The notes beneath the pieces are model-generated. The model saw only the letters and a list, made by a program, of their open reading frames with translations. It was not told the origin of the DNA and did no database searches. A stretch of DNA of 64,000 bases from Candidatus Babeliales bacterium (GTDB lineage: Bacteria; Babelota; Babeliae; Babelales; JACPOV01), in the NCBI GenBank assembly GCA_020054235.1, contig JAGVLQ010000004.1, positions 60,652 to 124,651 of the forward strand, in the 5' to 3' direction. Position numbers and translations under genes: made by a program. Of the stretch, positions 1 to 64,000 are shown in pieces; within the stretch, counting starts at the first letter, position 1, and each line of letters opens with the position of its first letter.

Positions 1-139
1 ACAAGCGAGCACCGCCAAAAATAGTAACTATTGGTTCTGGCAAACTACTAACTTTCCAAACACCATAGAGAAGTTGAAATGTTGTTTTGAATAAATTTTT
101 AAATAAAACTCCATAACAAAAAAATTTTCTCCACAACAT
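1..139 (-). CDS. N-terminal fragment of a LOG/TIGR00730-like Rossmann-fold protein (partial, runs off the window)
   Basis: The reverse-strand ATG at 137-139 opens MLWRKFFCYGVLFKNLFKTTFQLLYGVWKVSSLPEPIVTIFGGARL, which continues to the window edge. The IVTIFGGAR stretch resembles the LOG-family N-terminal glycine loop. Only 46 codons are visible. Confidence 0.25.
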   Translation of the reverse strand, partial: MLWRKFFCYGVLFKNLFKTTFQLLYGVWKVSSLPEPIVTIFGGARL

Positions 140-234
140 AGACTGCTCCTTTTTTATATTTCGAGTGTGCCATAATCTGATATAGAATCACAAGAAAGTA
201 AAAATCCTATAAAAACAACGAGGAGCTTATAATG

Positions 235-1071
235 CTAAAAAAGCAATCTGAAAGAACACATTGCTCGAAAATCAACAACATTTTGGATACCAAAAGGACG
301 ATTTAAAATCGGTAACTGAAAAAGACCTCGCACAACAATATTGGTATTTGCGATAGTAACATCAGGACCCAAAAGAACAAGAGTTCCACCAGAATTGTCA
401 TCAAGAACTCCCTCAACAAATCTAAAACGCGTATGAATACCTGTCAGACGACCAACCAAAAACATTGTTTTAAAAAATCGTGGGTTTGAAAAGGTATATT
501 TAGGACCAAATCCAAAATCAAATGTATATACATTCCCAAACTTTATTTTTTTTCTTGATTTCACTTTAAAAAGTGCTGTACCTTCCGCTTCCGCATACCA
601 ATCTTGAAGATTTAAAATTATTTGAGATTCAAAAGGAATATCAAAAGATTGTGATGAAAAAATTGCTACTATCGGTTTGCTTGATGTTGGTAATTTTACA
701 CCACTAGTAACAGAAGCAAGGACCTCTTTTGTTCTAAAAAAATACCAATCAAATAAAATAAAGGTATCACCAAATGAACTTGTATTAAGGTTTGTATCTT
801 TAAGTCTTAAAATCGAAGGAATAATAACCCTCATACCTAATTTATCTAAAATACCATATGAAATTTCGAATTGAGAAATAACAAGTGAAATGCCATTCCC
901 ATTAAACCAATCAATCTGCTCTTCAATTTGTAAAAGCCCTTTTTCGGCAACAACGGCTGGCCCACGTTCCAACGCACGTCCGTCACCACTTGATGAAGAT
1001 TCCTGACCATAAGAAAAAAAAATACCTGAAATAAGGGCAAAAAATAAAATTATAGATGCTTGCATTCTCAA
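235..1071 (-). CDS. Putative outer-membrane beta-barrel protein
   Basis: 278-aa ORF with a signal peptide (MRMQASIILFFALISGIFFSYGQ) and an alternating beta-strand-like pattern. The C-terminus, SFRLLF, ends in Phe as in OM barrels. It loosely resembles the MetA-pathway/transporter OMP family. Confidence 0.55.
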   Translation of the reverse strand: MRMQASIILFFALISGIFFSYGQESSSSGDGRALERGPAVVAEKGLLQIEEQIDWFNGNGISLVISQFEISYGILDKLGMRVIIPSILRLKDTNLNTSSFGDTFILFDWYFFRTKEVLASVTSGVKLPTSSKPIVAIFSSQSFDIPFESQIILNLQDWYAEAEGTALFKVKSRKKIKFGNVYTFDFGFGPKYTFSNPRFFKTMFLVGRLTGIHTRFRFVEGVLDDNSGGTLVLLGPDVTIANTNIVVRGLFQLPILNRPFGIQNVVDFRAMCSFRLLF

Positions 1072-1205
1072 CTCCTATTAAGATTTCACTTTAGTTTAAA
1101 ATTTTTTTGAAAAAATAAAAATCTTACAACATATAATCTATTTCAAATTAATAAATAATCTGCTATGTATAAAAATACTGGTACTAAAATAAAGGAAGAA
1201 AAATA

Positions 1206-2591
1206 ATGAAAAAAATATTGTTTGTTGTTCTTATTCCAGTTACTTACAATTCTCTCAATGGAATGGCAATGAATGATCTTCCAAAAGCTCTTGCAACTTT
1301 AAACTCACAATTGAATACTCTTGCTGAAGTGTTAAAAAAACTTTCTAGCCCGCCAGCATTTCCGCCACGCCCAACGCCTCAACCAAAACCTGAGCCTGAA
1401 AAAATAAGTGTTTTCCCCCCTGACAAGGGAGAGGGTCCTAAGATTCCTATCAAAATTCAAAAAAAAGAACCTACAGTAAAAAAAGTTGAAATACCAACAA
1501 TTTCATTAACAACTTTTGCAGCTTTAGAAACTGGCTATCTACAACCTTTAGAAAAAATGCCGGAACAAAATCTTGCACAAACCCTAGAAAAAAAGGCGCA
1601 AGCTAAAGGCTTGCTTAATGCAATTTTAGCTTATACAAGGTCTTCTAAATACCAAGAACAACAAAAACAGAAAATTCAAGAAAGCGTAAAACGCATTATA
1701 AAAATTGATCCATTATTAATATCAACTGCTGCTTTAATTTTAAAACAAGTAAATAGTCCATTAAAAAATACTTACGGCTATATGGAAGAATTATACAAAA
1801 ATCAAATTAAAGTGATTGCTGAACAACTTGGAGAAATCAAAACTCGCAAAGGAACACAAAAGTTAATTCCCAAAGGTGTCCGTGATGATATTGATGAAGC
1901 AATAAGTCTACCAATAGAATTACAAGGTGAAATTCAAAATGCAAAAAATATAATTTCAATATTTGAAGGTAAAAAAAATCAAGCTGTTACTCAAAAGGAA
2001 CAGGAAGATTATACTGCTGCTAAAGAATTTATTGAGAAAATAGAAGCCCTTCGCGAACAACTTTATTATTTACTTAAAGATAATGAATCTATGTTAAGAG
2101 CATTGAAAGATTTAGGAATAGATATTGATATTGATTTCTATTTAAGTTTATTTGAAAAAAAATTAAATCGGGTTTATTGCGTTACAGAAATAAATCCTAA
2201 TCTTTATCCAGATAGGGTCTATAAACCCTTTATCGAGGACTTAAAAGAAATTTTTGAAGATATTAAAGATTATGAACTAGCACATGAAAAATATCTTCCT
2301 AGTATGAAAGTTTATAAGATACAAGATATCTTAAATAAATTAAATGGTTTTCTAGCGCATGCAACAGAGAAAAGCTACTGTCAAATTTGCTTGGCAAATG
2401 ATATTAATGCTATCTACCAAGCAAATCTGCAGCAAACTTTTGACGTCAATCAACATTTTAATAAAATAAAAAATTTTTTAGAAAACTTATATAAACAAAA
2501 CAAAAATGAAGTTTTAAAAGACATGATAGATAACAAACTTCCTCAACTTAAGAATGCTTTCTTACAAAAAGGATGCCCAATAAAAGAATAA
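1206..2591 (+). CDS. Hypothetical secreted protein with a proline-rich block
   Basis: 461-aa ORF with a purine-rich RBS-like stretch upstream and a hydrophobic N-terminus. It carries the block SSPPAFPPRPTPQPKPEPE; the remainder is helical and K/E-rich. No family recognised. Confidence 0.6.
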   Translation: MKKILFVVLIPVTYNSLNGMAMNDLPKALATLNSQLNTLAEVLKKLSSPPAFPPRPTPQPKPEPEKISVFPPDKGEGPKIPIKIQKKEPTVKKVEIPTISLTTFAALETGYLQPLEKMPEQNLAQTLEKKAQAKGLLNAILAYTRSSKYQEQQKQKIQESVKRIIKIDPLLISTAALILKQVNSPLKNTYGYMEELYKNQIKVIAEQLGEIKTRKGTQKLIPKGVRDDIDEAISLPIELQGEIQNAKNIISIFEGKKNQAVTQKEQEDYTAAKEFIEKIEALREQLYYLLKDNESMLRALKDLGIDIDIDFYLSLFEKKLNRVYCVTEINPNLYPDRVYKPFIEDLKEIFEDIKDYELAHEKYLPSMKVYKIQDILNKLNGFLAHATEKSYCQICLANDINAIYQANLQQTFDVNQHFNKIKNFLENLYKQNKNEVLKDMIDNKLPQLKNAFLQKGCPIKE

Positions 2592-2599
2592 ATATTAAA

Positions 2600-2637
2600 A
2601 AACAAAGGAAGTTAATAAAAAATTGCTTCCTTTGTTT
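2600..2637 (+). terminator. Rho-independent terminator-like hairpin after the 1206-2591 gene
   Basis: aaacaaaggaag (2600-2611) pairs perfectly with cttcctttgttt (2626-2637) and is followed by a short T-rich tail. The loop is 14 nt, which is rather long. Confidence 0.5.
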
Positions 2638-2684
2638 TTCTCAGGCTATACTACCTTAACAATAAAACAAACATGGTAGTACTT

Positions 2685-4043
2685 ATGAAACTAAAAAATA
2701 AATTTCTAGCATTTCTATTCCTTGTTATATCTATAGCAAATTATGTCTTTGCATCTGAAAATCTAGAACAAAGCCTTCAAGTAGATAACGATGCAAAAAC
2801 TGAATGGATTACTATTTTAGTCCATGGCATCATAAGCATAAAACCACATTTAAATGTTTCAAACGTTGTTAAATTTGTTCGCGACAAAATTGCAAACACC
2901 ACCTATGCGCGCAGTATCGAACAAACACGTCGCGACCCTTATTTCTATCAACATCATCCTATGCAAGATTTAGGCCTTCATAAAATTGATCTTTCAAAAA
3001 ATGAAAAAGGAGCAACCGCATCTGCATGCGCCCAGCTTTTTGAAATGATTAATGGCCATCTTAAAGCTCCTACAAAAAATAGTTATTATACATTCGGCTG
3101 GTCAGGCTTATTAAGCCCACGAATGCGCTATCTTGAAGCAAAAATATTTTATGATCAAATACTCAAAGAACTAGGCTCTATTTTGTTGGAAAATAAAAAA
3201 ATAAAATTGAGAATTATTGGCTATAGCCATGGTGGTAATATTGCACTCCGTTTGGCTGAAGTATACAAACGTGAAGGTTATGAAAAAAATAAAAAAATAA
3301 AAATTGATGAAATGATCTTAATTGGTGTACCAATATTACCTGAAACTGACTATTTGATTAACAGTTCAATTTTCAAAAAAGTATACCATCTTTATTCATA
3401 TGGCGATCGCGTACAACGATTAGATTTCTTTTCATTGGACCGTGTTTTTTCTAACCGCAAATTTCACGATCGATCAAATTTTGCTATTCCTGATAAACTG
3501 GTCCAAATAAATTTAAAAGTGAAGCGTGCCGCAATTTCTCAAAAGCATCACAAAAAATTAGAACAATCAAGTATAGATGCTTTATTGCATCGCCGTTCAA
3601 ATATCCGGAATGCTGATCCAGGCCATACAGAGTTATGGTCATTCGGGTGGTCACCATCAAGCTACCGTGAAACCTTTCCCTTTAATCCACTTCCACTTGT
3701 TGTTTTTGTTCCCTATATTATTGAACAAATAAGAAATACTATGCCAGAAGGAAAAAATTTAATGGTAGAACTTCACCCACACTATGAACATATGTTGCTC
3801 TATAATTTCGAGGGTAAAGAAGAAAGAATTTCGCCATTTTTGAAAAAAACAGAATTGGCCCTGTTACAAAATCATGCAGAAAAGTTTAGGCCTGATGATT
3901 ACACAACCAAAAAATTTGATAAAAAAATAAATAAAACAATAAAAATTGCCCGCAAAGAACGATTAGAAGAAATAAAAAAGCAACGCTCAAAGAATAAAAT
4001 GAATACTTTTAATCATCAATACGCAATATATTCCACAACGTAA
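2685..4043 (+). CDS. Secreted alpha/beta-hydrolase (lipase/esterase-like)
   Basis: Signal peptide MKLKNKFLAFLFLVISIANYVFA, an ILVHGI oxyanion-type motif and the nucleophile elbow IIGYSHGGNIA (GxSxG). Candidate Asp and His lie downstream (YGDRV, DPGHTELW). Start placed at the second ATG. Confidence 0.6.
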   Translation: MKLKNKFLAFLFLVISIANYVFASENLEQSLQVDNDAKTEWITILVHGIISIKPHLNVSNVVKFVRDKIANTTYARSIEQTRRDPYFYQHHPMQDLGLHKIDLSKNEKGATASACAQLFEMINGHLKAPTKNSYYTFGWSGLLSPRMRYLEAKIFYDQILKELGSILLENKKIKLRIIGYSHGGNIALRLAEVYKREGYEKNKKIKIDEMILIGVPILPETDYLINSSIFKKVYHLYSYGDRVQRLDFFSLDRVFSNRKFHDRSNFAIPDKLVQINLKVKRAAISQKHHKKLEQSSIDALLHRRSNIRNADPGHTELWSFGWSPSSYRETFPFNPLPLVVFVPYIIEQIRNTMPEGKNLMVELHPHYEHMLLYNFEGKEERISPFLKKTELALLQNHAEKFRPDDYTTKKFDKKINKTIKIARKERLEEIKKQRSKNKMNTFNHQYAIYSTT

Positions 4044-4794
4044 GAAAATCATTGATGGTCATTTGTTGTGCACGTAACAACAAATAGTTTTCTGGAATTT
4101 TTTTTAGGTCAAACTGCACTTGAGAAAGATTATTTTTTAACGTGCGTCTTGGTTGATGAAAACATACTTTGATAAATTTCCAAAACTGTTGTTCATCAGG
4201 TATTTCTGCAACATGTTTCTTAGGCTTAAAATACAACAAGCGAGAAAAAACTTTAGGTGGTGGTTCAAAAGAACCTGGTGGAATTTTGTTCATTTTTTTC
4301 CACTCAAAGTAGTATTGAAAAAATAATGAGGGATACCCATAACCTCTTCCTGATGTTTTCAAAATTTTTTCCGCAACTTCCTCTTGCATCATAACAACAC
4401 CTTCAGCAAACAAATCTCTGTTTTTTTGTATCAAATGCAAAATAGGAAAGGTAATTTGATAAGGAAGATTTGAAAGCAAAACCCAAGGCTTATGAGGCTG
4501 CAAAACGGATGAATCAATATCCAAAATATTTTCATGAAAAATTGTTAACCGATGATCATCAATTGTTTCTTTGATATAATTAACCCAATCAGGATCAATT
4601 TCATAAATCCAAAGACGTGCTATTGGCGTTTGCAAAATAGAACGCGTCAAAAAGCCATCGCCGCAACCGATTTCCATGACACTTGAAGAGGCATCAAGTT
4701 GCACAGCGCTGATCATATGATCAACCACTGATTGATCGCGCAAAAAATGTTGTCCAAATTTCTTTTTGACCGGGATGCCTTGAATTAATTTCAT
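4009..4794 (-). CDS. rsmA: 16S rRNA (adenine1518/1519-N6)-dimethyltransferase
   Basis: Carries KKKFGQHFLRDQSVVDHMI, the SAM motif MEIGCGDGFLT and NLPYQIT. At 261 aa this is a canonical KsgA/RsmA. Confidence 0.9.
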   Translation of the reverse strand: MKLIQGIPVKKKFGQHFLRDQSVVDHMISAVQLDASSSVMEIGCGDGFLTRSILQTPIARLWIYEIDPDWVNYIKETIDDHRLTIFHENILDIDSSVLQPHKPWVLLSNLPYQITFPILHLIQKNRDLFAEGVVMMQEEVAEKILKTSGRGYGYPSLFFQYYFEWKKMNKIPPGSFEPPPKVFSRLLYFKPKKHVAEIPDEQQFWKFIKVCFHQPRRTLKNNLSQVQFDLKKIPENYLLLRAQQMTINDFLTLWNILRIDD

Positions 4795-4797
4795 TAT

Positions 4798-5847
4798 CTA
4801 TTTCATTAATGCTTCTTTAAAGAAATCAAGCTCTTCAAGCACTTTTCCTGCGCCTTTCACCACAGCAAGCAAAGGATCTTCAGCCATAATGACAGGCAAT
4901 CCTGTTTCTTTAGAAATTAATTTATCAAGACCACGCAAGAGTGACCCGCCACCTGCCATAACAATACCACGATCAACTAAATCAGATGATAATTCTGGTG
5001 GTGTATTTTCTAAAGCAACGCGCACAACATCAACAATGGTCGCTATAGTTTCCAGCAACGATTCATGAACTTCTAAACTTGTTAAGGTAATTGTTTTTGG
5101 AACACCAGTTACAAGATCACGCCCTTTAACATGCATACTACTAGCATCAGCTTCTGGCATAACCGTACCAATTTGTATTTTAATTATTTCTGCCGTACGC
5201 TCACCAATTAATAAATTATATTTTCTTTTTACATATTGAACAATTGCTCGATCCATTTCATCGCCACCAACACGAACTGAGCGACAAAAGACTACATCTT
5301 TTAAGGTAATTACGGCAACTTCGGTAGTACCACCGCCAATATCAACAATCATGCTTCCGCAGGGTTCATGAACCGGAAGGCCTGCACCAATCGCTGCAGC
5401 CATTGGTTCCATAATAGTGTAAACTTCACGAGCACCTGCTTGTTTTGCAGAATCTTCTACTGCACGGCGTTCTACTTGTGTAATACCAGACGGCACACCG
5501 ATAATCATACGCGGACTGACCAGCATACTACGATTATCATGCACACGCCGAATAAAATAGCGCAACATGCTTTCAGCAAGTTCAAAATTTGCAATAACAC
5601 CATCGCGCAGTGGCCTGCAAGCAATAATACTTTCTGGCGTTTTTCCAAGCATCTCTTTTGCAGCTTTACCTGCGGCCAATACTTGATTAGTACCTGCTTT
5701 AACAGCAACAACTGAAGGCTCATCAAGAACAATACCACGATTACGAGAATATACCAGAGTATTTGCTGTACCTAAATCAATAGCAACATCATTAGAAAAA
5801 TAACTGAAAATTTTTTTGGCAGGAAAAAAATTAAACTTCATAAACAT
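4798..5847 (-). CDS. mreB: Rod-shape-determining actin homolog MreB
   Basis: Carries IDLGTANTLVY, VDIGGGTTEVAV and VMAGGGSLLRGLDKLI. 349 aa. Confidence 0.92.
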   Translation of the reverse strand: MFMKFNFFPAKKIFSYFSNDVAIDLGTANTLVYSRNRGIVLDEPSVVAVKAGTNQVLAAGKAAKEMLGKTPESIIACRPLRDGVIANFELAESMLRYFIRRVHDNRSMLVSPRMIIGVPSGITQVERRAVEDSAKQAGAREVYTIMEPMAAAIGAGLPVHEPCGSMIVDIGGGTTEVAVITLKDVVFCRSVRVGGDEMDRAIVQYVKRKYNLLIGERTAEIIKIQIGTVMPEADASSMHVKGRDLVTGVPKTITLTSLEVHESLLETIATIVDVVRVALENTPPELSSDLVDRGIVMAGGGSLLRGLDKLISKETGLPVIMAEDPLLAVVKGAGKVLEELDFFKEALMK

Positions 5848-5862
5848 CTCCGTTTATGGTTC

Positions 5863-7107
5863 TTAATAGCTATAAATAATCCCAAGTGAAATCCGATTTG
5901 TTTTACTAACCCTTTCTGTTCCAAAAAACTGTATAGGAATATCCCACATCAATGAAACGATAGGTGCAAATGTCTTGTCAACTCTCACTCTAGCAAAATC
6001 ATAAAAAAGGTTAAGTGTTAGATATTCTGAACTCCAATCGGTAACACTATTAAGCGGCGCAAGCTCAGTAGGTGGAATTTGCAAGCCTGGACGTGCATCA
6101 GTAACCAAATCATCAAAATGATTTACATATGTATAATTTGCCTGAATGCCAAGCCCATCACGAATATCTTCAACACGAATATATGGCGCAGCAACAATAT
6201 TAATACCAGGATCAATATTTGCTGGAGCAAGAAGCGCACCGAATAACGGTTGTTCTCCAGCTAATGTTAAACGATCAAGTTTTTTCTTGGCAAAACGCTT
6301 GCTAAAACGCCCATAGAAACCAACTTTCCAATCTTCCTTCAATTCAAACTCAAGATCAAGAGCTCCGTAAACGCCCCAATGACCATTGCCACCAAACGGA
6401 ACAGAAGCAGGATTGTTCACTTGCCGCGTCAAACCAGTTGGAATCATAGTCCCGATACGCAAACCTGCGTCAATGCGCCTAAATTTATAGGTATATTCCC
6501 AAAGTCCACCAAAACGAAAATAAAGATCGATATCAGAAAAACCACCGCGGCTAAATTTTGGTGCTTCAAGACCGATTGATTGCTGCATTTCTCGCCGAAG
6601 CTGATCAAGCGCCAACATCTGTTCAGGCGTTATACTCAATATCTGTGGCTCAGCTAACTCAAAATTAATGCGCGAAAAAACATGCATGGCAAAAAAATTA
6701 AACCCAAAAGAAAAATGATCAGTAACTTGTTGATTATATTCTAAAGCAAATCCTTGCGCCTCTAACTTGCTTTTCATGTTCCATAAAATATTGAAGCCGA
6801 TCAACTGAGGAAATTCTGCTTGCAAGGGATTTGGTCTACCAAGTTCGACGATAGCATTTGCTAATTTATTTTGATCATATTTACCAAAAATTTCTGGAAT
6901 ACCACTACTCTCATCATTATTCAGTGCTGCATCATTGGCAGTCATTAAAAAAAGATCAGGAATTATATTTGAAGGTTTCAAATACGTGCGTGAATAGGTA
7001 CGCGCATAGAGAGGAAAAAATTGATTATCATAAACCATTGCCCAAACACTGAAGCTTACCGTTGCACTAAAAAATAAAAGTGCAATAAATCGATTGAAAC
7101 CTGACAT
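5863..7107 (-). CDS. Putative outer-membrane beta-barrel protein
   Basis: 414-aa ORF with signal peptide ...FSVWA and aromatic-rich amphipathic strand patterns. The C-terminus is LGIIYSY. No specific family recognised. Confidence 0.5.
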   Translation of the reverse strand: MSGFNRFIALLFFSATVSFSVWAMVYDNQFFPLYARTYSRTYLKPSNIIPDLFLMTANDAALNNDESSGIPEIFGKYDQNKLANAIVELGRPNPLQAEFPQLIGFNILWNMKSKLEAQGFALEYNQQVTDHFSFGFNFFAMHVFSRINFELAEPQILSITPEQMLALDQLRREMQQSIGLEAPKFSRGGFSDIDLYFRFGGLWEYTYKFRRIDAGLRIGTMIPTGLTRQVNNPASVPFGGNGHWGVYGALDLEFELKEDWKVGFYGRFSKRFAKKKLDRLTLAGEQPLFGALLAPANIDPGINIVAAPYIRVEDIRDGLGIQANYTYVNHFDDLVTDARPGLQIPPTELAPLNSVTDWSSEYLTLNLFYDFARVRVDKTFAPIVSLMWDIPIQFFGTERVSKTNRISLGIIYSY

Positions 7108-7315
7108 AAAAAAATTCCTAATTCGTTTGCATAAGGTCTTTTGATTCCAAGAATGTTTATTAATAATACTCGATTTCTGTATTTTTTAAAGGATTTTTCC
7201 AAATATTGTCCTTATTAAAATTCTTCAAAAAAACCAATTAATAGTATTAAAAGTAGTTTTTTATCTCCTAATTTTGTAGACTGCAGAAAAATATTTTTTT
7301 TACCAGAGGATTTTT

Positions 7316-7936
7316 ATGAAAAAAATATTTATTCTCTTTTTTATTTTTGGATCATTAAGCTCAAAAGCTATGGAGAGAAAACCTATTGTAGGTTATCTTG
7401 CTCTTAATATGAAAAAACGACCGGAAATTGCTGGATACCCTGAAAATTCTTGTTTGGCACAATACTCGCCCAAACATAAAATTCAAAATTCACTTAACCT
7501 AAAGGTATCTGCCGAAGAACTCCTTTTTCCTATAATAGCATGGCCAGAAAAAGAGCAATCATATAAAAATCCCCCGGCTCGTGAAATACTGCAAAGCTAT
7601 CCCGAACATTTAGATTTTGAAACACTAAAAAATTTAAAGGATGGAGAAAAAATACAACTTGTTTTTTCTGAATATACGTTTATTTTAACCGCTCGACAAA
7701 CAAAAGACCAAGAAGACCCTAACAAAATTCTTTTTGAGGAAGCACTGCGACAGCAAATAAAAAAAGCATTAGAAGGCTCTTTTGATTATTGCACTGAAAA
7801 AAAAGAACTAACCATGTTAATTGATGCAAAAATTTTAGAACAACAAAAAAAAAAACACACCGCTGGTTTTGAATATCATCCCCTAACAGCAAAAGTTAGA
7901 AAAAAATATGAAGAATTTCTTAACAATAAACAATAA
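7316..7936 (+). CDS. Secreted protein, member 1 of a six-paralog tandem family (novel domain)
   Basis: Signal peptide, then the family motifs VGYLALN, PEIAGYPE, YPEHLDFETLKNLKDGEKIQLV, TFILTARQ, LFEEALRQQIKKALEG and YHPLTAKVRKKYEEFL. Confidence 0.7.
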   Translation: MKKIFILFFIFGSLSSKAMERKPIVGYLALNMKKRPEIAGYPENSCLAQYSPKHKIQNSLNLKVSAEELLFPIIAWPEKEQSYKNPPAREILQSYPEHLDFETLKNLKDGEKIQLVFSEYTFILTARQTKDQEDPNKILFEEALRQQIKKALEGSFDYCTEKKELTMLIDAKILEQQKKKHTAGFEYHPLTAKVRKKYEEFLNNKQ

Positions 7937-8597
7937 AATCAAAAAAATAATAATTATTCTAGGTATCTTTTTGAGTATAATTAACCTCAAAGCTGGCGGT
8001 TCTTTTTCAAAAAATAGCTCGATTAATAAAGAAAAAAAAACACACTTTGAAGGTTTAATTACCCTTGACACTCAAACATGGCCTAGGCTGGTCGGTCTTC
8101 AAAAGCCATCCCAATCAACTTTTCTTGAACCAACAACCCTCTTACCTTTAAACAATAAAAAAGAGCTAACGCCCGATTCACTTCTCTTACCAATTAAAGC
8201 ATGGACACCAGAAATTGAATCGGAACTTCAAGACCTTTTTTTTCATACAAATCAACTCGAAGGAAAAATAATACCACAATACTTTGATCTTGAAACTCTG
8301 ATATATCTAATGAAAAAAAAGACTTTATCTTTTACTCTTGGAGAAAGAACCTTCACCTTAACAATTCCGCAACAACCCGAATCGGAAATATCATTTAAAA
8401 AAACATTAGATGATCAACTTAAAAAAGCATTAACTGGTTATTTAAGTTATATAACTGCTGAAAAAGAAACGCTTATTGAAAAAGGAATTTTAGAAAATGA
8501 ATCATCTGAAAATGCAGATTTTTCATACCATCCTTTAACCAAAAAATATCGTTTGCTTTTAGAAACTTTTTTAGAAGAAATAAAAAAAAATGAATAA
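7908..8597 (+). CDS. Secreted protein, member 2 of the six-paralog family
   Basis: Hydrophobic N-terminus, then SLLLPIKAWTPE, YFDLETLIYL, TFTLTIPQQ, SFKKTLDDQLKKALTG, LIEKGILE and YHPLTKKYRLLLETFLEE. The ATG overlaps member 1 by 29 nt, so the start is uncertain. Confidence 0.6.
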   Translation: MKNFLTINNKIKKIIIILGIFLSIINLKAGGSFSKNSSINKEKKTHFEGLITLDTQTWPRLVGLQKPSQSTFLEPTTLLPLNNKKELTPDSLLLPIKAWTPEIESELQDLFFHTNQLEGKIIPQYFDLETLIYLMKKKTLSFTLGERTFTLTIPQQPESEISFKKTLDDQLKKALTGYLSYITAEKETLIEKGILENESSENADFSYHPLTKKYRLLLETFLEEIKKNE

Positions 8598-8639
8598 CAT
8601 AAGAAGTTCCTCTGCTGAAAAGAGAAGGAATAAGTATAC

Positions 8640-9713
8640 ATGCTTACAATTCTGCTTTTTTTGATGATATCTTCTTTTGTTAATTCTTTTGCCATGGAAC
8701 AACGCAATTTATTACACTTTAATGATTTGATTGCATATTACCAAAAACATCCAACTCACCATGAACTAAAGGATGCATTTGATCTCTATAATAACGAATC
8801 AACAAAATTTGAGGGTCTACAAAAAATTCAAGCTCTCGCCACAGCAGAAAATCCACATCCACTAGCACAATATGTTATGGGAACCATACGATTAAAAGAA
8901 AATAAAACATTAAGTGCAATTGCCTATTTTTCAAAATGTAACCATCCTTTAGCCAAAATGGCATTGTTTCAACGCTATCAAGACCTAAATCAAAAAGATA
9001 AAGCCTTTCAAATTTTGCAAGAAAACTGTGTTTGTGAAATTCCTTATATTGTTAATTATACTCAAACTCTAAAATTCTATTTTCATCAACCAGCTCTTGA
9101 TGCCTTATATAATTTAGCACAAGAAGGGAACTTAGCTGCAAGAACTAAACTCCAAGAATTACAGGAAAAAAAAAGAGAGCAGATTGTTTTTAGCGGCGAT
9201 CTTTTCTTGATTCCAGATACCACAGCAAAGCTCTTAAATGAGCACCCTTACTTCAAAAATTTAAACCCAGACGATTTGTTTTTTAAGGTTGCTATAAAAA
9301 ATATCAGCTCTTCAGACCCAAAGGAATTTTATAAGCCTGACTTTTTTCAAACTCCTGAGTATATACCATTTTCTCTGCTCAAAAACCTTGAAGAAAATGA
9401 TCAATTTTGCTTAAAATTTGCAGGCATCAAATGGGTTCTTACTGCAAGTCAAAAAAAATCAGGGTATATCGGCAACAGAGATTTTGGGCAAGTAAAAAAA
9501 CTTCTTATTGAAAAAGTATTTAACTTTGGACCAGATTATAAAAAAGAAGATGAAGAATTTCTAATGAAAAATACTGTAATAGAAAAAGGACACGTGAAAC
9601 ACCCTTTTTTTTATCCTATTCAGGACACTCTTATTAAAGGTTTTGTTTTAACAAAAAAAGTCGAAGAAAAATATAGACTATATTTAGAATCAAAAGATGA
9701 CAATCGACAATAG
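8640..9713 (+). CDS. Secreted Sel1/TPR-like repeat protein fused to the six-paralog family domain (member 3)
   Basis: Signal peptide. The N-terminal half has Sel1-like helical repeats (HPLAQYVMGTIRL...AIAYFSKCNHPLAKMALFQRY). The C-terminal half carries the family motifs DDLFFKVAIKN, YIPFSLLKNLEENDQFCLKF, KWVLTASQ and LTKKVEEKYRLYLE. Confidence 0.6.
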   Translation: MLTILLFLMISSFVNSFAMEQRNLLHFNDLIAYYQKHPTHHELKDAFDLYNNESTKFEGLQKIQALATAENPHPLAQYVMGTIRLKENKTLSAIAYFSKCNHPLAKMALFQRYQDLNQKDKAFQILQENCVCEIPYIVNYTQTLKFYFHQPALDALYNLAQEGNLAARTKLQELQEKKREQIVFSGDLFLIPDTTAKLLNEHPYFKNLNPDDLFFKVAIKNISSSDPKEFYKPDFFQTPEYIPFSLLKNLEENDQFCLKFAGIKWVLTASQKKSGYIGNRDFGQVKKLLIEKVFNFGPDYKKEDEEFLMKNTVIEKGHVKHPFFYPIQDTLIKGFVLTKKVEEKYRLYLESKDDNRQ

Positions 9714-9721
9714 GAGTATTA

Positions 9722-10303
9722 ATGAAAAAAATTATGTTACTCAGCATCTTTATTCCATTTGTTATCAATGCTGCGGAAAAACAAGAACAGAGCGTATATA
9801 AAGGAACACTCGTCTTAGAAAATCAGATTCCTTTTCTTTTTGGCACTGGCAATGCATTTGGCAACAAAGACAGTTTAGCAAAATTAGGGTTTAAGCACCT
9901 GAAAGCGGATGAACTTCTTTTTAATGTAACAGTCAGAAATGAAAATGACGAAGCTGAATTCTCCAGAAGACCACATACCTATCCTTACTCAATATTTCCA
10001 GGTTTTTTGCCATTTTCTATGATCAAAGATCTCCAAGAAGGTGATCAACTGTGTGTAGCGCTATCCGGCTTTAAATGGTGCTTAACAGCTCAAAAAATGA
10101 ATTTCTATCAAGAATTAAATTTTGAAGAAGCACGCAAAAACTGTCTTCTTGAGGCATTACAAAAAGGAGTACTCTATAATGAGAACGATAAAGAATTTTT
10201 AATTGCGATGAAAATTATAGAAACAATACAAAACTCCGAAAGACCCATGGCGATGTTAACCAATCAAGTCAAAACAGATTATAAGAATTTTCTAGAAAAT
10301 TAA
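9722..10303 (+). CDS. Secreted protein, member 4 of the six-paralog family
   Basis: Signal peptide, then DELLFNVTVRN, FLPFSMIKDLQEGDQLCVAL, KWCLTAQK, NFEEARKNCLLEALQKG and LTNQVKTDYKNFLE. Closest to member 3. Confidence 0.65.
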   Translation: MKKIMLLSIFIPFVINAAEKQEQSVYKGTLVLENQIPFLFGTGNAFGNKDSLAKLGFKHLKADELLFNVTVRNENDEAEFSRRPHTYPYSIFPGFLPFSMIKDLQEGDQLCVALSGFKWCLTAQKMNFYQELNFEEARKNCLLEALQKGVLYNENDKEFLIAMKIIETIQNSERPMAMLTNQVKTDYKNFLEN

Positions 10304-10316
10304 TAAAGGAAATTGC

Positions 10317-10961
10317 ATGAAAAAAATACTTTCTACCATCTTTTTTTTTGTTGCACTTTCAGCACCTGCTTCTGAAAATAAAAAAGAAATCATTACCGGT
10401 TACATAGCTTTAAATACCGAAAACGATCCAGCGCTTGGCGAATATCGAGACGATAAAAATTCTTTTGATCCTATAATTATTCTTGAAGAATATTTCGATG
10501 AAAAATTACCACCGGAGACTCTTTTACTTTCCGTATTAGTATGGAATGAGGAACATTCACTTACAACATTCAACATTGGTTATCCTCAGAGTATTAAATA
10601 CCTTTTTCCAACGCGTCTTAATTTTGATCGGTTGAAAACATTAAAAGAAGGGAATCTCCTCGATGTTACAGATGCATCTGGCAGGAGATTTTTATTAAAA
10701 GCAACGCAACAAATAAAAAACTCTAACATTTCTTTTGAACAAGCATTGAGAAATCAAGTCAAAAGAGCCTTACATGGAGAGCTCAAAATAATTCACGATA
10801 CAGAATTAATTAAAGATGGCATACTTGAGCCAAGTTCTGGTTCTTGGGTTGAAGTGGATCCTGTGGTAAGAAGATGGGAAAGGAATCCTAAAGGGTGTAC
10901 ATTAACTGAAAAATATAGAAAGCCGCTTGAAAAATTTTTAGAAAATAGTGATCAACAATAA
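10317..10961 (+). CDS. Secreted protein, member 5 of the six-paralog family
   Basis: Signal peptide, then ITGYIALN, PETLLLSVLVWNEE, LNFDRLKTLKEGNLLDV, RFLLKATQQ, SFEQALRNQVKRALHG, LIKDGILE and LTEKYRKPLEKFLE. Confidence 0.7.
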   Translation: MKKILSTIFFFVALSAPASENKKEIITGYIALNTENDPALGEYRDDKNSFDPIIILEEYFDEKLPPETLLLSVLVWNEEHSLTTFNIGYPQSIKYLFPTRLNFDRLKTLKEGNLLDVTDASGRRFLLKATQQIKNSNISFEQALRNQVKRALHGELKIIHDTELIKDGILEPSSGSWVEVDPVVRRWERNPKGCTLTEKYRKPLEKFLENSDQQ

Positions 10962-10979
10962 AAACTAAAAGGAGTTTTT

Positions 10980-11615
10980 ATGAAAAAAATATTTTTTATT
11001 ATCACACTTTTAACTACAGTCGGTGCACAGGCTGGAGGTTGGCTTTCAAAAGAAAAAGAAACACCGCCACCACCTAAAACAATTACGGGATTTATCGCAT
11101 TAATACCCAACAAATGGCCAGAACTTGCTGGCTATCCTGAACTGTGTATAACTCCTTATATGACCACAACAAGAAAATTAGAAGAAGCCTTCAAGAAAAA
11201 ATTATCGCCAGAAACATTGCTATTGCCCGTTGCAACATGGAATGAAGAACAACCTGAAGGCTTCAGTGCCAGAAAAATTGGCGTACGATTTCCGGAACAC
11301 TTGGATTTTGAAATGCTCAAAAATATTAAAGAAAATGATGAATTAAAGGTGCAAATTTCTACGATTACTTTTCTTTTAACAGCAAAGCAAACAACAGAAA
11401 ATTCTCAAGTTCGCTTTGAAGATGTTCTTAAAAATCAAATTGAAAAAGCTTTAAAAGGTCATCTAATCTATGATGTTGGTAAAGAGAAAGAAGAATTAAT
11501 TAAGAATGGCATTTTGGAAAAAGAAAAAATTAAAGACCCAATGTATAGTTCTCTACACCTTTTAACTGAAAAACATCGAAAACCACTTGAGCAATTTTTA
11601 GAAGAACAAAAATAA
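10980..11615 (+). CDS. Secreted protein, member 6 of the six-paralog family
   Basis: RBS aaaggag; signal peptide ending AQA. Motifs ITGFIAL, PELAGYPE, PETLLLPVATWNEE, FPEHLDFEMLKNIKENDELKV, TFLLTAKQ, RFEDVLKNQIEKALKG, LIKNGILE and LTEKHRKPLEQFLE. Confidence 0.7.
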   Translation: MKKIFFIITLLTTVGAQAGGWLSKEKETPPPPKTITGFIALIPNKWPELAGYPELCITPYMTTTRKLEEAFKKKLSPETLLLPVATWNEEQPEGFSARKIGVRFPEHLDFEMLKNIKENDELKVQISTITFLLTAKQTTENSQVRFEDVLKNQIEKALKGHLIYDVGKEKEELIKNGILEKEKIKDPMYSSLHLLTEKHRKPLEQFLEEQK

Positions 11616-11620
11616 AAAAA

Positions 11621-11664
11621 CTCGGCAAAAAAACTCGGTTCAATTTTTGGGCCGAGTTTTTTTA
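11621..11664 (+). terminator. Rho-independent terminator closing the six-gene array
   Basis: aaaaaaactcgg (11627-11638), or alternatively ctcggc (11621-11626), pairs with gccgag/ccgagttttttt (11651-11663). A T7 run follows directly after the stop of member 6. Confidence 0.55.
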
Positions 11665-11763
11665 TTTTCATCAGTAATTGACAAGGCCCTATAAGAACGA
11701 CTAAGCTTTCATAACAACTTCAGAAACATTGCATTTTTGACTGAATCACAAAGGAGAATATTC

Positions 11764-13227
11764 ATGTCAAAATATTCTGTACAAGCAATAATACTTGCTG
11801 CTGGCAAATCTAAACGATTCAATACGGGAAATTCAAAATTATTAGAAAAATTATGTGGCCAAGAACTTATTCTATATCCTGCACGATTATTAGAAACAAT
11901 AAATATTCCAAGTACATTTGTGCTCAATTATCAAGCTGATGAAATTAAAAAAGTTTTACAAGCAACGAGCATAAAAGCATCTTTTGTTTTACAACCAGAA
12001 CCAAAAGGAACTGGTGATGCTCTTGCACATACACAAAAAACATGGCACCAAAATAATATTCTTGTCATGAACGGCGATATGCCGCTTGTTACTGAAGAAA
12101 TTATTATACAGCTTATTGAAAAACACTTACAAACCAATGCTACCGTCAGCTTTGTAACCGCACACCATCCAAACCCTTCGATAACTGATTATGGAAGAGT
12201 AATTGCACAAGATAATACTTTTAGAATTATAGAAGCAAAAGATTTGCAAGAGCAACACGAATCTTGTTGCATTAATGCAGGCATCTATCTTTTCAAAAGA
12301 GAATTTTTATTGGAACATATTACAACCCTGACAAATCACAACGCAGCACAAGAATTTTATATTACCGATTTAATTAAAATTGCCAGCGACAAAAAACTCA
12401 CTATTGAAACAATTAGTGCGCCATTTGATCATATTCGCGGCGTTAATACACTCAAAGAATTTTGGACGGCCGAACAAATTAAACGCTCTGAGCTTATTTC
12501 TTTATGGATGGAGCGCGGTGTACGTTTTGATGTCGCACAATCAGTTCATCTTGATATGAATATTGTTATTGGCGCAGGAACACGCATTGGTGCTGGCGTA
12601 CATATTTTACAAGGAACAACTATTGGCAACAATTGCACTATTGAACCATTTAGCATCATAAAAAATAGTACGCTCGGTAATGATTGTCATGTTTTTTCAC
12701 ATTCTATTATTTCCGATTCATTCATTGAGCAAGAATGCAAAGTTGGACCATTTGCTCATATAAAAGATAAATCATATTTAAAGCATAATGCAGTTATTGG
12801 TAATTTTGTTGAAGTCTGCCGAACAACCATCGGCACGCAAAGTAAAGCAAAACATCTTTCTTATTTAGGCGATACAGAAATTGGCAAAAAAGTAAATATT
12901 GGAGCAGGTACGATTACCTGTAATTATGATGGCAAAATAAAACATACCACTATAATTGAAGATGAAGTATTTATTGGCAGCAATAACACTCTGGTAGCAC
13001 CTATAACAATAGAAAAAAAATCCTATACCGCTGCTGGCTCAACAATTACAAATGACGTACCAACAGAAAGTCTCGCTTTAGGCCGCGCTCGACAAGTTAA
13101 TAAAGAAGGTTACGCAAAAAAATTTACTAAAAAAGAAGATAAAGCAAATCCAGAAAAAAAAAATAAACACAAAGATTCAGGATTTTTTGGCGCTATTAAA
13201 ACACACAACGATTTACTCGAGCAATAA
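11764..13227 (+). CDS. glmU: Bifunctional UDP-GlcNAc pyrophosphorylase / GlcN-1-P acetyltransferase
   Basis: Nucleotidyltransferase motif AIILAAGKSKRF plus C-terminal hexapeptide-repeat beta-helix (IGAGTRIGAGVHI, NIGAGTITCNYDG). Start placed at the ATG behind aaggaga. The C-terminal tail is lysine-rich. Confidence 0.88.
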   Translation: MSKYSVQAIILAAGKSKRFNTGNSKLLEKLCGQELILYPARLLETINIPSTFVLNYQADEIKKVLQATSIKASFVLQPEPKGTGDALAHTQKTWHQNNILVMNGDMPLVTEEIIIQLIEKHLQTNATVSFVTAHHPNPSITDYGRVIAQDNTFRIIEAKDLQEQHESCCINAGIYLFKREFLLEHITTLTNHNAAQEFYITDLIKIASDKKLTIETISAPFDHIRGVNTLKEFWTAEQIKRSELISLWMERGVRFDVAQSVHLDMNIVIGAGTRIGAGVHILQGTTIGNNCTIEPFSIIKNSTLGNDCHVFSHSIISDSFIEQECKVGPFAHIKDKSYLKHNAVIGNFVEVCRTTIGTQSKAKHLSYLGDTEIGKKVNIGAGTITCNYDGKIKHTTIIEDEVFIGSNNTLVAPITIEKKSYTAAGSTITNDVPTESLALGRARQVNKEGYAKKFTKKEDKANPEKKNKHKDSGFFGAIKTHNDLLEQ

Positions 13228-14462
13228 TGATTTCATTTATACATACAGCCGACATTCACTATGGCATGGAAAATTATGGCAGAATTGATCCTGCAACTGG
13301 CATTCACACCCGTCTGCTTGATTTTGATAAAGCGTTTAATTTTGCCATTGATTATGCACTAGAAAAAGAAGTTGATTTTTTTATCATCGCTGGTGATGCT
13401 TACAAAACTACCAACCCAAGCCCAACACAACAGCGCTTGTTATTACGCGCATTGTTACGCTTACATGAAGCAAAAATTCCAGCAGTAATCGCCGTTGGCA
13501 ACCATGATAATCCTTTGAGTTTTGGCAAAGCAAATTCGCTTGAAATTTTTGGCGATTTGCCACTTGATGGTTTTCATGTAATCAGCAAACCAACAGCATT
13601 CACTTTGCAAACAAAAAATGGCCCGGTGCAAATTGTTGGCATGCCCTGGCCAACGCGCAATACTATTGCAATATCAAATAATCATATGTTTAAATCTGCC
13701 TTTGAATTGACCGAATATATTTCCAAATCTGCAAATGCGATTATTCAACATTTAGCAGAAAATTTAGACCCTGCTTTACCGGCAGTTTTGACAGGGCATT
13801 TAACCGTCAGCTCGGGCATTTTTTCTGGCTCTGAAAAGCGAGCTATTTATGGCAATGATCCGGTATTTTTACCTTCACAATTGGCAATACAACCGTTTGA
13901 TTATGTTGCCCTTGGGCATTTACACCGATTTCAAGATTTAAATAAAAATGGTTATCCGCCAGTTGTCTATTCTGGTTCTATTGAACGTATTGACTTTGGC
14001 GAACGCAAAGAGGATAAAGGTTTTTGCCATGTCAGGGTTCAGGCAAAAAATAAAACAACGTATGAATTTATTAAAACGCCCCAACGACCTTTTATTCAAA
14101 TTGAAGTCAATTTAAAATCAAATGAACCTCAAACAACACAGATTATTGAGGTCGTTAAGGACTACAATCTAACCGATGCAATTGTAAAATTATTATACTT
14201 TCTTCCAGAAGATGCTCCCGATACGGTAGATTTAGCTGCCGTGCAACGAGCATGCTCAATGGCACACGATATTGTCGGTATTATTCCGGTGCATCACCAA
14301 AAGCGCCGACAACAACGCACTGCCATGAAAATTGACATGAGCTTAGAAAATTTATTAGAAACTTATTTTGAAACTAAACCTGAATTCAATTCAAGAAAAC
14401 AAGACTTAATTGAAAAGGCACTTAGATTACAAGAAGACGTTGCACAAGTTAGCGGGGAATAG
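13227..14462 (+). CDS. sbcD: SbcD/Mre11-family nuclease
   Basis: Calcineurin-like phosphoesterase motifs FIHTADIHYG, IIAGDAYK, VGNHDN and ALGHLH. The ATG overlaps the glmU stop (TAATG). Confidence 0.8.
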   Translation: MISFIHTADIHYGMENYGRIDPATGIHTRLLDFDKAFNFAIDYALEKEVDFFIIAGDAYKTTNPSPTQQRLLLRALLRLHEAKIPAVIAVGNHDNPLSFGKANSLEIFGDLPLDGFHVISKPTAFTLQTKNGPVQIVGMPWPTRNTIAISNNHMFKSAFELTEYISKSANAIIQHLAENLDPALPAVLTGHLTVSSGIFSGSEKRAIYGNDPVFLPSQLAIQPFDYVALGHLHRFQDLNKNGYPPVVYSGSIERIDFGERKEDKGFCHVRVQAKNKTTYEFIKTPQRPFIQIEVNLKSNEPQTTQIIEVVKDYNLTDAIVKLLYFLPEDAPDTVDLAAVQRACSMAHDIVGIIPVHHQKRRQQRTAMKIDMSLENLLETYFETKPEFNSRKQDLIEKALRLQEDVAQVSGE

Positions 14463-14465
14463 ATT

Positions 14466-15239
14466 TTACTCTTCTTCCTTGGTGTTTTCTAACAGCTGGA
14501 TATTTCTCTTGAAAAAATTTTGTTGCTCTTGCATCTCATGCAAATTAATACCAAGTTCTCTCCCTTGTAGATATGAATCCATGCCCACCTTTTTTATTGC
14601 TTGAAGTTCAAATTCATCTTCAACTTCATTCTTTACTTGATTAAAAAGATTTTCATCATCTAAATATTTTGCATTATTTTGCCTATACTCTTCTGACATC
14701 ATTTGTTTAGAAATTTTCTGTGCATCTTCAAAATTCCAATTTAATACTCTTGAAATAGCAGCAAAAATTTTGTCAGAATCATTACTACGATAAATAAAAA
14801 ACAGCTCCTGCAATAAATAGTAAAGATTTTCGTTTAAAAATGTAGGATCATTTTCATACAAAATTGGTACAAATCGATAACGCCCTAAAAGAAAAAGCAA
14901 TTGATAAAAATCAAGAATCCGTTGATCTTTTTTCCTGTTTGCACCATGGCGAATTAAAAGGTCTGCTAACTCTAGGTTATCTCTAAAAAGCGCATAATAA
15001 AGTGGAGTTCCGTAATATGCAGATTTAAAAGTTTTATTGTCATTATACTTAACAAAATAATATTTTTTTTCAAAATCGACAGCACCTTGTTTACAAAGCT
15101 CTTTTATTTTTTCAAAATTTAATGTACCTAAAGCCTCCACAATCTCATTTTCTAATTTTATCTCTTTTGAAAGTTGTTTTGAGTCCATAGAATATGCAGC
15201 AGTTGATAATAACCCAAAAATGAGTAGGCTCTTTTTCAT
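14466..15239 (-). CDS. Ankyrin-repeat protein with signal peptide (paralog A of three)
   Basis: Signal peptide MKKSLLIFGLLSTAAYS and the ANK-like unit GTPLYYALFRDNLELADLLIRHGANR. The conserved C-terminal module is GMDSYLQGRELGINLHEMQEQQNFFKRNIQLLENTKEEE. Confidence 0.7.
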   Translation of the reverse strand: MKKSLLIFGLLSTAAYSMDSKQLSKEIKLENEIVEALGTLNFEKIKELCKQGAVDFEKKYYFVKYNDNKTFKSAYYGTPLYYALFRDNLELADLLIRHGANRKKDQRILDFYQLLFLLGRYRFVPILYENDPTFLNENLYYLLQELFFIYRSNDSDKIFAAISRVLNWNFEDAQKISKQMMSEEYRQNNAKYLDDENLFNQVKNEVEDEFELQAIKKVGMDSYLQGRELGINLHEMQEQQNFFKRNIQLLENTKEEE

Positions 15240-16042
15240 TCTTCTTCTTCCTTGGTATTTTCTAACAGCTGGATATTCCGTTTTAAAAAATTTTGCTGTT
15301 CTTGCATCTCATGCAAGCTGATACCAAGCTCTCTGCCTTGCAGATATGAATGTATACCTACTTTTTGGATATCTTTTAAATTTTTAAGTTTAAATTCTTT
15401 TGCTACTTGATCCATTGTTTCATTAAGCAGATTTTCATTTTCTAAAATTTCTACTGCTTTTTGGGCAGAATCACGAAATAGGCTCCAGCCACTTTTGGCA
15501 TATTCTAAAGGAGTGAGCTTATTAAACTGAAGATTACTCTGAGAACCATTATCAAAATGAGCTTTCTGCTTTGCATAATCGGGAAAAAACAATAAAATTC
15601 CAGCAATAAGTTTATGACTATTTTCTGGTACATGAGTATCAACTGCTCGATGCAATAAATTTCCACCAAATAGCCTATCCCCACCATTAGAATGATATTT
15701 GTAAAGAATTGGCAAAAATTGATAATGCCCCCAGCAACAAAGCTCTTGGTAGGCTAGCGTATCAGGCTCAGCACCATAACCAACTAAAAGCTCCCCTAAT
15801 TCTAGGTTATTTATATAAAGTGCAAAATCAAAGGGTGTTTTGGACATGCCGCATTCATGTGATGGAAATTTATAGATAATGCTAAACTCTTTCTTAAAAT
15901 TTATTGCACCCTTTTTGCAAAGCTCTTCAATTTTTACAAAGTCTAACTTGGCGAATGCGTGCGAAATTTCTCTTTCTTCTTGATCCATAGAATAAATTAT
16001 TGTTGTTGCAAGCAAACTAAAAATTAATAACCACTTTTTCAT
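15236..16042 (-). CDS. Ankyrin-repeat protein with signal peptide (paralog B of three)
   Basis: ANK-like units KTPFDFALYINNLELGELLVGYGAEPD, GNLLHRAVD and LTPLEYAKSG. C-terminal module GIHSYLQGRELGISLHEMQEQQNFLKRNIQLLENTKEEEE. ATGA overlap with paralog A. Confidence 0.7.
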   Translation of the reverse strand: MKKWLLIFSLLATTIIYSMDQEEREISHAFAKLDFVKIEELCKKGAINFKKEFSIIYKFPSHECGMSKTPFDFALYINNLELGELLVGYGAEPDTLAYQELCCWGHYQFLPILYKYHSNGGDRLFGGNLLHRAVDTHVPENSHKLIAGILLFFPDYAKQKAHFDNGSQSNLQFNKLTPLEYAKSGWSLFRDSAQKAVEILENENLLNETMDQVAKEFKLKNLKDIQKVGIHSYLQGRELGISLHEMQEQQNFLKRNIQLLENTKEEEE

Positions 16043-16908
16043 TCCTTTTCTTCCTTGGAATTTAGTTGATTATTCCTTTGTAAAAAATACTTTTGCTCAT
16101 ACATCTCTCCAACAGACATACCAATTTCTCTACCTATACTAAATAGATCAATTCCTAGAGTATTTTGTAGTATTTCCAGTTTTTCTTTAGCCTTCTCCAC
16201 CGTAAATTCACCTTCAACCTTTTCTATCTTGTCCATAAGCAGTTTTGTATCATTCAAAATTTCAAAAGCTTTTTGAGCGATCAATGTCTCATTCTGTTTT
16301 TGCTGTGCATATTCAAGAGGAATAAGTTGTTCTTTAAAATTTTTTTCATCAAGCATCTGCTTGCCAAACAGTAAAATACATGCTGCAATCATTTCTTGTA
16401 CGGTATTTTCATTACAAGAATCAACTGCAATATGCAAAAGATTTTCACCAATATGATTTTCATATTTGAGTCCATACTCCAAAAAAATTGGTAAAAATTT
16501 ATAACGCCCATATTGAATTACTTTATAAAAAAGTTTTAAATCTTGAAAGTTGGGGTCAGCACCATAGCGACATAGAACTTTGGCAAGATGAGGATTGTCA
16601 ATATCGATAGCAAATTCCAATGGGGAAACGGTAAAATTTCGTATACGACACGTTAAATTCTCTGGATCTTCTATTTTTACAAACAGATCTAGAGGACTAT
16701 TAAGATTTATTGTATTGTTTGAACAAAAGGCACAAACATCCTTTATGGTGCCTTCAACTAAAACCTGCTCAAACTTTTGAACTGAGCTTTGCATTGCATG
16801 CAAAAAAGAAAAGAAAATTAGAAAAAAACCTAAGCTTGTTTTTATACAAATAGAGAGGCTATATCTACAAATTCTGAGAAATACATAAATAAAATTAACG
16901 GTGCTCAT
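16039..16908 (-). CDS. Ankyrin-repeat protein (paralog C of three)
   Basis: ANK-like units VSPLEFAIDIDNPHLAKVLCRYGADPN, GENLLHIAVD and LIPLEYAQQK. The C-terminal module is diverged: GIDLFSIGREIGMSVGEMYEQKYFLQRNNQLNSKEEKE. Four-base overlap with paralog B. Confidence 0.65.
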   Translation of the reverse strand: MSTVNFIYVFLRICRYSLSICIKTSLGFFLIFFSFLHAMQSSVQKFEQVLVEGTIKDVCAFCSNNTINLNSPLDLFVKIEDPENLTCRIRNFTVSPLEFAIDIDNPHLAKVLCRYGADPNFQDLKLFYKVIQYGRYKFLPIFLEYGLKYENHIGENLLHIAVDSCNENTVQEMIAACILLFGKQMLDEKNFKEQLIPLEYAQQKQNETLIAQKAFEILNDTKLLMDKIEKVEGEFTVEKAKEKLEILQNTLGIDLFSIGREIGMSVGEMYEQKYFLQRNNQLNSKEEKE

Positions 16909-16920
16909 TATAATTTTTGA

Positions 16921-17865
16921 TTAAATATGAACAATCGTTGCATTATCAAACAGTGATTTTTGGTGCTTTTGATACGTCGTTTCAAATTTTGGCTTACGTA
17001 AAGTCTCAACAATATCACGATAACGTTTTTTCAATGAAACTAAGCGTTTTGGTTTTTTATTTTCCAGTTGATAGAGCTGAAAACCACCAACAACTTTTTG
17101 GCGCTTTATTTCGCCTTTTTCCATCTTAGGAATAAAATCAAGATTTTCCGCTAAATCTGATTCCAACAACCATGAAGGCTCACTCCAAGCTACATCAATA
17201 CCAGAACCGTTTTGAATATAACGCTCAATATCTTTTTCTATGCCCCGTGATTTTTGGCCTTTTTCTCGGTCTACTGAAACAAATGCCATTTTGAGTTTGT
17301 ATTTTGGCTCTTTTTCTATTGGGTTTGCATTGTAATAGGCAATCACTTCATCCTCACAGACCATAATCTTTTGCTTGATAAAATACTCAGTCAGCATGTT
17401 GTTGGCATACATAAGACGAAATTTATCAAAGCCTTCAGTATAACTATAACCTTCTTGAGCAAAAATGGTTGTTTCATCTCCCGGTTTTAAACCAAAACTT
17501 TGAACGGTACGTGTCAGGTGCTCTTTGACCATAGTATCATCCATAGGTGCATTCATTTCTTTTACTTTTTGGTAACCAAGTTCTTCGGCTATATTATCTT
17601 GCAAAGAGCGTTGGCGCCCGTCGATACCACGGCGCTGTTGGTCAGACTGACAAAAAATTTGAGAACGAACTGGCCCATGGACTAAAGCCACCATTTTGTC
17701 TTGGAGTTTTCGCCTTTGCTTGTTTTCTGGAATAGAATTAGAAACCGTTTTGGTTTCTCCCTCTTTTGTCTCTTTTTTTATAGAGTTTTTGAAAGATTTG
17801 GTACTACTTTTAGCATGAATACCTGTAAAACACATAAAAATAGCGATTATATATAAACTTCTCAT
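16921..17865 (-). CDS. Periplasmic SurA-like chaperone candidate
   Basis: 314-aa ORF with a signal peptide and a helical SurA-N/PpiD-like layout. It sits next to a parvulin-like lipoprotein gene. I saw no clear PPIase catalytic motif, so the call is tentative. Confidence 0.35.
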   Translation of the reverse strand: MRSLYIIAIFMCFTGIHAKSSTKSFKNSIKKETKEGETKTVSNSIPENKQRRKLQDKMVALVHGPVRSQIFCQSDQQRRGIDGRQRSLQDNIAEELGYQKVKEMNAPMDDTMVKEHLTRTVQSFGLKPGDETTIFAQEGYSYTEGFDKFRLMYANNMLTEYFIKQKIMVCEDEVIAYYNANPIEKEPKYKLKMAFVSVDREKGQKSRGIEKDIERYIQNGSGIDVAWSEPSWLLESDLAENLDFIPKMEKGEIKRQKVVGGFQLYQLENKKPKRLVSLKKRYRDIVETLRKPKFETTYQKHQKSLFDNATIVHI

Positions 17866-17922
17866 CTAATAATCCAGCCTTTTAAAGTCACAACTACTCA
17901 GTGATATATAACAATTACGATC

Positions 17923-17958
17923 AAAAAAAGGGAATCTACCGGTGGTAAATTCCCTTTT
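17923..17958 (-). terminator. Rho-independent terminator of the 17997-19076 gene
   Basis: On the minus strand aaagggaat and attcccttt form a 9-bp stem (17927-17935 / 17949-17957). A T7 run follows (plus-strand aaaaaaa at 17923-17929). Confidence 0.6.
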
Positions 17959-17996
17959 AATTTAGTCTATCTCGATTTTATCGAATGAGCAAGCTT

Positions 17997-19076
17997 CTAA
18001 GCACCTTGCACAGTTGGTTTTGTGGGGTGAGCAGAAACCGATTTTTTTTCAGATTTTGCATCAGCCTTTTTTTGCTTTTGGGCTTGTTCCATATGCTTTT
18101 GCGCTTCTTCTTTCATTTTTTCCATTTCTTTTTCACGTTCTTGTTTTAAGCGCTCAAAGTATGCCTCATTTCTTTTCACGTTCATACCTTTTTTAACTTT
18201 TTCAAGTTCTTCGCCAAAAAGTTTTTGTGTTTTGAGTTGCTGTTTAATTGGGTCTTTTACTTGTTCAAACGGAACATATTTTGCTTCCTCTTTATTGAGG
18301 GCTTGTACCACAAAAAAGGCATCTTTACCTTTAATTAATTCTAAAGCGGGGAACGATTTAACTTCAAGCAATTTTTCACGTACGGGACCTTCTACATCAA
18401 AACTTTGAACAGTGATCTGCTTAAGTTCCTTAATTTTTACTTTTTGATCTTTTGCTGCTTGTGCAAAGTTATTTGATTCTTTAACTTTTTCTAAAAAAGC
18501 TTTTGCATCTTCTTCTTTTTTAAATTCAACCAATTTTCCGTTTATACCACCGCGCGATATGGTTAATTCTGGTGTAGATTCTTTACGGTCATCATACATT
18601 TTTTTTGCTTCTGCATCACTAACCTCAATTTTGTTCATTTTTGGATAACGATCTTGGAAATATTTAATCGCTAACTGACGATCAAGAAACTCGATTCCCA
18701 TGCGACGATCTTTTTGATAATCAGCTTCTTGCGCAATATTATTTTGATTAAGCCAATGCTGCAAGGCAATTTCATGTTCCATGCTTTCAAAAAGTTTTTC
18801 TTCTAAATCAGGAATAAATGCAGCCATTTGCTTTAATTGTGGCTGTGCTTCCATTATTGTATTTTTATAATCTTCAAATTGTGATGTCATAATAGCTGGT
18901 TTACCATCAATCGTTAAAAGAACTTCGCCCGTCGCAGCTTGTGTCGACATATCATTTTTTTGTCCTTTAGTGGCTGTTTCCCTTTCAATAACTGGTTTTG
19001 GCTTAAACCAATCGCAACTTGAAAGTAAGAGCAATGATGCCATTATTGCTGATAGACCGGAGATTTTTTTAATCAT
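17997..19076 (-). CDS. PrsA/PpiD-like (parvulin-type) chaperone lipoprotein
   Basis: Start moved to MIKKISGLSAIMASLLLLSSC, which gives a lipobox (LSSC) and removes the overlap with comF. There is a central parvulin-like segment and a K/E-rich tail. Confidence 0.5.
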   Translation of the reverse strand: MIKKISGLSAIMASLLLLSSCDWFKPKPVIERETATKGQKNDMSTQAATGEVLLTIDGKPAIMTSQFEDYKNTIMEAQPQLKQMAAFIPDLEEKLFESMEHEIALQHWLNQNNIAQEADYQKDRRMGIEFLDRQLAIKYFQDRYPKMNKIEVSDAEAKKMYDDRKESTPELTISRGGINGKLVEFKKEEDAKAFLEKVKESNNFAQAAKDQKVKIKELKQITVQSFDVEGPVREKLLEVKSFPALELIKGKDAFFVVQALNKEEAKYVPFEQVKDPIKQQLKTQKLFGEELEKVKKGMNVKRNEAYFERLKQEREKEMEKMKEEAQKHMEQAQKQKKADAKSEKKSVSAHPTKPTVQGA

Positions 19077-19152
19077 GATTTCCCTTTTTGGTAAAAACTG
19101 TTGAATTAACCTTTTGTACTGATCCCTAATCCTAACAAAATTACTATAAAAC

Positions 19153-19845
19153 TCAAATAACTCTACAGGTAACAACAGCAGAAATTGATGCTGGCTGGCA
19201 TTCAAACAAAACTTTAGCCGCTGACTTTAGCGTTGCTCCCGTGGTCATTAAATCATCCACTAAAATAATATGCTTTCCCCTAAGACAATTCTTATAGCCT
19301 TCATTACAAGAAAAAACATTTTCCAAATTTAGTACACGGTCATTACTTCCTAAGCGAAATTGAGACTGTGTCATTTTTTTTCTGCTCAATGCATTGATCA
19401 TTCTTTTCCCACTCAATACTGCCAGACGAGCAGCCATCAGTTCTGCTTGATTATAACCACGCCAAGCAAAACGCGTCCAATGAAGAGGAATAGGAATAAA
19501 AAAATCGCAAGAAAGATGCGGCAAGAGGGTTTTTTGCCAAATAACATCTGCCATGTGCGTGCTAGCAAGTTGCTTTGACCATCCTTTTGCTAAAATTAAT
19601 CGTTTTAAGGGATCTTGGTATCCTGAAACAGCAAAAACAGAAATTGTTTGACTTTTGGTAATAGCTAATTTCATCGAAACAATAGGTTTGATAGCAGAAA
19701 AACATGCTTCACAAAAAATAGTTTCATTACTTAAAAAAGTTTTACAGTAAGCACAATATGGTGGAGCAAAAAACTTAGTAATCAGATTAAGAAAATTAGA
19801 TGCAATCATAAAGAAAATACTAACAGGATAAGGTGAAGACAACAA
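19153..19845 (-). CDS. comF: ComF-family phosphoribosyltransferase-like protein
   Basis: N-terminal Cys pairs CAYCKTF...CEACF and the C-terminal PRTase motif HIILVDDLMTTGATL. Confidence 0.8.
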   Translation of the reverse strand: MLSSPYPVSIFFMIASNFLNLITKFFAPPYCAYCKTFLSNETIFCEACFSAIKPIVSMKLAITKSQTISVFAVSGYQDPLKRLILAKGWSKQLASTHMADVIWQKTLLPHLSCDFFIPIPLHWTRFAWRGYNQAELMAARLAVLSGKRMINALSRKKMTQSQFRLGSNDRVLNLENVFSCNEGYKNCLRGKHIILVDDLMTTGATLKSAAKVLFECQPASISAVVTCRVI

Positions 19846-20264
19846 TTAGCAAAAATTCCAGCAAGAATATCATCAAGCATAATGCCCCAAGCACCACCTA
19901 TATTTTCGCAGGACTTTATACCAAAACATTTTACAATGTCAAAAAAACGAAAGAGCATAAAACCTCCAATTAAAGAAGCACTATGCACTGGTAAAAAATA
20001 AAACGTAACCAAACAACCAATATATTCATCAATAACAATTTCTGAAGGATCTTTTACGACAAAAAAATGAAGCGATCTTTTTATACAAAAAAAAGCTAAG
20101 GCAGTATTTAACACTAAAAAAAACAAATAATACTGTGAAGGAATCTTTGCGCATAGCAAGAAAGCTAGTGTTGCTAAAGTAGCCATAGTACCAGGAGCTC
20201 TTAAGTAACCTATGGGCCCCATCGTGCTTAAAAAAAGAGAACATTTGTTTATTCGTTCAACCAT
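19806..20264 (-). CDS. pgpA: Phosphatidylglycerophosphatase A
   Basis: Carries GPIGYLRAPGTMATLATL, DPSEIVIDEYIG, FRFFDIVK and GIMLDDILAGIFA. 152 aa. Confidence 0.8.
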   Translation of the reverse strand: MVERINKCSLFLSTMGPIGYLRAPGTMATLATLAFLLCAKIPSQYYLFFLVLNTALAFFCIKRSLHFFVVKDPSEIVIDEYIGCLVTFYFLPVHSASLIGGFMLFRFFDIVKCFGIKSCENIGGAWGIMLDDILAGIFANCCLHLILLVFSL

Positions 20265-20695
20265 AAATATCCAATCAGCATAACGCCAAACATAATTGCT
20301 GCATCAGCAATATTAAAAGCAGGGCATGACCAGAAACCAATTGAAAAAATAATGAAATCAATCACACCATGATATAAAAATCTATCAAGAATATTCGAAA
20401 TTCCACCTGCTAAAATAAATGTTGCCCCAATAAGCTCTAAAGCAGCATGCATTCTTTGATAGAAAAAAAAAGCAAAAGCACAATAAAGCGTAATGACAAA
20501 ACAATTAACACTCCAAAAAATCATTTCATCCGGAACATTGAATATTCCACAGGCAATACCACGATTAAACGTAAGATTGAATGATAAAAAAGAAGAAACA
20601 TTAAAACCATGTTCAAGGTAATGGTAAGCCCAATATTTCGTAATTCTATCACAAATCAGTACTATAAAAAAAAGAATAGTGTTTTTTGAATTCAT
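20249..20695 (-). CDS. lspA: Lipoprotein signal peptidase II
   Basis: Carries DRITKYWA, NRGIACG, GGISNILDRFLYHGVIDFI and FNIADAAI. 148 aa. Confidence 0.88.
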   Translation of the reverse strand: MNSKNTILFFIVLICDRITKYWAYHYLEHGFNVSSFLSFNLTFNRGIACGIFNVPDEMIFWSVNCFVITLYCAFAFFFYQRMHAALELIGATFILAGGISNILDRFLYHGVIDFIIFSIGFWSCPAFNIADAAIMFGVMLIGYLWLNE

Positions 20696-20699
20696 AGGA

Positions 20700-23033
20700 T
20701 TAGCGAACTATAGCGTTAATCTTTTTCAGTTCAACAACAACATGGTTATAAATATTTTCTATATCGTCTTTTGCAAGAGTTCTTTCTGGATCTCGAGCCT
20801 GAAACCGCATGGTGATTGCGCGCTTATCAATCCATTCATCTTTTTGAAAAAAATCTATAAGAGCAACATGATAAATTCTGCTATCAGACCTTTGGATAAG
20901 TTCACTAACCTGCTCCACCGTTACCTGTAATGGCAGAAATAAGCTAATGTCCATTGATGTGCCAGGAAACTTTGGAAGCGGCGTATATTTTTTTGGTTCC
21001 GGCATAATCTCGAGTAATTTTTGCGCATCAAGTTCAAAAATAAAGGCTTCACCTTCAGTCAAATGCATTAAAAATTCTTGATTGATCATGCCGGCAGTAC
21101 CAATAACAGTACCATTATACTGCAATTGAGCCGTTTGAAATGGATGGTACCATGGTTGCGCAGAATTGAGTAATTTATGCCAAGTAACGGTTAAATCTAA
21201 CGACTCAAATAATGTTGTTAATTCATGCTTGCAGTGATAAAAGTCAACTTTTTTCTTTTTTTCAAAAAAGATTCCAGATAGTGATTGCTGTTCCACAACA
21301 TCATCTTTATTTTTTTGCCAAATAGTGTTCCATTCAAAAAAACGCAGCGAATCATAGTGCACAACATTATGCATAATATTTTTTAATAAATGTGGTATCA
21401 ATGACGTTACCATTTTTTGCCAATGCTCAGAAATAGGATTTTTTATTGTTAAAGCATGTTCTGGATGCCATCTAAGTTCTTGCAAAAATTGTTCATCATA
21501 AATAGCATAATTTAGTACTTCGCGTGCAGCCATACCAAATGCGCAAAGTTCTTTGATTGCACTTTTTTTGAAAACCCAAGCATTATTGGCAATACTAATC
21601 TTCTTGGACGGCAAAACACGCGGAATTGCATCATAACCATAAAAACGCGCAACCTCTTCAACAATATCTTCAGGAATATTAACATCTTTGGTTGCTCTGA
21701 ATGCCGGGACAGAAATGCTATAAGAAACACTATTGTTTAAACCATTTTTTTTTACTTCAAAACCTAATACTGATAAACATTTTTCAACAAAAACAGATTC
21801 AATAGTAGTACCAATGCATTGCTCAATAAATGCATGCTCAATGTCAATTATTTTTGGTTGGGCCTCATGACCTAACGAAACAATATGATCAGCAACAACC
21901 ATCGTCATATTTTCCTGTTCTGCTAACTTTAAAAAGCGCAGGAGTCCATAAACATTTTGATTTGGGTCCAAACTTTTTTCAAATCGTGCAGAAGCTTCGG
22001 TGCGTAGATGAAAGCGCTGTGAGGTTTTTCTAATGGTTGCAGCATCAAAGCACGCTGATTCTAAAAAAAGTGCTCTTGTTTTTGCTGAAACTGCTGTAGA
22101 AGCTCCGCCCATAATCCCCGCAAGCGCGATGGGATTTTTCCCGTCACTAATCACCAAATCATCTTCAGTAAGTTCAATTGTTTTGCCATCAAGCAACGTA
22201 AGCTTTTGCCCAAACTTTGCAAAGCGGGGGCCAATTTTTTTTGTTTCAATGGCAATTGCATCAAAAGCATGCATAGGCTGACTTAACTCAATCATGACAT
22301 AGTTGGTCAAATCAACAATAGCATCAATAGGTTTAGCTTCGACACGCGCCAACCGATACGCCATCCAAAGCCAAGAAGCTTTTGGTGTTATTTCAGAAAT
22401 ATACAAACCAGAAAAACGTGGCGCTGCTTTAGAATCTTTAATTTCTATAGTAAAAGGATTTTCTGGCGTGCCGGAAGCAAAATTTTCATATTTTTTTATC
22501 GGTAGATCTGCCAAAAAAAGCTCTAACGGTTTGAGCGGCAAATCTAAGATTGCAGCAATTTCGCGTGCAATTCCGCGGTGTCCCCATAAATCGGGACGGT
22601 TAGTGATAGATTTATTATCAAGTTCAAAAATATAATCTTCGCTTTCAATATAGTTTTTCCAGTTACCAGCAAGGTCAGCCTGCGCACACGAAAATGCCGG
22701 CAACAATCCTTCTTTATTTGCATGCCAGTCATCTAAGGTTGCCCAACGAAAGCCATCTGGCTTTTTTTTGACCATATAGATTTTTTGAACTTCAGCATCA
22801 GTTCGTTTTGGTAAGGCAAGCTCTTTAGCAAGCTCAGGACAGAAAAGAAGAATATCTTCTTGGCGAATCTCAAGAACCTTCACCAAAAAAAAATTCTGTA
22901 GATCAAGATTGATTTTTTTGAAGCTTTCTATTTCTGCAGTCGTGGTGTTAAATTTCTGCACTAAGGTTGGAATGTCATACTCTTTCCAAGAACCGTTAAT
23001 ATGATCAAAAATCCATGAAAGTGATAATTTCAT
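20700..23033 (-). CDS. pheT: Phenylalanine--tRNA ligase beta subunit
   Basis: 777-aa ORF starting MKLSLSWI. It has B3/4 and B5 region motifs (NRPDLWGHRGIAREIA, GIMGG) and a C-terminal FDX-ACB-like domain. Confidence 0.9.
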   Translation of the reverse strand: MKLSLSWIFDHINGSWKEYDIPTLVQKFNTTTAEIESFKKINLDLQNFFLVKVLEIRQEDILLFCPELAKELALPKRTDAEVQKIYMVKKKPDGFRWATLDDWHANKEGLLPAFSCAQADLAGNWKNYIESEDYIFELDNKSITNRPDLWGHRGIAREIAAILDLPLKPLELFLADLPIKKYENFASGTPENPFTIEIKDSKAAPRFSGLYISEITPKASWLWMAYRLARVEAKPIDAIVDLTNYVMIELSQPMHAFDAIAIETKKIGPRFAKFGQKLTLLDGKTIELTEDDLVISDGKNPIALAGIMGGASTAVSAKTRALFLESACFDAATIRKTSQRFHLRTEASARFEKSLDPNQNVYGLLRFLKLAEQENMTMVVADHIVSLGHEAQPKIIDIEHAFIEQCIGTTIESVFVEKCLSVLGFEVKKNGLNNSVSYSISVPAFRATKDVNIPEDIVEEVARFYGYDAIPRVLPSKKISIANNAWVFKKSAIKELCAFGMAAREVLNYAIYDEQFLQELRWHPEHALTIKNPISEHWQKMVTSLIPHLLKNIMHNVVHYDSLRFFEWNTIWQKNKDDVVEQQSLSGIFFEKKKKVDFYHCKHELTTLFESLDLTVTWHKLLNSAQPWYHPFQTAQLQYNGTVIGTAGMINQEFLMHLTEGEAFIFELDAQKLLEIMPEPKKYTPLPKFPGTSMDISLFLPLQVTVEQVSELIQRSDSRIYHVALIDFFQKDEWIDKRAITMRFQARDPERTLAKDDIENIYNHVVVELKKINAIVR

Positions 23034-23497
23034 TGAAAAAACCTTTTTTATGCCCTAGTAAAATTTTTCTTTAAGTTTAAGAGAAAATTGAAAAAGCTGC
23101 AATCTGCAGGCTATTACTCAGCTTATTATTATTGAAAGCACTCTTATTTGAGTAATAAATGCTAACACATAGTCAACAATATTAACAATTTATTAAAGGA
23201 ATTTATATCTTTCTCGGGTCTTTACTTAAATGCTGTGAACTAACAGAAGAAGAAAATAGAAATATTGAAAATTACACCAAAAAAAATTTGAATACATCAC
23301 CTGATATTATTTACTATTTAAAAGAAACTAAAGCTTTTCTGATTCAGTTTTAGCCGATTTAGAATCTAACAAAAATTGCGCTAATTATATGCCCGAAAAA
23401 ATCTACCTTGAGGAACATTATGAAATAGAATGCTTACCAGATTTTTCATCCGATAAAATAAAAAAACTCATTTGTACTATATCAGAGGAGTTATGCT

Positions 23498-23728
23498 ATG
23501 GTAAAAAAACTTTCCAAATACGGCAATAGTATGGCAATTATAATTGACAAACCAATTCTAGAATTACTCAATATCAATGAACATACTCAACTCAAGATAA
23601 AAACTGATGGGAAAAATATCATTATCGAACCAATAAGCCCCAAAAAAACAAAATCATCACAAAAAAAAGATTATGAGAAAATCATTGATACCTATCAAGA
23701 AGCTTTAAAAAAATTATCGAAAAATTAA
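23498..23728 (+). CDS. AbrB/MazE/SpoVT-family antitoxin (Phd-like partner of Doc)
   Basis: MVKKLSKYGNSMAIIIDKPILELLNI is a swapped-hairpin AbrB-type motif. 76 aa, RBS gaggag. The stop overlaps the doc ATG (TAATG). Confidence 0.8.
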   Translation: MVKKLSKYGNSMAIIIDKPILELLNINEHTQLKIKTDGKNIIIEPISPKKTKSSQKKDYEKIIDTYQEALKKLSKN

Positions 23729-24111
23729 TGAAAATTATTTTTCTTACTTTTGAAGAAATAATCACTCTACATGATGCACTCATCAAACGTTTCGGTGGGT
23801 TGTCGGGCCTAAGAGACAAAGGGCTTTTAGAATCAGCAATTTATCAGCCAGAAATTACGCTCGGTGGCAAATTCGCCTATCAATCACTTTTTGCTATGTC
23901 AGCAGCATATGCATTTGGCATTATAAAAAATCATGCATTTTTCGATGGCAACAAACGAACTGGCATGGTTGCCGCGTTATTATTCCTCAAAAGAAATAAC
24001 ATCGAAATAACCTTAACCAATGATTAATTTTTTAACCTCGCTATAGATATTGCCACATCAAAAGTATCCTTAGAAAAATTAGCTGAAATTTTAGAAAATA
24101 ATCATAAATAG
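23728..24111 (+). pseudogene. doc: Doc (Fic-fold) toxin gene interrupted by an in-frame TAA at codon 100
   Basis: Fic/Doc motif HAFFDGNKRTG is present. The ORF stops at 24025-24027, but the same frame continues as FFNLAIDIATSKVSLEKLAEILENNHK to TAG at 24109-24111. That restores a Doc-typical total of about 127 aa. Confidence 0.7.
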
Positions 24112-24188
24112 AATTAGGCAAATCCTGAAAAATACGGGGGCACGTTTTTATGTACAAAAACCCAATTTTTTGCTAAAGTAGCGGTACT

Positions 24189-25115
24189 ATGAATAAAATA
24201 ATACTTTTTTACAAATACATTCATATCAAAAACCCAGAAGCTATGCGTGACTGGCAACGTGAACTCTGTGAAAAACTTGGTTTAAAAGGGCGAATTTTAA
24301 TCGGGGAAGAAGGCATCAATGCTACTGTTGGCGGCTCTCCCAAAGCAGCAGACCAATACGTAGCAACCATGAAAGCACACGAACTTTTTGCAGACGTTGA
24401 CTATAAAGAAAGCATGGCTGACAGTGATAGCTTTCCTAAGCTAAAAGTTAAAGTTCGTTCTGAAATAGTCCGCTTGGGCATCGACCCTAAACTACTAACA
24501 CCAGAAAATGGCGGCAAGCATTTAACACCCGAGCAAACACACAAACTCCTTTCAGAAAAACCTGAAGACTTAGTAATTCTTGATGCGCGCAATGCATTTG
24601 AAGCCAAGATTGGTAAATTTGAAAATGCGATTGTTCCTGACATCGAAACCTTCAGAGAGTTTCCTGACTACGTTGAAAAAAATTTAGAGCAATTCAAAGA
24701 TAAACAAGTTCTTATGTATTGCACCGGCGGCATCCGCTGCGAACGTGCTTCTGCTTTGCTAAAATCTAAAAATGTAGCTAAAGAAGTCTACCAAATTGAA
24801 GGTGGCATTCACCGCTATGTTGAAAAATTCCCAGACGGCTTTTTCCGTGGAAAAAATTATGTTTTTGATGGCCGCATTGCTATGAAAGTTAATGACGATA
24901 TTTTAAGCAACTGCGAATTGTGCCAAAATCCGTGCGATGATTACACTAACTGCATCAATGCTTTTTGCAATAAACAGTTTACTGCCTGTTCTTCTTGCCT
25001 AGAAAAAACGAATAACACCTGTTGTATAACATGCCAAGAGCTTGTTGGCAAGCAAGAGGTTGTAGTTCGTACTTTACCAGCAAAAACTTCGTGTGATGCC
25101 TTTAAAAAAAATTAA
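24189..25115 (+). CDS. trhO: Rhodanese-domain tRNA U34 hydroxylase (UPF0176/YceA family)
   Basis: Carries ILFYKYIHIKNPEAMRDW, GRILIGEEGINATVGG, the rhodanese active site YCTGGIRCE and a Cys-rich C-terminal extension. Confidence 0.8.
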   Translation: MNKIILFYKYIHIKNPEAMRDWQRELCEKLGLKGRILIGEEGINATVGGSPKAADQYVATMKAHELFADVDYKESMADSDSFPKLKVKVRSEIVRLGIDPKLLTPENGGKHLTPEQTHKLLSEKPEDLVILDARNAFEAKIGKFENAIVPDIETFREFPDYVEKNLEQFKDKQVLMYCTGGIRCERASALLKSKNVAKEVYQIEGGIHRYVEKFPDGFFRGKNYVFDGRIAMKVNDDILSNCELCQNPCDDYTNCINAFCNKQFTACSSCLEKTNNTCCITCQELVGKQEVVVRTLPAKTSCDAFKKN

Positions 25116-25116
25116 T

Positions 25117-25548
25117 ATGAAAAAAATAATATTCAGTATTTTACTCGGTCTGTTATATGCTTCTTCAGAAGCAACGATGTTGCGTAATGGTGCTGAGGTA
25201 CAGCAAGAGAAAATCGATAAAGTTTGGGAAGCTTTGCAAAGCGTTGAACCCATAGTTTTTTATTGGCTTTGGCGGTGGTGTCAAACCGATCAACAACAAC
25301 GCGATGATATTTATGAACATTACCTGAAGCAAAAAAAAGAAAAATTGAATAACCTTGGACTAATGCAAAATAAAATAATAGATCAAGAAACACAAAATAT
25401 CATTCTTTCTGCTTATTTGGGAACGAATGAACCAAAAATAATTGAAAAAGAATATCCTGTAGAATCTTTTGCGGAAAAATATATACCCGGTTATCGCGGT
25501 TACTTTGTCTGGACAAAATTTAAAAATAATTTTCGACAAATTGGTTAA
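25117..25548 (+). CDS. Hypothetical secreted protein
   Basis: Start placed at MKKIIFSILLGLLYASSEA, a signal peptide lying just after the trhO stop. No family recognised. Confidence 0.5.
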   Translation: MKKIIFSILLGLLYASSEATMLRNGAEVQQEKIDKVWEALQSVEPIVFYWLWRWCQTDQQQRDDIYEHYLKQKKEKLNNLGLMQNKIIDQETQNIILSAYLGTNEPKIIEKEYPVESFAEKYIPGYRGYFVWTKFKNNFRQIG

Positions 25549-25585
25549 ATAATATATTTTAAAATTTAACCCTAAGGCATGAAAT

Positions 25586-26569
25586 ATGCTCCGCAATCCA
25601 TCACAAAAATACGCATCAAACATTCAATCGCTCATTCAACAAAATGTCTCCCTTGCTGACAAAAATTGGTTTGCAACAGGAGGATCTGCAAAGTTCTTCT
25701 GCCAACCACAAACTAATCAACAGTTTCAAGAAGCACTTATTTTTGCCAACAAACAAAACCTACCTCTTTTTATTTTGGGCAACGGTGCCAATATTTTAAT
25801 TTCTGATGAAGGTTTTGATGGCCTAGTTATTCGTCCGCATTTAAAAGAACTTTCAATAGAACCATTCGATGAAAATCACCGTGTGGTTACCGCCGGCGCC
25901 GGTGTGCAACTTGATGATTTGATTGAATTTTGTCTTACCAGCGGCTTAAGCGGGCTTGAAGAATTCAGTGGCATTCCGGGAACAGTTGGTGGGGCAGTCT
26001 ACATTAATCTTCATTATTTTGAATTCTTGCTCGAACAATTTTTAATTTCTGCTCAAGTCATTGAAAAAGATACGGGCACTATAAAAAAAGTAGACCCACA
26101 ATGGCTCGATTTTGGTTATAACCAATCAACACTCCTAAAAGAAGCTCATTTTTTACTCAGTGCCACCTTCAAACTTAAAAAAATCAATGAAAACCAAGTT
26201 GCCTTTGCCCGTGGCAGAAAAAAAGAAATTATCAGGCACCGCGCAGCACGTTATCCACAAAAAGGCACCTGTGGTAGTTTTTTTAGAAATTTTCATGAGC
26301 ATGAAGTAACGATCGAAAGTAATGGCAAAAAAATGATCTATGTTGCCTATTACCTTGACAAAATAGGCGTAAAAGGTGCATTACAAATTGGCGATGCCAT
26401 TGTTTCTCATCAACATGCCAATATGATTGTCAATCGAGGGAATGCTACAACCAATGATATTATTCAAGTTGCTCGCACCATGCAGAAACTCGTGAAGGAC
26501 CAATTTGGCATTCTGCCTCAACCTGAATGTAGGTTGATCGGGTTCAAGGAATATCCGCTCTCTCAGTAA
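25586..26569 (+). CDS. murB: UDP-N-acetylenolpyruvoylglucosamine reductase
   Basis: FAD-binding domain pattern (WFATGGSAKFF, LGNGANILISDEGFDG, GIPGTVGGAVYIN) and a C-terminal MurB domain (CGSFFRN). Confidence 0.88.
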   Translation: MLRNPSQKYASNIQSLIQQNVSLADKNWFATGGSAKFFCQPQTNQQFQEALIFANKQNLPLFILGNGANILISDEGFDGLVIRPHLKELSIEPFDENHRVVTAGAGVQLDDLIEFCLTSGLSGLEEFSGIPGTVGGAVYINLHYFEFLLEQFLISAQVIEKDTGTIKKVDPQWLDFGYNQSTLLKEAHFLLSATFKLKKINENQVAFARGRKKEIIRHRAARYPQKGTCGSFFRNFHEHEVTIESNGKKMIYVAYYLDKIGVKGALQIGDAIVSHQHANMIVNRGNATTNDIIQVARTMQKLVKDQFGILPQPECRLIGFKEYPLSQ

Positions 26570-26643
26570 TTCATTCTGGCAATTTCAGCAAAATTACGTA
26601 TACTAATAATTAAATGTTAATTTTCTATTAGAAATGAAAAGCT

Positions 26644-27321
26644 ATGAATGAACTACTTTTTCTTATTCACAGTATCTTTATAGCCGGGATCGCCCTGGCT
26701 GCTGCCTATCTTGGGAAGGAAGCACTTACTGCTTTTGTGGCCATTAGCTGCATTTTAGCCAATCTTTTTGTTATCAAACAAATTACCCTTTTTGGCATGC
26801 ACGTAACAGCCACGGATGCTTATATTATTGGCAGCGTGTTAGCCATGAATTTACTCAATGAATATTTTGGCAAAGAAAATGCACAAAAAGCACTCTGGGT
26901 TGCATTTAGCGCAGCAGCATTTTTTGCCATTCTAGCACAAGTACATCTGGCTTATTTGCCAAACAGGTTTGATGAAAGTCATCTGTTGTTTGTACAAATT
27001 TTTAACGCTACACCGCGCATTATTCTTGCTTCTTTGTTTTCTTACTTTGCTTCTCAACGCTTTGAAAGTTATTTTTATACTTTTTTGAAAGAAAAATTGA
27101 GCGGCAACTATCTTATTGTGCGCAATTACTTAAGCATGAGCTGTTCACAGCTTTTAGATACTATTCTTTTTAGCTTTCTAGGTTTGTATGGCATTGTAGA
27201 AAATGTGTTTGATATAATTCTAGTCAGCTATGTAATTAAATTAACTGCTATCATTATTGTTTCCCCATTAATTTGGCTTTCAAAATTTTACATGAAACGA
27301 AAAGCTCATGAAATCCTTTAA
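26644..27321 (+). CDS. yhhQ: Queuosine-precursor transporter (YhhQ/DUF165, VUT family)
   Basis: 225-aa polytopic membrane protein. It shows the YhhQ-like pattern (ANLFVIKQI..., DAYIIGSVLAMNLLNEYFGK, SQLLDTILFSFLG). It overlaps tgt by 14 nt. Confidence 0.7.
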   Translation: MNELLFLIHSIFIAGIALAAAYLGKEALTAFVAISCILANLFVIKQITLFGMHVTATDAYIIGSVLAMNLLNEYFGKENAQKALWVAFSAAAFFAILAQVHLAYLPNRFDESHLLFVQIFNATPRIILASLFSYFASQRFESYFYTFLKEKLSGNYLIVRNYLSMSCSQLLDTILFSFLGLYGIVENVFDIILVSYVIKLTAIIIVSPLIWLSKFYMKRKAHEIL

Positions 27322-28438
27322 GTTTGAACTTATTCATCAGTCAAAAAAATCTCGCGCTCGCGTTGGCCGCATCCACACGCCACACGGCATTATCGATACA
27401 CCAAACTTTGTCGCCGTTGGCACCAATGCAACGCTCAAAGCTCTGGATAGCGTAACGGCTGAAGATCTTGGTTTGCAGCTGATGTTTTGCAATACCTACC
27501 ATTTAATGCTACAACCAGGCACTGAAGTTATTAAACAAGCTGGCGGGCTGCATACATTTATCAATCGCAATCAACCAATTATCACTGACTCCGGTGGTTT
27601 TCAGGTTTTTAGTTTAGCGTACGGTGGTGTTGCCAATGAACTAAAAAGTAAAGGACAAAAAAAGTACGACAACTCTGTCTTAAAAATTGACGAAAATGGG
27701 GTGCTTTTTAGATCGTACCGTGATGGCAGCCCTGTTTTGCTTACACCCGAAACTTCAGTACAAGCGCAAAAAGATTTAGGGGCTGACATTATTATTCCTT
27801 TTGATGAATTACCACCCTACCACATTGACCCAAAAGCATTGAAAAAATCTCTCGATCGTACACATCGCTGGGAAAAACGTTCATTAGAATACCATTTAAA
27901 AAATCCACAAAACCAGGCGATGTATGCGGTAATTCATGGCGGTGTTGATCCTGCATTGCGCGCTGAAAGTGCAAAATTTTTGGCAGCATTGCCTTTTGAT
28001 GGTTATGCAATCGGCGGCAGTTTAGGAAAAAATAGAGAAGAAATGACACAAATGCTTGCGCATCTTATGCCATTATTGCCGAAAGATAAACCGAATCATT
28101 TACTCGGTATTGGCGACTTGCCTTCGATTGACTCCGGCGTAAAATTGGGTATCGATACGTTTGATTGTTCACACCCAACGCGCTCAGCACGACACGGACT
28201 GCTCTTTACCAGCCAAGGAAATTTAAAAATTTTGAATAGTGCCAACAAAACATCATTTGAACCAATTGATAAAACGTGCACGTGCTTAGTCTGCAAAAAA
28301 TACACCCGTGCATACCTACATCACTTATTCAAAGCCAAAGAAATGACCGGCTATAGCTTGGCATCCCTACACAATCTTCACTTTATGGTGCAGTTAATGC
28401 AGGATTATCGCGCTAAGATTTTACGTGATGAAATTTGA
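27308..28438 (+). CDS. tgt: tRNA-guanine transglycosylase (queuine/preQ1 tRNA-ribosyltransferase), divergent pocket
   Basis: Carries ITDSGGFQVFSL, FDGYAIGG, the catalytic GIDTFDC and the zinc site CTCLVCKKYTRAYLHHL. It has DEL where bacterial enzymes have DEC, and GGSLGKN where they have GGLAVGE. Confidence 0.85.
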   Translation: MKSFKFELIHQSKKSRARVGRIHTPHGIIDTPNFVAVGTNATLKALDSVTAEDLGLQLMFCNTYHLMLQPGTEVIKQAGGLHTFINRNQPIITDSGGFQVFSLAYGGVANELKSKGQKKYDNSVLKIDENGVLFRSYRDGSPVLLTPETSVQAQKDLGADIIIPFDELPPYHIDPKALKKSLDRTHRWEKRSLEYHLKNPQNQAMYAVIHGGVDPALRAESAKFLAALPFDGYAIGGSLGKNREEMTQMLAHLMPLLPKDKPNHLLGIGDLPSIDSGVKLGIDTFDCSHPTRSARHGLLFTSQGNLKILNSANKTSFEPIDKTCTCLVCKKYTRAYLHHLFKAKEMTGYSLASLHNLHFMVQLMQDYRAKILRDEI

Positions 28439-28440
28439 AA

Positions 28441-28839
28441 TCATGCAAAACATTCATTGAATTTATGTTTTACATCGTCCCAGGTATAGTTTTTCATAAA
28501 TTCAACAGCACCAATGGCGCTCGCAACACCTACAGAAGTTTTTACCAGCATATACAACAAGGTTCCAAAACCAACCGGTGGGATAATATAATAACCAAAT
28601 AAACCTACTACACTTCCTACTATACAGTTGCGGTAAAGTTCAAAAATTTCTTTTTCTTCTTTGGAAAGCTCTTTTTTTTCAGAAAGTTTAGTAAAAATTG
28701 TTTTAATCATAACTTTATTATCTACTTTTTGCTGCTCAGTATTTTCAATAACAACGTCCTGAGTAAAAATTTGTGCGCACGTGAAGGCAAACAAAGCAAG
28801 ATTTACCGATAGAAATATTTTTTTAAAATTCATAAACAT
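28441..28839 (-). CDS. Hypothetical membrane protein with a bilobed hydrophobic segment
   Basis: Signal/anchor N-terminus, a charged helical middle, then a hydrophobic stretch of about 45 aa split by PPVG (CIVGSVVGLFGYYIIPPVGFGTLLYMLVKTSVGVASAIGAV). Confidence 0.5.
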   Translation of the reverse strand: MFMNFKKIFLSVNLALFAFTCAQIFTQDVVIENTEQQKVDNKVMIKTIFTKLSEKKELSKEEKEIFELYRNCIVGSVVGLFGYYIIPPVGFGTLLYMLVKTSVGVASAIGAVEFMKNYTWDDVKHKFNECFA

Positions 28840-28970
28840 CCTTTTATGGTAAAAAATTAAGAGTTCTTTCTATTGTAATCAATGCAGACTGCAAGTCAAC
28901 TTACAAAAAATCGTTCGCTTTTTACCAGGCACTTGCTACACTGATAGAAAACCGAAAAAAGTTTAAATCT

Positions 28971-29714
28971 ATGAAAAAAATAACATCACGCCAAAATCCT
29001 GAAATTATTTCGATTGCAAAATTAGAAGATACCAAACAACGAGCACAACAAAATCGCTTTGTTGCCGAAGGCTTGCGCACCTGCGCTACCTTGTTAGAAG
29101 CTGGAATTTCCTTGATTCAATTGTATATTACTGAAGAAAATATAACCCCTGTCCAAGAACTTGTTCAAGAAGAAAAAATCACCCTTGTAAACAAAAGTGT
29201 TATGAATAAAATCAGTTCGGTAACAAGTCCGAGCGGTATTTTAGGTGTTTTTAAAATTCCTTCCAAACCATCGCTTGATAAGATTTCTGCTGGCATTGTT
29301 CTTGCCGGCATTACTGACCCTGGCAACATGGGCACGCTCATACGCACCTGTGCCGCGATGAACAAAAAAACAGTCGTTGTAGTGGGCGGCGTTGACCCCT
29401 GGAATAGCAAAGTTGTTCAAGCAAGTGCTGGAACAATTGGGTTGATAAATCTTTTTCAATGTTCATGGCAAGAATTGCTCAAGCATAAGAAAAAAAGAAT
29501 TCTGGCAGCACTGGTTGTTGCTGGCGGCAAATCAATCGATACCATTAATTTGCATGATGCTTTATTGGTAATCGGCAGTGAAGCTACAGGAATACCAGCT
29601 GAATGGCTTCCCGACTGTGATGAAAAAATAACTTTAGTAATGCCAGGACGCACTGAAAGTTTAAATGCTGCGGTCGCTGGTTCAATTGCAATGTATAACG
29701 CATGGATACAATAA
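28971..29714 (+). CDS. TrmH/SpoU-family RNA 2'-O-methyltransferase
   Basis: SPOUT C-terminal motifs LVIGSEATGIP and LVMPGRTESLNAAVAGSIAMY; N-terminal substrate-binding domain. Confidence 0.8.
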   Translation: MKKITSRQNPEIISIAKLEDTKQRAQQNRFVAEGLRTCATLLEAGISLIQLYITEENITPVQELVQEEKITLVNKSVMNKISSVTSPSGILGVFKIPSKPSLDKISAGIVLAGITDPGNMGTLIRTCAAMNKKTVVVVGGVDPWNSKVVQASAGTIGLINLFQCSWQELLKHKKKRILAALVVAGGKSIDTINLHDALLVIGSEATGIPAEWLPDCDEKITLVMPGRTESLNAAVAGSIAMYNAWIQ

Positions 29715-31018
29715 TGACAGAAGAAAAAAAATTAAGTTTTTGGCAAGCAACACTCATTACTATCAACGTCATGTTTGGCAGTGGTATTTTTATCAATACC
29801 GTGAATTTAGGAAAAATAGCAGGTGTATTTGGCTTTTTAAGTTATGCCACGGTGGCTCTTATTTTGCTTCCCCTCATTTTTTCTTTAATGGCCCTGGTAA
29901 AGCGCTATCCTGAAGGTGGTTTTTATGTTTATGCAGCCAAAGAACTTGGCTCATATTGGGGATTTTTAAGCGCGTGGGCGTACGCTACGGGCAAACTTGC
30001 TTCAGCGGCATTGCTTATTCATGTTTTTACTATGCTTATTCGAACTATAATAACACCGCTGGCAGCCATCAATCCATTCTTGATCGATTTTTTCATTTTA
30101 GGCATTTTTATGTGGCTCAATCATTATGCCCTTAAAACAAGCACGCGAATAATTTATGGTTTTATTTTTTGCAAAGTTACCCCAATTTTATTTGCCATTC
30201 TTGCAAGTATCTATTTGATGGGAAACTGGCATGTACCAACAGAAAGTCTTTTATTTTCTGGCATTCCGCTTTCTATTCCGCTCGTGCTTTATGCCTTTGT
30301 TGGTTTTGAAACAGCGTGCTCAATAAGTCTTCGGATCGAAAATCCTGCACGCAATGCTGCGCGGGTAATTCTTTATTCATTTTTATTTACGGTTATTATT
30401 ACTACCTTGTATCAATTAGTCACGTTTCTGGCCATAGGTCCTCAACTGATGAAAGCGGAAGGGTTCCTTGAAATTTTTCCCACTTTTTTTGTGCATCTTT
30501 TTGTCAAACATCACCCTGCAACTGTGCACATCGTAAACATTTTTCATATAGCAGCAGCTGTTTCTGCATTAGGCGGTAGTTACGGCATGATTTTCAGTAA
30601 TGCATGGAATTTTTATGTCATCGCAGAAAACAAGCATATGTTTTTTTCTGAAACATTAACGAACAAAAATAGCTACGGCATTCCCTTTGGCTGTGTACTT
30701 TTCGAAGGATTCATCTGTGCTTTTTATATGATTGTTACGCAAGCAAATCAAATTATTCTGCAACAAATTAGCGTATTTGGTTGTTCAATAGCTTTTCTGC
30801 TCAGCGTGCTCGCCTTATTGAAAATTCATTATGCAAAAAAAGAATATCTGCTTTCTTCTGTGACGCAGTATTTAGCCTGCGCAAGTACTACTGCTCTTTT
30901 GATAATGTGTATTCGCAATTTCAGTTACTGGGGCATCGAATATTTACTTTTATTTATTGGCAATCTTGTTTGTGGCTCATTGATGTATAGGTGGCAGAGA
31001 AAGATCACCGCAATTTAA
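29702..31018 (+). CDS. APC-superfamily amino-acid permease
   Basis: 438 aa with about 12 predicted TM helices and the N-terminal APC pattern FWQATLITINVMFGSGIF. An alternative start at 29714 gives a TAATG overlap with the upstream stop. Confidence 0.7.
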   Translation: MDTIMTEEKKLSFWQATLITINVMFGSGIFINTVNLGKIAGVFGFLSYATVALILLPLIFSLMALVKRYPEGGFYVYAAKELGSYWGFLSAWAYATGKLASAALLIHVFTMLIRTIITPLAAINPFLIDFFILGIFMWLNHYALKTSTRIIYGFIFCKVTPILFAILASIYLMGNWHVPTESLLFSGIPLSIPLVLYAFVGFETACSISLRIENPARNAARVILYSFLFTVIITTLYQLVTFLAIGPQLMKAEGFLEIFPTFFVHLFVKHHPATVHIVNIFHIAAAVSALGGSYGMIFSNAWNFYVIAENKHMFFSETLTNKNSYGIPFGCVLFEGFICAFYMIVTQANQIILQQISVFGCSIAFLLSVLALLKIHYAKKEYLLSSVTQYLACASTTALLIMCIRNFSYWGIEYLLLFIGNLVCGSLMYRWQRKITAI

Positions 31019-32066
31019 GCGTCATTAAGGCACACAAGCATAAAATTAATGAAATAATCCCAAAGCGCACGGTAATTTTTGATTCCTGCCAGCCCATTAA
31101 TTCAAAGTGGTGATGAATCGGTGCCATTTTAAACATACGCTTGCCTAGAAATTTATACGATAAAACTTGTAAAATTACCGAAAGTGCTTCGACTACAAAA
31201 AGTCCTCCTGACAAAGGCAAAAGTAATTCTTGTTTGGAAATAAGCGCCATCAAAGCCAAGCCACTTCCTAAAGCCAATGAACCGATATCTCCCATAAAAA
31301 TTTGTGCCGGATAGGTGTTGTACCACAAAAAACCAATAGAAGCGCCAACCAGCGTTGCACCAATGATTGCAATTTCCGCACTATGAGCAAAAGGAATATG
31401 CAAATAATGCGCAACTTTAAAGTTGCCGGCCAAATAACAGATCAATGAAAATGTTGCAAAATTGGGAATTAATGAAGTTATAGCAAGCCCATCCAAGCCG
31501 TCGGTTAAATTCACCGCATTGCTGCATCCAACAATAATAAATACTGCCCACGGAATAAATAACCAACCAAGATTTGGATTGAACCACTTAAAAAAAGGAA
31601 AACTTACCGTTGTTGATAATCCTGAAACCATCAAAAAAATCACTGTCAATGAAGCTATCGAAACTTGAAGCCAAAATTTCGAACGCGCAGAAATACCTTT
31701 GTGTCGCCTAATTTTGCACCAATCATCCCAAAAACCAAGTGCACCAAATCCAATTAAACAGAATAAAAAAATCCAAACACTCGGTTTGGTTAAATTGCAC
31801 CATAAAAAACTATTGAAAAGTACAACTGACAAAATAAGCAACCCGCCCATGGTGGGCATATTATCTTTACTTTTATGCGTTTCGGGTGTCCATTCGCGTG
31901 CTTTTGATCTGAAAAATTTTTGAGAAAATTCTAAAAAAAAACGCCCAAATAAAAATGAGCAAAATAACGCTGTTAACAATGCAGCCATGGCACGAAAGCT
32001 TACATAGTGCACAACATTAAAAAGAATCCAATAACTTTTGAGAATTTGGCTCAAATGATAGAGCAT
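31005..32066 (-). CDS. mraY: Phospho-N-acetylmuramoyl-pentapeptide transferase
   Basis: Carries KSKDNMPTMGG, NAVNLTDGLDGLA, FMGDIGSLALG and APIHHHFELMGW. Confidence 0.92.
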   Translation of the reverse strand: MLYHLSQILKSYWILFNVVHYVSFRAMAALLTALFCSFLFGRFFLEFSQKFFRSKAREWTPETHKSKDNMPTMGGLLILSVVLFNSFLWCNLTKPSVWIFLFCLIGFGALGFWDDWCKIRRHKGISARSKFWLQVSIASLTVIFLMVSGLSTTVSFPFFKWFNPNLGWLFIPWAVFIIVGCSNAVNLTDGLDGLAITSLIPNFATFSLICYLAGNFKVAHYLHIPFAHSAEIAIIGATLVGASIGFLWYNTYPAQIFMGDIGSLALGSGLALMALISKQELLLPLSGGLFVVEALSVILQVLSYKFLGKRMFKMAPIHHHFELMGWQESKITVRFGIISLILCLCALMTLKLR

Positions 32067-32142
32067 AGTAACCCCTTCATGATCAAAATTATATCTAAAT
32101 AATCACCAAACTTTAATCTGAAAACAAATATAAAAAAATAAT

Positions 32143-32265
32143 GCGCTCGTGGTGAGTGATTTCGAAGAAATCGTATCGAACCATACGAGACCGAATAAAA
32201 ATAAATTTTTGTACTCCTATGGTTCGATACATTTTTCCTAACGGAAAAACACTCACCATGAGCGC
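32143..32265. repeat. Inverted doublet of a roughly 48-nt hairpin repeat unit (REPIN/BIME-like), locus 1
   Basis: The left unit is gcgctcgtggtgagtgatttcgaagaaatcgtatcgaaccatacgag. The right unit is its imperfect reverse complement (ctcctatggttcgatac...cactcaccatgagcgc). An AT-rich spacer separates them. The same unit recurs at 56914-57073 and 58071-58178. Confidence 0.75.
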
Positions 32266-32409
32266 CTTTTAATTTTTATTTCACTCTAACAATAATACCA
32301 ACTTTTAAGGTCAATTCATGTTAACCATTCTATGCAACTGGCACAAAAGCACAACTTTTAGATCTAAAGATACCAAAACAGGTTAAAAAGCCCTAAACAA
32401 GGGGCCCTT

Positions 32410-32437
32410 TTGACATTCCAATGACACTGGTTAAACT
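32410..32437 (+). promoter_or_regulatory. Candidate sigma70-type promoter for the 32578 gene
   Basis: TTGACA (32410-32415), 16 nt, then TAAACT (32432-32437). Such matches arise by chance in AT-rich DNA. Confidence 0.3.
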
Positions 32438-32577
32438 AGTAAATGCTAAGCGAAAGGATTAAAAAATATCATAAAGCATAGTAAAAAATTGAAATATGAA
32501 ATTTATATTTCTAATAGAAATTTGACAAAATTGTTTAATCTTGAACGTAACATTAGAAAAACTAGAGGAACATATTC

Positions 32578-33108
32578 ATGAAATTATCAATTATTCAATC
32601 TACAGCGCTCGCTCTTGCATTTACCATCTCTTCATTAATTCCCGCAAACACGGAATGTGCTGCACGAACTGCACAACCAAATCAAAAAATCGATCCTATG
32701 ACAGAGGTGTACCAAGTTTTAGAAGAATGCCTTTTTCTAAGAGCAAATACCAGAACGGTCAATAAGCCATTCAGCTATTTTGTCGATAAACTCGTAGAAA
32801 TAGTAACAACAAATGCAAACTATTTTAAATCATACGGCGCAAATCTTGTTGAAACATTCAAACAAGACATGAATAGCATTCGCAATGAGAAAAATGGTAT
32901 AAAAGTTGGTAAAGTATTAGTTCGTTATAAACAGTTTATGCCAGATTCAATGAAAAGCACTAATCCTCTACAACTTCTTAAAATACTAAAAAAACGTCTC
33001 GCTATTCAAGATGATGGCAGCGTCGATGAAGCTGTTGAACAATCAACAACAACCATGGAAAGAATTGTTGGCTTTATTGTTTCAATTAAAGAATATTTCT
33101 CTAAATAA
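32578..33108 (+). CDS. Hypothetical secreted protein
   Basis: 176 aa with signal peptide MKLSIIQSTALALAFTISSLIPA and a helical remainder. No family recognised. Confidence 0.55.
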   Translation: MKLSIIQSTALALAFTISSLIPANTECAARTAQPNQKIDPMTEVYQVLEECLFLRANTRTVNKPFSYFVDKLVEIVTTNANYFKSYGANLVETFKQDMNSIRNEKNGIKVGKVLVRYKQFMPDSMKSTNPLQLLKILKKRLAIQDDGSVDEAVEQSTTTMERIVGFIVSIKEYFSK

Positions 33109-33162
33109 TACAGGGGAATTGGAGGACCGTCGCATAAAGCTGTTTTATAAAAACGCTTTTCA

Positions 33163-33191
33163 TTGCGACAAGCCCATAACTAGGGTATACT
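33163..33191 (+). promoter_or_regulatory. Candidate sigma70-type promoter upstream of mnmG
   Basis: TTGCGA (33163-33168), 17 nt, then TATACT (33186-33191). It sits immediately upstream of the terminator hairpin. Confidence 0.35.
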
Positions 33192-33193
33192 AA

Positions 33194-33229
33194 GGATCGC
33201 AGGGTAACTCCTGCGATCCATCGTTTTTT
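33194..33229 (+). terminator. Rho-independent terminator after the 32578-33108 gene
   Basis: Perfect 10-bp stem ggatcgcagg (33194-33203) / cctgcgatcc (33210-33219) with loop gtaact, followed by atcgtttttt. Confidence 0.65.
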
Positions 33230-33247
33230 AACCCCAAAATCAACCTC

Positions 33248-35059
33248 ATGAAAAAAATAGAAAATTCATTTGATGTCATTGTTGTCGGTGGTGGTCACGC
33301 TGGTATTGAAGCTGCATATGCTGCCGCACGCATGGGATCAAAAACCCTACTTATTACCTTAGATTTAAAAAAAATTGGCTGGATGCCCTGCAACCCTGCT
33401 ATTGGTGGCATTGGCAAAGGGCACATTGTATTTGAAATTAGTGCTTTTGGTGGGCTCATGCCCAAATTATGCACAACAACTTATTTGCAAGCTCGTATGC
33501 TTAATACTAAAAAAGGTGCCGCAGTTCAAGGATTGCGCTTGCAAATTGACAAAGATGCCTACAACAAACAAAGTATTGAAGCCCTCAAAAACACAGAAAA
33601 CCTAACTCTTACGGCCGGGGCTGTCGAACAGCTTTTATTAGAAAATAACACCGTCAAAGGGATTGAAACCAAAGACGGTACTTTGTATTATGCACCAACC
33701 GTCGTGTTAACAACCGGCACTTTCTTAAATGGGTTAATGCATATTGGTGCTCAAAAAATTGTTGGTGGTCGCACCGGCGAAGGTGCTGTTAGTGGCCTTT
33801 CAAAAAATATCGCCTCACTCGGCCTAGAACTTGGCCGTTTAAAAACAGGAACGCCGCCGCGTTTATTGCGCGAAAGTTTAGATTTTTCTAAAATGACAGA
33901 ACAAGAACCTGATACCTTATCGTATCTTTTTGAATTTCATCCTCATGTCGTCAAAAATACCCACCCATGTTTTATTACCTACACCAATGAACAAACTCAC
34001 GAAATTATAAAAAATTCAGCCCACCTTTCACCGATTCTTTCAAAAGAAATAGTTTCACGAGGGCCACGATATTGCCCTTCAATAGAAGACAAAATTACTC
34101 GCTTTCCGGACAAAAACGGACATCATGTTTTTGTTGAACCCGAAACTGCATCATTTGATGAGGTATACCCAAATGGCATTTCAACTTCATTGCCATTAGA
34201 AATACAAGAAAAATATATTCGCTCAATTGCAGGCTTTGAACATGCCATCATTACAAAACCTGGTTATGCTGTTGAATATGATTTTGTTTTGCCTGATCAA
34301 CTTAAGCATACGCTTGAAGTTAAAAAATGTTTTGGCCTTTTTTTAGCCGGACAAATTAATGGTACCACCGGCTATGAAGAAGCCGCCGGCCAAGGTCTTG
34401 TTGCCGGCATTAATGCGCATTTAAAAAGTCATAATAAAGAGCCATATATTCTTTCCCGCAATAATAGCTACATTGGCGTTATGATTGATGATCTTGTTAC
34501 GCTCGGCGTTGATGAACCTTACCGCATGTTTACTTCACGTGCTGAGCGCCGCTTGCTTTTGCGCCAGGACAATGTTTTTTACCGTCTGTCAGATGATAGT
34601 TACAACCTGGGACTAATTGACAAAAAATTGTATCAAGAAATAAAAATTGAACAAGAATTGGTAGAGAATTCTGTTGCAAAAATTCGTTCAGGAAAGCAAA
34701 AAGATATATTGCCACTTTTAAGCCGCGATGAAAGCAATATCGATTTAATACGACAACTTGTAAAAGAACCGCTCAATGACCGTGCAGCTTTATCAATTTG
34801 GGCAGAAATTAGGTATTACCATTATATCCAGCGTGAGCATAAAGAAGTTCAAAAAATTGAAAAATACCAGGAACTTTCCATTCCTGAAGATTTTTGCTAT
34901 ACCCAAGTTCCAGGATTATCTAAAGAATTGCAACAAAAACTTAGCAAGCATAAACCACCCACTATTGCCCAAGCATTCTTAATTCCTGGTATAACTCCTG
35001 CAGCAATTTCATTATTGATAATGCGTATTCACAACAGTGGTAAAAAGCAGCTCGTGTAA
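33248..35059 (+). CDS. mnmG: tRNA uridine 5-carboxymethylaminomethyl modification enzyme
   Basis: FAD motif FDVIVVGGGHAGIEAA plus GPRYCPSIEDK and LFLAGQINGTTGYEEAAGQG. 603 aa. Confidence 0.92.
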   Translation: MKKIENSFDVIVVGGGHAGIEAAYAAARMGSKTLLITLDLKKIGWMPCNPAIGGIGKGHIVFEISAFGGLMPKLCTTTYLQARMLNTKKGAAVQGLRLQIDKDAYNKQSIEALKNTENLTLTAGAVEQLLLENNTVKGIETKDGTLYYAPTVVLTTGTFLNGLMHIGAQKIVGGRTGEGAVSGLSKNIASLGLELGRLKTGTPPRLLRESLDFSKMTEQEPDTLSYLFEFHPHVVKNTHPCFITYTNEQTHEIIKNSAHLSPILSKEIVSRGPRYCPSIEDKITRFPDKNGHHVFVEPETASFDEVYPNGISTSLPLEIQEKYIRSIAGFEHAIITKPGYAVEYDFVLPDQLKHTLEVKKCFGLFLAGQINGTTGYEEAAGQGLVAGINAHLKSHNKEPYILSRNNSYIGVMIDDLVTLGVDEPYRMFTSRAERRLLLRQDNVFYRLSDDSYNLGLIDKKLYQEIKIEQELVENSVAKIRSGKQKDILPLLSRDESNIDLIRQLVKEPLNDRAALSIWAEIRYYHYIQREHKEVQKIEKYQELSIPEDFCYTQVPGLSKELQQKLSKHKPPTIAQAFLIPGITPAAISLLIMRIHNSGKKQLV

Positions 35060-35298
35060 TAACCCCACTTTGTTTTCATGACGCCTTTCACAATATTAAA
35101 AATAGTGAACAAAAAAAATAACATGGCCAACACGGCTAATTAATATATTCATGCTCCTTCTTCTCTTCTTCATAATCAACTTTAATTCAACAATCTCAGC
35201 CCATAATCTTTCAAAACTATTTTGTTAACCATAAAAAATAGTTATATTGATTTTTAATAAAAAAACTTCAGTCTATGGAAAATAACTAAGAGGATTCT

Positions 35299-35691
35299 AT
35301 GAAAAAAAATTTTCTTTTGTGCTTTATGCTATTATTCAACACACTATTTGCTGAAACTATTCTAGAAAAGCATATTATTTTGCCACGTGAATTTCATATT
35401 GGCCAAGAGTTTATTTATGAAGGAATTCCGTATATTATAAAAGGATACGAGCAAAAAAAAAGTAATTTTTATGAAAAAGTTAAACTAATACTAGAACATC
35501 CAATAGAACTTGGCCTTGAGTTTGGCACAGAAACGATTATTTTGAAAATTAAACATGGCAAGGACAAAAATAACGAAATAACTTACGATACAAGTCTCCG
35601 TAAACGCATACGCTCTTATAATTGGAAAGCTTATTTATTCGGCTACTTATTAATCCGTTATTTTATTCCTCCTCTAATTTCGGTAAAGTGA
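35299..35691 (+). CDS. Hypothetical secreted protein
   Basis: 130 aa, RBS aagagg, signal peptide MKKNFLLCFMLLFNTLFA. No family recognised. Confidence 0.5.
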   Translation: MKKNFLLCFMLLFNTLFAETILEKHIILPREFHIGQEFIYEGIPYIIKGYEQKKSNFYEKVKLILEHPIELGLEFGTETIILKIKHGKDKNNEITYDTSLRKRIRSYNWKAYLFGYLLIRYFIPPLISVK

Positions 35692-35696
35692 AAACT

Positions 35697-36371
35697 ATGA
35701 AAAAAAAAATTTTATTAAGTATTATTTTTGTAACCTATCTACAAGCAGATAACACTCTTTTAAAAAAACAATTAGAAAAAAAAACAATAGAAAATCCTGA
35801 AAAAAAACATTTCGTTGAAAAAAAAGCTCAATTTGAAAAAATCAAACAGCAAGAAATTACCGCTCTCAAAAAAAAAGAAAAACCCTTAGAAAAAAAATTA
35901 CAAGAAAAAAAAATTGCTCTTCAAACTGAAAAAAAAGATCAGTTTTTAAATCAAGTATCAGTAGCTGCAAAAGAAGATGCTAAAGAATTTAATGCAGCCC
36001 AACGCTCATTTATTATAAAAAATAACATCACCGAAGCTACCATTACCTATGATAAGCACTGGGCAAAACCTTTCCCAACTACCTTTAGTGCAAAAGTAAA
36101 CGATCAGGAATATCTCACCCTTCAAAAAGGAAAATTGCAACTTCATAACACCAAAATTTCTGGAATGCATAATAAAATAAAGGTAAGTTATGAATGGGCA
36201 ATAAAATATTTGGGGAAAGTTAGACATCACGAGCATAAACTCTTAGAATTTGAAGTTCCCGAAAAACAAGAAGAACTTACTATTTCTTTTTGCTGGGATG
36301 ATGAAAATCGCATTATTATACCAAATGCAAAATTGATAAACTCCTCAACCATTACTCCGAGTAATATATGA
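35697..36371 (+). CDS. Hypothetical lysine-rich secreted protein
   Basis: Start placed at MKKKILLSIIFVTYLQA (signal peptide). The N-terminal third is K/E-rich and encoded by many A7-A10 runs. The C-terminal half has more ordinary composition. Confidence 0.5.
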   Translation: MKKKILLSIIFVTYLQADNTLLKKQLEKKTIENPEKKHFVEKKAQFEKIKQQEITALKKKEKPLEKKLQEKKIALQTEKKDQFLNQVSVAAKEDAKEFNAAQRSFIIKNNITEATITYDKHWAKPFPTTFSAKVNDQEYLTLQKGKLQLHNTKISGMHNKIKVSYEWAIKYLGKVRHHEHKLLEFEVPEKQEELTISFCWDDENRIIIPNAKLINSSTITPSNI

Positions 36372-37165
36372 ATCCTAGACTGCTGCATCTTTATGGGCCT
36401 TTCTATATCAACAGCTATGGGGTTTTTATTGCCTTAGGTATTCTTATAGTTATCCTTCTTGCAAAAAGAGATACCAGATACAAAGCTCTATTAACCAATG
36501 AACAATTGGTTTCATTAACCATGTACAGCATTCTTGGAGGCGTTTTTGGAGGAAGATTGTTATACTTCCTAACAAATTGGAATAGCCTCTATAGCCCTGT
36601 ACAGATTCTAGAATTTTGGCAAGGTGGAGGCTCTGTTCTTGGTTCAATAATTGGCATTATAGCTGTAGTTATCTGGTACGCAAAAAAAAATACACTCCCT
36701 TTTTTTAAACTTCTTGATTTTTTCGCTTTGTATGCGCCACTTTTACATAGCATTTCACGTATTGGCTGCTTTTTTGCTGGTTGCTGCTTTGGTAAACCAT
36801 CAAATACTTTTTTTTCTGTTATTTATTCACACCCTGACAGCATCGCACCACTTTGTGTTCCTCTTCATCCAGCACAACTATATAGTGCATTAATACTGCT
36901 TTTTATTTTTTTATTGCTATACTATGCACAAGATTATTATGTAAAACCTGGACAAACAATAAGTTTTTATTTGATGCTTGCATGTACAGAACGATTTTTT
37001 ATTGATTTTATACGGGGTGACCAAGAGTTTATACCCCATTTAGCAATTCCCGTAGTTGGCAATATTTTTTCAATCAACCAATGGATCGCTCTAATTCTTT
37101 TAATTGTCGCAATTGGCACTTTTTTTCACGTTACCTTCAGCACTCAACCCTATGAATCTCTTTAA
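36368..37165 (+). CDS. lgt: Prolipoprotein diacylglyceryl transferase
   Basis: 265-aa polytopic protein with the Lgt pattern (YGVFIALGIL, GGRLLYFL, WQGGGSVLGS, GRIGCFFAGCCFG). Confidence 0.85.
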   Translation: MNPRLLHLYGPFYINSYGVFIALGILIVILLAKRDTRYKALLTNEQLVSLTMYSILGGVFGGRLLYFLTNWNSLYSPVQILEFWQGGGSVLGSIIGIIAVVIWYAKKNTLPFFKLLDFFALYAPLLHSISRIGCFFAGCCFGKPSNTFFSVIYSHPDSIAPLCVPLHPAQLYSALILLFIFLLLYYAQDYYVKPGQTISFYLMLACTERFFIDFIRGDQEFIPHLAIPVVGNIFSINQWIALILLIVAIGTFFHVTFSTQPYESL

Positions 37166-38906
37166 TTTTATTAAAAACAACGTTTCAATTTTAGAAGTTG
37201 TAAACGAATATGCAACCTTAAAAAAGGCAGGTCTTTATTTTAAAGGCATTTGTCCTTTTCATCATGAAAAAACCCCTTCATTTACGGTAAGCCCTCATAG
37301 AAATATTTTTTATTGTTTCGGCTGCCATTCCGGTGGTGATGTTATAGCGTTTATTGAAAAAGCAGAAAAATGTTCCGCCTTTGAAGCTGCACAATTTCTT
37401 GCTGAACGCTTTCAACTAGAAATTCCCGAACATCTAAAAAATTATCATGAACAACCCGAAGTCAAACAAGATGAAAAAAAACGTTATCATGAACTCTTAA
37501 AATTAATATCAAATTGGACTCATGAAAAATTAATTAAATCTCCTGCTGTTTTACGGTATTTAACTGACCGAGGCATTCATCTGGAAACTATAAAAAAATG
37601 TACCATAGGGTATTTTCCAGGTGGTCTTGCCAGTATCAAATCATTAATTGAACGAATAAATAAAGAGCATTTTCTTGTTGATGATTTATTGAAAGCTCAT
37701 ATAATAGCACAAGGGAAATCAGTCCTCTATTCACCCTTTGAAGATCGAATTTTGTTTCCTATCAAAGACCATCTTGGCAGGCACTGCGGTTTTGGTGGTA
37801 GGGTATTCAAAAAAGATGATGACCGTTCAAAATATTATAATTCTCGTGAAAATGAATATTTTGTCAAAGGAACACTTCTTTTTGGGCTTGATCTTGCCAA
37901 GCCATCTATTCAAGAAAAGTCTGCAGCATTTCTAGTAGAAGGTTATACTGATTGCCTTGCCATGATTCAGCATGGCTATCAAAACACCATAGCAACATTA
38001 GGAACTGCCTGTACTTTTGAACACTTAAAAACACTTTCTCGCTATGCACAAGAAATTTTTGTTCTCTACGATGCTGATAAAGCAGGGAAGGATGCTGTTT
38101 TACGTTTAACAGAACTTTGTTGGCAAACTGATCTTGAACTAAAAATTATAGAACTTCCATCTAATGAGGATCCTGCCTCTTTTTTAGCACAAGGGAAAGA
38201 CCTAAAACCCCTTATTGCTAATGCCCAAGATATTTTTACTATTTTTATTGAGTCTACGGCTCAAAATTTTATGCATCAAGGGTTGCAGGAAAAGGTTGCT
38301 ACCATTCGCTCTCTATTGGGGGTCATTAACAGCATAGGTGACAACCTCAAACAAGAAATTCTTCTGGGAAAAGCTGCTAAAAGCTTTGATATGCCTTTAA
38401 GCTCCCTCAAGCGCGAGCTTGCCGCCTTAAAAAACCGAAAAAACCCTGAAAATAAGGCTCATCAAAAAGTTATAGACCAAGAACAGAGGTCGACGCCAAC
38501 CCTACTTTTGAAAGAAATTCCATTATTGGAAAAAAAATTATTCTCTGTTATAATAAACAATGTTCAAATGCTACTTTCGGAGGACCAAGAGTATCTTCAG
38601 GAATATCTGAGCCAACCTTTACAAAGGCTCCTAAAAAAACTTCTAAAAATAAAAGGTGATACCCCCCAAGTAGATTTTGCTCATTTTTTTGAGGCCTTAC
38701 AGGACGAAGAAAAGTTACTGGTTAGCCATTTAATTTTGGAATGCCAAGAATATGAAGGCTCGGAAAATTTTGAGTACCTTTTGTCTGAATTTCAAAAAAA
38801 AACATGGAAATCATTTGTAGCTGACACTAAGATAAAATTAGATCATGCACAACAACAAAATAATCAAAAAGCTGTACAAGATTTAGTACAAAACTTTCAA
38901 ATTTAG
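37152..38906 (+). CDS. dnaG: DNA primase
   Basis: Zinc finger CPFHHEKTPSFTVSPHRNIFYCFGCHSGGD and TOPRIM motifs VEGYTDCLA and YDADKAGKDA. Start placed at MNLFNFIKNN; 14-nt overlap with lgt. Confidence 0.9.
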   Translation: MNLFNFIKNNVSILEVVNEYATLKKAGLYFKGICPFHHEKTPSFTVSPHRNIFYCFGCHSGGDVIAFIEKAEKCSAFEAAQFLAERFQLEIPEHLKNYHEQPEVKQDEKKRYHELLKLISNWTHEKLIKSPAVLRYLTDRGIHLETIKKCTIGYFPGGLASIKSLIERINKEHFLVDDLLKAHIIAQGKSVLYSPFEDRILFPIKDHLGRHCGFGGRVFKKDDDRSKYYNSRENEYFVKGTLLFGLDLAKPSIQEKSAAFLVEGYTDCLAMIQHGYQNTIATLGTACTFEHLKTLSRYAQEIFVLYDADKAGKDAVLRLTELCWQTDLELKIIELPSNEDPASFLAQGKDLKPLIANAQDIFTIFIESTAQNFMHQGLQEKVATIRSLLGVINSIGDNLKQEILLGKAAKSFDMPLSSLKRELAALKNRKNPENKAHQKVIDQEQRSTPTLLLKEIPLLEKKLFSVIINNVQMLLSEDQEYLQEYLSQPLQRLLKKLLKIKGDTPQVDFAHFFEALQDEEKLLVSHLILECQEYEGSENFEYLLSEFQKKTWKSFVADTKIKLDHAQQQNNQKAVQDLVQNFQI

Positions 38907-38935
38907 AAAAAAAAATTATTACGTAAGGGACTGAT

Positions 38936-40915
38936 ATGAAAAAACTTTCATCCATTTTCTCAGCATTAAAAAAAACTAAAAAAACCGAAACAAAACAAGT
39001 TTCGAAAAAAACTAAGCAAGAACCTTCTAAGAAAAAAGAACTTTCTGAAGAAAACGAACAAACTACAAAACCAGATCTTAAAAAAGGTGATAGTGAAGTT
39101 CGTCAAGAAATTTTTAAAACAATTGTAGACAAAGGTTCTCGAAGTGGCGCTTTAACCTATGAAGAACTTATTGAATTTTCTCAACGTTATCAATTTTCAG
39201 AAAAAGAAACTAATGATCTCCTTCGTTTATTAGAAAAGGAAGGTATAGAACTTATAATGCAAGATGAGGTAGATAGTTCACTCTCTCTTGATTATGAAAA
39301 AGAAGAAACAAGTGATAAAAGTTCAAAGCCAGCTCTAGATTCTATGGATTTTGAAGCTGAATCTGAAGAAGATGAAGATGAGGAAGAAGATTCAGAAGAA
39401 AGTGCTAAAGAAGCTAAAGAAACCAGCACAACACCTCAACTCACCGATGGCGTCAAAGTATACTTACGAGAAATTGGTAAAATTCCTCTTTTAAATAAAA
39501 AAACTGAAACAATTATTGCTGAGCAAATTGCAAGTGGAAAAGCAGAAGCAATCGATTCTCTTTCTAAATTTCCCTTTATTCATAAAGAGTTCGTATCTAT
39601 AGGTGAAAAACTTGAAAAAAATAGTTCACCATTAAAAGATATCATTCAGTTTTCTGAATTTGACCAAGAAAATTTGCCAAAAATTGAAGAAGAAAAAAAT
39701 GCACTCTTAACAACTATTGGAAAAATAAAAGCTTTGATAAATAATGAAGAAAAAATATATCAAAGCTACCGTGGCAAATTAGATAGTGACGCCAAAAAAA
39801 AGGAAATGCTTGAAAAAGTCAGAAAAAACAAAGAAGAAATTAGTAACACTATACAATCAATTAAGCTTTCTAATAAATTAATAAAAAAACTAGCAAAGCG
39901 TATTGAAAAAAATATTTATAAACTCAATGAAAAACACGAAGAAATAGAGCGATTTAAACAAAAAAAGAACTATTTAGAGCATCAAAAAACAACAACACCT
40001 GATTTAATAGAAGAAGTTGATCGTTCTATTCGTGCGTCACAAAAATTAATAAAAAAAATTGAAGGTGAAATGGGATTATCTGAGGAACTTTCTCGAAAAT
40101 ATTACACTCAATTACGCATCGGCCTTGCAAAAGATAAAGAGGCTAAAGACAATCTTGCAAAAGCAAACTTAAGGCTTGTTGTTAACATTGCAAAAAAATA
40201 TATCAACAAAGGCCTTCATTTTCTTGATCTTATTCAAGAAGGAAATATTGGCTTAATGAAAGCAGTAGAAAAATTTGAATTTGAGCGTGGTTATAAATTT
40301 TCAACCTATGCTACCTGGTGGATTCGTCAAGCGATTACACGTGCAATTGCTGATCAATCGCGCACGATTCGTGTTCCAGTTCATATGGTTGAAACACTGA
40401 ATAAAATTAACAAAATTAAACGAACCTTTGTACAAGAACATGGCCGCGAACCAAGTCATGCAGAGCTTTCTAAAGAATTAAATATCGATGAGAAAAAAAT
40501 AAAAAATATTATTAAAATTTCAAAAGAACCTGTTTCACTTGAAACACCAGTAGGCGACAGTGAAGATGCTTATATTAAAGATTTTATAGAAAATGAAAAT
40601 GAATTTTCACCCGCTGATGCCGTTTCTAGTAATGATTTGAAAGAACGAGTTCGAGAAGTTTTAAAAACACTCACACCGCGAGAAGAAAAAGTTCTTAAAA
40701 TGCGCTTTGGAATTGATGTTGCTTCAGAGCATACGCTTGAAGAAGTTGGCAAAGATTTTTCTGTTACGCGTGAACGTATTCGTCAAATCGAAGTTAAAGC
40801 TTTACGTAAACTACGACATCCTTCACGTAGTAAAAAACTAGAATCGTTTTTTGATAAGGAATTTGATAATCTGGGAGGTGAATCAGACTCGGATTCAGAT
40901 TCAGATGAGAGTTAA
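38936..40915 (+). CDS. rpoD: RNA polymerase primary sigma factor (sigma-70)
   Basis: Region 2 ([31 protein letters not shown]), region 3 and region 4.2 ([30 protein letters not shown]). Lys-rich N-terminus and acidic [10 protein letters not shown] tail. Confidence 0.92.
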
Positions 40916-40952
40916 GAAGCATTAACCATTAATAAAGAAAGTAATCAATACA

Positions 40953-42266
40953 ATGGAAACGGAACCACTTTTAAACGGATCTTTGTATTACCAAATTATT
41001 GGATTTTTAATATCACTCCTTGGCTGCGCATTGTTCTCATTTTTAGAAACCAGCGTTACTGCCTTACGCTTATTTAAGCTAAAAGAACTCGCTACAACAG
41101 CGCCTCGCTATCAAGAACTTTTTAAAACGTTGGAAGAACATCCGCATCAAATATTAATTACCATGTTGATAGCAAATAGTATTTCCAACGTGACTGCTGC
41201 AGCCTTGATTACGAGCATAATGGAATATCTTTTTGCACAAATGCATCTTTCGTCTGGTCTTGGATTTTCTTTGGGTATTGCTTTAGCAACCATAGCAATA
41301 CTGGTTTTTGGTGAAGTAATCCCCAAAAATATTGCAAAAGTATATGGTGAAAAACTATTTCGCTCTACACTTTGGTTAACTAATATAACCTATTATTTCT
41401 TATATCCTTTAGTAGCTGTTTTAGTCCGTATTTCTTCCTTTGTAATCAGGATTCTCGGAGGTCCAATAGAACCAACAGAGCAACTTACTTCTGAACATGA
41501 AATTCGCTTTTTGATTGATTATATCAATGAAAAAGGACTTATGGAGCCAGAAAAAACTGCGATGTTGCAAAGTATTTTTAAATTAGGGAGTAAACAGGTA
41601 AAAGAAATTATGGTTCCCTCAATAGATATTGTTATGCTTCAAGCAACAATGACTATTCCGGAAAGTTTCAATGTTTTTTGTAAATATCAATACTCACGTC
41701 TTCCTGTTTACCGCGAGACCAAAGATAATATTATTGGAATGGTCTTACAAAAAGATGTTTTTAATCTTATGGCAAAACATGAAGAAAAACCTCTTGAAGC
41801 CATTGTTCGACCTATTTTGTTTGTACCTGAAAGTTTAAAGATTAATCAACTACTTCGTGAATTCCGCCAAAAAAGAATGCATATTGCTATTGTATTAAAT
41901 GAACACGGTATTATTACAGGATTGGCAACACTTGAAGACGTTTTAGAAGAAATTGTTGGTGAAATTCGTGATGAATATGAAGCAGTACCTGAAAAAATTA
42001 CTACCTTGCGCGAAGGAGAATGGCTTGTTGATGGTAGCATGGATCTCGATTCACTATCAAAAATTTTGCATATAACTTTCGACGTAGAAGATGCGATAAC
42101 AATAGGTGGATTCTTAACAGAACAACTTCAGCATTTACCTAAAAAAGGTGAAGAGGTCTTTTATCATGGCTATCGATTTTCTGTCCAACAGGCCAGCCCA
42201 AAACGTGTTTCTCAAGTCCGCGTAAAAAAAGAAAAAAATAAAGAGCAACCTTCTTTAAAAAAATAA
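40953..42266 (+). CDS. CNNM/HlyC-CorC family membrane protein (DUF21 + CBS pair + CorC_HlyC)
   Basis: An N-terminal four-TM DUF21 region, a CBS pair (VKEIMVPSIDIVML..., IAIVLNEHGIITGLATLEDVLEEIVGEI) and a C-terminal CorC/HlyC domain. Confidence 0.8.
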   Translation: METEPLLNGSLYYQIIGFLISLLGCALFSFLETSVTALRLFKLKELATTAPRYQELFKTLEEHPHQILITMLIANSISNVTAAALITSIMEYLFAQMHLSSGLGFSLGIALATIAILVFGEVIPKNIAKVYGEKLFRSTLWLTNITYYFLYPLVAVLVRISSFVIRILGGPIEPTEQLTSEHEIRFLIDYINEKGLMEPEKTAMLQSIFKLGSKQVKEIMVPSIDIVMLQATMTIPESFNVFCKYQYSRLPVYRETKDNIIGMVLQKDVFNLMAKHEEKPLEAIVRPILFVPESLKINQLLREFRQKRMHIAIVLNEHGIITGLATLEDVLEEIVGEIRDEYEAVPEKITTLREGEWLVDGSMDLDSLSKILHITFDVEDAITIGGFLTEQLQHLPKKGEEVFYHGYRFSVQQASPKRVSQVRVKKEKNKEQPSLKK

Positions 42267-42360
42267 TAACCAAATCGGGCCTTGACAGAGTTACCAACAG
42301 ATTATTAGGCTATCAGAAGTCTAAAATTGTTTTTTGTCAATTTTAAAAAAAGGAGTTTTT

Positions 42361-42822
42361 ATGAAGCATTCATTCCTTTTGAATGTTCTTTTTCTTTTTT
42401 TTTCTCTACCAATTTTTACCGCAACCAGAAATTCTAATCTAGAATCATCATCAAAACAAAAAAATACGCTTTTTTTTAGGGATAGGTCAGAGCAAATATC
42501 TTCCACAAGCAACAACGTAACCTCTGATCCCTTTGAAGAAGACACTAAAACAGACATTGCACTCTTTAATCATTTTATAAAAATTCTAGCAAATTTTGGC
42601 CATATTTTACTTGACCCTCATAATCCGGCGAATGTAACCTTAAATGCAGCAAAAATGATTGATGGTGTAGTAGCTGTTGCTCAAGAATTAACTAAAAGAG
42701 GCAATCCTACCGACAAACAAATGCGAAAAATGGTTCGCTTAATCTTATTAGCCTTGCAGAGACAAGGTTTCTTACCTTCAAAACCGAATACCATTACAAG
42801 TTTTGACTATAGCATGTCTTGA
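42361..42822 (+). CDS. Hypothetical secreted protein
   Basis: Start placed at the ATG behind aaaggag; signal peptide MKHSFLLNVLFLFFSLPIFTA. No family recognised. Four-base overlap with the next gene. Confidence 0.5.
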   Translation: MKHSFLLNVLFLFFSLPIFTATRNSNLESSSKQKNTLFFRDRSEQISSTSNNVTSDPFEEDTKTDIALFNHFIKILANFGHILLDPHNPANVTLNAAKMIDGVVAVAQELTKRGNPTDKQMRKMVRLILLALQRQGFLPSKPNTITSFDYSMS

Positions 42823-43565
42823 TTATTATTCTTTTTACTATTTACCAAATTTTAACCCAGCACATAATTTTACTGAGCTGTATTATCTGGTTGAGCTGTA
42901 TAGCTATTGCACATTATACAGCTCAACTATTATTAGGCAGCTATCAAAAAATAATGATTGATAGTGCTTTTTTCTCGTACCAAATTTTTTGTTTTTTCTT
43001 TCTTTTTTTATGGATTATACCTTATTTTGAAAGACAACTAACCTATCAAACTTTTGCCTTTTTTTTACCAAAACTTTCTAGGACTTTTTTTTATTATCAA
43101 ACAATTTTTGGCTTTATTTATATTCTTTGCGTAGCCTGCATAATATTTTATAGCGCAAATCTTGTTGGCTTATGGTATTTGACCGGACAGTGGTTTTTTC
43201 ATTTGATTTGGGGCTTTTTAAGCATCGCATGTGAAAATGTTATTTTACTCAGCGCAGCACTCTTTTTTTCACTCATACTTTCGCAAGCGCTGAGTTGTTT
43301 TGCAACCGTTAGTTTTTATGTACTGTGCTATACAAACCATGACTGGTATGCGCTGCAGCAAAAAAAAGATGGCATTGAACGCCTTATAGGAACATTTTTT
43401 TATTATTGCCTACCAGATTTAGCGTTGTTTGATATTAAAAGTCAGGTTTTATATGAACTGCCCATTGAATTAAACAAGGTCGCATTGAGCATCGCCTATG
43501 CATTCTGCTTTAGTGCTCTTTTTCTTGTTAGTGGTCAACTATGTTTTTCAAAAAAATCGTTGTGA
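42819..43565 (+). CDS. Hypothetical polytopic membrane protein
   Basis: 248 aa with about 6 hydrophobic helices. Translationally coupled to the upstream secreted protein. No family recognised. Confidence 0.5.
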   Translation: MIIILFTIYQILTQHIILLSCIIWLSCIAIAHYTAQLLLGSYQKIMIDSAFFSYQIFCFFFLFLWIIPYFERQLTYQTFAFFLPKLSRTFFYYQTIFGFIYILCVACIIFYSANLVGLWYLTGQWFFHLIWGFLSIACENVILLSAALFFSLILSQALSCFATVSFYVLCYTNHDWYALQQKKDGIERLIGTFFYYCLPDLALFDIKSQVLYELPIELNKVALSIAYAFCFSALFLVSGQLCFSKKSL

Positions 43566-43579
43566 AATAAGTACTAAGA

Positions 43580-44449
43580 TTAACTACCGCCAGGTAAAAC
43601 TAATACCCCTAGTTTAAATAAAATTCCTAACACTATTGCTCCACCAGTTACAATCCCGGTGCCAAAACCGATGGCACCTTTGTAATCTGACCAATCAATT
43701 CCTTGATCAATTGGTTCTTGAACAATAGCGTTATGAAGGGAAATAGAAAATTCTTGGATTTTGTTATGTAAAAGATCACGATATTTTTGTTTTTCCACAT
43801 TGTTAGCTTCCCCGAACATCTCAGCAATATAGTTAATAGGTGCAATATAATCCTGCTGTAGCTGATTTAATTGGATAAATTTTGCCAAAAAAAACTTTTG
43901 GCCTTGCTGTGCAAAATATTCCGGAGACAATAAATTATTCTCAATTTCATCAAGAATAGCTTTAACTCTTTGCGCTTCCTGCTTTGACAACATTTGAGAT
44001 GAAGCTCTCCCGGTCTTGAGTAGTTCTATCGATAATTGAAAGGCTTGTGATTTTGCATCTTGGATAATCTTTTTTTCAGAAAATTGCTCTATATGGTTTG
44101 GCGGAAAAATAAACTTAAGACCATTTTCAACAACATAATCAAGACCCTGGTATGTTTTTTGCGCCGCCACCTTTTGTATGGCATGTTCTGCACCTGCGAC
44201 AGGGGCAGCAATAAATTTATCTTTTAAACTACTGTTGTGACCCTCTATTGGTGAAATTACAATATTCTTTGGAAAGTGAATTCCATAAAATGTTTTTTCT
44301 CCTGTATTTGAATCCTGTGCATTTTTAAAATATTGGTCTCTTGAAATAGCACTTGGAAAGGAGAAAGTTTGTTCGTTTTTGTTTTCCATCCCCATTAATT
44401 GTGGATTCAAAACAAAAAAGCTAATAATTAAAAATATATTTTTTTTCAT
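43580..44449 (-). CDS. Hypothetical secreted protein with a glycine-rich C-terminal hydrophobic anchor
   Basis: Signal peptide MKKNIFLIISFFVLNPQLMG and a helical body. The C-terminus is GAIGFGTGIVTGGAIVLGILFKLGVLVLPGGS. Confidence 0.55.
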   Translation of the reverse strand: MKKNIFLIISFFVLNPQLMGMENKNEQTFSFPSAISRDQYFKNAQDSNTGEKTFYGIHFPKNIVISPIEGHNSSLKDKFIAAPVAGAEHAIQKVAAQKTYQGLDYVVENGLKFIFPPNHIEQFSEKKIIQDAKSQAFQLSIELLKTGRASSQMLSKQEAQRVKAILDEIENNLLSPEYFAQQGQKFFLAKFIQLNQLQQDYIAPINYIAEMFGEANNVEKQKYRDLLHNKIQEFSISLHNAIVQEPIDQGIDWSDYKGAIGFGTGIVTGGAIVLGILFKLGVLVLPGGS

Positions 44450-44614
44450 AGGTTATGCCTTTAATCTTTTTTTAAGGATGGCATGTAGTATACCATTTTT
44501 CACAAGCAGAATAAATACCCTTTCAAATATAACTCTCAAAAAATAATTATTATTGCAAATAGAGTATAAAATTTAATAGCCTAATAGTGAAAGAACAAAA
44601 AAAAGAGAGTGGGT

Positions 44615-46681
44615 ATGACCAAAATAAATTGTATGGTATTTCTGACATTCATTTCTGTTTCATGTAATCAAAAAATTCTTATCATCGATACAGCTAACAA
44701 TGATCCTTACATTTACCGCACTATTATTACATTATCTGAAAAACTAGGTTTTCTTCCCATCTACAAAAATATCTACGAAATCGAACCTAATAGTATAGAT
44801 AATTTCCCTACCATTATTTTTTCTTTTCATGGCAGTTATTTTACAGCAACTGCGCAAGAATTAGGCCAAAAACATAGCATCAACCACCCTTTGCTCAAGC
44901 GAATTAATTCTTTTATTGATGAAATAAGCAAACAAAACAATAAAACAGTTTTGCTTATTATGCCTTCAACAGGCAAATCCGCAGCACTCTTGGGAATGGC
45001 GCATCAATTACTTGCCCGCTTAGGAACTTTTGAAAAACCTCAAATGGATTCCACCCTAGAAAATTTTACAAAAAAAATGTTGCTCCCTATTTTACAAAGT
45101 GATGCATCAAAATCATTCCGCTATGATACAGCACTTTTATATGCGCAAGAAAAACCGTACGATGAAAAAATTTGGGAACAACTGGAAAAAAATGGAGAAA
45201 TTATTGGAGCGCCTCTTCCTCTAGATTCGACAATTTTTAAAACAAGCCATGAATTAGAACCCTTGTATCCTTTAGGTTTTTATTTAAAAAACAAAGCAAA
45301 CGGCAATCAGTTTTTTATTACCCATTCTTCTGCGGTGCATTTTGCCGACATTCAAGAATCATTTATCTATAATCCGGTTGACCATACCTTACGCAAAAAA
45401 ATACTAGAAGCTGTTTATACCTTGTTAGCAGAGTTTTATAATGCAGCAGAAACAAAAAATTTAATACAAAACAAAAAAAAACTTATTATACCGGACTCTT
45501 TACAAGTAGAACTATATCGCAACAACCAGCGAAATATCCAAACGCAAAGAGCATCAATCCTTGATCAAAAATATTACTGGATAATACATGAAGGAATTTC
45601 GTGTGGATGGCTTACCATAGGACCGTATGAAAAAAACATGAATAAGGCTGTTGAAAATCTCTTAAAATGTGGTTTAAATATGCTTTGGCTTGAATTAAGA
45701 CCAGAATGGCAGTTAAGCGTACAAGCTTTAGATCCTGATGGCAAAAAAGCATTTTTTAAACGAGTTAAAACTTTTACAAAAACGCTCGTTGCAAAGTCCC
45801 AAGAACTTAAACTACCTATTCCAAAACTTTTTGTTGGCATGGAAATGACAGGAAACTTCATAAAATATCCTCCGTGCAATCCAGCAATTGATATGTACGG
45901 CTCTGTTTATTCAAAAATTCCCAGCCCTTTAGATTTTGAAAAATTTTGGAAACCTGAATTATTGGATGTTTTTGATGCCTTTTATGCTGCATGGCAAAAT
46001 TCAATTGGCAATGGCATTCCACTTGCAGGTATCTTTCTTGATTTTGAAATGTACCATGCACAAAACCAAACAGGCCAGTTTTTAGCTACCATGGATTTTT
46101 CTGATCTTGCTTGGCAGCTTTTTGTAAAAAAAATGGAAAAACCTGAACTTGCAAAATTTACTAAAACTCAAGAGCGTTTTGCTTATTTGATGGACAACAA
46201 TTTGTTAAATACTTATTTCCAAATCTTACAAAAAAAAGCAGAAAAAATTGGTGCCATGATAAGAAATCATGTGCATACTAAACTACCTAATAGCATCATA
46301 GCTGGTTATAATCTCAATTTACCTCATAATTGGTTTTATAAAGGGCTTTTGGCTGGCTTAAGCTCACCAGAAAATCCTGTTATTTTTGCAACTTTTTCGA
46401 ATGAATTTTATCCGCATTATGATTGGCTTACAAAAAACAATATTCATTTGCTCCACATGCCCGTGATTTTGTTGTCAAAACTTCAAAAAAAAGAAGATTT
46501 TACAAAAATTGATGATCTCCTGCAATTCCATGATGGTATCTGGTTCAACCGAATATCGCGTCTAGAAGAACCCCGCCCCACAAATGGCAAAAACTTGGAT
46601 TTTGACCTAGAAAGCACTCCTCTTGATACGCAAACCTTTATCTCCTTACTAAACCAAGCATTGAGCAAATACAAACCATAA
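44615..46681 (+). CDS. Large hypothetical protein, possible lipoprotein
   Basis: About 688-aa ORF. The N-terminus MTKINCMVFLTFISVSC has a lipobox-like VSC. No confident family; a TIM-barrel glycosidase-like impression around GIFLDFEMY is not supported further. Confidence 0.55.
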   Translation: MTKINCMVFLTFISVSCNQKILIIDTANNDPYIYRTIITLSEKLGFLPIYKNIYEIEPNSIDNFPTIIFSFHGSYFTATAQELGQKHSINHPLLKRINSFIDEISKQNNKTVLLIMPSTGKSAALLGMAHQLLARLGTFEKPQMDSTLENFTKKMLLPILQSDASKSFRYDTALLYAQEKPYDEKIWEQLEKNGEIIGAPLPLDSTIFKTSHELEPLYPLGFYLKNKANGNQFFITHSSAVHFADIQESFIYNPVDHTLRKKILEAVYTLLAEFYNAAETKNLIQNKKKLIIPDSLQVELYRNNQRNIQTQRASILDQKYYWIIHEGISCGWLTIGPYEKNMNKAVENLLKCGLNMLWLELRPEWQLSVQALDPDGKKAFFKRVKTFTKTLVAKSQELKLPIPKLFVGMEMTGNFIKYPPCNPAIDMYGSVYSKIPSPLDFEKFWKPELLDVFDAFYAAWQNSIGNGIPLAGIFLDFEMYHAQNQTGQFLATMDFSDLAWQLFVKKMEKPELAKFTKTQERFAYLMDNNLLNTYFQILQKKAEKIGAMIRNHVHTKLPNSIIAGYNLNLPHNWFYKGLLAGLSSPENPVIFATFSNEFYPHYDWLTKNNIHLLHMPVILLSKLQKKEDFTKIDDLLQFHDGIWFNRISRLEEPRPTNGKNLDFDLESTPLDTQTFISLLNQALSKYKP

Positions 46682-46797
46682 AAGTTCATCAAAAACAATT
46701 TTTTTACCTCAAAATGAATCCCTCTATAAAACTCTTGAACAAAAGCATTAAACCTTCCTAGGCTTTTAGCGAAGTCTTTTTTAAAAAAGGAAATTGT

Positions 46798-47973
46798 ATG
46801 AAAATTAACTTCTTTTTTATAATTGCTCTATTTGTATCTTTAACCCTACAAGCTTGGCCTCCGGCGCTGCAAAATTGTGGTAATACGTGTTTTTTGAATG
46901 CAAGCATTCAGGTCCTTTATCATATCCCCCCGCTTACTAAACTTCTCGAAACTCAAGGAAATAATCCTTATCCAGACAATTCTGCTTCTTTTTTTTATTG
47001 GAACCTTATTAAAAAGTTCGAAGAAACGCAAAACCCCAATAATCCTTCGATATTTACCTGTGAACCCCAATTAGGCCTAGGAAAATTAGATAAATCTTCT
47101 TTTGAGCTCATGGAATTTAGTTGTGGCTCACAACAAGATGCAACAGAGTTTATGTGGAAATTTTTAGATCAACTTATTGAAAAAAATAATGAGTTAAAAT
47201 CAATGATTGAAGTACTTTTTAAATTCAATCTTATGAGCTCTATAAAATGCCCTGCTCTACCAAATTTAGTTGAATATGAAAGTATTACGAAAGATCCTGC
47301 CCTACATTTAACCCTAGAAACTAAAAAAAATAATACTATTTATAGTTCACTCAATGATTGTTTAGATAATTTTTTTAGTTTCGAAAAGCTCGACGACCCA
47401 CAAAACTTCTATAATGACCCTCGTACTAATCAACCTAGATCAGACTGTACCAAAAAATTATCAATCGAAACTTCTCCTGAAATACTTATGATTGGCCTCA
47501 AACGATTTGAATTCATAACTGCAACACACTCTAACAAGCTAGACCATAGTATTCAAATTCCTTTTACCTTAGATATGGCTTCATTTGTAAAAAACTCTAG
47601 ACAAGAAAATACTTATGAACTAATTGGGGCTGTAATACAGGGCGGCGGCATCAAAAGTGGTCACTATTGGGCCTACGTACAGGACTTAAGTGGTCAATGG
47701 TATAAATGTGATGATGCTTCAATAACTAAGGTATCGGCTACAGGTGATAGTATGTTGGAAGAAATCAATGGGGCTCCGAATAAGCCAACTGGTTATCTTT
47801 TTGTTTACCAAAAAACTTCTTCCCGTAAAAAATCACACGCAGAATATGAAGAAATGCAAAAAGAAGCTGAGAAAAAAGAGCAAAAACAAATAGCTCTTGC
47901 AAGTCTTTCAACCTCTTTAAATAATTTAACAAACGCTTTAACAACTTTACAAAAAAGCTTGGGGGGAAAGTAA
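46798..47973 (+). CDS. Eukaryote-type ubiquitin-specific protease (USP/UBP, peptidase C19) with signal peptide
   Basis: Cys box LQNCGNTCFLNASIQVL, QQD box GSQQDATEFMWKFLDQL, His box YELIGAVIQGGGIKSGHYWAYVQDLSGQWYKCDDASITKV, and GYLFVYQK. N-terminal signal/anchor MKINFFFIIALFVSLTLQA. Confidence 0.8.
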   Translation: MKINFFFIIALFVSLTLQAWPPALQNCGNTCFLNASIQVLYHIPPLTKLLETQGNNPYPDNSASFFYWNLIKKFEETQNPNNPSIFTCEPQLGLGKLDKSSFELMEFSCGSQQDATEFMWKFLDQLIEKNNELKSMIEVLFKFNLMSSIKCPALPNLVEYESITKDPALHLTLETKKNNTIYSSLNDCLDNFFSFEKLDDPQNFYNDPRTNQPRSDCTKKLSIETSPEILMIGLKRFEFITATHSNKLDHSIQIPFTLDMASFVKNSRQENTYELIGAVIQGGGIKSGHYWAYVQDLSGQWYKCDDASITKVSATGDSMLEEINGAPNKPTGYLFVYQKTSSRKKSHAEYEEMQKEAEKKEQKQIALASLSTSLNNLTNALTTLQKSLGGK

Positions 47974-47994
47974 GATGAACAGCGCTTATCCAAC

Positions 47995-48978
47995 TTACTT
48001 AATTTCTTGAAATATTTTTTTTATTGAAGCTACAGAACCCGCCAGAGAAGCTGCCTCGTAAGGGATAACCACCAACTTATCATCTTTACCCTTGGTCAAT
48101 TCTGGCAATGCCTTTATGTATTGCGTCGCAATCATATAATGCATAGGATCACCAGATGGCATAGCTTTTTGTATCATTTCAATTGCTTTTGATTCAGCTT
48201 CGGCAATTTTTAGGCGTGCTTCTGCTTCCGCAGTAGCCGTAATTACTTGTGATTCGGCAATACCTCGTGCTCTTAACACTGAAGATTCTTGCATACCTTC
48301 AGCTTCCAAAATGGCAGCGCGTTTCGTACCTTCTGATTCCAAAATTTTTGCACGTCTATCCCGCTCTGCTCGCATTTGTTTTTCCATTGCTTGGCGAATA
48401 TCATGCGGTGGATTCACTTCTTGCAATTCAACGCGGTTAACCTTAACGCCCCATTTGTCCGTTGCTTCATCCAAAATAATACGGAGCTTTTCATTAATTT
48501 GATCGCGTGAAGTTAATGTTTCATCAAGATCTAATGAACCAATTACGTTACGCAAGGTTGTTTGCGTTAACTTTTCAATTGCTTCGGGCAAATTAGCAAC
48601 TTCATAAATTGCTGCTTTGGGGTCAGTAATTTGATAATAAAGCAACGCGTTAATTTCCATGGTAACGTTATCTTTGGTGATCACATTTTGCTTAGGAAAA
48701 TCATAGACTGCTTCACGCAAATCGATGCGATCAACATGCTGTAAAATACGGGTATAACCACGACCATTTGCACTCGGCACTAAAAATGTCCATAACACAG
48801 CATGCGGACGCTCCATAAAAGGCATAACAATATGCATCCCCGGCTTTAGAACACGATCAAAGCGCCCAAAGCGCTCAATTACCATCGCTTCAGATTGGCG
48901 AATAAGATAGATTGCTTTAAAAAGAATAATTGCCGCTACAACCAAAAGACCTATAAAAAAAATTCCAATTTCAAACAT
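47995..48978 (-). CDS. SPFH/band-7 (stomatin-like) membrane protein
   Basis: N-terminal TM helix and SPFH core (VIERFGRFDRVLKPGMHIVMPF..., ITKDNVTMEINALLYYQITDP). Ala/Glu-rich coiled C-terminus. Confidence 0.88.
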   Translation of the reverse strand: MFEIGIFFIGLLVVAAIILFKAIYLIRQSEAMVIERFGRFDRVLKPGMHIVMPFMERPHAVLWTFLVPSANGRGYTRILQHVDRIDLREAVYDFPKQNVITKDNVTMEINALLYYQITDPKAAIYEVANLPEAIEKLTQTTLRNVIGSLDLDETLTSRDQINEKLRIILDEATDKWGVKVNRVELQEVNPPHDIRQAMEKQMRAERDRRAKILESEGTKRAAILEAEGMQESSVLRARGIAESQVITATAEAEARLKIAEAESKAIEMIQKAMPSGDPMHYMIATQYIKALPELTKGKDDKLVVIPYEAASLAGSVASIKKIFQEIK

Positions 48979-48981
48979 TAT

Positions 48982-49431
48982 TTACCTTTCTTTAATTTTT
49001 TCAAGAATAACGTGTGCACCTTTCACTCCTAAAATGCGTACTTCTTCATTAACTCTGATAATTTCATCATGCACACCGCGGCACGACCAGATTTGGCCAC
49101 CAATTTTTACTTGCCCAAACTCCAGGGATTTAACTTCTTTTATGACGATGCCAATTTTGCCTTCCAAGGCGTCAGTATTTGATTTATGTTCTTTTGAAGA
49201 AAGGCGTTTTACTTGTTGCAAAATCCAAGAGCGCAGAAGTAAAAATGTTGTTCCCGTTGCAAACAAAGCGAGAACTGTTTGGGCTGCAAAAGGAAAGTCC
49301 AGCCAAGCAGCAAAGCCACCAATAAAGGCACCAAAAGAAAATGATAAAAATAAGAAATGGCTAGGATTTGCAAGTTCAAAAAATAACAACAGGACGGCTG
49401 AACCAAGCCAGTAAAGAAGTGTGTTTTCCAT
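48982..49431 (-). CDS. NfeD-family membrane protein
   Basis: Start placed at MENTLLYWLGS. It has hydrophobic N-terminal helices and a C-terminal OB-like NfeD domain (GKIGIVIKEV...GQVKIGGQIWSCRG). It lies directly upstream of the SPFH gene, the usual pairing. Confidence 0.8.
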   Translation of the reverse strand: MENTLLYWLGSAVLLLFFELANPSHFLFLSFSFGAFIGGFAAWLDFPFAAQTVLALFATGTTFLLLRSWILQQVKRLSSKEHKSNTDALEGKIGIVIKEVKSLEFGQVKIGGQIWSCRGVHDEIIRVNEEVRILGVKGAHVILEKIKER

Positions 49432-49681
49432 AAAAAACCCCCTTGAGGATAAATATGCCTTAATTATAATGTTTTTTACCAATTCTTCAATAAAAACAAT
49501 TTGATTTAATCATCTGGTCTATATTTATATAGCCATCTCTTTTTTTTTGATCATAAAGAAAGAGCAATTATCATGCTCAAATAAACTTTATTCACACAAC
49601 ATATTGATCGACAATCATAATTTTGATTTTTTTCCAAGAGATACTTAAACTAATATGCAATAAAAATTAAAGGAGAATATT

Positions 49682-51353
49682 ATGCAAAAAAAAACATTAT
49701 TTTCTACTTTATGTATAGCACTTTTTTGTCGATCAATATCCGCTTCTTGGGCTGAAAAAACTCTTGCCAGTCTTTCTTTACGCGAAAAAATTGGGCAGCT
49801 TTTCATGGTTGCCACTGGCGCAAATTTAACTATGCTTGAAGAACCTTATGCAATGCAAGTTGTTAATTCACCTTACAAATTAAATCACCAATACGTTGAA
49901 AAGTTAATAAAAGAGTATCATATCGGAGGCATAACTTTTTTTATATAAAGGAACACCTTCGCAACAAATCGATCTCACTAATGCGTTCCAAAAACTCAGT
50001 AAGCTACCACTTCTAATTGGCCAAGATTGTGAATATGGTTTGAGCATGCGTTTATATGATACCATACGCTTTCCGCACAACCTGACACTCGCTGCACAAG
50101 GAAATCTTGAGGTGATTTATGAAATTGCGTACGAGATCGGCAAACAATGCAAAGCAATGGGCGTTCATATTAACTTTGCACCGGTTGTCGATATCAATAC
50201 AAATCCTGAAAATCCCATCATTGGCGATCGTTCATTTGGTGATAATAAAGAACATGTTGCTGCATGCGGCGTTGCCTTTGCACAAGGTTTGCAAGATGCC
50301 GGAATTCTTGCTTGTGCAAAACATTTCCCAGGCCATGGTGATACTACCCAAAATTCTCACCTTGAATTACCAAAAGTATTGCGTAGTAAAGAAGAAATTT
50401 TTGATGAAGACCTCTATCCATTTAAGGTATTGATTGATGCTGGCGTTGCTTGCATTATGAATGCACATCTTCAAGTGCCGGCTCTTGATAAAACACGCAA
50501 TCAGCCGACCAGTCTTTCTAAAAAAGTAGTAACAGAATTGTTGCAAGAACAGCTCGGTTTTCAAGGACTCGTAATTACTGATGGCATGGGCATGAAAGCA
50601 GTCACCAAACATCATAAACCCGGCGAAGCTGCCTTGAAAGCTTTGCAAGCCGGTAATGATATTATTTTATGCCCCGTCGATGTACCAGCCGCCGTTGAAT
50701 GCATTGAACAAGCACTTTTAAATGGTTCAATCACGCATAAAAAACTTGATGGCCATGTGCTAAAAATCTTACAAGTCAAAGAACAATTATTGCTTCATGA
50801 ACAGCGTTTTGTTAACAAAGAACATACATTACAAGCACTCAAAAATCCTGATGCGCTGGCATTAAAAAAAGAAGCTTATCAAAATGCAATTGCCATCAAT
50901 CAAAATTTCAATCTGCCAACACTCGATGAATCAACAGCCATTGTACAAGTTGGTGGCTATTTACCAAGTGCTTTCGAAAAAACAATACGAACCTACCATA
51001 AAATACCAACCTACCATTTAAGTTCTGAGCCGCAAAAAGAGAATCTTGAGTTCGTTGAAAAAAAATTAGATGAAAAAAAAGTAGTAGTATTTAGTATTTT
51101 TGGAATGGAAAAAAATTTTGCCACTAATTACGGCGTTGCTGATCACATTTTACAATTAATTCATCGTGTACAAAAACAAAACAAAGAAGTTGTTATTATT
51201 CTTTTTGGCACGCCCTATGCCTTAGAACTTTTTGAAAATCAACAAAAAATTATTCTTGCTTATGAAGATAATGAAGATACTCAAGAAGCTGCCGCAGAAA
51301 TTATTGTCGGTAAAAGAAAGCCAATAGGTATACTACCCGTCAAAATAAATTAA
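49682..51353 (+). pseudogene. nagZ: GH3 beta-N-acetylhexosaminidase (NagZ-like) split by a frameshift in a T7 run
   Basis: The fragment 49682-49948 (signal peptide, LREKIGQLFMV, YHIGGITFF) stops just after T7 at 36-42 of 499xx (49936-49942). The +1 frame, open from 49935, continues YKGTPSQQIDL...PLLIGQDCEYG...KHFPGHGDT...ITDGMGM to 51353. Confidence 0.75.
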
Positions 51354-51746
51354 TAAACAATCTTTTTGAGACAAGGCATTTCAAATTTGACGCTCAACTA
51401 GTAATAAGACGCTCCATATTGAATTTTTTAAGGGGCTATTACATTATTCACTCTATTTGATATAATTTCGAATAAAAATTTTTATACAAAAATCTACGAT
51501 TTAGAAATTTAAAATATTCTGAAAAAAATACTCATTTCTATTAAACTTTTAATATTGACACTATTACTGTCTGGCACAAACTCTTTTGCAGGAGAACGAT
51601 CTGAAACAACAAGCTTGTTAAAAGCATCCAAACACTTTAGAAATCCACACATATCATAAAATACTTACTCAAACAGAATGAAAACCTAAAGAAAGAAAAT
51701 GAGCTTCTAAAGCAAAAGCTCAAAGATAAATAAAATTAAATCTATT

Positions 51747-53612
51747 TCATTTCTTCTTCACTGCTTTCACAATTGCTTGAGCATCAATGCCTTCCCAGGC
51801 CATGAGTTCATCTGGTTTTCCTGAGCGGGGCAATTTATCAACGGCCAAACAGGTGATTTCGATCTTTTCATTGCGCAATGCATAGGTAACCGCTTCACCA
51901 ATACCACCTTGCAAATAATGATCCTCAACGGTAATAATGCGATTACCAGATTTTTTAGCCATACGCACAATAGTTTCGTGGTCAAGTGGTTTGATTGAAT
52001 ATACATCGATCACAGCAATTGAAATTTTTTCTTGCTGCAGTTGTTCATATGCTTTGAGTGCATTATGCAACGTAATACCAGCACCAATAACGAGCGCAAC
52101 ATCGTTGTCACTTTGACGCACCACTTTACAACCACCGATGTTAAATTCCTCATTATTGTCATATAAAATTGGCGTTGCACTACGCGTGGTGCGCAAATAG
52201 GAAATACCCTCGTAATGATTTGCCATAAGTTCAACTAGTTTGTAGGTGCTAACGGCATCTGATGGATACAGCACTACCGAATTTGGAATGCTGCGCATCA
52301 TAGCAATATCCTCTAAGCCCATTTGCGAAGGACCATCTTGGCCGATTGAAACACCTGCATGTGAACCGCACAAACGCAATGACGCTTGGCCAATTGCAGC
52401 CATACGGATTTGGTCAAAGGCGCGCGTCATAAATGAAGCAAAGGTTGAAGCAAAGGGAATTTTTCCACGCGTTGCCATGCCAACTGCCATGCCGATCATA
52501 TTTTGTTCTGCAACAAAGCATTGCACAAATCTTTCTGGAAATTCTTTTTCAAAAATTTCAGCATACGTAGAATTTTTTACTTCCGCATCAAGACTTATTA
52601 TTTGATCATTTTGTTTTCCAACAGCAGCAAGTGCTTGTCCATATGCTTTGCGCGTTGGTAATTCATCGCCTTTTTTATAATTCGGTTTTGGCACTACAAT
52701 TTTTTTTGCTTCTTTCTGATGCTCTTTTTTTGGTAGCTTTGGTTGCCAAGAATAATTACCTGCATAGGTTGCAGCATCATGAAATTCTTGTTTCATTGCT
52801 GCTAAAATTTCTAAAAGTTCTTTTTCTGAAAAAGCCTTGCCATGGAAACCCATTTTATCAGCTGCTTGTGGAATACCATAACCTTTAATAGTTTTTGCAA
52901 TAATAATTGAAGGTTTGTCAGCAACCTTTCGTGCGCTATCAAATGCTGTCATCAACTCGATAACACTGTGACCATCAACAATAAACGTCTGCCAACCAAA
53001 TGCTTCAAATTTTTGTGCGTAACGATTCACATTGTGCTCATGCAATCCTGATGTACTTTGCCCTAATCTGTTAACATCTAAAATAGCAATCAAATTATGC
53101 AAACCATAAAATGCTGCTATTTCAGCCGCTTCCCATACTTGACCTTCCGAAGATTCTGCATCACCGAGTAATGCATAGGTATAAAAATCGCGATTATCCA
53201 TGAGCGCGGTGATAGCAATACCAACGGCAACAGATAATCCTTGGCCCAAAGAACCGGTAGCTGCTTCTGTACATGAAAATCTTAATGTTGGATGCCCTTC
53301 TAAGACTGAATCAAATTCACGATACGTCATTATATCAGCATCTGAAAGCAGCCCAAGTTCTTTCCATACAGCATAAAAAATTGGCGATGCATGACCTTTT
53401 GATAAAATAAAACGATCATTATTGGGATTATTATGATTTTTAGGATCAAACTTCATCGCATAAAAAAATAAAACTGCCATGATATCAGCCGCAGATAAGG
53501 CTGATGTCGGATGGCCTGAGCCTGCTTGGGTAGTCATGCGCAAAGAAGAAACACGCATAATATAGGATTTATATTTTAAAAAATTTAGAAGTGTTTGAGT
53601 CATACTCCACAC
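51747..53612 (-). CDS. tkt: Transketolase
   Basis: Carries GSGHPTSALSAADI, the TPP motif LGDAESSEGQVWEAAE, and pyrimidine-binding and C-terminal domains. 621 aa. Confidence 0.9.
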   Translation of the reverse strand: MWSMTQTLLNFLKYKSYIMRVSSLRMTTQAGSGHPTSALSAADIMAVLFFYAMKFDPKNHNNPNNDRFILSKGHASPIFYAVWKELGLLSDADIMTYREFDSVLEGHPTLRFSCTEAATGSLGQGLSVAVGIAITALMDNRDFYTYALLGDAESSEGQVWEAAEIAAFYGLHNLIAILDVNRLGQSTSGLHEHNVNRYAQKFEAFGWQTFIVDGHSVIELMTAFDSARKVADKPSIIIAKTIKGYGIPQAADKMGFHGKAFSEKELLEILAAMKQEFHDAATYAGNYSWQPKLPKKEHQKEAKKIVVPKPNYKKGDELPTRKAYGQALAAVGKQNDQIISLDAEVKNSTYAEIFEKEFPERFVQCFVAEQNMIGMAVGMATRGKIPFASTFASFMTRAFDQIRMAAIGQASLRLCGSHAGVSIGQDGPSQMGLEDIAMMRSIPNSVVLYPSDAVSTYKLVELMANHYEGISYLRTTRSATPILYDNNEEFNIGGCKVVRQSDNDVALVIGAGITLHNALKAYEQLQQEKISIAVIDVYSIKPLDHETIVRMAKKSGNRIITVEDHYLQGGIGEAVTYALRNEKIEITCLAVDKLPRSGKPDELMAWEGIDAQAIVKAVKKK

Positions 53613-53614
53613 CT

Positions 53615-53848
53615 TCAGTTAGAAGCTTCTTTTAATTTTTTTTCAATAGCCTGCAAATCTGCCTGTGGAAAAAAAATTGAAGATTTGTTTTGGGATATTT
53701 TTGATTGTTTTTTAGGTTGCTTTGATTTGTTATCTATTGTTTCCGAAGATTTTTGCTTTTGAGAAACCTTTAATGGACAAGATTGCTCTTCTGCATAAGC
53801 ACAGTTACCTTTAAAAAATAGAAAAATAAAACAGAAAAAATATACCAT
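53615..53848 (-). CDS. Hypothetical small secreted protein
   Basis: 77 aa with a hydrophobic N-terminus and a K/Q/S-rich remainder. It abuts the tkt start. Confidence 0.4.
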   Translation of the reverse strand: MVYFFCFIFLFFKGNCAYAEEQSCPLKVSQKQKSSETIDNKSKQPKKQSKISQNKSSIFFPQADLQAIEKKLKEASN

Positions 53849-53924
53849 CCTTTTTCTCCAAAAAAACAGTTTTTAATATAGCTATTATACCACATCTTTT
53901 TAGAAATAAAGGATTAAAAGATTA

Positions 53925-54650
53925 CTACGTCAAACCACCGGTAGCTAAAGCACCCAATTCTTGCAATTCTTTAATAAATGGCACGGGCTGATGTGCCTCA
54001 ATTTCATTGTATAATGCTTTTGCTTGTGAATTTGTTTCTTTTAAGCGAAAGACTAGAGCTTGAGCAATATTCATTAGCTCATGGGCTTGATCAGTTTGAC
54101 CTTGCGCTTGATAAAAATTTGCTTGACCATATGTTTCCCTGGCCATTGCAAGCAATGAAGTACGAAATAGATCATGTAACTTTTTAAAAATTTTTTTATT
54201 TTCTCCAATAGTTATATCTTCCAGTAAGGCAAAATAGTTATGCACAATATTTATACTTGGTAATAACTGGTCAAAAACATTAACGGTTTGCTTGGTCAAA
54301 AAATAAAGATGTAACTCTATATTTTTAAAAATAGTATCAATGTCTTCGTATTTTGGAACTTCAAAAGAAACGCGTGTTAAATTTTGCAACATATTAATGC
54401 GATCAAAACCTGTTTTTTCTCGTTCAACTTCTTTAATAACTTCATAAAGAACTCTTCTATGGTTCTCATCCATAGCAGCCTGCAAACGTGCCGGTGATAT
54501 GGTTTGCAAGGCATGCGTACCTTTTACTACATGTTCATAAGTTTTTGGTTGACGTAAAATATAAGGAATTGATCGTACTGTGCCAATTACGATTAACAAC
54601 AATGTTAAAAAACTCAAACCACAAAATAAACGATTCATGTTATCTTCCAA
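53925..54650 (-). CDS. Hypothetical membrane-anchored helical protein
   Basis: 241 aa with a single N-terminal TM helix (LFCGLSFLTLLLIVIGTV). No family recognised. Confidence 0.5.
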   Translation of the reverse strand: MEDNMNRLFCGLSFLTLLLIVIGTVRSIPYILRQPKTYEHVVKGTHALQTISPARLQAAMDENHRRVLYEVIKEVEREKTGFDRINMLQNLTRVSFEVPKYEDIDTIFKNIELHLYFLTKQTVNVFDQLLPSINIVHNYFALLEDITIGENKKIFKKLHDLFRTSLLAMARETYGQANFYQAQGQTDQAHELMNIAQALVFRLKETNSQAKALYNEIEAHQPVPFIKELQELGALATGGLT

Positions 54651-54687
54651 AAATATATTTATTAGTAATCATTTTTCAACTCAGATC

Positions 54688-54717
54688 AGAAGGGAAGCCT
54701 TTTACAGCTTCCCTTCT
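54688..54717. other. Perfect 11-bp intergenic hairpin (possible terminator without a U-tract)
   Basis: agaagggaagc (54688-54698) / gcttcccttct (54707-54717) with an 8-nt loop, between two minus-strand genes. No T-run on either side. Confidence 0.4.
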
Positions 54718-54758
54718 TAACTCCCTAAAAAAAGGAGTTTCCATATGAATATCTTTGT

Positions 54759-55541
54759 TTATGATTGCTCTGGTTGAATATCAAGTGCTTTAATTTGTAT
54801 CTGCTTAAAAATTTCTTGCCCGTCTTTTGATTTTTGTAAAGCATTTTTAAGTTCAACCGCTAAATCAATACTTTCTTTAGTCAAATCAGTTGTTTGAACA
54901 TCGTGAGCATGTAAAGGCAATGCAGCTAAACCGCTAATAATAAGCTCGTCACGCTTTTGACCTGACTTTGTTGCAGCTTCCTTAATTGACAACGCAGCTT
55001 TTTTATTAGCAACAGTTAAATATGCCTTTTTCAATCCTAAAAGTGCATTATAAAGATTCAATAAATTTTGATTTTGCAACAATACTGGTAATTGTGTTAA
55101 GTTTCTATGCAGAGTCTTAGCAGCAATAATCACATCCTCAGGTTTTTCATCGATTAAATTTTTAAGATTTATTGCAAGACCATTAAGAAACTGTTGAGCC
55201 TGGCCATTAGCAGCAGGTTTCAACCCAATCAATTTTGATGAAAAATCATCAACGCTCTTTTTTAATTCTTCTAAATTATTAGCTTGTTTTATTTTTTCTA
55301 TGGCATCATTACTAAGCTTTAACAACTGAGTACTTTGCGTAGCTAACGGTTTAATCGTTGAAATTTTCCAAAATGGACCCTTTACTACAGGACCATGTCC
55401 AAATCGAGGTTTTCTTTCAGGACCAACTGGTTGAATAGTAGGAATTGGTTTGAATTGGACATCATTTCCTAAATTACCATTCTGTGCTTGAGCTCCTGTT
55501 ACCACTATAAAAACTGCTACTAACATTAATCCCTTTTTCAT
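54759..55541 (-). CDS. Hypothetical secreted helical protein
   Basis: Start placed at MKKGLMLVAVFIVVTGAQA behind ggagaaaaaaa. The remainder is helical and rich in L, N and Q. No family recognised. Confidence 0.55.
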   Translation of the reverse strand: MKKGLMLVAVFIVVTGAQAQNGNLGNDVQFKPIPTIQPVGPERKPRFGHGPVVKGPFWKISTIKPLATQSTQLLKLSNDAIEKIKQANNLEELKKSVDDFSSKLIGLKPAANGQAQQFLNGLAINLKNLIDEKPEDVIIAAKTLHRNLTQLPVLLQNQNLLNLYNALLGLKKAYLTVANKKAALSIKEAATKSGQKRDELIISGLAALPLHAHDVQTTDLTKESIDLAVELKNALQKSKDGQEIFKQIQIKALDIQPEQS

Positions 55542-55909
55542 TTTTTTCTCCTTTTTTAAGGGCTTTACTATTATTTTTGAGAATAAGCATCTAATGTTCA
55601 CTATCAGAGTCTCCCCTAAGCATTGAACTTACAAATGCTCATTCTCATTTCTAAGTATAAAGAAAATTGTTTGGCAAATTCAATGATTTTTATTGATTTT
55701 TATTTTTGGAAGCTGTTTTTCAGATAAGCAAACCTGGAAAATTTAAAAAAAAACGACAGCAAAAACAAAACGAGGACAACACTCACAATCCCGAAGAGTT
55801 TTTAACCTCATTCATCGGACTACTTAGTAAGCATCATCCTCATAATTGAGTATGACAAAACAAACTCGCCAAATGCAAGATTTGCTCGTAATTTTTATAA
55901 TTTTCAGGT

Positions 55910-56827
55910 TTAATTTGTTACGTTTTTAAACCAATTGCGCGCTGACAAACCAGTTGGCGCTGGTTGTGTACCCTCGGACAATAAATTTTGTTTTTTGTCC
56001 ACACCCAGCCTGCCTGCGTATTCAATCCATTTTTGAGCAGCTGAAGGATTAGAACGATCTAGAATTTCATACTGGTTCCACCCTTCCCAGCGAGCACCTT
56101 GCGACGTGGTATCAGCTTCAAAATTAAGATAAAAATGATCTGGATAACTTGCATGGCCATATTTTGATGAATAAACAATCGGATGCGTATTTTCAAATGA
56201 AATATTTTTTGCATCGACCAAAATACCACTGCCATGATGTGAATAATAGCCACTAACAATGCGCCAATCTTCTTTTTGCACATCATAAATCAAGTTAAAA
56301 GTTGTACGTTCTAAATCAGCCTCATGGTCACCAACACTTTTTCCAAATACATCATAAACAAGCGGTTTCCAAAATTTCAAAAAAGGCGTAGCACCATTGA
56401 AAGGATAAAAATAAATAGTTTGCATGGTAGCGCTCTTTTCATCTTGGGCAACTTTAAAGTTAATATACATCGGCGCAACCACAGTGCCATTTTGTAAATC
56501 TATTCCAGCATAGGTTTTTTTATCACCATTTGGATCTAAGAAATTATTCGCTTCAGGATGATCAGCCAAATCTTGCGGTGTCACTGAGCCGGTTGCTTTT
56601 ATAGTCTGAAGTTTAGAATTTTTTAATGCAACGCGGTTTAAATACCAATCAAATGAACTTGGCTTGTAAGTTTCACCTTGCGCAAGATACACTAATGGCC
56701 CAAGTACTTGGACAACTTTATCAACATTGTAAATATCTTCGATTGCTGTTCGCTCTTTTTCTTCTAGTTCCATAGCATGCACAGAAATAAAGCCCATGAA
56801 AGCTATACTCAATGCTAATTTTTTCAT
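55910..56827 (-). CDS. Vps62/DUF946-like secreted protein
   Basis: Signal peptide, then LGPLVYLAQGETYKPSSFDWYL, IYFYPFNG and VGDHEADLERTTFNL...SGYYSHHGSG. This matches my memory of the Vps62 (PF06101) pattern. Confidence 0.5.
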   Translation of the reverse strand: MKKLALSIAFMGFISVHAMELEEKERTAIEDIYNVDKVVQVLGPLVYLAQGETYKPSSFDWYLNRVALKNSKLQTIKATGSVTPQDLADHPEANNFLDPNGDKKTYAGIDLQNGTVVAPMYINFKVAQDEKSATMQTIYFYPFNGATPFLKFWKPLVYDVFGKSVGDHEADLERTTFNLIYDVQKEDWRIVSGYYSHHGSGILVDAKNISFENTHPIVYSSKYGHASYPDHFYLNFEADTTSQGARWEGWNQYEILDRSNPSAAQKWIEYAGRLGVDKKQNLLSEGTQPAPTGLSARNWFKNVTN

Positions 56828-56913
56828 GATTGTTCCCTTCGACCTTTTTTTATGACAACTTGGGAAAAAACCTATATACTAAAGGTAAATCATACTATTT
56901 AGAAAAATTAAAA

Positions 56914-57073
56914 GGTCCGTTCGTGGTGAGGATTTTTCGAAGAAAAATGTCTCGAACCATACGAACTCAAAAAATTAGTTTAAAAATAATTTTTATTATT
57001 TATCCTTTCTAAAAGTTTTATATTAACACGGTCCGTTTGGTTCGAGACGCCTACGGCTCCTCACCACGAACGG
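56914..57073. repeat. Inverted doublet of the hairpin repeat unit, locus 2
   Basis: Forward unit ggtccgttcgtggtgaggatttttcgaagaaaaatgtctcgaaccatacgaactc, then an AT-rich 61-nt spacer, then reverse unit ggtccgtttggttcgagacgcctacggctcctcaccacgaacgg. Confidence 0.75.
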
Positions 57074-57090
57074 AAAATTTAATCACCATT

Positions 57091-58065
57091 ATGAAAACAT
57101 TGCCATCAGCGATTGCCAATTATTTGATTCGTTTTTTTTACATTCAAATGTTTATTACTCTAGCTTCATTACCCATTCTTATCAACTGGGGTTTGCCGTT
57201 TTCAGTAATGAGTCCAATTGCCAATCTTATCTTTACCCCTTTTTTGATGGCATTTTTGCTCCTTGCTTCATTGGTATTTTTTTTCGAACTGCTTTCGTTA
57301 CCAAATGACTGGTTGACCTATCTCCTTGAAAAAATAGTGTCATGCTGGTCAAGCATTTTGAGTTTTCATTCACCATGTTGGTTAGTAACCTTTACCAAGC
57401 CTTCGTTAATTTTTTTTGTTTTAATGCTTGGTGCCACATTTTTTATTCTCCATAGCAAAAAAATCAAAACAATGGTGCATGCTATTTGGTTTTTTTTCCT
57501 GTTATTTTGTGCTGTTATTGGATATCTTACCTTGCAACGACCAACACAAGCGGTTTTACGTCTACCTTGCAATCGTGGTGAAATTACCGTTTTTAAAAAA
57601 AAGAGCCAAACTATTCTTGTCGACCCAGGCTACTTTGGCCAATCCGCATCAACACCATCATGGATTGAATATACCTTAATGCCAACCTTACATCAGAAAT
57701 TGGGTTCTTCACAACTTGATCATGTTATTGCAATGCAGGCAAATATTTTTACTTTTGAAGCTCTACAAACACTCTGCAAACTTATCGAAATCAAAAATTT
57801 GTATTTAGTTTCCTGGCAAGGCACTGGTAGCAAAAAATTATATCGAGAATATAGAGAATTAAAAAAAATTATGCAGGAAAAAAATATAATCATGCACCGC
57901 ATTGGCTTTAACAAAAAAATGATGCAACTTGGTATTGATTTACTTGAAATTATTCCCTTAGAACAAAAATTACCGTATCATGAAATTACATTTCCGGCAT
58001 TACTAATACGTACTCAAGTGGACAATCAGGAAATTAATATTTATTCTGCAAAAATGAAAAAATGA
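57091..58065 (+). CDS. Truncated ComEC/Rec2-like protein (end of competence TM domain plus degenerate MBL-like domain)
   Basis: The TM region (MFITLASLPILINWGLPFSVMSPIANLIFTPFLMAF) resembles the distal competence domain. The C-terminal ILVDPGYFG...LDHVIAMQ resembles the ComEC metallo-beta-lactamase domain but lacks the His motif. The N-terminal half of a normal ComEC is absent. Start placed at 57091, just after the repeat. Confidence 0.45.
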   Translation: MKTLPSAIANYLIRFFYIQMFITLASLPILINWGLPFSVMSPIANLIFTPFLMAFLLLASLVFFFELLSLPNDWLTYLLEKIVSCWSSILSFHSPCWLVTFTKPSLIFFVLMLGATFFILHSKKIKTMVHAIWFFFLLFCAVIGYLTLQRPTQAVLRLPCNRGEITVFKKKSQTILVDPGYFGQSASTPSWIEYTLMPTLHQKLGSSQLDHVIAMQANIFTFEALQTLCKLIEIKNLYLVSWQGTGSKKLYREYRELKKIMQEKNIIMHRIGFNKKMMQLGIDLLEIIPLEQKLPYHEITFPALLIRTQVDNQEINIYSAKMKK

Positions 58066-58070
58066 AAAGT

Positions 58071-58178
58071 AGTTCGCACCCTTCGTTACACTGCCTAACC
58101 GCAGCACTCAGGGCGAACGGTTTAAATCCCGTTCATGGTGAGTGATTTTGAAAAAATCGTCTCGCACCATAGGAACTC
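58071..58178. repeat. Inverted doublet of the hairpin repeat unit, locus 3 (head-to-head)
   Basis: Reverse unit agttcgcacccttcgttacactgcctaaccgcagcactcagggcgaacgg, an 8-nt spacer, then forward unit ccgttcatggtgagtgattttgaaaaaatcgtctcgcaccataggaactc. Confidence 0.7.
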
Positions 58179-58201
58179 AAAAACCAAAGAAGGAGTTTAT
58201 A

Positions 58202-58765
58202 ATGGAACATAAAAAATATCTTAAAGGCAAAAAAGTTGTTTTTGTTATCGCTTCAAACGGCTACCAACCAATTGAATACAGCACACCAAAAGCAATTTTG
58301 CAAGAATATGGCATTAAGGTAATTACGGCTAGCGACAAACCGGGTGGCGCAGTTGCCTCAGATGGTTCAACAACAGCTGTTGATATTACTATCGATCAAC
58401 TTAATCCAACCAACTACGATGGCATCTTTTTTATCGGCGGTCCCGGTGCTATGGAGTGTCTTGATAATTCAATAAGCTATCGCATTGCATCTGAAGCAAA
58501 AAAACACGCTATTCCTTACGGTGCTATTTGTATTGCACCACGCATTCTTGCAAAAGCAAATGCACTTGCAGGCAAAAAAGCAACCGGCTGGAATGATGAT
58601 ATGGCACTAGAGACAATTTTGCGGGGCAATGGTGCTGAATATGCCAAGGGGCATGATATTGTCACTGATGGTTTAGTTGTTACTGCAGTAGGACCAAAAG
58701 CGGCTGAACAGTTTGCTGACGGCATTATGCGTGTTCTCACTAAAAAGGCGTTAAAGGAAGAATAA
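58202..58765 (+). CDS. DJ-1/PfpI-family protein
   Basis: Start placed at the ATG behind aaggag (MEHKKYLKGKKVVFVIASNGYQPIEY). Nucleophile elbow YGAICIAPRILA. About 187 aa. Confidence 0.8.
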   Translation: MEHKKYLKGKKVVFVIASNGYQPIEYSTPKAILQEYGIKVITASDKPGGAVASDGSTTAVDITIDQLNPTNYDGIFFIGGPGAMECLDNSISYRIASEAKKHAIPYGAICIAPRILAKANALAGKKATGWNDDMALETILRGNGAEYAKGHDIVTDGLVVTAVGPKAAEQFADGIMRVLTKKALKEE

Positions 58766-58814
58766 TTTAAACACCTTTATAAAAACTGATTGCCATATGG
58801 GAAAAACAATTTTT

Positions 58815-59450
58815 TCATTTGATCTCCAATCCTTCAATTAATACTGCTCGTGCCGGTGCTGAATCAAGGCCAACGGTATACAAGGGTAAACAAACAAAAA
58901 AATAACTGCCCGCAGGCACAGTGCCAAGTCGTAATCCTTCGATAATGGGAATATTGAATTGCATGAATGCTTTATGTGTTTCATGATCTGGCTGATTACG
59001 CTCAATGCCAAGATAATCAAAACCAATCGCTTTAATGTTTTGTGTTGCTAAATATTGAGCCGCCTGTTCATCAATGTAGACAAAGCTGTAGGTAAATTTA
59101 TCAGTTGGTTCACGAAAGCTATTGGTTGTTTTTAATAAAATTATTTCATCTTTTATAATACCAAGTGGCACAAGATCATCTGCAGTAATTTTTTCCGTAA
59201 CTGCAGTTAAATCAAGTACGCGACATGGACCAATAACTTGATTTAATGCCAATTTATCGATCGTTTTGCCGGTAGCCAAAAAATGTGCGGGATTGTCAAT
59301 ATGCGTGCCAGTATGATTACCAAGCGTAATCTGCCACTCACGCGCACCATTGTTTTCCATACTTTTGCTTGGATTAAATTTAACCGATTTACCATCCTTG
59401 TATTCAGTCATTGATTCAGAAATGGGCCAGCTAATATCAAAAATTTTCAT
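58815..59450 (-). CDS. Cyclase-family protein (kynurenine formamidase-like)
   Basis: Start placed at MKIFDISWPI. Carries the HxGTHxDxPxH motif GNHTGTHIDNPAHF. About 211 aa. Confidence 0.75.
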   Translation of the reverse strand: MKIFDISWPISESMTEYKDGKSVKFNPSKSMENNGAREWQITLGNHTGTHIDNPAHFLATGKTIDKLALNQVIGPCRVLDLTAVTEKITADDLVPLGIIKDEIILLKTTNSFREPTDKFTYSFVYIDEQAAQYLATQNIKAIGFDYLGIERNQPDHETHKAFMQFNIPIIEGLRLGTVPAGSYFFVCLPLYTVGLDSAPARAVLIEGLEIK

Positions 59451-59509
59451 CCTAATTCTCCTTGAAAAAACCAAAATTTTACGAAAAATTACAAAAAAAT
59501 GTTATTTAA

Positions 59510-59737
59510 TTAAAAAAAGACCAACATTTTTAAAATATCGATTAATCCAAACAATACAGGATAAAGAGACTTGCCCATTTCAGTATAATCATCTTCTTCT
59601 TCATTATTGGATCCTTCAGCCTGCTCCAAAAGATTTCTCTGAATTTCTTGATTGCAAAATAAATCCTTTGTCTCTCTATCATAAGAACATAAAGAAAAAC
59701 TAATAATAAAAAAAAAGAAAAAATACAGAAGCTTCAT
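59510..59737 (-). CDS. Hypothetical small acidic secreted protein
   Basis: 75 aa with signal peptide MKLLYFFFFFIISFSLCS and an acidic middle (NNEEEDDY). Confidence 0.4.
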   Translation of the reverse strand: MKLLYFFFFFIISFSLCSYDRETKDLFCNQEIQRNLLEQAEGSNNEEEDDYTEMGKSLYPVLFGLIDILKMLVFF

Positions 59738-59808
59738 AAAATCCTTTAGATAAATTTAAAACATAGATTATTATATTTAAAAATTAATACTAAAAATCAA
59801 TAATTAGT

Positions 59809-60396
59809 TCAATGTACTGGATAACAGATAACTATAGGAATGCTAAGGCTCAAGGCAAAATAAAACACCCCGCAAATGATCGTTACAGCCTCCTGAAATG
59901 CTATCTGCCCACTTCTTTCGCGCGCATCATTGACAATTGGTTTAATTACATCTTCATGAACGATCTTTTTAAATTGTGGATTACAATCTTTTAGTTGTTC
60001 AATAAGAAAAGAAAGATCAAGATCATACATCCCTTTTAACCCAAATTCAGATTCATCATCTTCAGAAATTTTAGGCTTCCCACTTAGGTGTGAAAACGGC
60101 TTTGCTTTAAAATTTTTAAAAATAAAATTTATACAGTCTTTTTCTCTTTTTTTATCTTTTTTAACAATAGCTTCTTGCCAAACAGATATAACATTTGATT
60201 GAGTAATTGGTTTGGAATATTTCAATAATTCTTTACAACTTTCAGGAATAGGCAACGTATCTATTTTTTCCAAACTAAAACCTTTACCGTTCCATGCTGC
60301 TTTTGCGACCAAAAGGTCTAATCGAGAAACCCCTTGCTCCATAGAAAAACAAAAAAATGATACAAAATTTAGCAAAAAAATATACTTGTAATTCAT
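59809..60396 (-). CDS. Hypothetical protein with signal peptide and C-terminal TM anchor
   Basis: 195 aa. N-terminal hydrophobic segment and C-terminal VTIICGVFYFALSLSIPIVICY. No family recognised. Confidence 0.5.
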   Translation of the reverse strand: MNYKYIFLLNFVSFFCFSMEQGVSRLDLLVAKAAWNGKGFSLEKIDTLPIPESCKELLKYSKPITQSNVISVWQEAIVKKDKKREKDCINFIFKNFKAKPFSHLSGKPKISEDDESEFGLKGMYDLDLSFLIEQLKDCNPQFKKIVHEDVIKPIVNDARERSGQIAFQEAVTIICGVFYFALSLSIPIVICYPVH

Positions 60397-60404
60397 AGTA
60401 ATAT

Positions 60405-61034
60405 CTATCCGACAAAACCGCTTCCTCTGCTGTACTTTGGGCTATCGCTAGAGCAATTCTTTAAACAAAGGCACATATAAAAAGCAAGAGCAAACCATGG
60501 TACGTACAGCGAAGTGCATTGTCTTTCTGATTCATAAGCTTCAAAATCCGTATTTAAATATTTATGAGTTTTAAGTAACTCATGATTAACGTTGAGGCCA
60601 TATTTCTTTTTTACGTGAGCGCAATAGTCATTTTTAATTTTTTCGTGGCAACAAAACCCTGGTGAACAAAAAAATACTGAAGAAAAAAAATCAACCATGG
60701 TATCGTTGCAAGAAGGACGAATATGCACATTTTGCAAAAAATAATCTTCAACCTTTTTACGTGCTTCTTTGTTAGGCAGCTCTTTTATTAACTTTTTTCT
60801 TGTTTCCTGGAACTGACCTTCTCCACATACTGCATGCCATTCTTTGTTTACCATACTCAAGTTCGTTATAGCATGCAAAGCCTTTTCTTGACTATCATCA
60901 GTCAGTATACAATTTACAATTATTCGTTTAACATCTAATGGCAATTCCGACAAATAGTCTTGTCCCTCAATACGCACAACATTGAGAAAAATAATTAAAA
61001 AAAATAGGACTTTATCAGACTCATCATTGAACAT
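60405..61034 (-). CDS. F-box-like motif protein
   Basis: LSELPLDVKRIIVNCILTDDSQEKALHAITNLSMVNKEWHAVC fits the F-box pattern LPxEhxxxIhxxL...L..VxKxW. Cys-rich C-terminal half with a hydrophobic tail. Confidence 0.4.
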   Translation of the reverse strand: MFNDESDKVLFFLIIFLNVVRIEGQDYLSELPLDVKRIIVNCILTDDSQEKALHAITNLSMVNKEWHAVCGEGQFQETRKKLIKELPNKEARKKVEDYFLQNVHIRPSCNDTMVDFFSSVFFCSPGFCCHEKIKNDYCAHVKKKYGLNVNHELLKTHKYLNTDFEAYESERQCTSLYVPWFALAFYMCLCLKNCSSDSPKYSRGSGFVG

Positions 61035-61073
61035 TTTTTGTTACACTATAATTTTTTAAATCATGTTAAATAA

Positions 61074-61101
61074 TTGAGCTGATCTCGAAAGATCAGCTCA
61101 A
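61074..61101 (-). terminator. Hairpin terminator candidate after the 61126 gene
   Basis: Perfect 11-bp stem ttgagctgatc / gatcagctcaa with loop tcgaaa. On the minus strand a weakly U-rich uuauuuaac follows. Confidence 0.45.
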
Positions 61102-61125
61102 CAAAACGAACTAAAAACTACTTAT

Positions 61126-61419
61126 TTAATCATACTTAGTAGCGGGATTGCCCATCCATGGGGAGCTAAAAAGATTGGATAATAGATCCACTGCCAATAA
61201 ACCAGCACCACAACAAACTAGTCCACCGACTAAAGTTTCACAACACTTATTACAATTTGCGTCTAAATCTTTCTCTACGCCTTCCTTAATTTCATCATAA
61301 GATTTCTCGGGTCTCATTTCCTGTTTTTCTGGCAATCGCCCGCGAAGATCCATAGCCATAATAAAATCACTCTTGCATACAAGAAGCAAGATTAACAATC
61401 CGCTACTCTTTTTCAACAT
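61126..61419 (-). CDS. Hypothetical small Cys-rich membrane-anchored protein
   Basis: Start placed at MLKKSSGLLILLLVCKS (signal-like). C-terminal CNKCCETLVGGLVCCGAGLLAVDLL. It overlaps the gnd stop by 17 nt. Confidence 0.4.
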   Translation of the reverse strand: MLKKSSGLLILLLVCKSDFIMAMDLRGRLPEKQEMRPEKSYDEIKEGVEKDLDANCNKCCETLVGGLVCCGAGLLAVDLLSNLFSSPWMGNPATKYD

Positions 61420-62296
61420 AATGCCCTCCAAATTTATTTCGCAATAACGCAACAATTTTTGTAGCATAATTTCCTCCTGTCTGTTGTGACCAAAAACGAA
61501 TTTCTAATGCATCTTCAATTAATTGTACCGGAATATCATGTTTCTGAGCATCTTCTATGGTCCATTGTGCCATACCACTTTCAGACACCCTACCAGAAAT
61601 ATGTTCTAATCTTTGATCTTCCGTAAAAATTTCATGGCACAATTGCAATAACCATGAACGAATTACAGCACCATGAGACCAAACCGAAGAAATTTTTGCT
61701 AAATTTAAATCTTTAAAATGACCGTTTTTTAACAAGTGAAATCCTTCAGCATAACTTTGCATAAGTGCATATTCAATGCCATTATGAACCATTTTCACAT
61801 AATGTCCAGTACCTGATGGACCCATATAAGCAAAGCCATTTGGTGCTGCAATCGCTTGCAATAAAGGCTGAATCGTTTGAAAAGCTTCAAAACTTCCTCC
61901 CACCATTAATGAAAAACCAATATCTTCACCACGCAAACCACCCGAAGTACCACAATCCAAAAAATTGACACCACTTTTAAGAAAATTTTCAGATCTTCTG
62001 ATTGAATCAGTAAATTTACTGTTGCCCCCATCAACAATAATATCCCGGCCAATGAGATAAGGTCGGAGCTCCTCCAAAACTTTATCAACTATCTCACCAG
62101 CCGGGACCATGAGCCAAAAAATACGCACTTGCTCAGCAAGATTTTTTATATCTTTTGCTTTTTTTACACCAATGTTATGAGCTTTATCAAGAATTTTAGA
62201 ATTAACATCAAAACCGATAACTTCATGCCGCGCATTAAGCAAGCGCTGCGCAATTGCTTTGCCCATTTTCCCTAAACCAATAATCCCAACTTTCAT
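61403..62296 (-). CDS. gnd: Short-form decarboxylating 6-phosphogluconate dehydrogenase (YqeC/GndA-like)
   Basis: Rossmann motif MKVGIIGLGKMGKAIAQRL, then GTSGG, HYVKMVHNGIEYALMQSYAEG and WSHGAVIRSWLL. 297 aa. Confidence 0.75.
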   Translation of the reverse strand: MKVGIIGLGKMGKAIAQRLLNARHEVIGFDVNSKILDKAHNIGVKKAKDIKNLAEQVRIFWLMVPAGEIVDKVLEELRPYLIGRDIIVDGGNSKFTDSIRRSENFLKSGVNFLDCGTSGGLRGEDIGFSLMVGGSFEAFQTIQPLLQAIAAPNGFAYMGPSGTGHYVKMVHNGIEYALMQSYAEGFHLLKNGHFKDLNLAKISSVWSHGAVIRSWLLQLCHEIFTEDQRLEHISGRVSESGMAQWTIEDAQKHDIPVQLIEDALEIRFWSQQTGGNYATKIVALLRNKFGGHYVEKE

Positions 62297-62336
62297 ATAA
62301 TTACCATTTCTTAAGTTTTGTATAAATATTTCCTGC

Positions 62337-63695
62337 TTACTTAGGACCCGAGGAACCTTGCTTGTAATGATACAAAGGCAGATTCATTTTTTCTATCTGC
62401 TCAATAATTACCCAGGAATATTCTATTTCATCAAAACGCACAGAAACTGCTTGTTCACCATTGATAACTTGTTCTAGCAAAACTTCATATGCCTCTGGCG
62501 TATTGGTACCAAAAACATAATTATGACTAAAAAATAAATTAACCGGAGTAACTTCATAAAGTGCACCTGGTTTTTTTGTATTCAATTGCAACGAAAAACT
62601 TGCCTCAGGTGCAATTTGAATGGTCAAAACATTTGAACTGTAAATACAACGATCCCGCAACTTACAAGCAACTTCTTTAAACGTTATGTGTATAGAGGTA
62701 TCTTTTTTTTCTAATGCTTTTCCTGTTTTAATGTAAAAAGGTACGCCTTTCCAACGCGGTGTTTCAACATTAAATATCAATTGTGCAAAAGTTGGTGTAA
62801 TTGAATCTTTTGGCATATCTTTTTCACTCGTATAACCTTCGTACTGCCCTAATACTCCTTGTATACACCTAACTTTTTTTAAAAGTGCAGCTTTTTGATT
62901 GCGAATATATTTTTCTATCAGCTCTTCAGGTAACTCCATAGCAATAAGAGCTAAAAGCTGCAAAATATGATTTTGTACCATGTCTTTCAGCACACCATAA
63001 TGATCATAATAACGACCACGAGATTCAATGCCTAACGTTTCGCTTAATTCTATTTCAATTTTTTGAATATACGTACTGTTCCATAACGGTTCAAAAATCA
63101 TATTGGTAAAACGCACTAATAAAATGCTACCAACAAGTTCTTTGGTTAAATAATGATCAATACGATAAATCTGTTTTTCATTAAAATATTTAGTAATGCA
63201 GGCATTTATTTCTTGTGCGCTTTTTAAACTAACGCCAAATGGTTTTTCATAGACAATCCGGTGCCAAACATCATTGACAAACCCATGATCATCAGATTTT
63301 TTTACAAGACCGCACGTACCAAGTTTTCGCGTTATTTCACAAAAAAATACCGAAGGTACCGCTAAATAAACCAAACGATTACTTGGGCGTTTAGATTCTT
63401 TTTCTAGCGATTCAACAAAGTGCGTCAATTTATTAAATCCAGTTGCATCATGAAAATCAAGCTGATGATAATAGGTTACCTGTTTTAATTGTTGCCATAT
63501 TTCTTCATCAATTAATGGAATAAAAGAACGACCTCGCTCTAAAAATTCATCTGCTGTTACCTGCTCCAGGGCCGCTCCAACAACTAAAAATTTATCAATT
63601 TTTTTATCTTTAATGAGATGGTATAACGCGGGAATAAGTTTTCGTTTGGCCAAATCACCCGTTGCACCAAGAATAATAAAGGTACAATCGTTCAT
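62337..63695 (-). CDS. zwf: Glucose-6-phosphate 1-dehydrogenase
   Basis: Carries FIILGATGDLAKRKLIPALY, YRIDHYLTKE and QNHILQLLALIAME. 452 aa. Confidence 0.9.
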   Translation of the reverse strand: MNDCTFIILGATGDLAKRKLIPALYHLIKDKKIDKFLVVGAALEQVTADEFLERGRSFIPLIDEEIWQQLKQVTYYHQLDFHDATGFNKLTHFVESLEKESKRPSNRLVYLAVPSVFFCEITRKLGTCGLVKKSDDHGFVNDVWHRIVYEKPFGVSLKSAQEINACITKYFNEKQIYRIDHYLTKELVGSILLVRFTNMIFEPLWNSTYIQKIEIELSETLGIESRGRYYDHYGVLKDMVQNHILQLLALIAMELPEELIEKYIRNQKAALLKKVRCIQGVLGQYEGYTSEKDMPKDSITPTFAQLIFNVETPRWKGVPFYIKTGKALEKKDTSIHITFKEVACKLRDRCIYSSNVLTIQIAPEASFSLQLNTKKPGALYEVTPVNLFFSHNYVFGTNTPEAYEVLLEQVINGEQAVSVRFDEIEYSWVIIEQIEKMNLPLYHYKQGSSGPK

Positions 63696-64000
63696 AAAAG
63701 CTTCCTTGTTTCCTCTTTATATGATTCTACATTCGGTTGATTAAAAGGATCTATCTGCAACATAGAACCTAAATAAACAATTTCAAGCATATACAATTGC
63801 ATAAGCTGCCCAATATAATACGGCGATAATCTGGGCAATACAAGAGAACAAAAAGGACGTTTATTTTTTTTATAAGCAATTTTTACCCCCTCCAAAATTG
63901 CATGCATTATTGCAGCTAAAGATTTACCTTGAATTTTTGAAACCAATTTATCAAATTTTGCCAATTTTGGTACGGAAATAGCTTGATTCCATGTATCAAC
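63692..64000 (-). CDS. pgi: Glucose-6-phosphate isomerase, C-terminal part (partial, runs off the window)
   Basis: The frame is open to the window edge (VDTWNQAISVPKLAKFDK...). The C-terminal pattern YIGQLMQLYMLEIVYLGSMLQIDPFNQPNVESYKEE matches the PGI tail. The stop overlaps the zwf start by 4 nt. Confidence 0.7.
   Translation of the reverse strand, partial: VDTWNQAISVPKLAKFDKLVSKIQGKSLAAIMHAILEGVKIAYKKNKRPFCSLVLPRLSPYYIGQLMQLYMLEIVYLGSMLQIDPFNQPNVESYKEETRKLL

What the first reader, a model, noticed from the sequence alone, without database searches (positions are those of the whole stretch)
14466..16908. Three translationally coupled ankyrin-repeat paralogs with a homogenised C-terminal module
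Seen in sequence:
- Three minus-strand genes overlap by 4 nt. The 15236-15239 junction is verified as ATGA; the junction near 16039-16042 also overlaps by 4 nt.
- Paralogs A and B have a clear signal peptide. Paralog C has a longer hydrophobic N-terminal region.
- Each has ANK-like units (e.g. GTPLYYALFRDNLELADLLIRHGANR).
- The last 38 aa or so are nearly identical in A and B: G[MI][DH]SYLQGRELGI[NS]LHEMQEQQNF[FL]KRNIQLLENTKEEE. The module is recognisable but diverged in C.
- At nucleotide level, about 115 nt at the 3' ends (14466-14585 versus 15236-15355) are far more similar than the rest of the genes.

Inference: gene conversion or strong purifying selection acts on a C-terminal module. An acidic, glutamate-rich C-terminus could be a secretion or targeting signal or a shared interaction helix. 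Ankyrin repeats are classic eukaryote-like effector domains (established knowledge).
Basis: partly seen in the sequence, partly recalled or inferred. Interest (0 to 1): 0.6.

Follow-up and report, generated by a model that had tools for sequence, protein, structure and literature searches.

The report
Tandem exported ankyrin paralogs, conserved tail
Three back-to-back genes of a Dependentiae (TM6) bacterium encode small signal-peptide-bearing ankyrin-repeat proteins whose last ~40 residues are held almost identical in two copies by protein-level selection, not by recent DNA copying; this is an ordinary kind of gene for the phylum, with one mildly interesting evolutionary twist.

Summary
Three minus-strand genes (A 14466-15239, B 15236-16042, C 16039-16908) overlap by ATGA. 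All carry Sec-type signal peptides and a degenerate ankyrin core, followed by a C-terminal helical extension with no Pfam or PDB-sequence match.

The last 39 codons of A and B are 85% identical in DNA, against 57% for the rest, and 35 of 39 residues match. However, 13 of the 17 differences are synonymous (pS 0.61 against 0.56 elsewhere; dN/dS about 0.03). Recent gene conversion is therefore excluded.

The module's history still disagrees with the gene body. B's body groups with its ortholog in a related contig (L006), while B's module groups with A (Fisher p = 8e-11, breakpoint p = 2e-4). Either an old A/B recombination was followed by long purifying selection, or the constraint shifted in one lineage.

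The genome belongs to Candidatus Babeliales. Signal-peptide ankyrin proteins and tandem duplications are typical there, and type II is the only secretion system reported. The module occurs in no other protein, so it is not a general secretion signal. The 'KEEE' tail encodes AAGGA, the Shine-Dalgarno sequence of the next paralog.

Only six family members were found. Verdict: a new member of a known kind, of low to moderate interest.

The parts
14466..15239 (-). Paralog A (257 aa). It is the last gene of the array. It has a signal peptide and a degenerate ankyrin core lacking one repeat (a 17-aa gap relative to B and C), followed by the C-terminal extension.
   Evidence: Ank E = 0.0024, residues 76-101. 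The middle region evolves fast (pN 0.63 against pS 0.51). The module downstream is under strong constraint, so the gene is translated to its end.
15236..16042 (-). Paralog B (268 aa). It has a signal peptide, about 4-5 degenerate ankyrin repeats and the C-terminal extension.
   Evidence: AF2 model has pLDDT 71 and is all-helical. The ortholog P0126 in L006 is 59% identical over the body.
16039..16908 (-). Paralog C (289 aa from ATG 16908). It is the most canonical ankyrin member and is closest to the single-copy gene of L007.
   Evidence: Ank_2 30.1 bits exceeds the gathering score of 27.3. AF2 pLDDT is 80.5 with the ankyrin core above 90. The Foldseek top 50 are all ankyrin/DARPin structures. 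C is 34% identical to P0128, against 28% to B.
14469..14585 (-). C-terminal module of A (39 codons): GMDSYLQGRELGINLHEMQEQQNFFKRNIQLLENTKEEE.
   Evidence: 35/39 residues match B. There are 13 synonymous and 4 non-synonymous differences. It is predicted as helix-turn-helix at low confidence.
15239..15358 (-). C-terminal module of B (40 codons): GIHSYLQGRELGISLHEMQEQQNFLKRNIQLLENTKEEEE.
   Evidence: It is only 43% identical to the module of B's own ortholog in L006.
16042..16155 (-). C-terminal module of C (38 codons): GIDLFSIGREIGMSVGEMYEQKYFLQRNNQLNSKEEKE.
   Evidence: It is 50-56% identical to the modules of A and B, against 23-28% identity in the body. tblastn E = 6e-8 to 6e-9.
14594..14609 (-). 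Approximate 5' boundary in A where the phylogenetic signal switches. Upstream, B groups with L006; downstream, A groups with B.
   Evidence: Maximum chi-square breakpoint at alignment columns 274-279, permutation p = 2e-4.
15376..15391 (-). The same boundary in B.
15236..15253 (-). B/A junction. AAGGA (15249-15253) lies within B's KEEEE codons, 9 nt upstream of A's ATG, and is followed by the ATGA stop/start overlap (15236-15239).
   Evidence: The spacing matches other genes in the window, which carry AGGA at -9 to -14. The Lys codon used is the rare AAG (12% of Lys codons).
16039..16056 (-). C/B junction. AAGGA (16052-16056) lies within C's KEEKE codons and is followed by the ATGA overlap (16039-16042).
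15189..15239 (-). Signal peptide of A (17 aa, predicted cleavage AYS|MD).
   Evidence: Sequence and hydropathy. The architecture is conserved in all six family members.
15989..16042 (-). Signal peptide of B (18 aa, predicted cleavage IYS|MD).
16795..16908 (-). N-terminus of C. A 22-aa extension is followed by a signal-peptide-like segment (predicted cleavage LHA|MQ). The start codon is uncertain.
16921..17865 (-). Upstream PpiC/SurA-like gene, 12 nt from C. It is the last conserved gene of the PheT-LspA-PgpA-ComF-SurA-SurA cluster to which the ankyrin array is appended.
   Evidence: weak Rotamase_2 match. Synteny is seen in L006, L007, L010, L011 and L013.
13227..14462 (+). Convergent SbcD gene ending 3 nt from A's stop codon. 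It was used as the anchor for taxonomy and synteny.
   Evidence: The best hits are named Candidatus Babeliales or Dependentiae.

Best explanation
**What it is.** The three genes are a lineage-specific, tandemly triplicated family of small Sec-exported ankyrin-repeat proteins in a Candidatus Babeliales (Dependentiae/TM6) bacterium. They are appended to the 3' end of a conserved envelope-biogenesis gene cluster.

**Architecture.** Each protein has a signal peptide, about 4-5 degenerate ankyrin repeats, and a ~75-aa helical extension ending in a ~40-aa helix-turn-helix module with a GRE[LIV]G turn.

**Expression.** The genes are probably co-transcribed and translationally coupled. Each ATGA overlap is preceded by AAGGA, encoded by the Lys-Glu-Glu tail of the upstream paralog. 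The acidic tail therefore doubles as the next gene's ribosome-binding site.

**Why A and B match at the 3' end.** Strong purifying selection on the protein sequence keeps the modules alike (dN/dS about 0.03, with synonymous sites near saturation). Recent DNA homogenisation is not the cause. The module's ancestry differs from that of the gene body. The most likely reason is an old recombination or gene conversion between the neighbouring copies A and B, after which the module was frozen.

**Inferred function (not shown).** The module is a shared docking or oligomerisation element common to the paralogs. The fast-evolving ankyrin surfaces diversify for different targets. The proteins are exported by Sec and probably released by the type II system, or retained in the periplasm.
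For: **Shown**
- ORFs, overlaps and Shine-Dalgarno spacing.
- Signal peptides conserved in all six family members.
- Ankyrin homology.
- Babeliales origin and conserved synteny, with the ankyrin gene absent from more distant relatives.
- Nei-Gojobori for A-B: module pS 0.63 / pN 0.041; body pS 0.57 / pN 0.385.
- Fraction of codons that differ at identical-residue sites: 0.34 in the module, 0.35 in the body, 0.36-0.44 for window-L006 orthologs, about 0.5 at saturation.
- Discordance in site patterns: body B=L006 61, A=B 12, A=L006 17; module A=B 19, B=L006 1, A=L006 0. Fisher p = 8e-11.
- A single sharp breakpoint, permutation p = 2e-4.
- B-L006 module pN (0.40) exceeds B-L006 body pN (0.24) and equals A-L006 module pN (0.42). 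This is expected if B carries an A-type module.
- A and B are identical at five sites where C, L006, L007 and L009 mostly all differ from one another.
- The module is found in no other protein: and DNA scans 10, 17, 73.
- The C-terminal extension is shared with a canonical-ankyrin relative in L009 (BLASTP E = 1e-5).

**From the literature**
- 79 of 126 Babela ankyrin proteins and 78% of the 98 Chromulinavorax ankyrin proteins carry signal peptides.
- Type II is the only secretion system detected, and tandem duplications are common (PMC4378268, PMC6561590, PMC4776705).
Against: - Synonymous sites are near saturation in every comparison, so an old conversion cannot be dated. It also cannot be separated from a module-specific acceleration in the L006 lineage.
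- Relative-rate counts hint at such an acceleration. With outgroup C the module counts are 9:1, and with L007 they are 4:0. With L009 they are 3:4.
- Both scenarios still need a rate shift in the module.
- AF2 confidence for the module is low (pLDDT 48-75), so the helix-turn-helix is only a prediction.
- No partner, oligomeric state, localisation or expression data exist.
- Promoter and terminator scans were uninformative: 49 sites found against 43 expected, and 12 against 8.5.
- Signal peptides were judged by inspection and hydropathy, not by a trained predictor.
- Only six family members are known, so the trees rest on few taxa. Paralog A is a long branch.
Confidence: 0.55

Rival explanations
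1. No recombination took place. The A/B duplication is older than the window-L006 split. The module has been frozen in both A and B ever since. The single-copy ortholog in L006 lost the constraint and let its module drift quickly, for example because its partner paralogs were lost.
For: - Synonymous divergence of the A-B module is as high as that between orthologs.
- Relative-rate counts in the module put most changes on the L006 branch: 9:1 with C as outgroup and 4:0 with L007.
- This one assumption also explains why C's module is closer to A and B (50-56%) than to L006 (35%).
Against: - It needs roughly a 7-fold acceleration in the L006 module (19/39 against 12/183 sites). It also needs a slowdown on the B branch (0/39 against 17/183).
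- With L009 as outgroup no acceleration is seen (3:4).
- A and B share states at sites that are hypervariable in every other lineage. At two polarisable sites (V289, Q308) A and B share a state that differs from the one common to L006 and the outgroups.
Confidence: 0.35
2. Recent or ongoing gene conversion homogenises the 3' ends of A and B at the DNA level.
For: The module is 85% identical in nucleotides against 57% elsewhere. The genes are adjacent and in the same orientation.
Against: - 13 of the 17 differences are synonymous. They include a two-step AGA/CGG arginine change.
- pS is 0.61-0.63 in the module against 0.56-0.57 in the body.
- Codon identity at conserved residues is the same inside and outside the module.
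- The longest identical run is about 20 nt.
Confidence: 0.02
3. The acidic C-terminal module is a secretion or translocation signal, for example one resembling the glutamate-rich 'E-block' C-terminal signal of type IVB effectors.
For: The tail is glutamate-rich and the module sits at the extreme C-terminus. Ankyrin effectors of Legionella and Coxiella use C-terminal signals (established knowledge; Pan et al. 2008, as cited in PMC6561590).
Against: - The proteins have cleavable Sec signal peptides.
- No other protein carries the module.
- The module is not conserved in orthologs: L006 has net charge +3 over the compared 25-27-residue C-terminal stretch, against -3/-4 in A and B, and L007 lacks the tail.
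- Published Dependentiae genomes report only Sec and type II secretion (PMC4378268, PMC4776705).
- The KEEE codons are explained by the Shine-Dalgarno sequence.
Confidence: 0.05
4. The conservation acts on the nucleotide sequence: a ribosome-binding or coupling element, an RNA structure, or an antisense gene overlapping the module.
For: The last ~15 nt of B and C do contain the Shine-Dalgarno sequence and start codon of the next gene. Antisense ORFs exist at 14410-14604 and 15252-15410.
Against: - Synonymous positions vary freely across the whole module.
- A's module is followed by no gene, yet it is equally conserved.
- The antisense ORFs are simply mirror images of the conserved coding sequence.
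- This explains at most the last five codons.
Confidence: 0.03
5. The proteins are not host-directed effectors. They are periplasmic ankyrin proteins with a housekeeping or self-protection role, working with the neighbouring SurA/PpiC-like chaperones.
For: - They carry signal peptides.
- They are tightly packed at the end of an envelope cluster of LspA, PgpA and two PpiC/SurA-like genes, with only a 12-nt gap.
- Periplasmic ankyrin proteins are known, such as Bdellovibrio Bd3460 (Lambert et al. 2015, cited in PMC6561590). Pseudomonas AnkB is another example, recalled from my own knowledge.
Against: - The gene is absent from most relatives that have the same cluster (L010, L011, L013).
- The slot holds unrelated insertions in others (L012, L014).
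- Copy number varies from 0 to 3 and the ankyrin surfaces evolve fast (body dN/dS 0.26-0.76). This pattern is typical of accessory, host-facing genes.
Confidence: 0.2

Closest known systems
Signal-peptide-bearing ankyrin-repeat proteins of Dependentiae (Babela massiliensis, 126 copies; Chromulinavorax destructans, 98 copies)
   Same: They come from the same phylum and order. They share an N-terminal Sec signal peptide plus ankyrin repeats, frequent tandem duplication and islands, and presumed export through Sec and type II secretion (PMC4378268, PMC6561590).
   Different: This subfamily has strongly degenerate repeats: A and B fall below the Pfam thresholds. It also has a private ~75-aa C-terminal helical extension with no Pfam or PDB-sequence match. 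Only six members were found in 5.8 billion protein clusters. It sits at one fixed, syntenic slot.
Dot/Icm (type IVB) ankyrin effectors of Legionella and Coxiella, with glutamate-rich C-terminal signals
   Same: Both are ankyrin repeats in an intracellular bacterium of protists, with a Glu-rich extreme C-terminus.
   Different: Those effectors lack Sec signal peptides, and their C-terminal signal is shared across hundreds of unrelated effectors. Here a signal peptide is present, the module is family-private, and no type IV system is reported for the phylum (PMC4378268).
Periplasmic bacterial ankyrin proteins (Bdellovibrio Bd3460 self-protection protein; Pseudomonas aeruginosa AnkB)
   Same: They are small Sec-exported ankyrin proteins encoded next to envelope or periplasmic functions.
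   Different: No sequence relationship beyond the ankyrin repeat was found. No cognate enzyme gene lies nearby. Copy number is variable and the gene is absent from close relatives.
Mosaic or concerted evolution of tandem paralogs by gene conversion or unequal crossing-over
   Same: The copies are adjacent and same-sense. A sharp breakpoint separates a region where paralogs group together from a region where orthologs group together.
   Different: Classical conversion tracts show reduced synonymous divergence. Here synonymous sites in the tract are as diverged as elsewhere. Any event is therefore ancient, and the present similarity is maintained by selection.
Translational coupling through ATGA stop/start overlaps
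   Same: There is a 4-nt overlap with a Shine-Dalgarno sequence inside the upstream coding sequence at typical spacing. Two other ATGA overlaps occur in the window, at 36368-36371 and 42819-42822.
   Different: Here the Shine-Dalgarno sequence is embedded in a conserved Lys-Glu-Glu tail that is repeated in each paralog. It is also retained, without a downstream gene, in the last copy.

Membership tests
Ankyrin repeat proteins (Pfam Ank clan: PF12796, PF00023, PF13606) | Sequence match to ankyrin-repeat profiles at the curated threshold | tested here: met
   Met for C (Ank_2 30.1 > 27.3; Ank_3 25.1 > 22.3) and for relative P0128. A (18.5 bits) and B (13.5 bits) are below threshold on their own. 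The family profile hits ankyrin proteins at E down to 1e-39 through positions 55-154.
Ankyrin repeat proteins (Pfam Ank clan: PF12796, PF00023, PF13606) | Stacked helix-turn-helix repeat fold | tested here: met
   The AF2 model of C has pLDDT 80.5 with the core above 90. The Foldseek PDB top 50 are all ankyrin/DARPin structures (probability 1.00, target TM-score about 0.6-0.67), although E-values are only 4e-3 to 2e-2. The B model is weaker.
Sec (type I) signal peptide | Positively charged n-region, 10-15-residue hydrophobic core, and small residues at -3/-1 | tested here: met
   MKK + hydrophobic core + (A/I)YS|M in A and B, and LHA|M in C. The same layout occurs in L006, L007 and L009. This was judged by inspection and hydropathy only; no trained predictor was available.
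Dependentiae secreted ankyrin effectors | Encoded in a Dependentiae/Babeliales genome | tested here: met
   SbcD neighbours are 65-88% identical to proteins that NCBI names Candidatus Babeliales or Dependentiae. Synteny is conserved.
Dependentiae secreted ankyrin effectors | Delivery into, and action in, the eukaryotic host | not testable with these tools
   This is only inferred from the literature on Babela and Chromulinavorax (PMC4378268, PMC6561590).
Gene-conversion tract between paralogs | Phylogeny of the tract discordant with flanking sequence, with a defined breakpoint | tested here: met
   Fisher p = 8e-11. Maximum chi-square breakpoint permutation p = 2e-4.
Gene-conversion tract between paralogs | Synonymous divergence lower within the tract than in the flanks | tested here: not met
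   pS is 0.61-0.63 in the module and 0.56-0.57 in the body. Codon differences at identical residues are 0.34 against 0.35.
C-terminal secretion signal (type IVB E-block or type I) | Signal shared by many unrelated substrates of the same organism | tested here: not met
   No other protein carries the module in 5.8 billion clusters, which include this genome's own proteins. It is also absent from the other ORFs of the window.
C-terminal secretion signal (type IVB E-block or type I) | Substrates lack an N-terminal Sec signal peptide, and a cognate secretion machine is present | tested here: not met
   A signal peptide is present. The machinery cannot be checked in a 64-kb window. The literature reports only type II secretion in the phylum (PMC4378268).
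Translationally coupled gene pair | Stop/start overlap with a Shine-Dalgarno sequence in the upstream coding sequence at functional spacing | tested here: met
   ATGA is present at both junctions. AAGGA lies 9 nt upstream of each ATG, within the -9 to -14 range of other genes in the window.
Translationally coupled gene pair | Downstream translation depends on upstream translation | not testable with these tools
   This needs reporter fusions with premature stop codons.

The most novel reading that the evidence does not exclude
The C-terminal helix-turn-helix is a paralog-pairing element. The three translationally coupled proteins would assemble through it into a defined hetero-oligomer that presents three different ankyrin surfaces. 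The module would then co-evolve within each genome. That would explain why it is nearly identical between paralogs of one genome yet diverges freely in relatives with a single copy. It would be an example of concerted evolution driven by selection on an assembly interface rather than by DNA homogenisation.
Probability: 0.12. Interest if true: 0.5.

Novelty: new member of a known kind. Interest (0 to 1): 0.25.

Why it matters
Dependentiae devote a large share of their small genomes to signal-peptide ankyrin proteins, and none of these has a known function. This locus gives a small, clean case: 0, 1 or 3 copies at one syntenic slot in related genomes. It shows how such families grow by tandem duplication and which part is actually constrained. 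That part is a private C-terminal module, not the ankyrin surfaces.

There is also a methodological lesson. A paralog segment with much higher DNA identity looked like gene conversion. Counting synonymous and non-synonymous changes shows that it is protein-level selection, possibly acting on an ancient recombinant.

If the module proved to be an assembly or docking element, it would be a handle for finding partners of these effectors. Otherwise the finding is ordinary for the phylum.

Tried and rejected
- **Recent gene conversion.** Rejected on synonymous-site counts.
- **Module as a general signal.**
  - The word-indexed search of 5.8 billion clusters with two profiles returned only the family itself.
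  - The exhaustive hmmsearch of 1.84 billion representatives added only P0126 and P0128 as full-length relatives. All other hits were generic ankyrin matches confined to the repeat region.
  - tblastn of the three modules against the window found nothing else.
  - DNA-pattern scans of GTDB genomes, JGI metagenomes and IMG/VR found nothing.
- **Known domain for the C-terminal extension.** Pfam on the full proteins and on the isolated extension, and a PDB sequence-profile search, gave only sub-threshold noise: Sec7 E = 0.022, MazG-like E = 0.05, a dehydratase E = 0.6.
- **Rfam on the window.** No hits.
- **Promoter and terminator scan.** Not above shuffled expectation.
- **Finding the source genome.** Exact look-ups of A and B found no contig on record. 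GTDB scans did not find the species. Taxonomy was instead obtained from SbcD homologs.
- **Post-split origin of A.** I considered that A arose as a duplicate of B after the window-L006 split and then diverged fast. Body site patterns give no excess of A=B over A=L006 (12 against 17), so this is not supported. Long-branch effects cannot be excluded.


Full report
**Observation**

The region holds three consecutive minus-strand ORFs: A 14466-15239 (257 aa), B 15236-16042 (268 aa) and C 16039-16908 (289 aa). The sequence shows ...GAA TGA overlapping ATG AAA at both junctions, so both 4-nt ATGA overlaps are real.

A and B begin with MKK, a 13-14-residue hydrophobic core and a small-residue cleavage motif (AYS|MD, IYS|MD). 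C has the equivalent segment (KTSLGFFLIFFSFLHA|MQ) preceded by 22 extra residues. In C the codon aligned with the ATG of A and B is ATA. NCBI and JGI call different starts, 289 and 251 aa.

The three proteins are clear paralogs, with tblastn E-values of 1e-15 to 1e-45.

**Ankyrin content**

Pfam gives a threshold-passing ankyrin match only for C (Ank_2 30.1 bits; gathering score 27.3). A and B are sub-threshold.

Three other lines support an ankyrin core for the whole family:
- An exhaustive profile search hits thousands of ankyrin proteins through profile positions ~55-154. Sampled hits were confirmed as ankyrin proteins.
- The AF2 model of C has pLDDT 80.5, with the core above 90.
- Its Foldseek matches to the PDB are exclusively ankyrin/DARPin structures.

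The family is therefore a degenerate ankyrin family of about 4-5 repeats. A has lost one repeat.

**Organism and locus**

The window is a bacterial chromosome segment of about 34% GC. It carries pheT, mnmG, rpoD, tkt, zwf and glmU. The adjacent SbcD protein has its best hits (65-88% identity) in proteins that NCBI names Candidatus Babeliales or Dependentiae.

Contigs carrying those SbcD homologs show a conserved arrangement. GlmU and SbcD are convergent with a minus-strand cluster of PheT, LspA, PgpA, ComF-like and two PpiC/SurA-like genes.

| Locus | Content of the slot between SbcD and the SurA-like gene |
|---|---|
| L010, L011, L013 | nothing |
| L007 / L008 | one C-like family member (P0128) |
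| L006 | one B-like member (P0126) plus an unrelated 136-aa ORF |
| L009 | a frameshifted gene with canonical ankyrin repeats and a related C-terminal extension (BLASTP E = 1e-5 against C) |
| L012, L014 | unrelated genes |

The ankyrin gene is therefore a lineage-specific addition to the 3' end of a conserved envelope cluster. It has been triplicated only in the window genome.

Only these six members were found. The searches covered 5.8 billion protein clusters and 1.84 billion representatives, plus GTDB, JGI-metagenome and IMG/VR DNA scans.

**The C-terminal module**

A and B share 35 of 39 residues at the end. C shares 50-56% with them. Outside the module, the mature proteins are 33% (A-B) and 23-28% (A-C, B-C) identical.

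At DNA level the A-B module has 17 differences in 117 nt (85.5% identity), against about 57% identity elsewhere.

**Conversion or selection?**

Thirteen of the 17 differences are synonymous. They include a two-step AGA/CGG arginine change.

| Comparison (Nei-Gojobori) | pS | pN | dN/dS |
|---|---|---|---|
| A-B module | 0.63 | 0.041 | 0.03 |
| A-B body | 0.57 | 0.385 | 0.51 |

The fraction of identical residues encoded by different codons tells the same story:

| Comparison | Fraction of codons that differ |
|---|---|
| A-B module | 0.34 |
| A-B body | 0.35 |
| B-L006 body | 0.36 |
| Housekeeping orthologs, window against L006 | 0.40-0.44 |
| Expected at saturation | about 0.5 |

The module is as old in synonymous terms as the rest of the gene, and about as old as the split from the nearest genome. 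Recent or ongoing homogenisation is excluded. The amino-acid sequence is being held by strong purifying selection. This also shows that A, whose middle region evolves very fast, is translated to its end.

**Discordant history**

Purifying selection alone does not explain everything. Site patterns for A, B and L006 differ sharply between the two regions:

| Region | B=L006 (A differs) | A=B (L006 differs) | A=L006 (B differs) |
|---|---|---|---|
| Body | 61 | 12 | 17 |
| Module | 1 | 19 | 0 |

- In the body, B and L006 are clear orthologs and A lies outside them.
- In the module the pattern is reversed (Fisher p = 8e-11).
- A maximum chi-square scan places one sharp switch at alignment columns 274-279. 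This is roughly window 14594-14609 in A and 15376-15391 in B (permutation p = 2e-4).
- Between B and its ortholog the module is more diverged (pN 0.40) than the body (pN 0.24). It is as diverged as the A-L006 module (pN 0.42). This is what is expected if B carries an A-type module.
- A and B are also identical at five sites where C, L006, L007 and L009 mostly all differ from one another.

The rival reading is that L006's module sped up after that lineage was reduced to a single copy. Relative-rate counts are 9:1 with C as outgroup, 4:0 with L007 and 3:4 with L009, so they are suggestive but not decisive.

Synonymous sites are saturated throughout, so the two scenarios cannot be separated with the available genomes. 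Both need a rate shift in the module. I favour an old recombination between the neighbouring copies followed by long purifying selection (about 0.55), over a pure rate shift (about 0.35).

**The acidic tail and coupling**

The tails read ACC AAG GAA GAA GAA GAA TGA in B, TCC AAG GAA GAA AAG GAA TGA in C, and ACC AAG GAA GAA GAG TAA in A. AAGGA lies 9 nt upstream of the next gene's ATG. That is the same spacing as AAGGA/AGGAG motifs before many other genes in the window.

Lys is encoded by the rare AAG (94 AAG against 692 AAA in window genes) in all three tails. The single-copy L006 gene ends AAA AAA GAA GAA TAG and has its own upstream AAGGAG.

Part of the 'glutamate-rich C-terminus' is therefore the ribosome-binding site for the next paralog. 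This fits translational coupling, which is inferred and not shown. A retains the motif although nothing follows it, which fits its 3' end having come from an internal array member.

**Function**

The C-terminal extension has no Pfam or PDB-sequence relative. It is predicted helical, ending in a helix-turn-helix around an invariant Arg and Gly (R-x-x-G, typically GRE[LIV]G), but at low confidence (pLDDT 48-75).

It is not a general secretion signal:
- The proteins have Sec signal peptides.
- No other protein carries the module.
- The module is not conserved in orthologs.
- Type II is the only secretion system reported in published Dependentiae genomes (PMC4378268, PMC4776705).

Signal-peptide ankyrin proteins are the norm in this phylum: 79 of 126 in Babela and 78% of 98 in Chromulinavorax. 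They are presumed host-directed (PMC4378268, PMC6561590).

I therefore read these as ordinary Dependentiae exported ankyrin proteins. The private C-terminal module most likely serves as a shared docking or oligomerisation element, while the ankyrin surfaces diversify. This is inference. A periplasmic role linked to the neighbouring chaperone genes remains possible (about 0.2).

**Verdict**

- Selection: yes.
- Recent conversion: no.
- Ancient recombination: plausible.
- Secretion signal: unsupported.

This is a new small subfamily of a well-known kind of gene, of low to moderate interest.

Noticed in passing
window 7316-11615 (+): There are six tandem paralogs of 193-357 aa (pairwise BLASTP E = 1e-6 to 1e-36). 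Each starts with a signal-peptide-like segment and ends with a shared motif resembling LT.K.R..LE.FLE. This is a second tandem exported family with a conserved C-terminal end. Similar small genes sit upstream of GlmU in L007 and L011.
   Followed up: partly
window 14462-16921; loci L006, L007, L009-L014: The slot between the convergent SbcD gene and the SurA-like gene is an insertion hotspot among Babeliales. It holds 0, 1 or 3 ankyrin-family genes, a canonical-ankyrin gene, a 357-aa unknown gene, or a GDPD gene, depending on the genome.
   Followed up: partly
window 16795-16908 (-): The start of gene C is uncertain. The codon aligned with the ATG of A and B is ATA. No Shine-Dalgarno-like motif precedes either the upstream ATG at 16908 or the ATA codon; the JGI start at M39 was judged by eye only. 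NCBI and JGI annotate different starts, 289 and 251 aa.
   Followed up: partly
window 14410-14604 (+) and 15252-15410 (+): Two antisense ORFs (64 and 52 aa) have similar sequences. They are mirror images of the conserved C-terminal modules rather than independent genes.
   Followed up: yes
L009 2930-3764 (-): The canonical-ankyrin relative is split by a frameshift into 99-aa and 189-aa ORFs. It is either a pseudogene or an assembly error in a Logan contig.
   Followed up: partly
L006 4467-4877 (-): An unrelated 136-aa ORF with a signal peptide occupies the position where the window genome has paralog C.
   Followed up: no
window 14640-14880 (-), middle of paralog A: A lacks one ankyrin repeat (a 17-aa gap). 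The following ~60 codons have pN 0.63 against pS 0.51 when compared with B. This indicates relaxed or positive selection in the repeat region, next to a strongly constrained tail.
   Followed up: partly
whole window: Neither this genome nor a same-species representative was found in the GTDB r232 representative set, by module patterns or by GlmU 8-mers. The exact proteins are also absent from the gene-position index, although they are in the NCBI/JGI protein collection on a 159,394-bp contig.
   Followed up: no

Follow-up and report, generated by a model that had tools for sequence, protein, structure and literature searches.

Paired hairpin repeats in a Candidatus Babeliales genome belong to a cross-phylum REP-like family physically linked to a small GIY-YIG gene

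Known repeat systems and the doublets of the window

Few non-coding elements of bacteria are as common as REP-like repeats. To our knowledge, the class tagged GTAG is the only one with a known enzyme, the RAYT (TnpA-REP), which is an HUH Y1 transposase. REPs and REPINs of this class are short, extragenic, imperfect palindromes present in many copies, with a conserved 5′ tetranucleotide tag; they form inverted doublets that fold into long hairpins, and a small single-locus nuclease gene is flanked by the repeats. The family described here shares these features, but differs in the flanked gene, which encodes a GIY-YIG hydrolase, in the tag, which is NNTC-R, in the hairpin, which combines a conserved GA/GA loop with a bulged T, and in its spread across phyla and a GC range of 0.28–0.72.

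CGTC-tagged REPs have been catalogued mainly in Alphaproteobacteria, and also in intracellular bacteria; no dedicated transposase was found for them and the mobilising agent was explicitly left open (Di Nocera et al. 2013, PMC3733652). The present family is likewise heavy in Alphaproteobacteria and forms inverted dimers of mostly unlike units, the 'heterodimers' of Di Nocera et al. CGTC-tagged REPs have the tag CGTC, or CCTC/TGTC, and a stem starting A-T; in the present family the Alphaproteobacterial copies read CCTC-AT or CGTC-AT, and those of the window GTTC-G/A or GCTC-G/A. The stem of the present family is composite and combines an internal loop and a bulged T with a second hairpin, whereas CGTC-1 to CGTC-4 have simple 8–9 bp stems, 4–5 nt loops and a CCA tail (PMC3733652), and in our family head-to-head and tail-to-tail pairs are equally common. 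CGTC-1 to CGTC-4 encode peptides that include VIPAKAGI, DSRFRGND and VIAGLDPAIH (PMC3733652), and by these listed peptides they are different sequences, so identity with them was rejected.

The BIMEs of E. coli, made of alternating Y and Z REPs, resemble the doublets in their alternating orientation and in the pairing of two different unit types, but they are unrelated in sequence, and no evidence for IHF or gyrase motifs was seen in the units. The subterminal hairpins of IS200/IS605 elements and of their gene-less derivatives are also strand-specific and imperfect, with extrahelical bases that a small nuclease could read; here, by contrast, no TnpA or TnpB was found, the gene-bearing element is ~0.4 kb and the enzyme has a different fold.

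The window, i.e., the whole 64-kb stretch of Candidatus Babeliales DNA analysed here, has a GC content of ~34%. Its MnmG protein matches a 159-kb contig at 100%, and the nearest relatives of this protein that have a name are Candidatus Babeliales/Dependentiae. A sequence-only reading had described in it six hairpin units forming three inverted doublets, and likened them to REPINs and BIMEs. A covariance model (R1) with 12 base pairs, built from 126 family members and run over the entire window with filters off, returned exactly those six units in the reported positions and orientations, tail-to-tail at the first two sites and head-to-head at the third (Table 1). Their scores lie between 37 and 52 bits (E 7e-8 to 1e-11), and the next-best match in the window reaches 8 bits. 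A simple, loose unit pattern gave 4–5 matches in the window and none in 100 shuffles. All six units are intergenic, and folding of each showed a common hairpin architecture. Doublets 1 and 2, in each of which both units share one P1 stem type, fold as long, REPIN-like branched hairpins (−38.2 kcal/mol, z −11, and −41.1 kcal/mol, z −8.2, respectively); doublet 3 forms no single long hairpin, each of its units folding alone.

Table 1. Hairpin units, doublets and neighbouring genes of the window (window positions), and GIY-YIG genes of the loci selected by protein similarity (positions within each locus)
Feature	Coordinates	Strand or orientation	Description	R1 score
U1	32143-32192	+	tag GCTC-G; P1 TGGT/ACCA; core GAGTG...GTATCGA; apical ATTTC-GAA-GAAAT	51.7 bits, E 1e-11
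U2	32211-32265	-	tag GCTC-A; P1 TGGT/ACCA; core GAGTG...GTATCGA; apical TTTTTCC-GTTA-GGAAAAA	47.0 bits
U3	56917-56968	+	tag GTTC-G; P1 TGGT/ACCA; core GAGGA...GTCTCGA; apical TTTTTC-GAA-GAAAAA	51.5 bits
U4	57029-57073	-	tag GTTC-G; P1 TGGT/ACCA; core GAGGAG...GTCTCGA; short apical GCC-GTA-GGC	37.3 bits
U6	58070-58120	-	tag GTTC-G; P1 subtype CCCT/AGGG; CCCT-GAGTG...GTAACGA-AGGG-TGCGAAC	44.9 bits
U5	58129-58178	+	tag GTTC-A; P1 TGGT/ACCA; single core change (TCGCACC)	40.8 bits
Doublet 1 (U1+U2)	32143-32265	tail-to-tail (-> <-)	divergent spacer, glycosyltransferase-4 gene / 176-aa gene	
Doublet 2 (U3+U4)	56917-57073	tail-to-tail	spacer ~60 nt; divergent spacer, Vps62-like gene / 342-aa gene	
Doublet 3 (U6+U5)	58070-58178	head-to-head (<- ->)	two P1 types; co-directional spacer, 342-aa / DJ-1/PfpI gene	
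Glycosyltransferase-4 gene	31005-32066	-	flanks doublet 1	
176-aa gene	32578-33108	+	flanks doublet 1	
Sigma-70-like promoter of 176-aa gene	32410-32437		predicted by promoter scan; doublet 1 lies upstream	
MnmG gene	33248-35059		in window	
Vps62-like gene	55910-56827	-	flanks doublet 2	
342-aa gene	probable ATG near 57092, ends 58065	+	between doublets 2 and 3	
DJ-1/PfpI gene	ATG near 58203		flanks doublet 3	
L248	unit 3936-3985; gene 4001-4288; unit 4302-4351	units + and -	GC 0.39	
L260	unit 4934-4983; gene 5001-5297; unit 5295-5344	units + and -	GC 0.38	
L265	unit 2420-2482; gene 2501-2785; unit 2789-2842	units + and -	GC 0.35	
L255	unit 3931-3987; gene 4001-4297; unit 4267-4301	units + and -	GC 0.55	
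L256	gene 4001-4297; unit 4267-4301	downstream unit -	GC 0.68; upstream short form, by eye	
L249	unit 3897-3932; short form 3956-3974; gene 4001-4300	unit -, short form +	GC 0.64; downstream short forms, by eye	

Spread, pairing and fold of the family

An exact-pattern scan of 185,579 species genomes gave at least 120 matches, and those listed are mostly from Alphaproteobacteria (Bradyrhizobium, Rhodopseudomonas, Caulobacter, Hyphomicrobiales, Novosphingobium), with one TM6 genome and several low-GC uncultured bacteria. The window's own variant, scanned against metagenome contigs, also gave at least 120 matches, and among those listed the GC content is mostly 0.28–0.50. Three matches on viral contigs were set aside as chance matches inside coding sequence. 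The Alphaproteobacterial consensus is CCTC-A-TGGT-GAGGAG-[GC hairpin]-CGTCTCGA-ACCA-TGAGG and that of the low-GC copies CCGTTC-G-TGGT-GAGTG-[AT hairpin]-yGTATCGA-ACCA-T(A)CGAACGG. A family common to protist-associated Dependentiae and free-living Alphaproteobacteria raises the question of horizontal spread.

In 1.87 Mb of related loci, a regex detector found 523 units, compared to 6 in shuffled sequence. Neighbours within 150 nt of each other are arranged head-to-head in 95 cases, tail-to-tail in 94 and as direct pairs in only 4, and these 189 inverted pairs support the earlier view of inverted doublets. The reading as an interspersed, REP-like hairpin family is likewise supported. The two partners of an inverted pair differ in the type of their P1 stem in 164 of the 189.

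Each unit starts with the 5′ tag NNTC-R, followed by the 4-bp P1 stem, the GA/GA loop, a G:C pair, a bulged T, a K:M pair and an apical hairpin that is free in sequence. RNAalifold, applied to 108 units, gave a corresponding consensus (R-TGGT pairing with ACCA-Y, GA opposite GA, G:C, one bulged T, and K-M and R-T pairs). The GA/GA 2x2 internal loop is invariant in the family, as are the segments GGTGAG and GTMTCGAACC. The core is fixed while the apical hairpin follows the local base composition; some units contain another unit within their apical part, and in short forms the apical hairpin is replaced by a loop of 5 nt. The sequence-only reading had correctly seen the hairpin potential of the units, but its pairing of GAG with CTC, which bulges the GA, is broken in half of the family; the GA/GA register is intact, and is the one favoured by covariation. 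The context of the loop is 5′-YGAR-3′ on both strands, a context that favours tandem sheared G·A pairs, and such pairs may form here. By inspection, a kink-turn was rejected: the GA/GA loop lacks an adjoining 3-nt bulge, and pairing in the register of a kink-turn would disrupt the K:M covariation.

Covariation was assessed by matching the core only and leaving P1 unconstrained, which gave 560 matches. At the K:M position, 282 of these have G:C, 265 T:A and 13 something else. The TGGT/ACCA stem, for which the database scans had selected, is absent from 245 of the 560, and in this non-ascertained set P1 is perfectly complementary in 162 units, compared to 61 ± 5 with shuffled partners (maximum 76, 1000 shuffles). 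At least seven fully compensated P1 types occur: besides TGGT/ACCA there are TCCT/AGGA (100), CCCT/AGGG (29), TCCC/GGGA (15), TGCT/AGCA, TCTC/GAGA and TACT/AGTA. Selection on structure, proposed previously from the window copies, is therefore supported across the family. The two-sided stem change noted in U6 is real, and since P1 types recur across the family (CCCT/AGGG in ~30 other units elsewhere), this copy represents a standard subtype.

Only one strand folds well, because two of the pairs are G·T in 40–55% of units; on the opposite strand G·T becomes a C·A mismatch, and GA/GA becomes TC/TC. A basal stem (P0, gttc/gaac in the window) is real but loose: with a flexible register, a run of at least 5 bp is present in 33% of units and in 17% of permuted controls, and in a fixed register it has poor support, with ~50% of cells unpaired. 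Of the two sides of this stem, the 5′ tag NNTC-R is the more conserved, its commonest versions being CCTC (187), GTTC (146), GCTC (99) and CGTC (39).

The GIY-YIG gene flanked by units

All ORFs of at least 100 aa from every fetched locus were clustered without bias. The large clusters are ordinary families (ABC transporters, SDR enzymes and others), and one cluster is a GIY-YIG domain, with seven ORFs of ~114 aa from seven loci at a median distance of 19 nt from a unit. A jackhmmer search raised the number of GIY-YIG ORFs to 12, and to 21 after more loci were added. In the loci selected by pattern, 14 genes of the main clade are immediately flanked by units, and the usual order is unit(+), gene, unit(−); the immediate flanks deviate from this arrangement in L037 and L080, and in L037 a complete doublet occurs twice, once on either side of the gene. 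None of these units accompany a second, divergent GIY-YIG subfamily (L036, L062).

Selection by pattern carries an ascertainment bias, and six further loci were therefore picked by protein similarity alone (Table 1). Units are found at both flanks in all six by sequence reading, and in four of the six by R1, which detected only the 3′ unit of L256 and only an upstream unit of L249. These proteins are relatives of the one first found beside units, and their phylogenetic independence is partial. One of the loci (L260) is from a Candidatus Babeliales assembly and carries TGGT/GAGTR...GTATCGA units, the type seen in the window. By comparison, only ~4 of the roughly 5000 remaining ORFs have units on both sides, according to a list read by hand. 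The gene and the repeats are thus tightly linked.

Eukaryotic Slx1 is a structure-specific nuclease. The linked protein, of ~95 aa, is a bare GIY-YIG domain with a basic KGWxRxKK tail, and the catalytic residues (Tyr, Tyr, Arg and Glu) do not vary among 21 proteins compared. It belongs to the UPF0213 family (PDB 1zg2, E 1e-17; also 1ywl), together with the bacterial Slx1-like proteins E. coli YhbQ, BH0048 and EF2693, and it retains the catalytic residues. It falls in the 'Slx1-like' stand-alone group of Dunin-Horkawicz et al. 2006. YhbQ is 26% identical to the linked protein but has no flanking units, and the E. coli region containing yhbQ has none. A profile search for the UPF0213/YhbQ-like family placed 7939 of the best 8000 candidates at E ≤ 1e-15. 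The linked protein matched none of the PADLOC defence models, and NCBIfam gave no match above a curated cut-off.

The linked genes that were looked up each occupy one conserved locus across many samples, as RAYT genes do, and lie among chromosomal housekeeping genes. Many genes of the linked type sit on contigs shorter than 1.5 kb.

Interpretation of the linkage

Because a ~95-aa GIY-YIG gene elsewhere sits inside a tail-to-tail doublet, the doublets of the window look like gene-less copies of the same module. No GIY-YIG gene or remnant was detected in the 64-kb window (tblastn E > 1). The interpretation we favour, with a probability of roughly 0.6, is that the window units are non-coding copies of a cross-phylum REP-like family that has a dedicated UPF0213/Slx1-like GIY-YIG partner acting in trans. 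The substrate recognised and cut by the nuclease would be either the strand-specific hairpin or the branched form of a doublet, and repair of the break by recombination or gene conversion could then maintain or spread doublets. GIY-YIG enzymes are hydrolytic and we know of no strand-transfer chemistry among them, so true transposition by the linked protein would be without precedent and the recombination route is the more plausible.

A more ambitious proposal is that the hairpin family and the UPF0213/Slx1-like gene form a previously unrecognised, cross-phylum analogue of REPIN-RAYT systems that drives the maintenance or spread of doublets, to which we give a little less than even odds. In it, a minimal hydrolytic nuclease would read the hairpin of one strand by its GA/GA loop, bulged T and 5′ NNTC tag. 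If true, it would provide a function for a large orphan protein family, and may supply the 'missing enzyme' for those REPs that lack a RAYT in Alphaproteobacteria and intracellular bacteria. The repeat family is tied to an enzyme other than RAYT, a very small nuclease, which hints at what the large UPF0213/YhbQ-like family may do and leads to a concrete biochemical test, i.e., the nuclease with the top-strand hairpin. It would also explain frequent spurious ORFs and assembly breaks. Within the incomplete coverage of the searchable literature, we found no earlier description of the unit sequence motifs, no link of GIY-YIG proteins to REP, MITE or hairpin repeats, and no link of the UPF0213 family to repeats; a repeat-plus-nuclease system of a second kind, alongside REPIN-RAYT, is apparently undescribed.

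The leading alternative is that the gene is only a parasite of the free-standing homing type, which targets or lodges in pre-existing tail-to-tail doublets, while the hairpins are spread or kept by another enzyme or by the host. GIY-YIG is a classic homing-endonuclease fold (PMC1564403), the gene is always central in a doublet-like arrangement, and the doublet duplicated around the gene in L037 is what would be expected after insertion and repair. However, the gene keeps to a single conserved locus across many samples rather than occupying many sites; the linked protein is without the DNA-binding extension typical of homing enzymes, and its genomic context is housekeeping rather than phage or intron, so that it does not fit the usual picture of a free-standing homing endonuclease gene. 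Neither the ORF clustering nor the RayT search (below) produced another candidate engine. We consider this explanation unlikely, though it is the best placed of the alternatives.

A role as structured RNA, whether mRNA stabiliser, terminator, attenuator or small RNA, would account for the strong covariation and for pairs that are G·U-compatible on one strand only, and the invariant GA/GA loop with its bulged U may resemble RNA motifs bound by proteins. Against this, no Rfam family matches the units of the window and 18 loci at gathering score, and E-value mode yielded nothing but generic long-hairpin microRNA models far below threshold. The units show no transcribed-strand bias: in co-directional spacers 30 are sense and 34 antisense, and the spacers that hold units in low-GC loci (64 co-directional, 31 convergent and 24 divergent) mirror the background. 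Neighbouring units are nearly all inverted pairs, some units are nested inside others, and the promoter predicted for the gene next to doublet 1 lies downstream of the doublet. Intrinsic terminators were rejected, since no unit is terminator-like, there is no preference for 3′ ends, and two of the three window sites (doublets 1 and 2) lie between divergent gene starts. The structured-RNA alternative left open by the sequence-only reading is thereby weakened to the point of being improbable, and the units are probably no RNA at all. A tRNA origin of the units was rejected, as the window has neither tRNA nor tmRNA genes.

The sequence-only reading had compared the doublets with REPINs mobilised by RAYTs, and a link to a RAYT is not supported. 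Classical REPINs moved by a RAYT encoded elsewhere in the genome would share the inverted doublets, the conserved 5′ tetranucleotide tag and the long REPIN-like folds, and a RAYT gene, normally single-copy, could lie outside the window. However, a jackhmmer search seeded with E. coli RayT against all ORFs of at least 60 aa found no homologue in the window or in the 1.87 Mb around the 523 units, and the unbiased clustering of neighbouring ORFs contained no Y1 transposase. Given also the different tag and the GIY-YIG nature of the unit-flanked gene, this explanation is very improbable. No transposase family of any kind is present among the neighbouring ORF clusters, and reading of the three sites revealed no evident duplication at the window doublets; derivation as a MITE from an insertion sequence, which would call for a parent transposase and target-site duplications, is thus not supported. 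Integron attC sites were rejected by inspection, the end motifs being in the wrong order and the units forming inverted pairs instead of a one-way array.

It is equally hard to credit that the units are duplex DNA sites for a host protein (a nucleoid protein, gyrase or a regulator) that spread passively: the two invariant segments are long enough for a protein site, and E. coli REP/BIME elements bind IHF and gyrase (PMC2817692), but the sequence of P1 varies freely with its pairing kept, which argues for a folded single strand rather than a duplex site, and only one of the two strands folds well.

U1 and U5 are 84% identical, and the six window units have diverged from one another, giving no sign of recent activity in the window. 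A closer relative of the window organism (L127) has no unit at all. The syntenic locus of another Babeliales genome (L124) carries a head-to-head doublet of short CCCT and TGCT units beside the corresponding glycosyltransferase gene, and a further doublet upstream of a SpoU methylase gene, a place where the window has none. Over the time that divides these genomes, doublets have therefore arisen, disappeared or been replaced.

The unit-flanked 342-aa gene and other genes of the window

One gene of the window, encoding a 342-aa protein, has a hairpin unit within 60 nt of both its ends (U4 upstream and U6 downstream). This placement is rare; among about 5000 ORFs other than those for GIY-YIG proteins, only about 4, the 342-aa gene included, have a unit at most 60 nt from each end. 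The protein matched no Pfam family above threshold, its sole match being a weak one to 'Competence' (E 0.005).

Other genes of the window are listed with it in the table below. The bacterial Vps62-domain protein belongs to a eukaryote-type family, and its presence fits the protist-associated lifestyle of Dependentiae. The six paralogous ORFs have a common ATGAAAAAAATA start and internal repeats, and look like an expanded lipoprotein or secreted-protein family. The minus-strand tandem genes share DNA segments that are 75–83% identical.

Selected genes of the window
Feature	Position	Strand	Family
342-aa gene	57037-58065		
Bacterial Vps62-domain protein	55910-56827		PF06101 (E 1.5e-23)
Six tandem paralogous ORFs, ~190-360 aa	7316-11615	+	D2, D6, D7, D12, D16
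Tandem array of three or four paralogues, 257-289 aa	14466-16908	-	D1, D9, D14

GIY-YIG proteins

Proteins P0136, P0150, P0152, P0153, P0174 and others are bare GIY-YIG proteins of about 95 aa, several of which are named 'tRNA/rRNA methyltransferase' by JGI. A GIY-YIG-TrmH fusion exists but is rare (PMC1564403), and the JGI label was probably transferred from it. In several GIY-YIG homologues, translated unit sequence forms the C-terminal tail (…GSTSSP, …STSSGRTGE).

A stretch of a locus from another genome, L062:7435-8000, holds a second, divergent type of small GIY-YIG gene (E 6e-24 against the main clade of GIY-YIG nucleases) and, immediately 3′ of it, palindromes of the CGTC-3 REP type (gatcaccgggacaagcccggtgatgac). 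The CGTC REPs described by Di Nocera et al., which are 'transposase-less', might likewise have GIY-YIG genes associated with them.

Nested, duplicated and look-alike units

At two loci from other genomes (L017:7677-7739 and L106:7263-7323), the apical region of one unit contains another, a short CCCT- or GGGA-type unit (named by P1 stem sequence) lying inside a TGGT unit, which suggests recursive growth or insertion into pre-existing hairpin loops. At L037:4336-4978, a whole ~110-nt doublet, made up of a CCCT unit and a TGGT unit in inverse orientation, is present as a direct repeat, one copy on each side of the GIY-YIG gene, and may be a trace of the route by which the gene or doublet was copied. 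The loose unit pattern can also catch tRNA genes, as at L197:1443-1468, where the match (ggtgagccgcgatggattcgaacc) resembles a tRNA T-arm region and not a unit.

A hairpin upstream of the mnmG region

Upstream of the gene preceding mnmG lies a small GC hairpin whose end, cccTTTTGACA, overlaps a TTGACA -35 box. It is kept in the window (32385-32437) and in two Babeliales relatives (L124:7020-7055; L127:5185-5205), and probably represents a promoter or operator that has been conserved.
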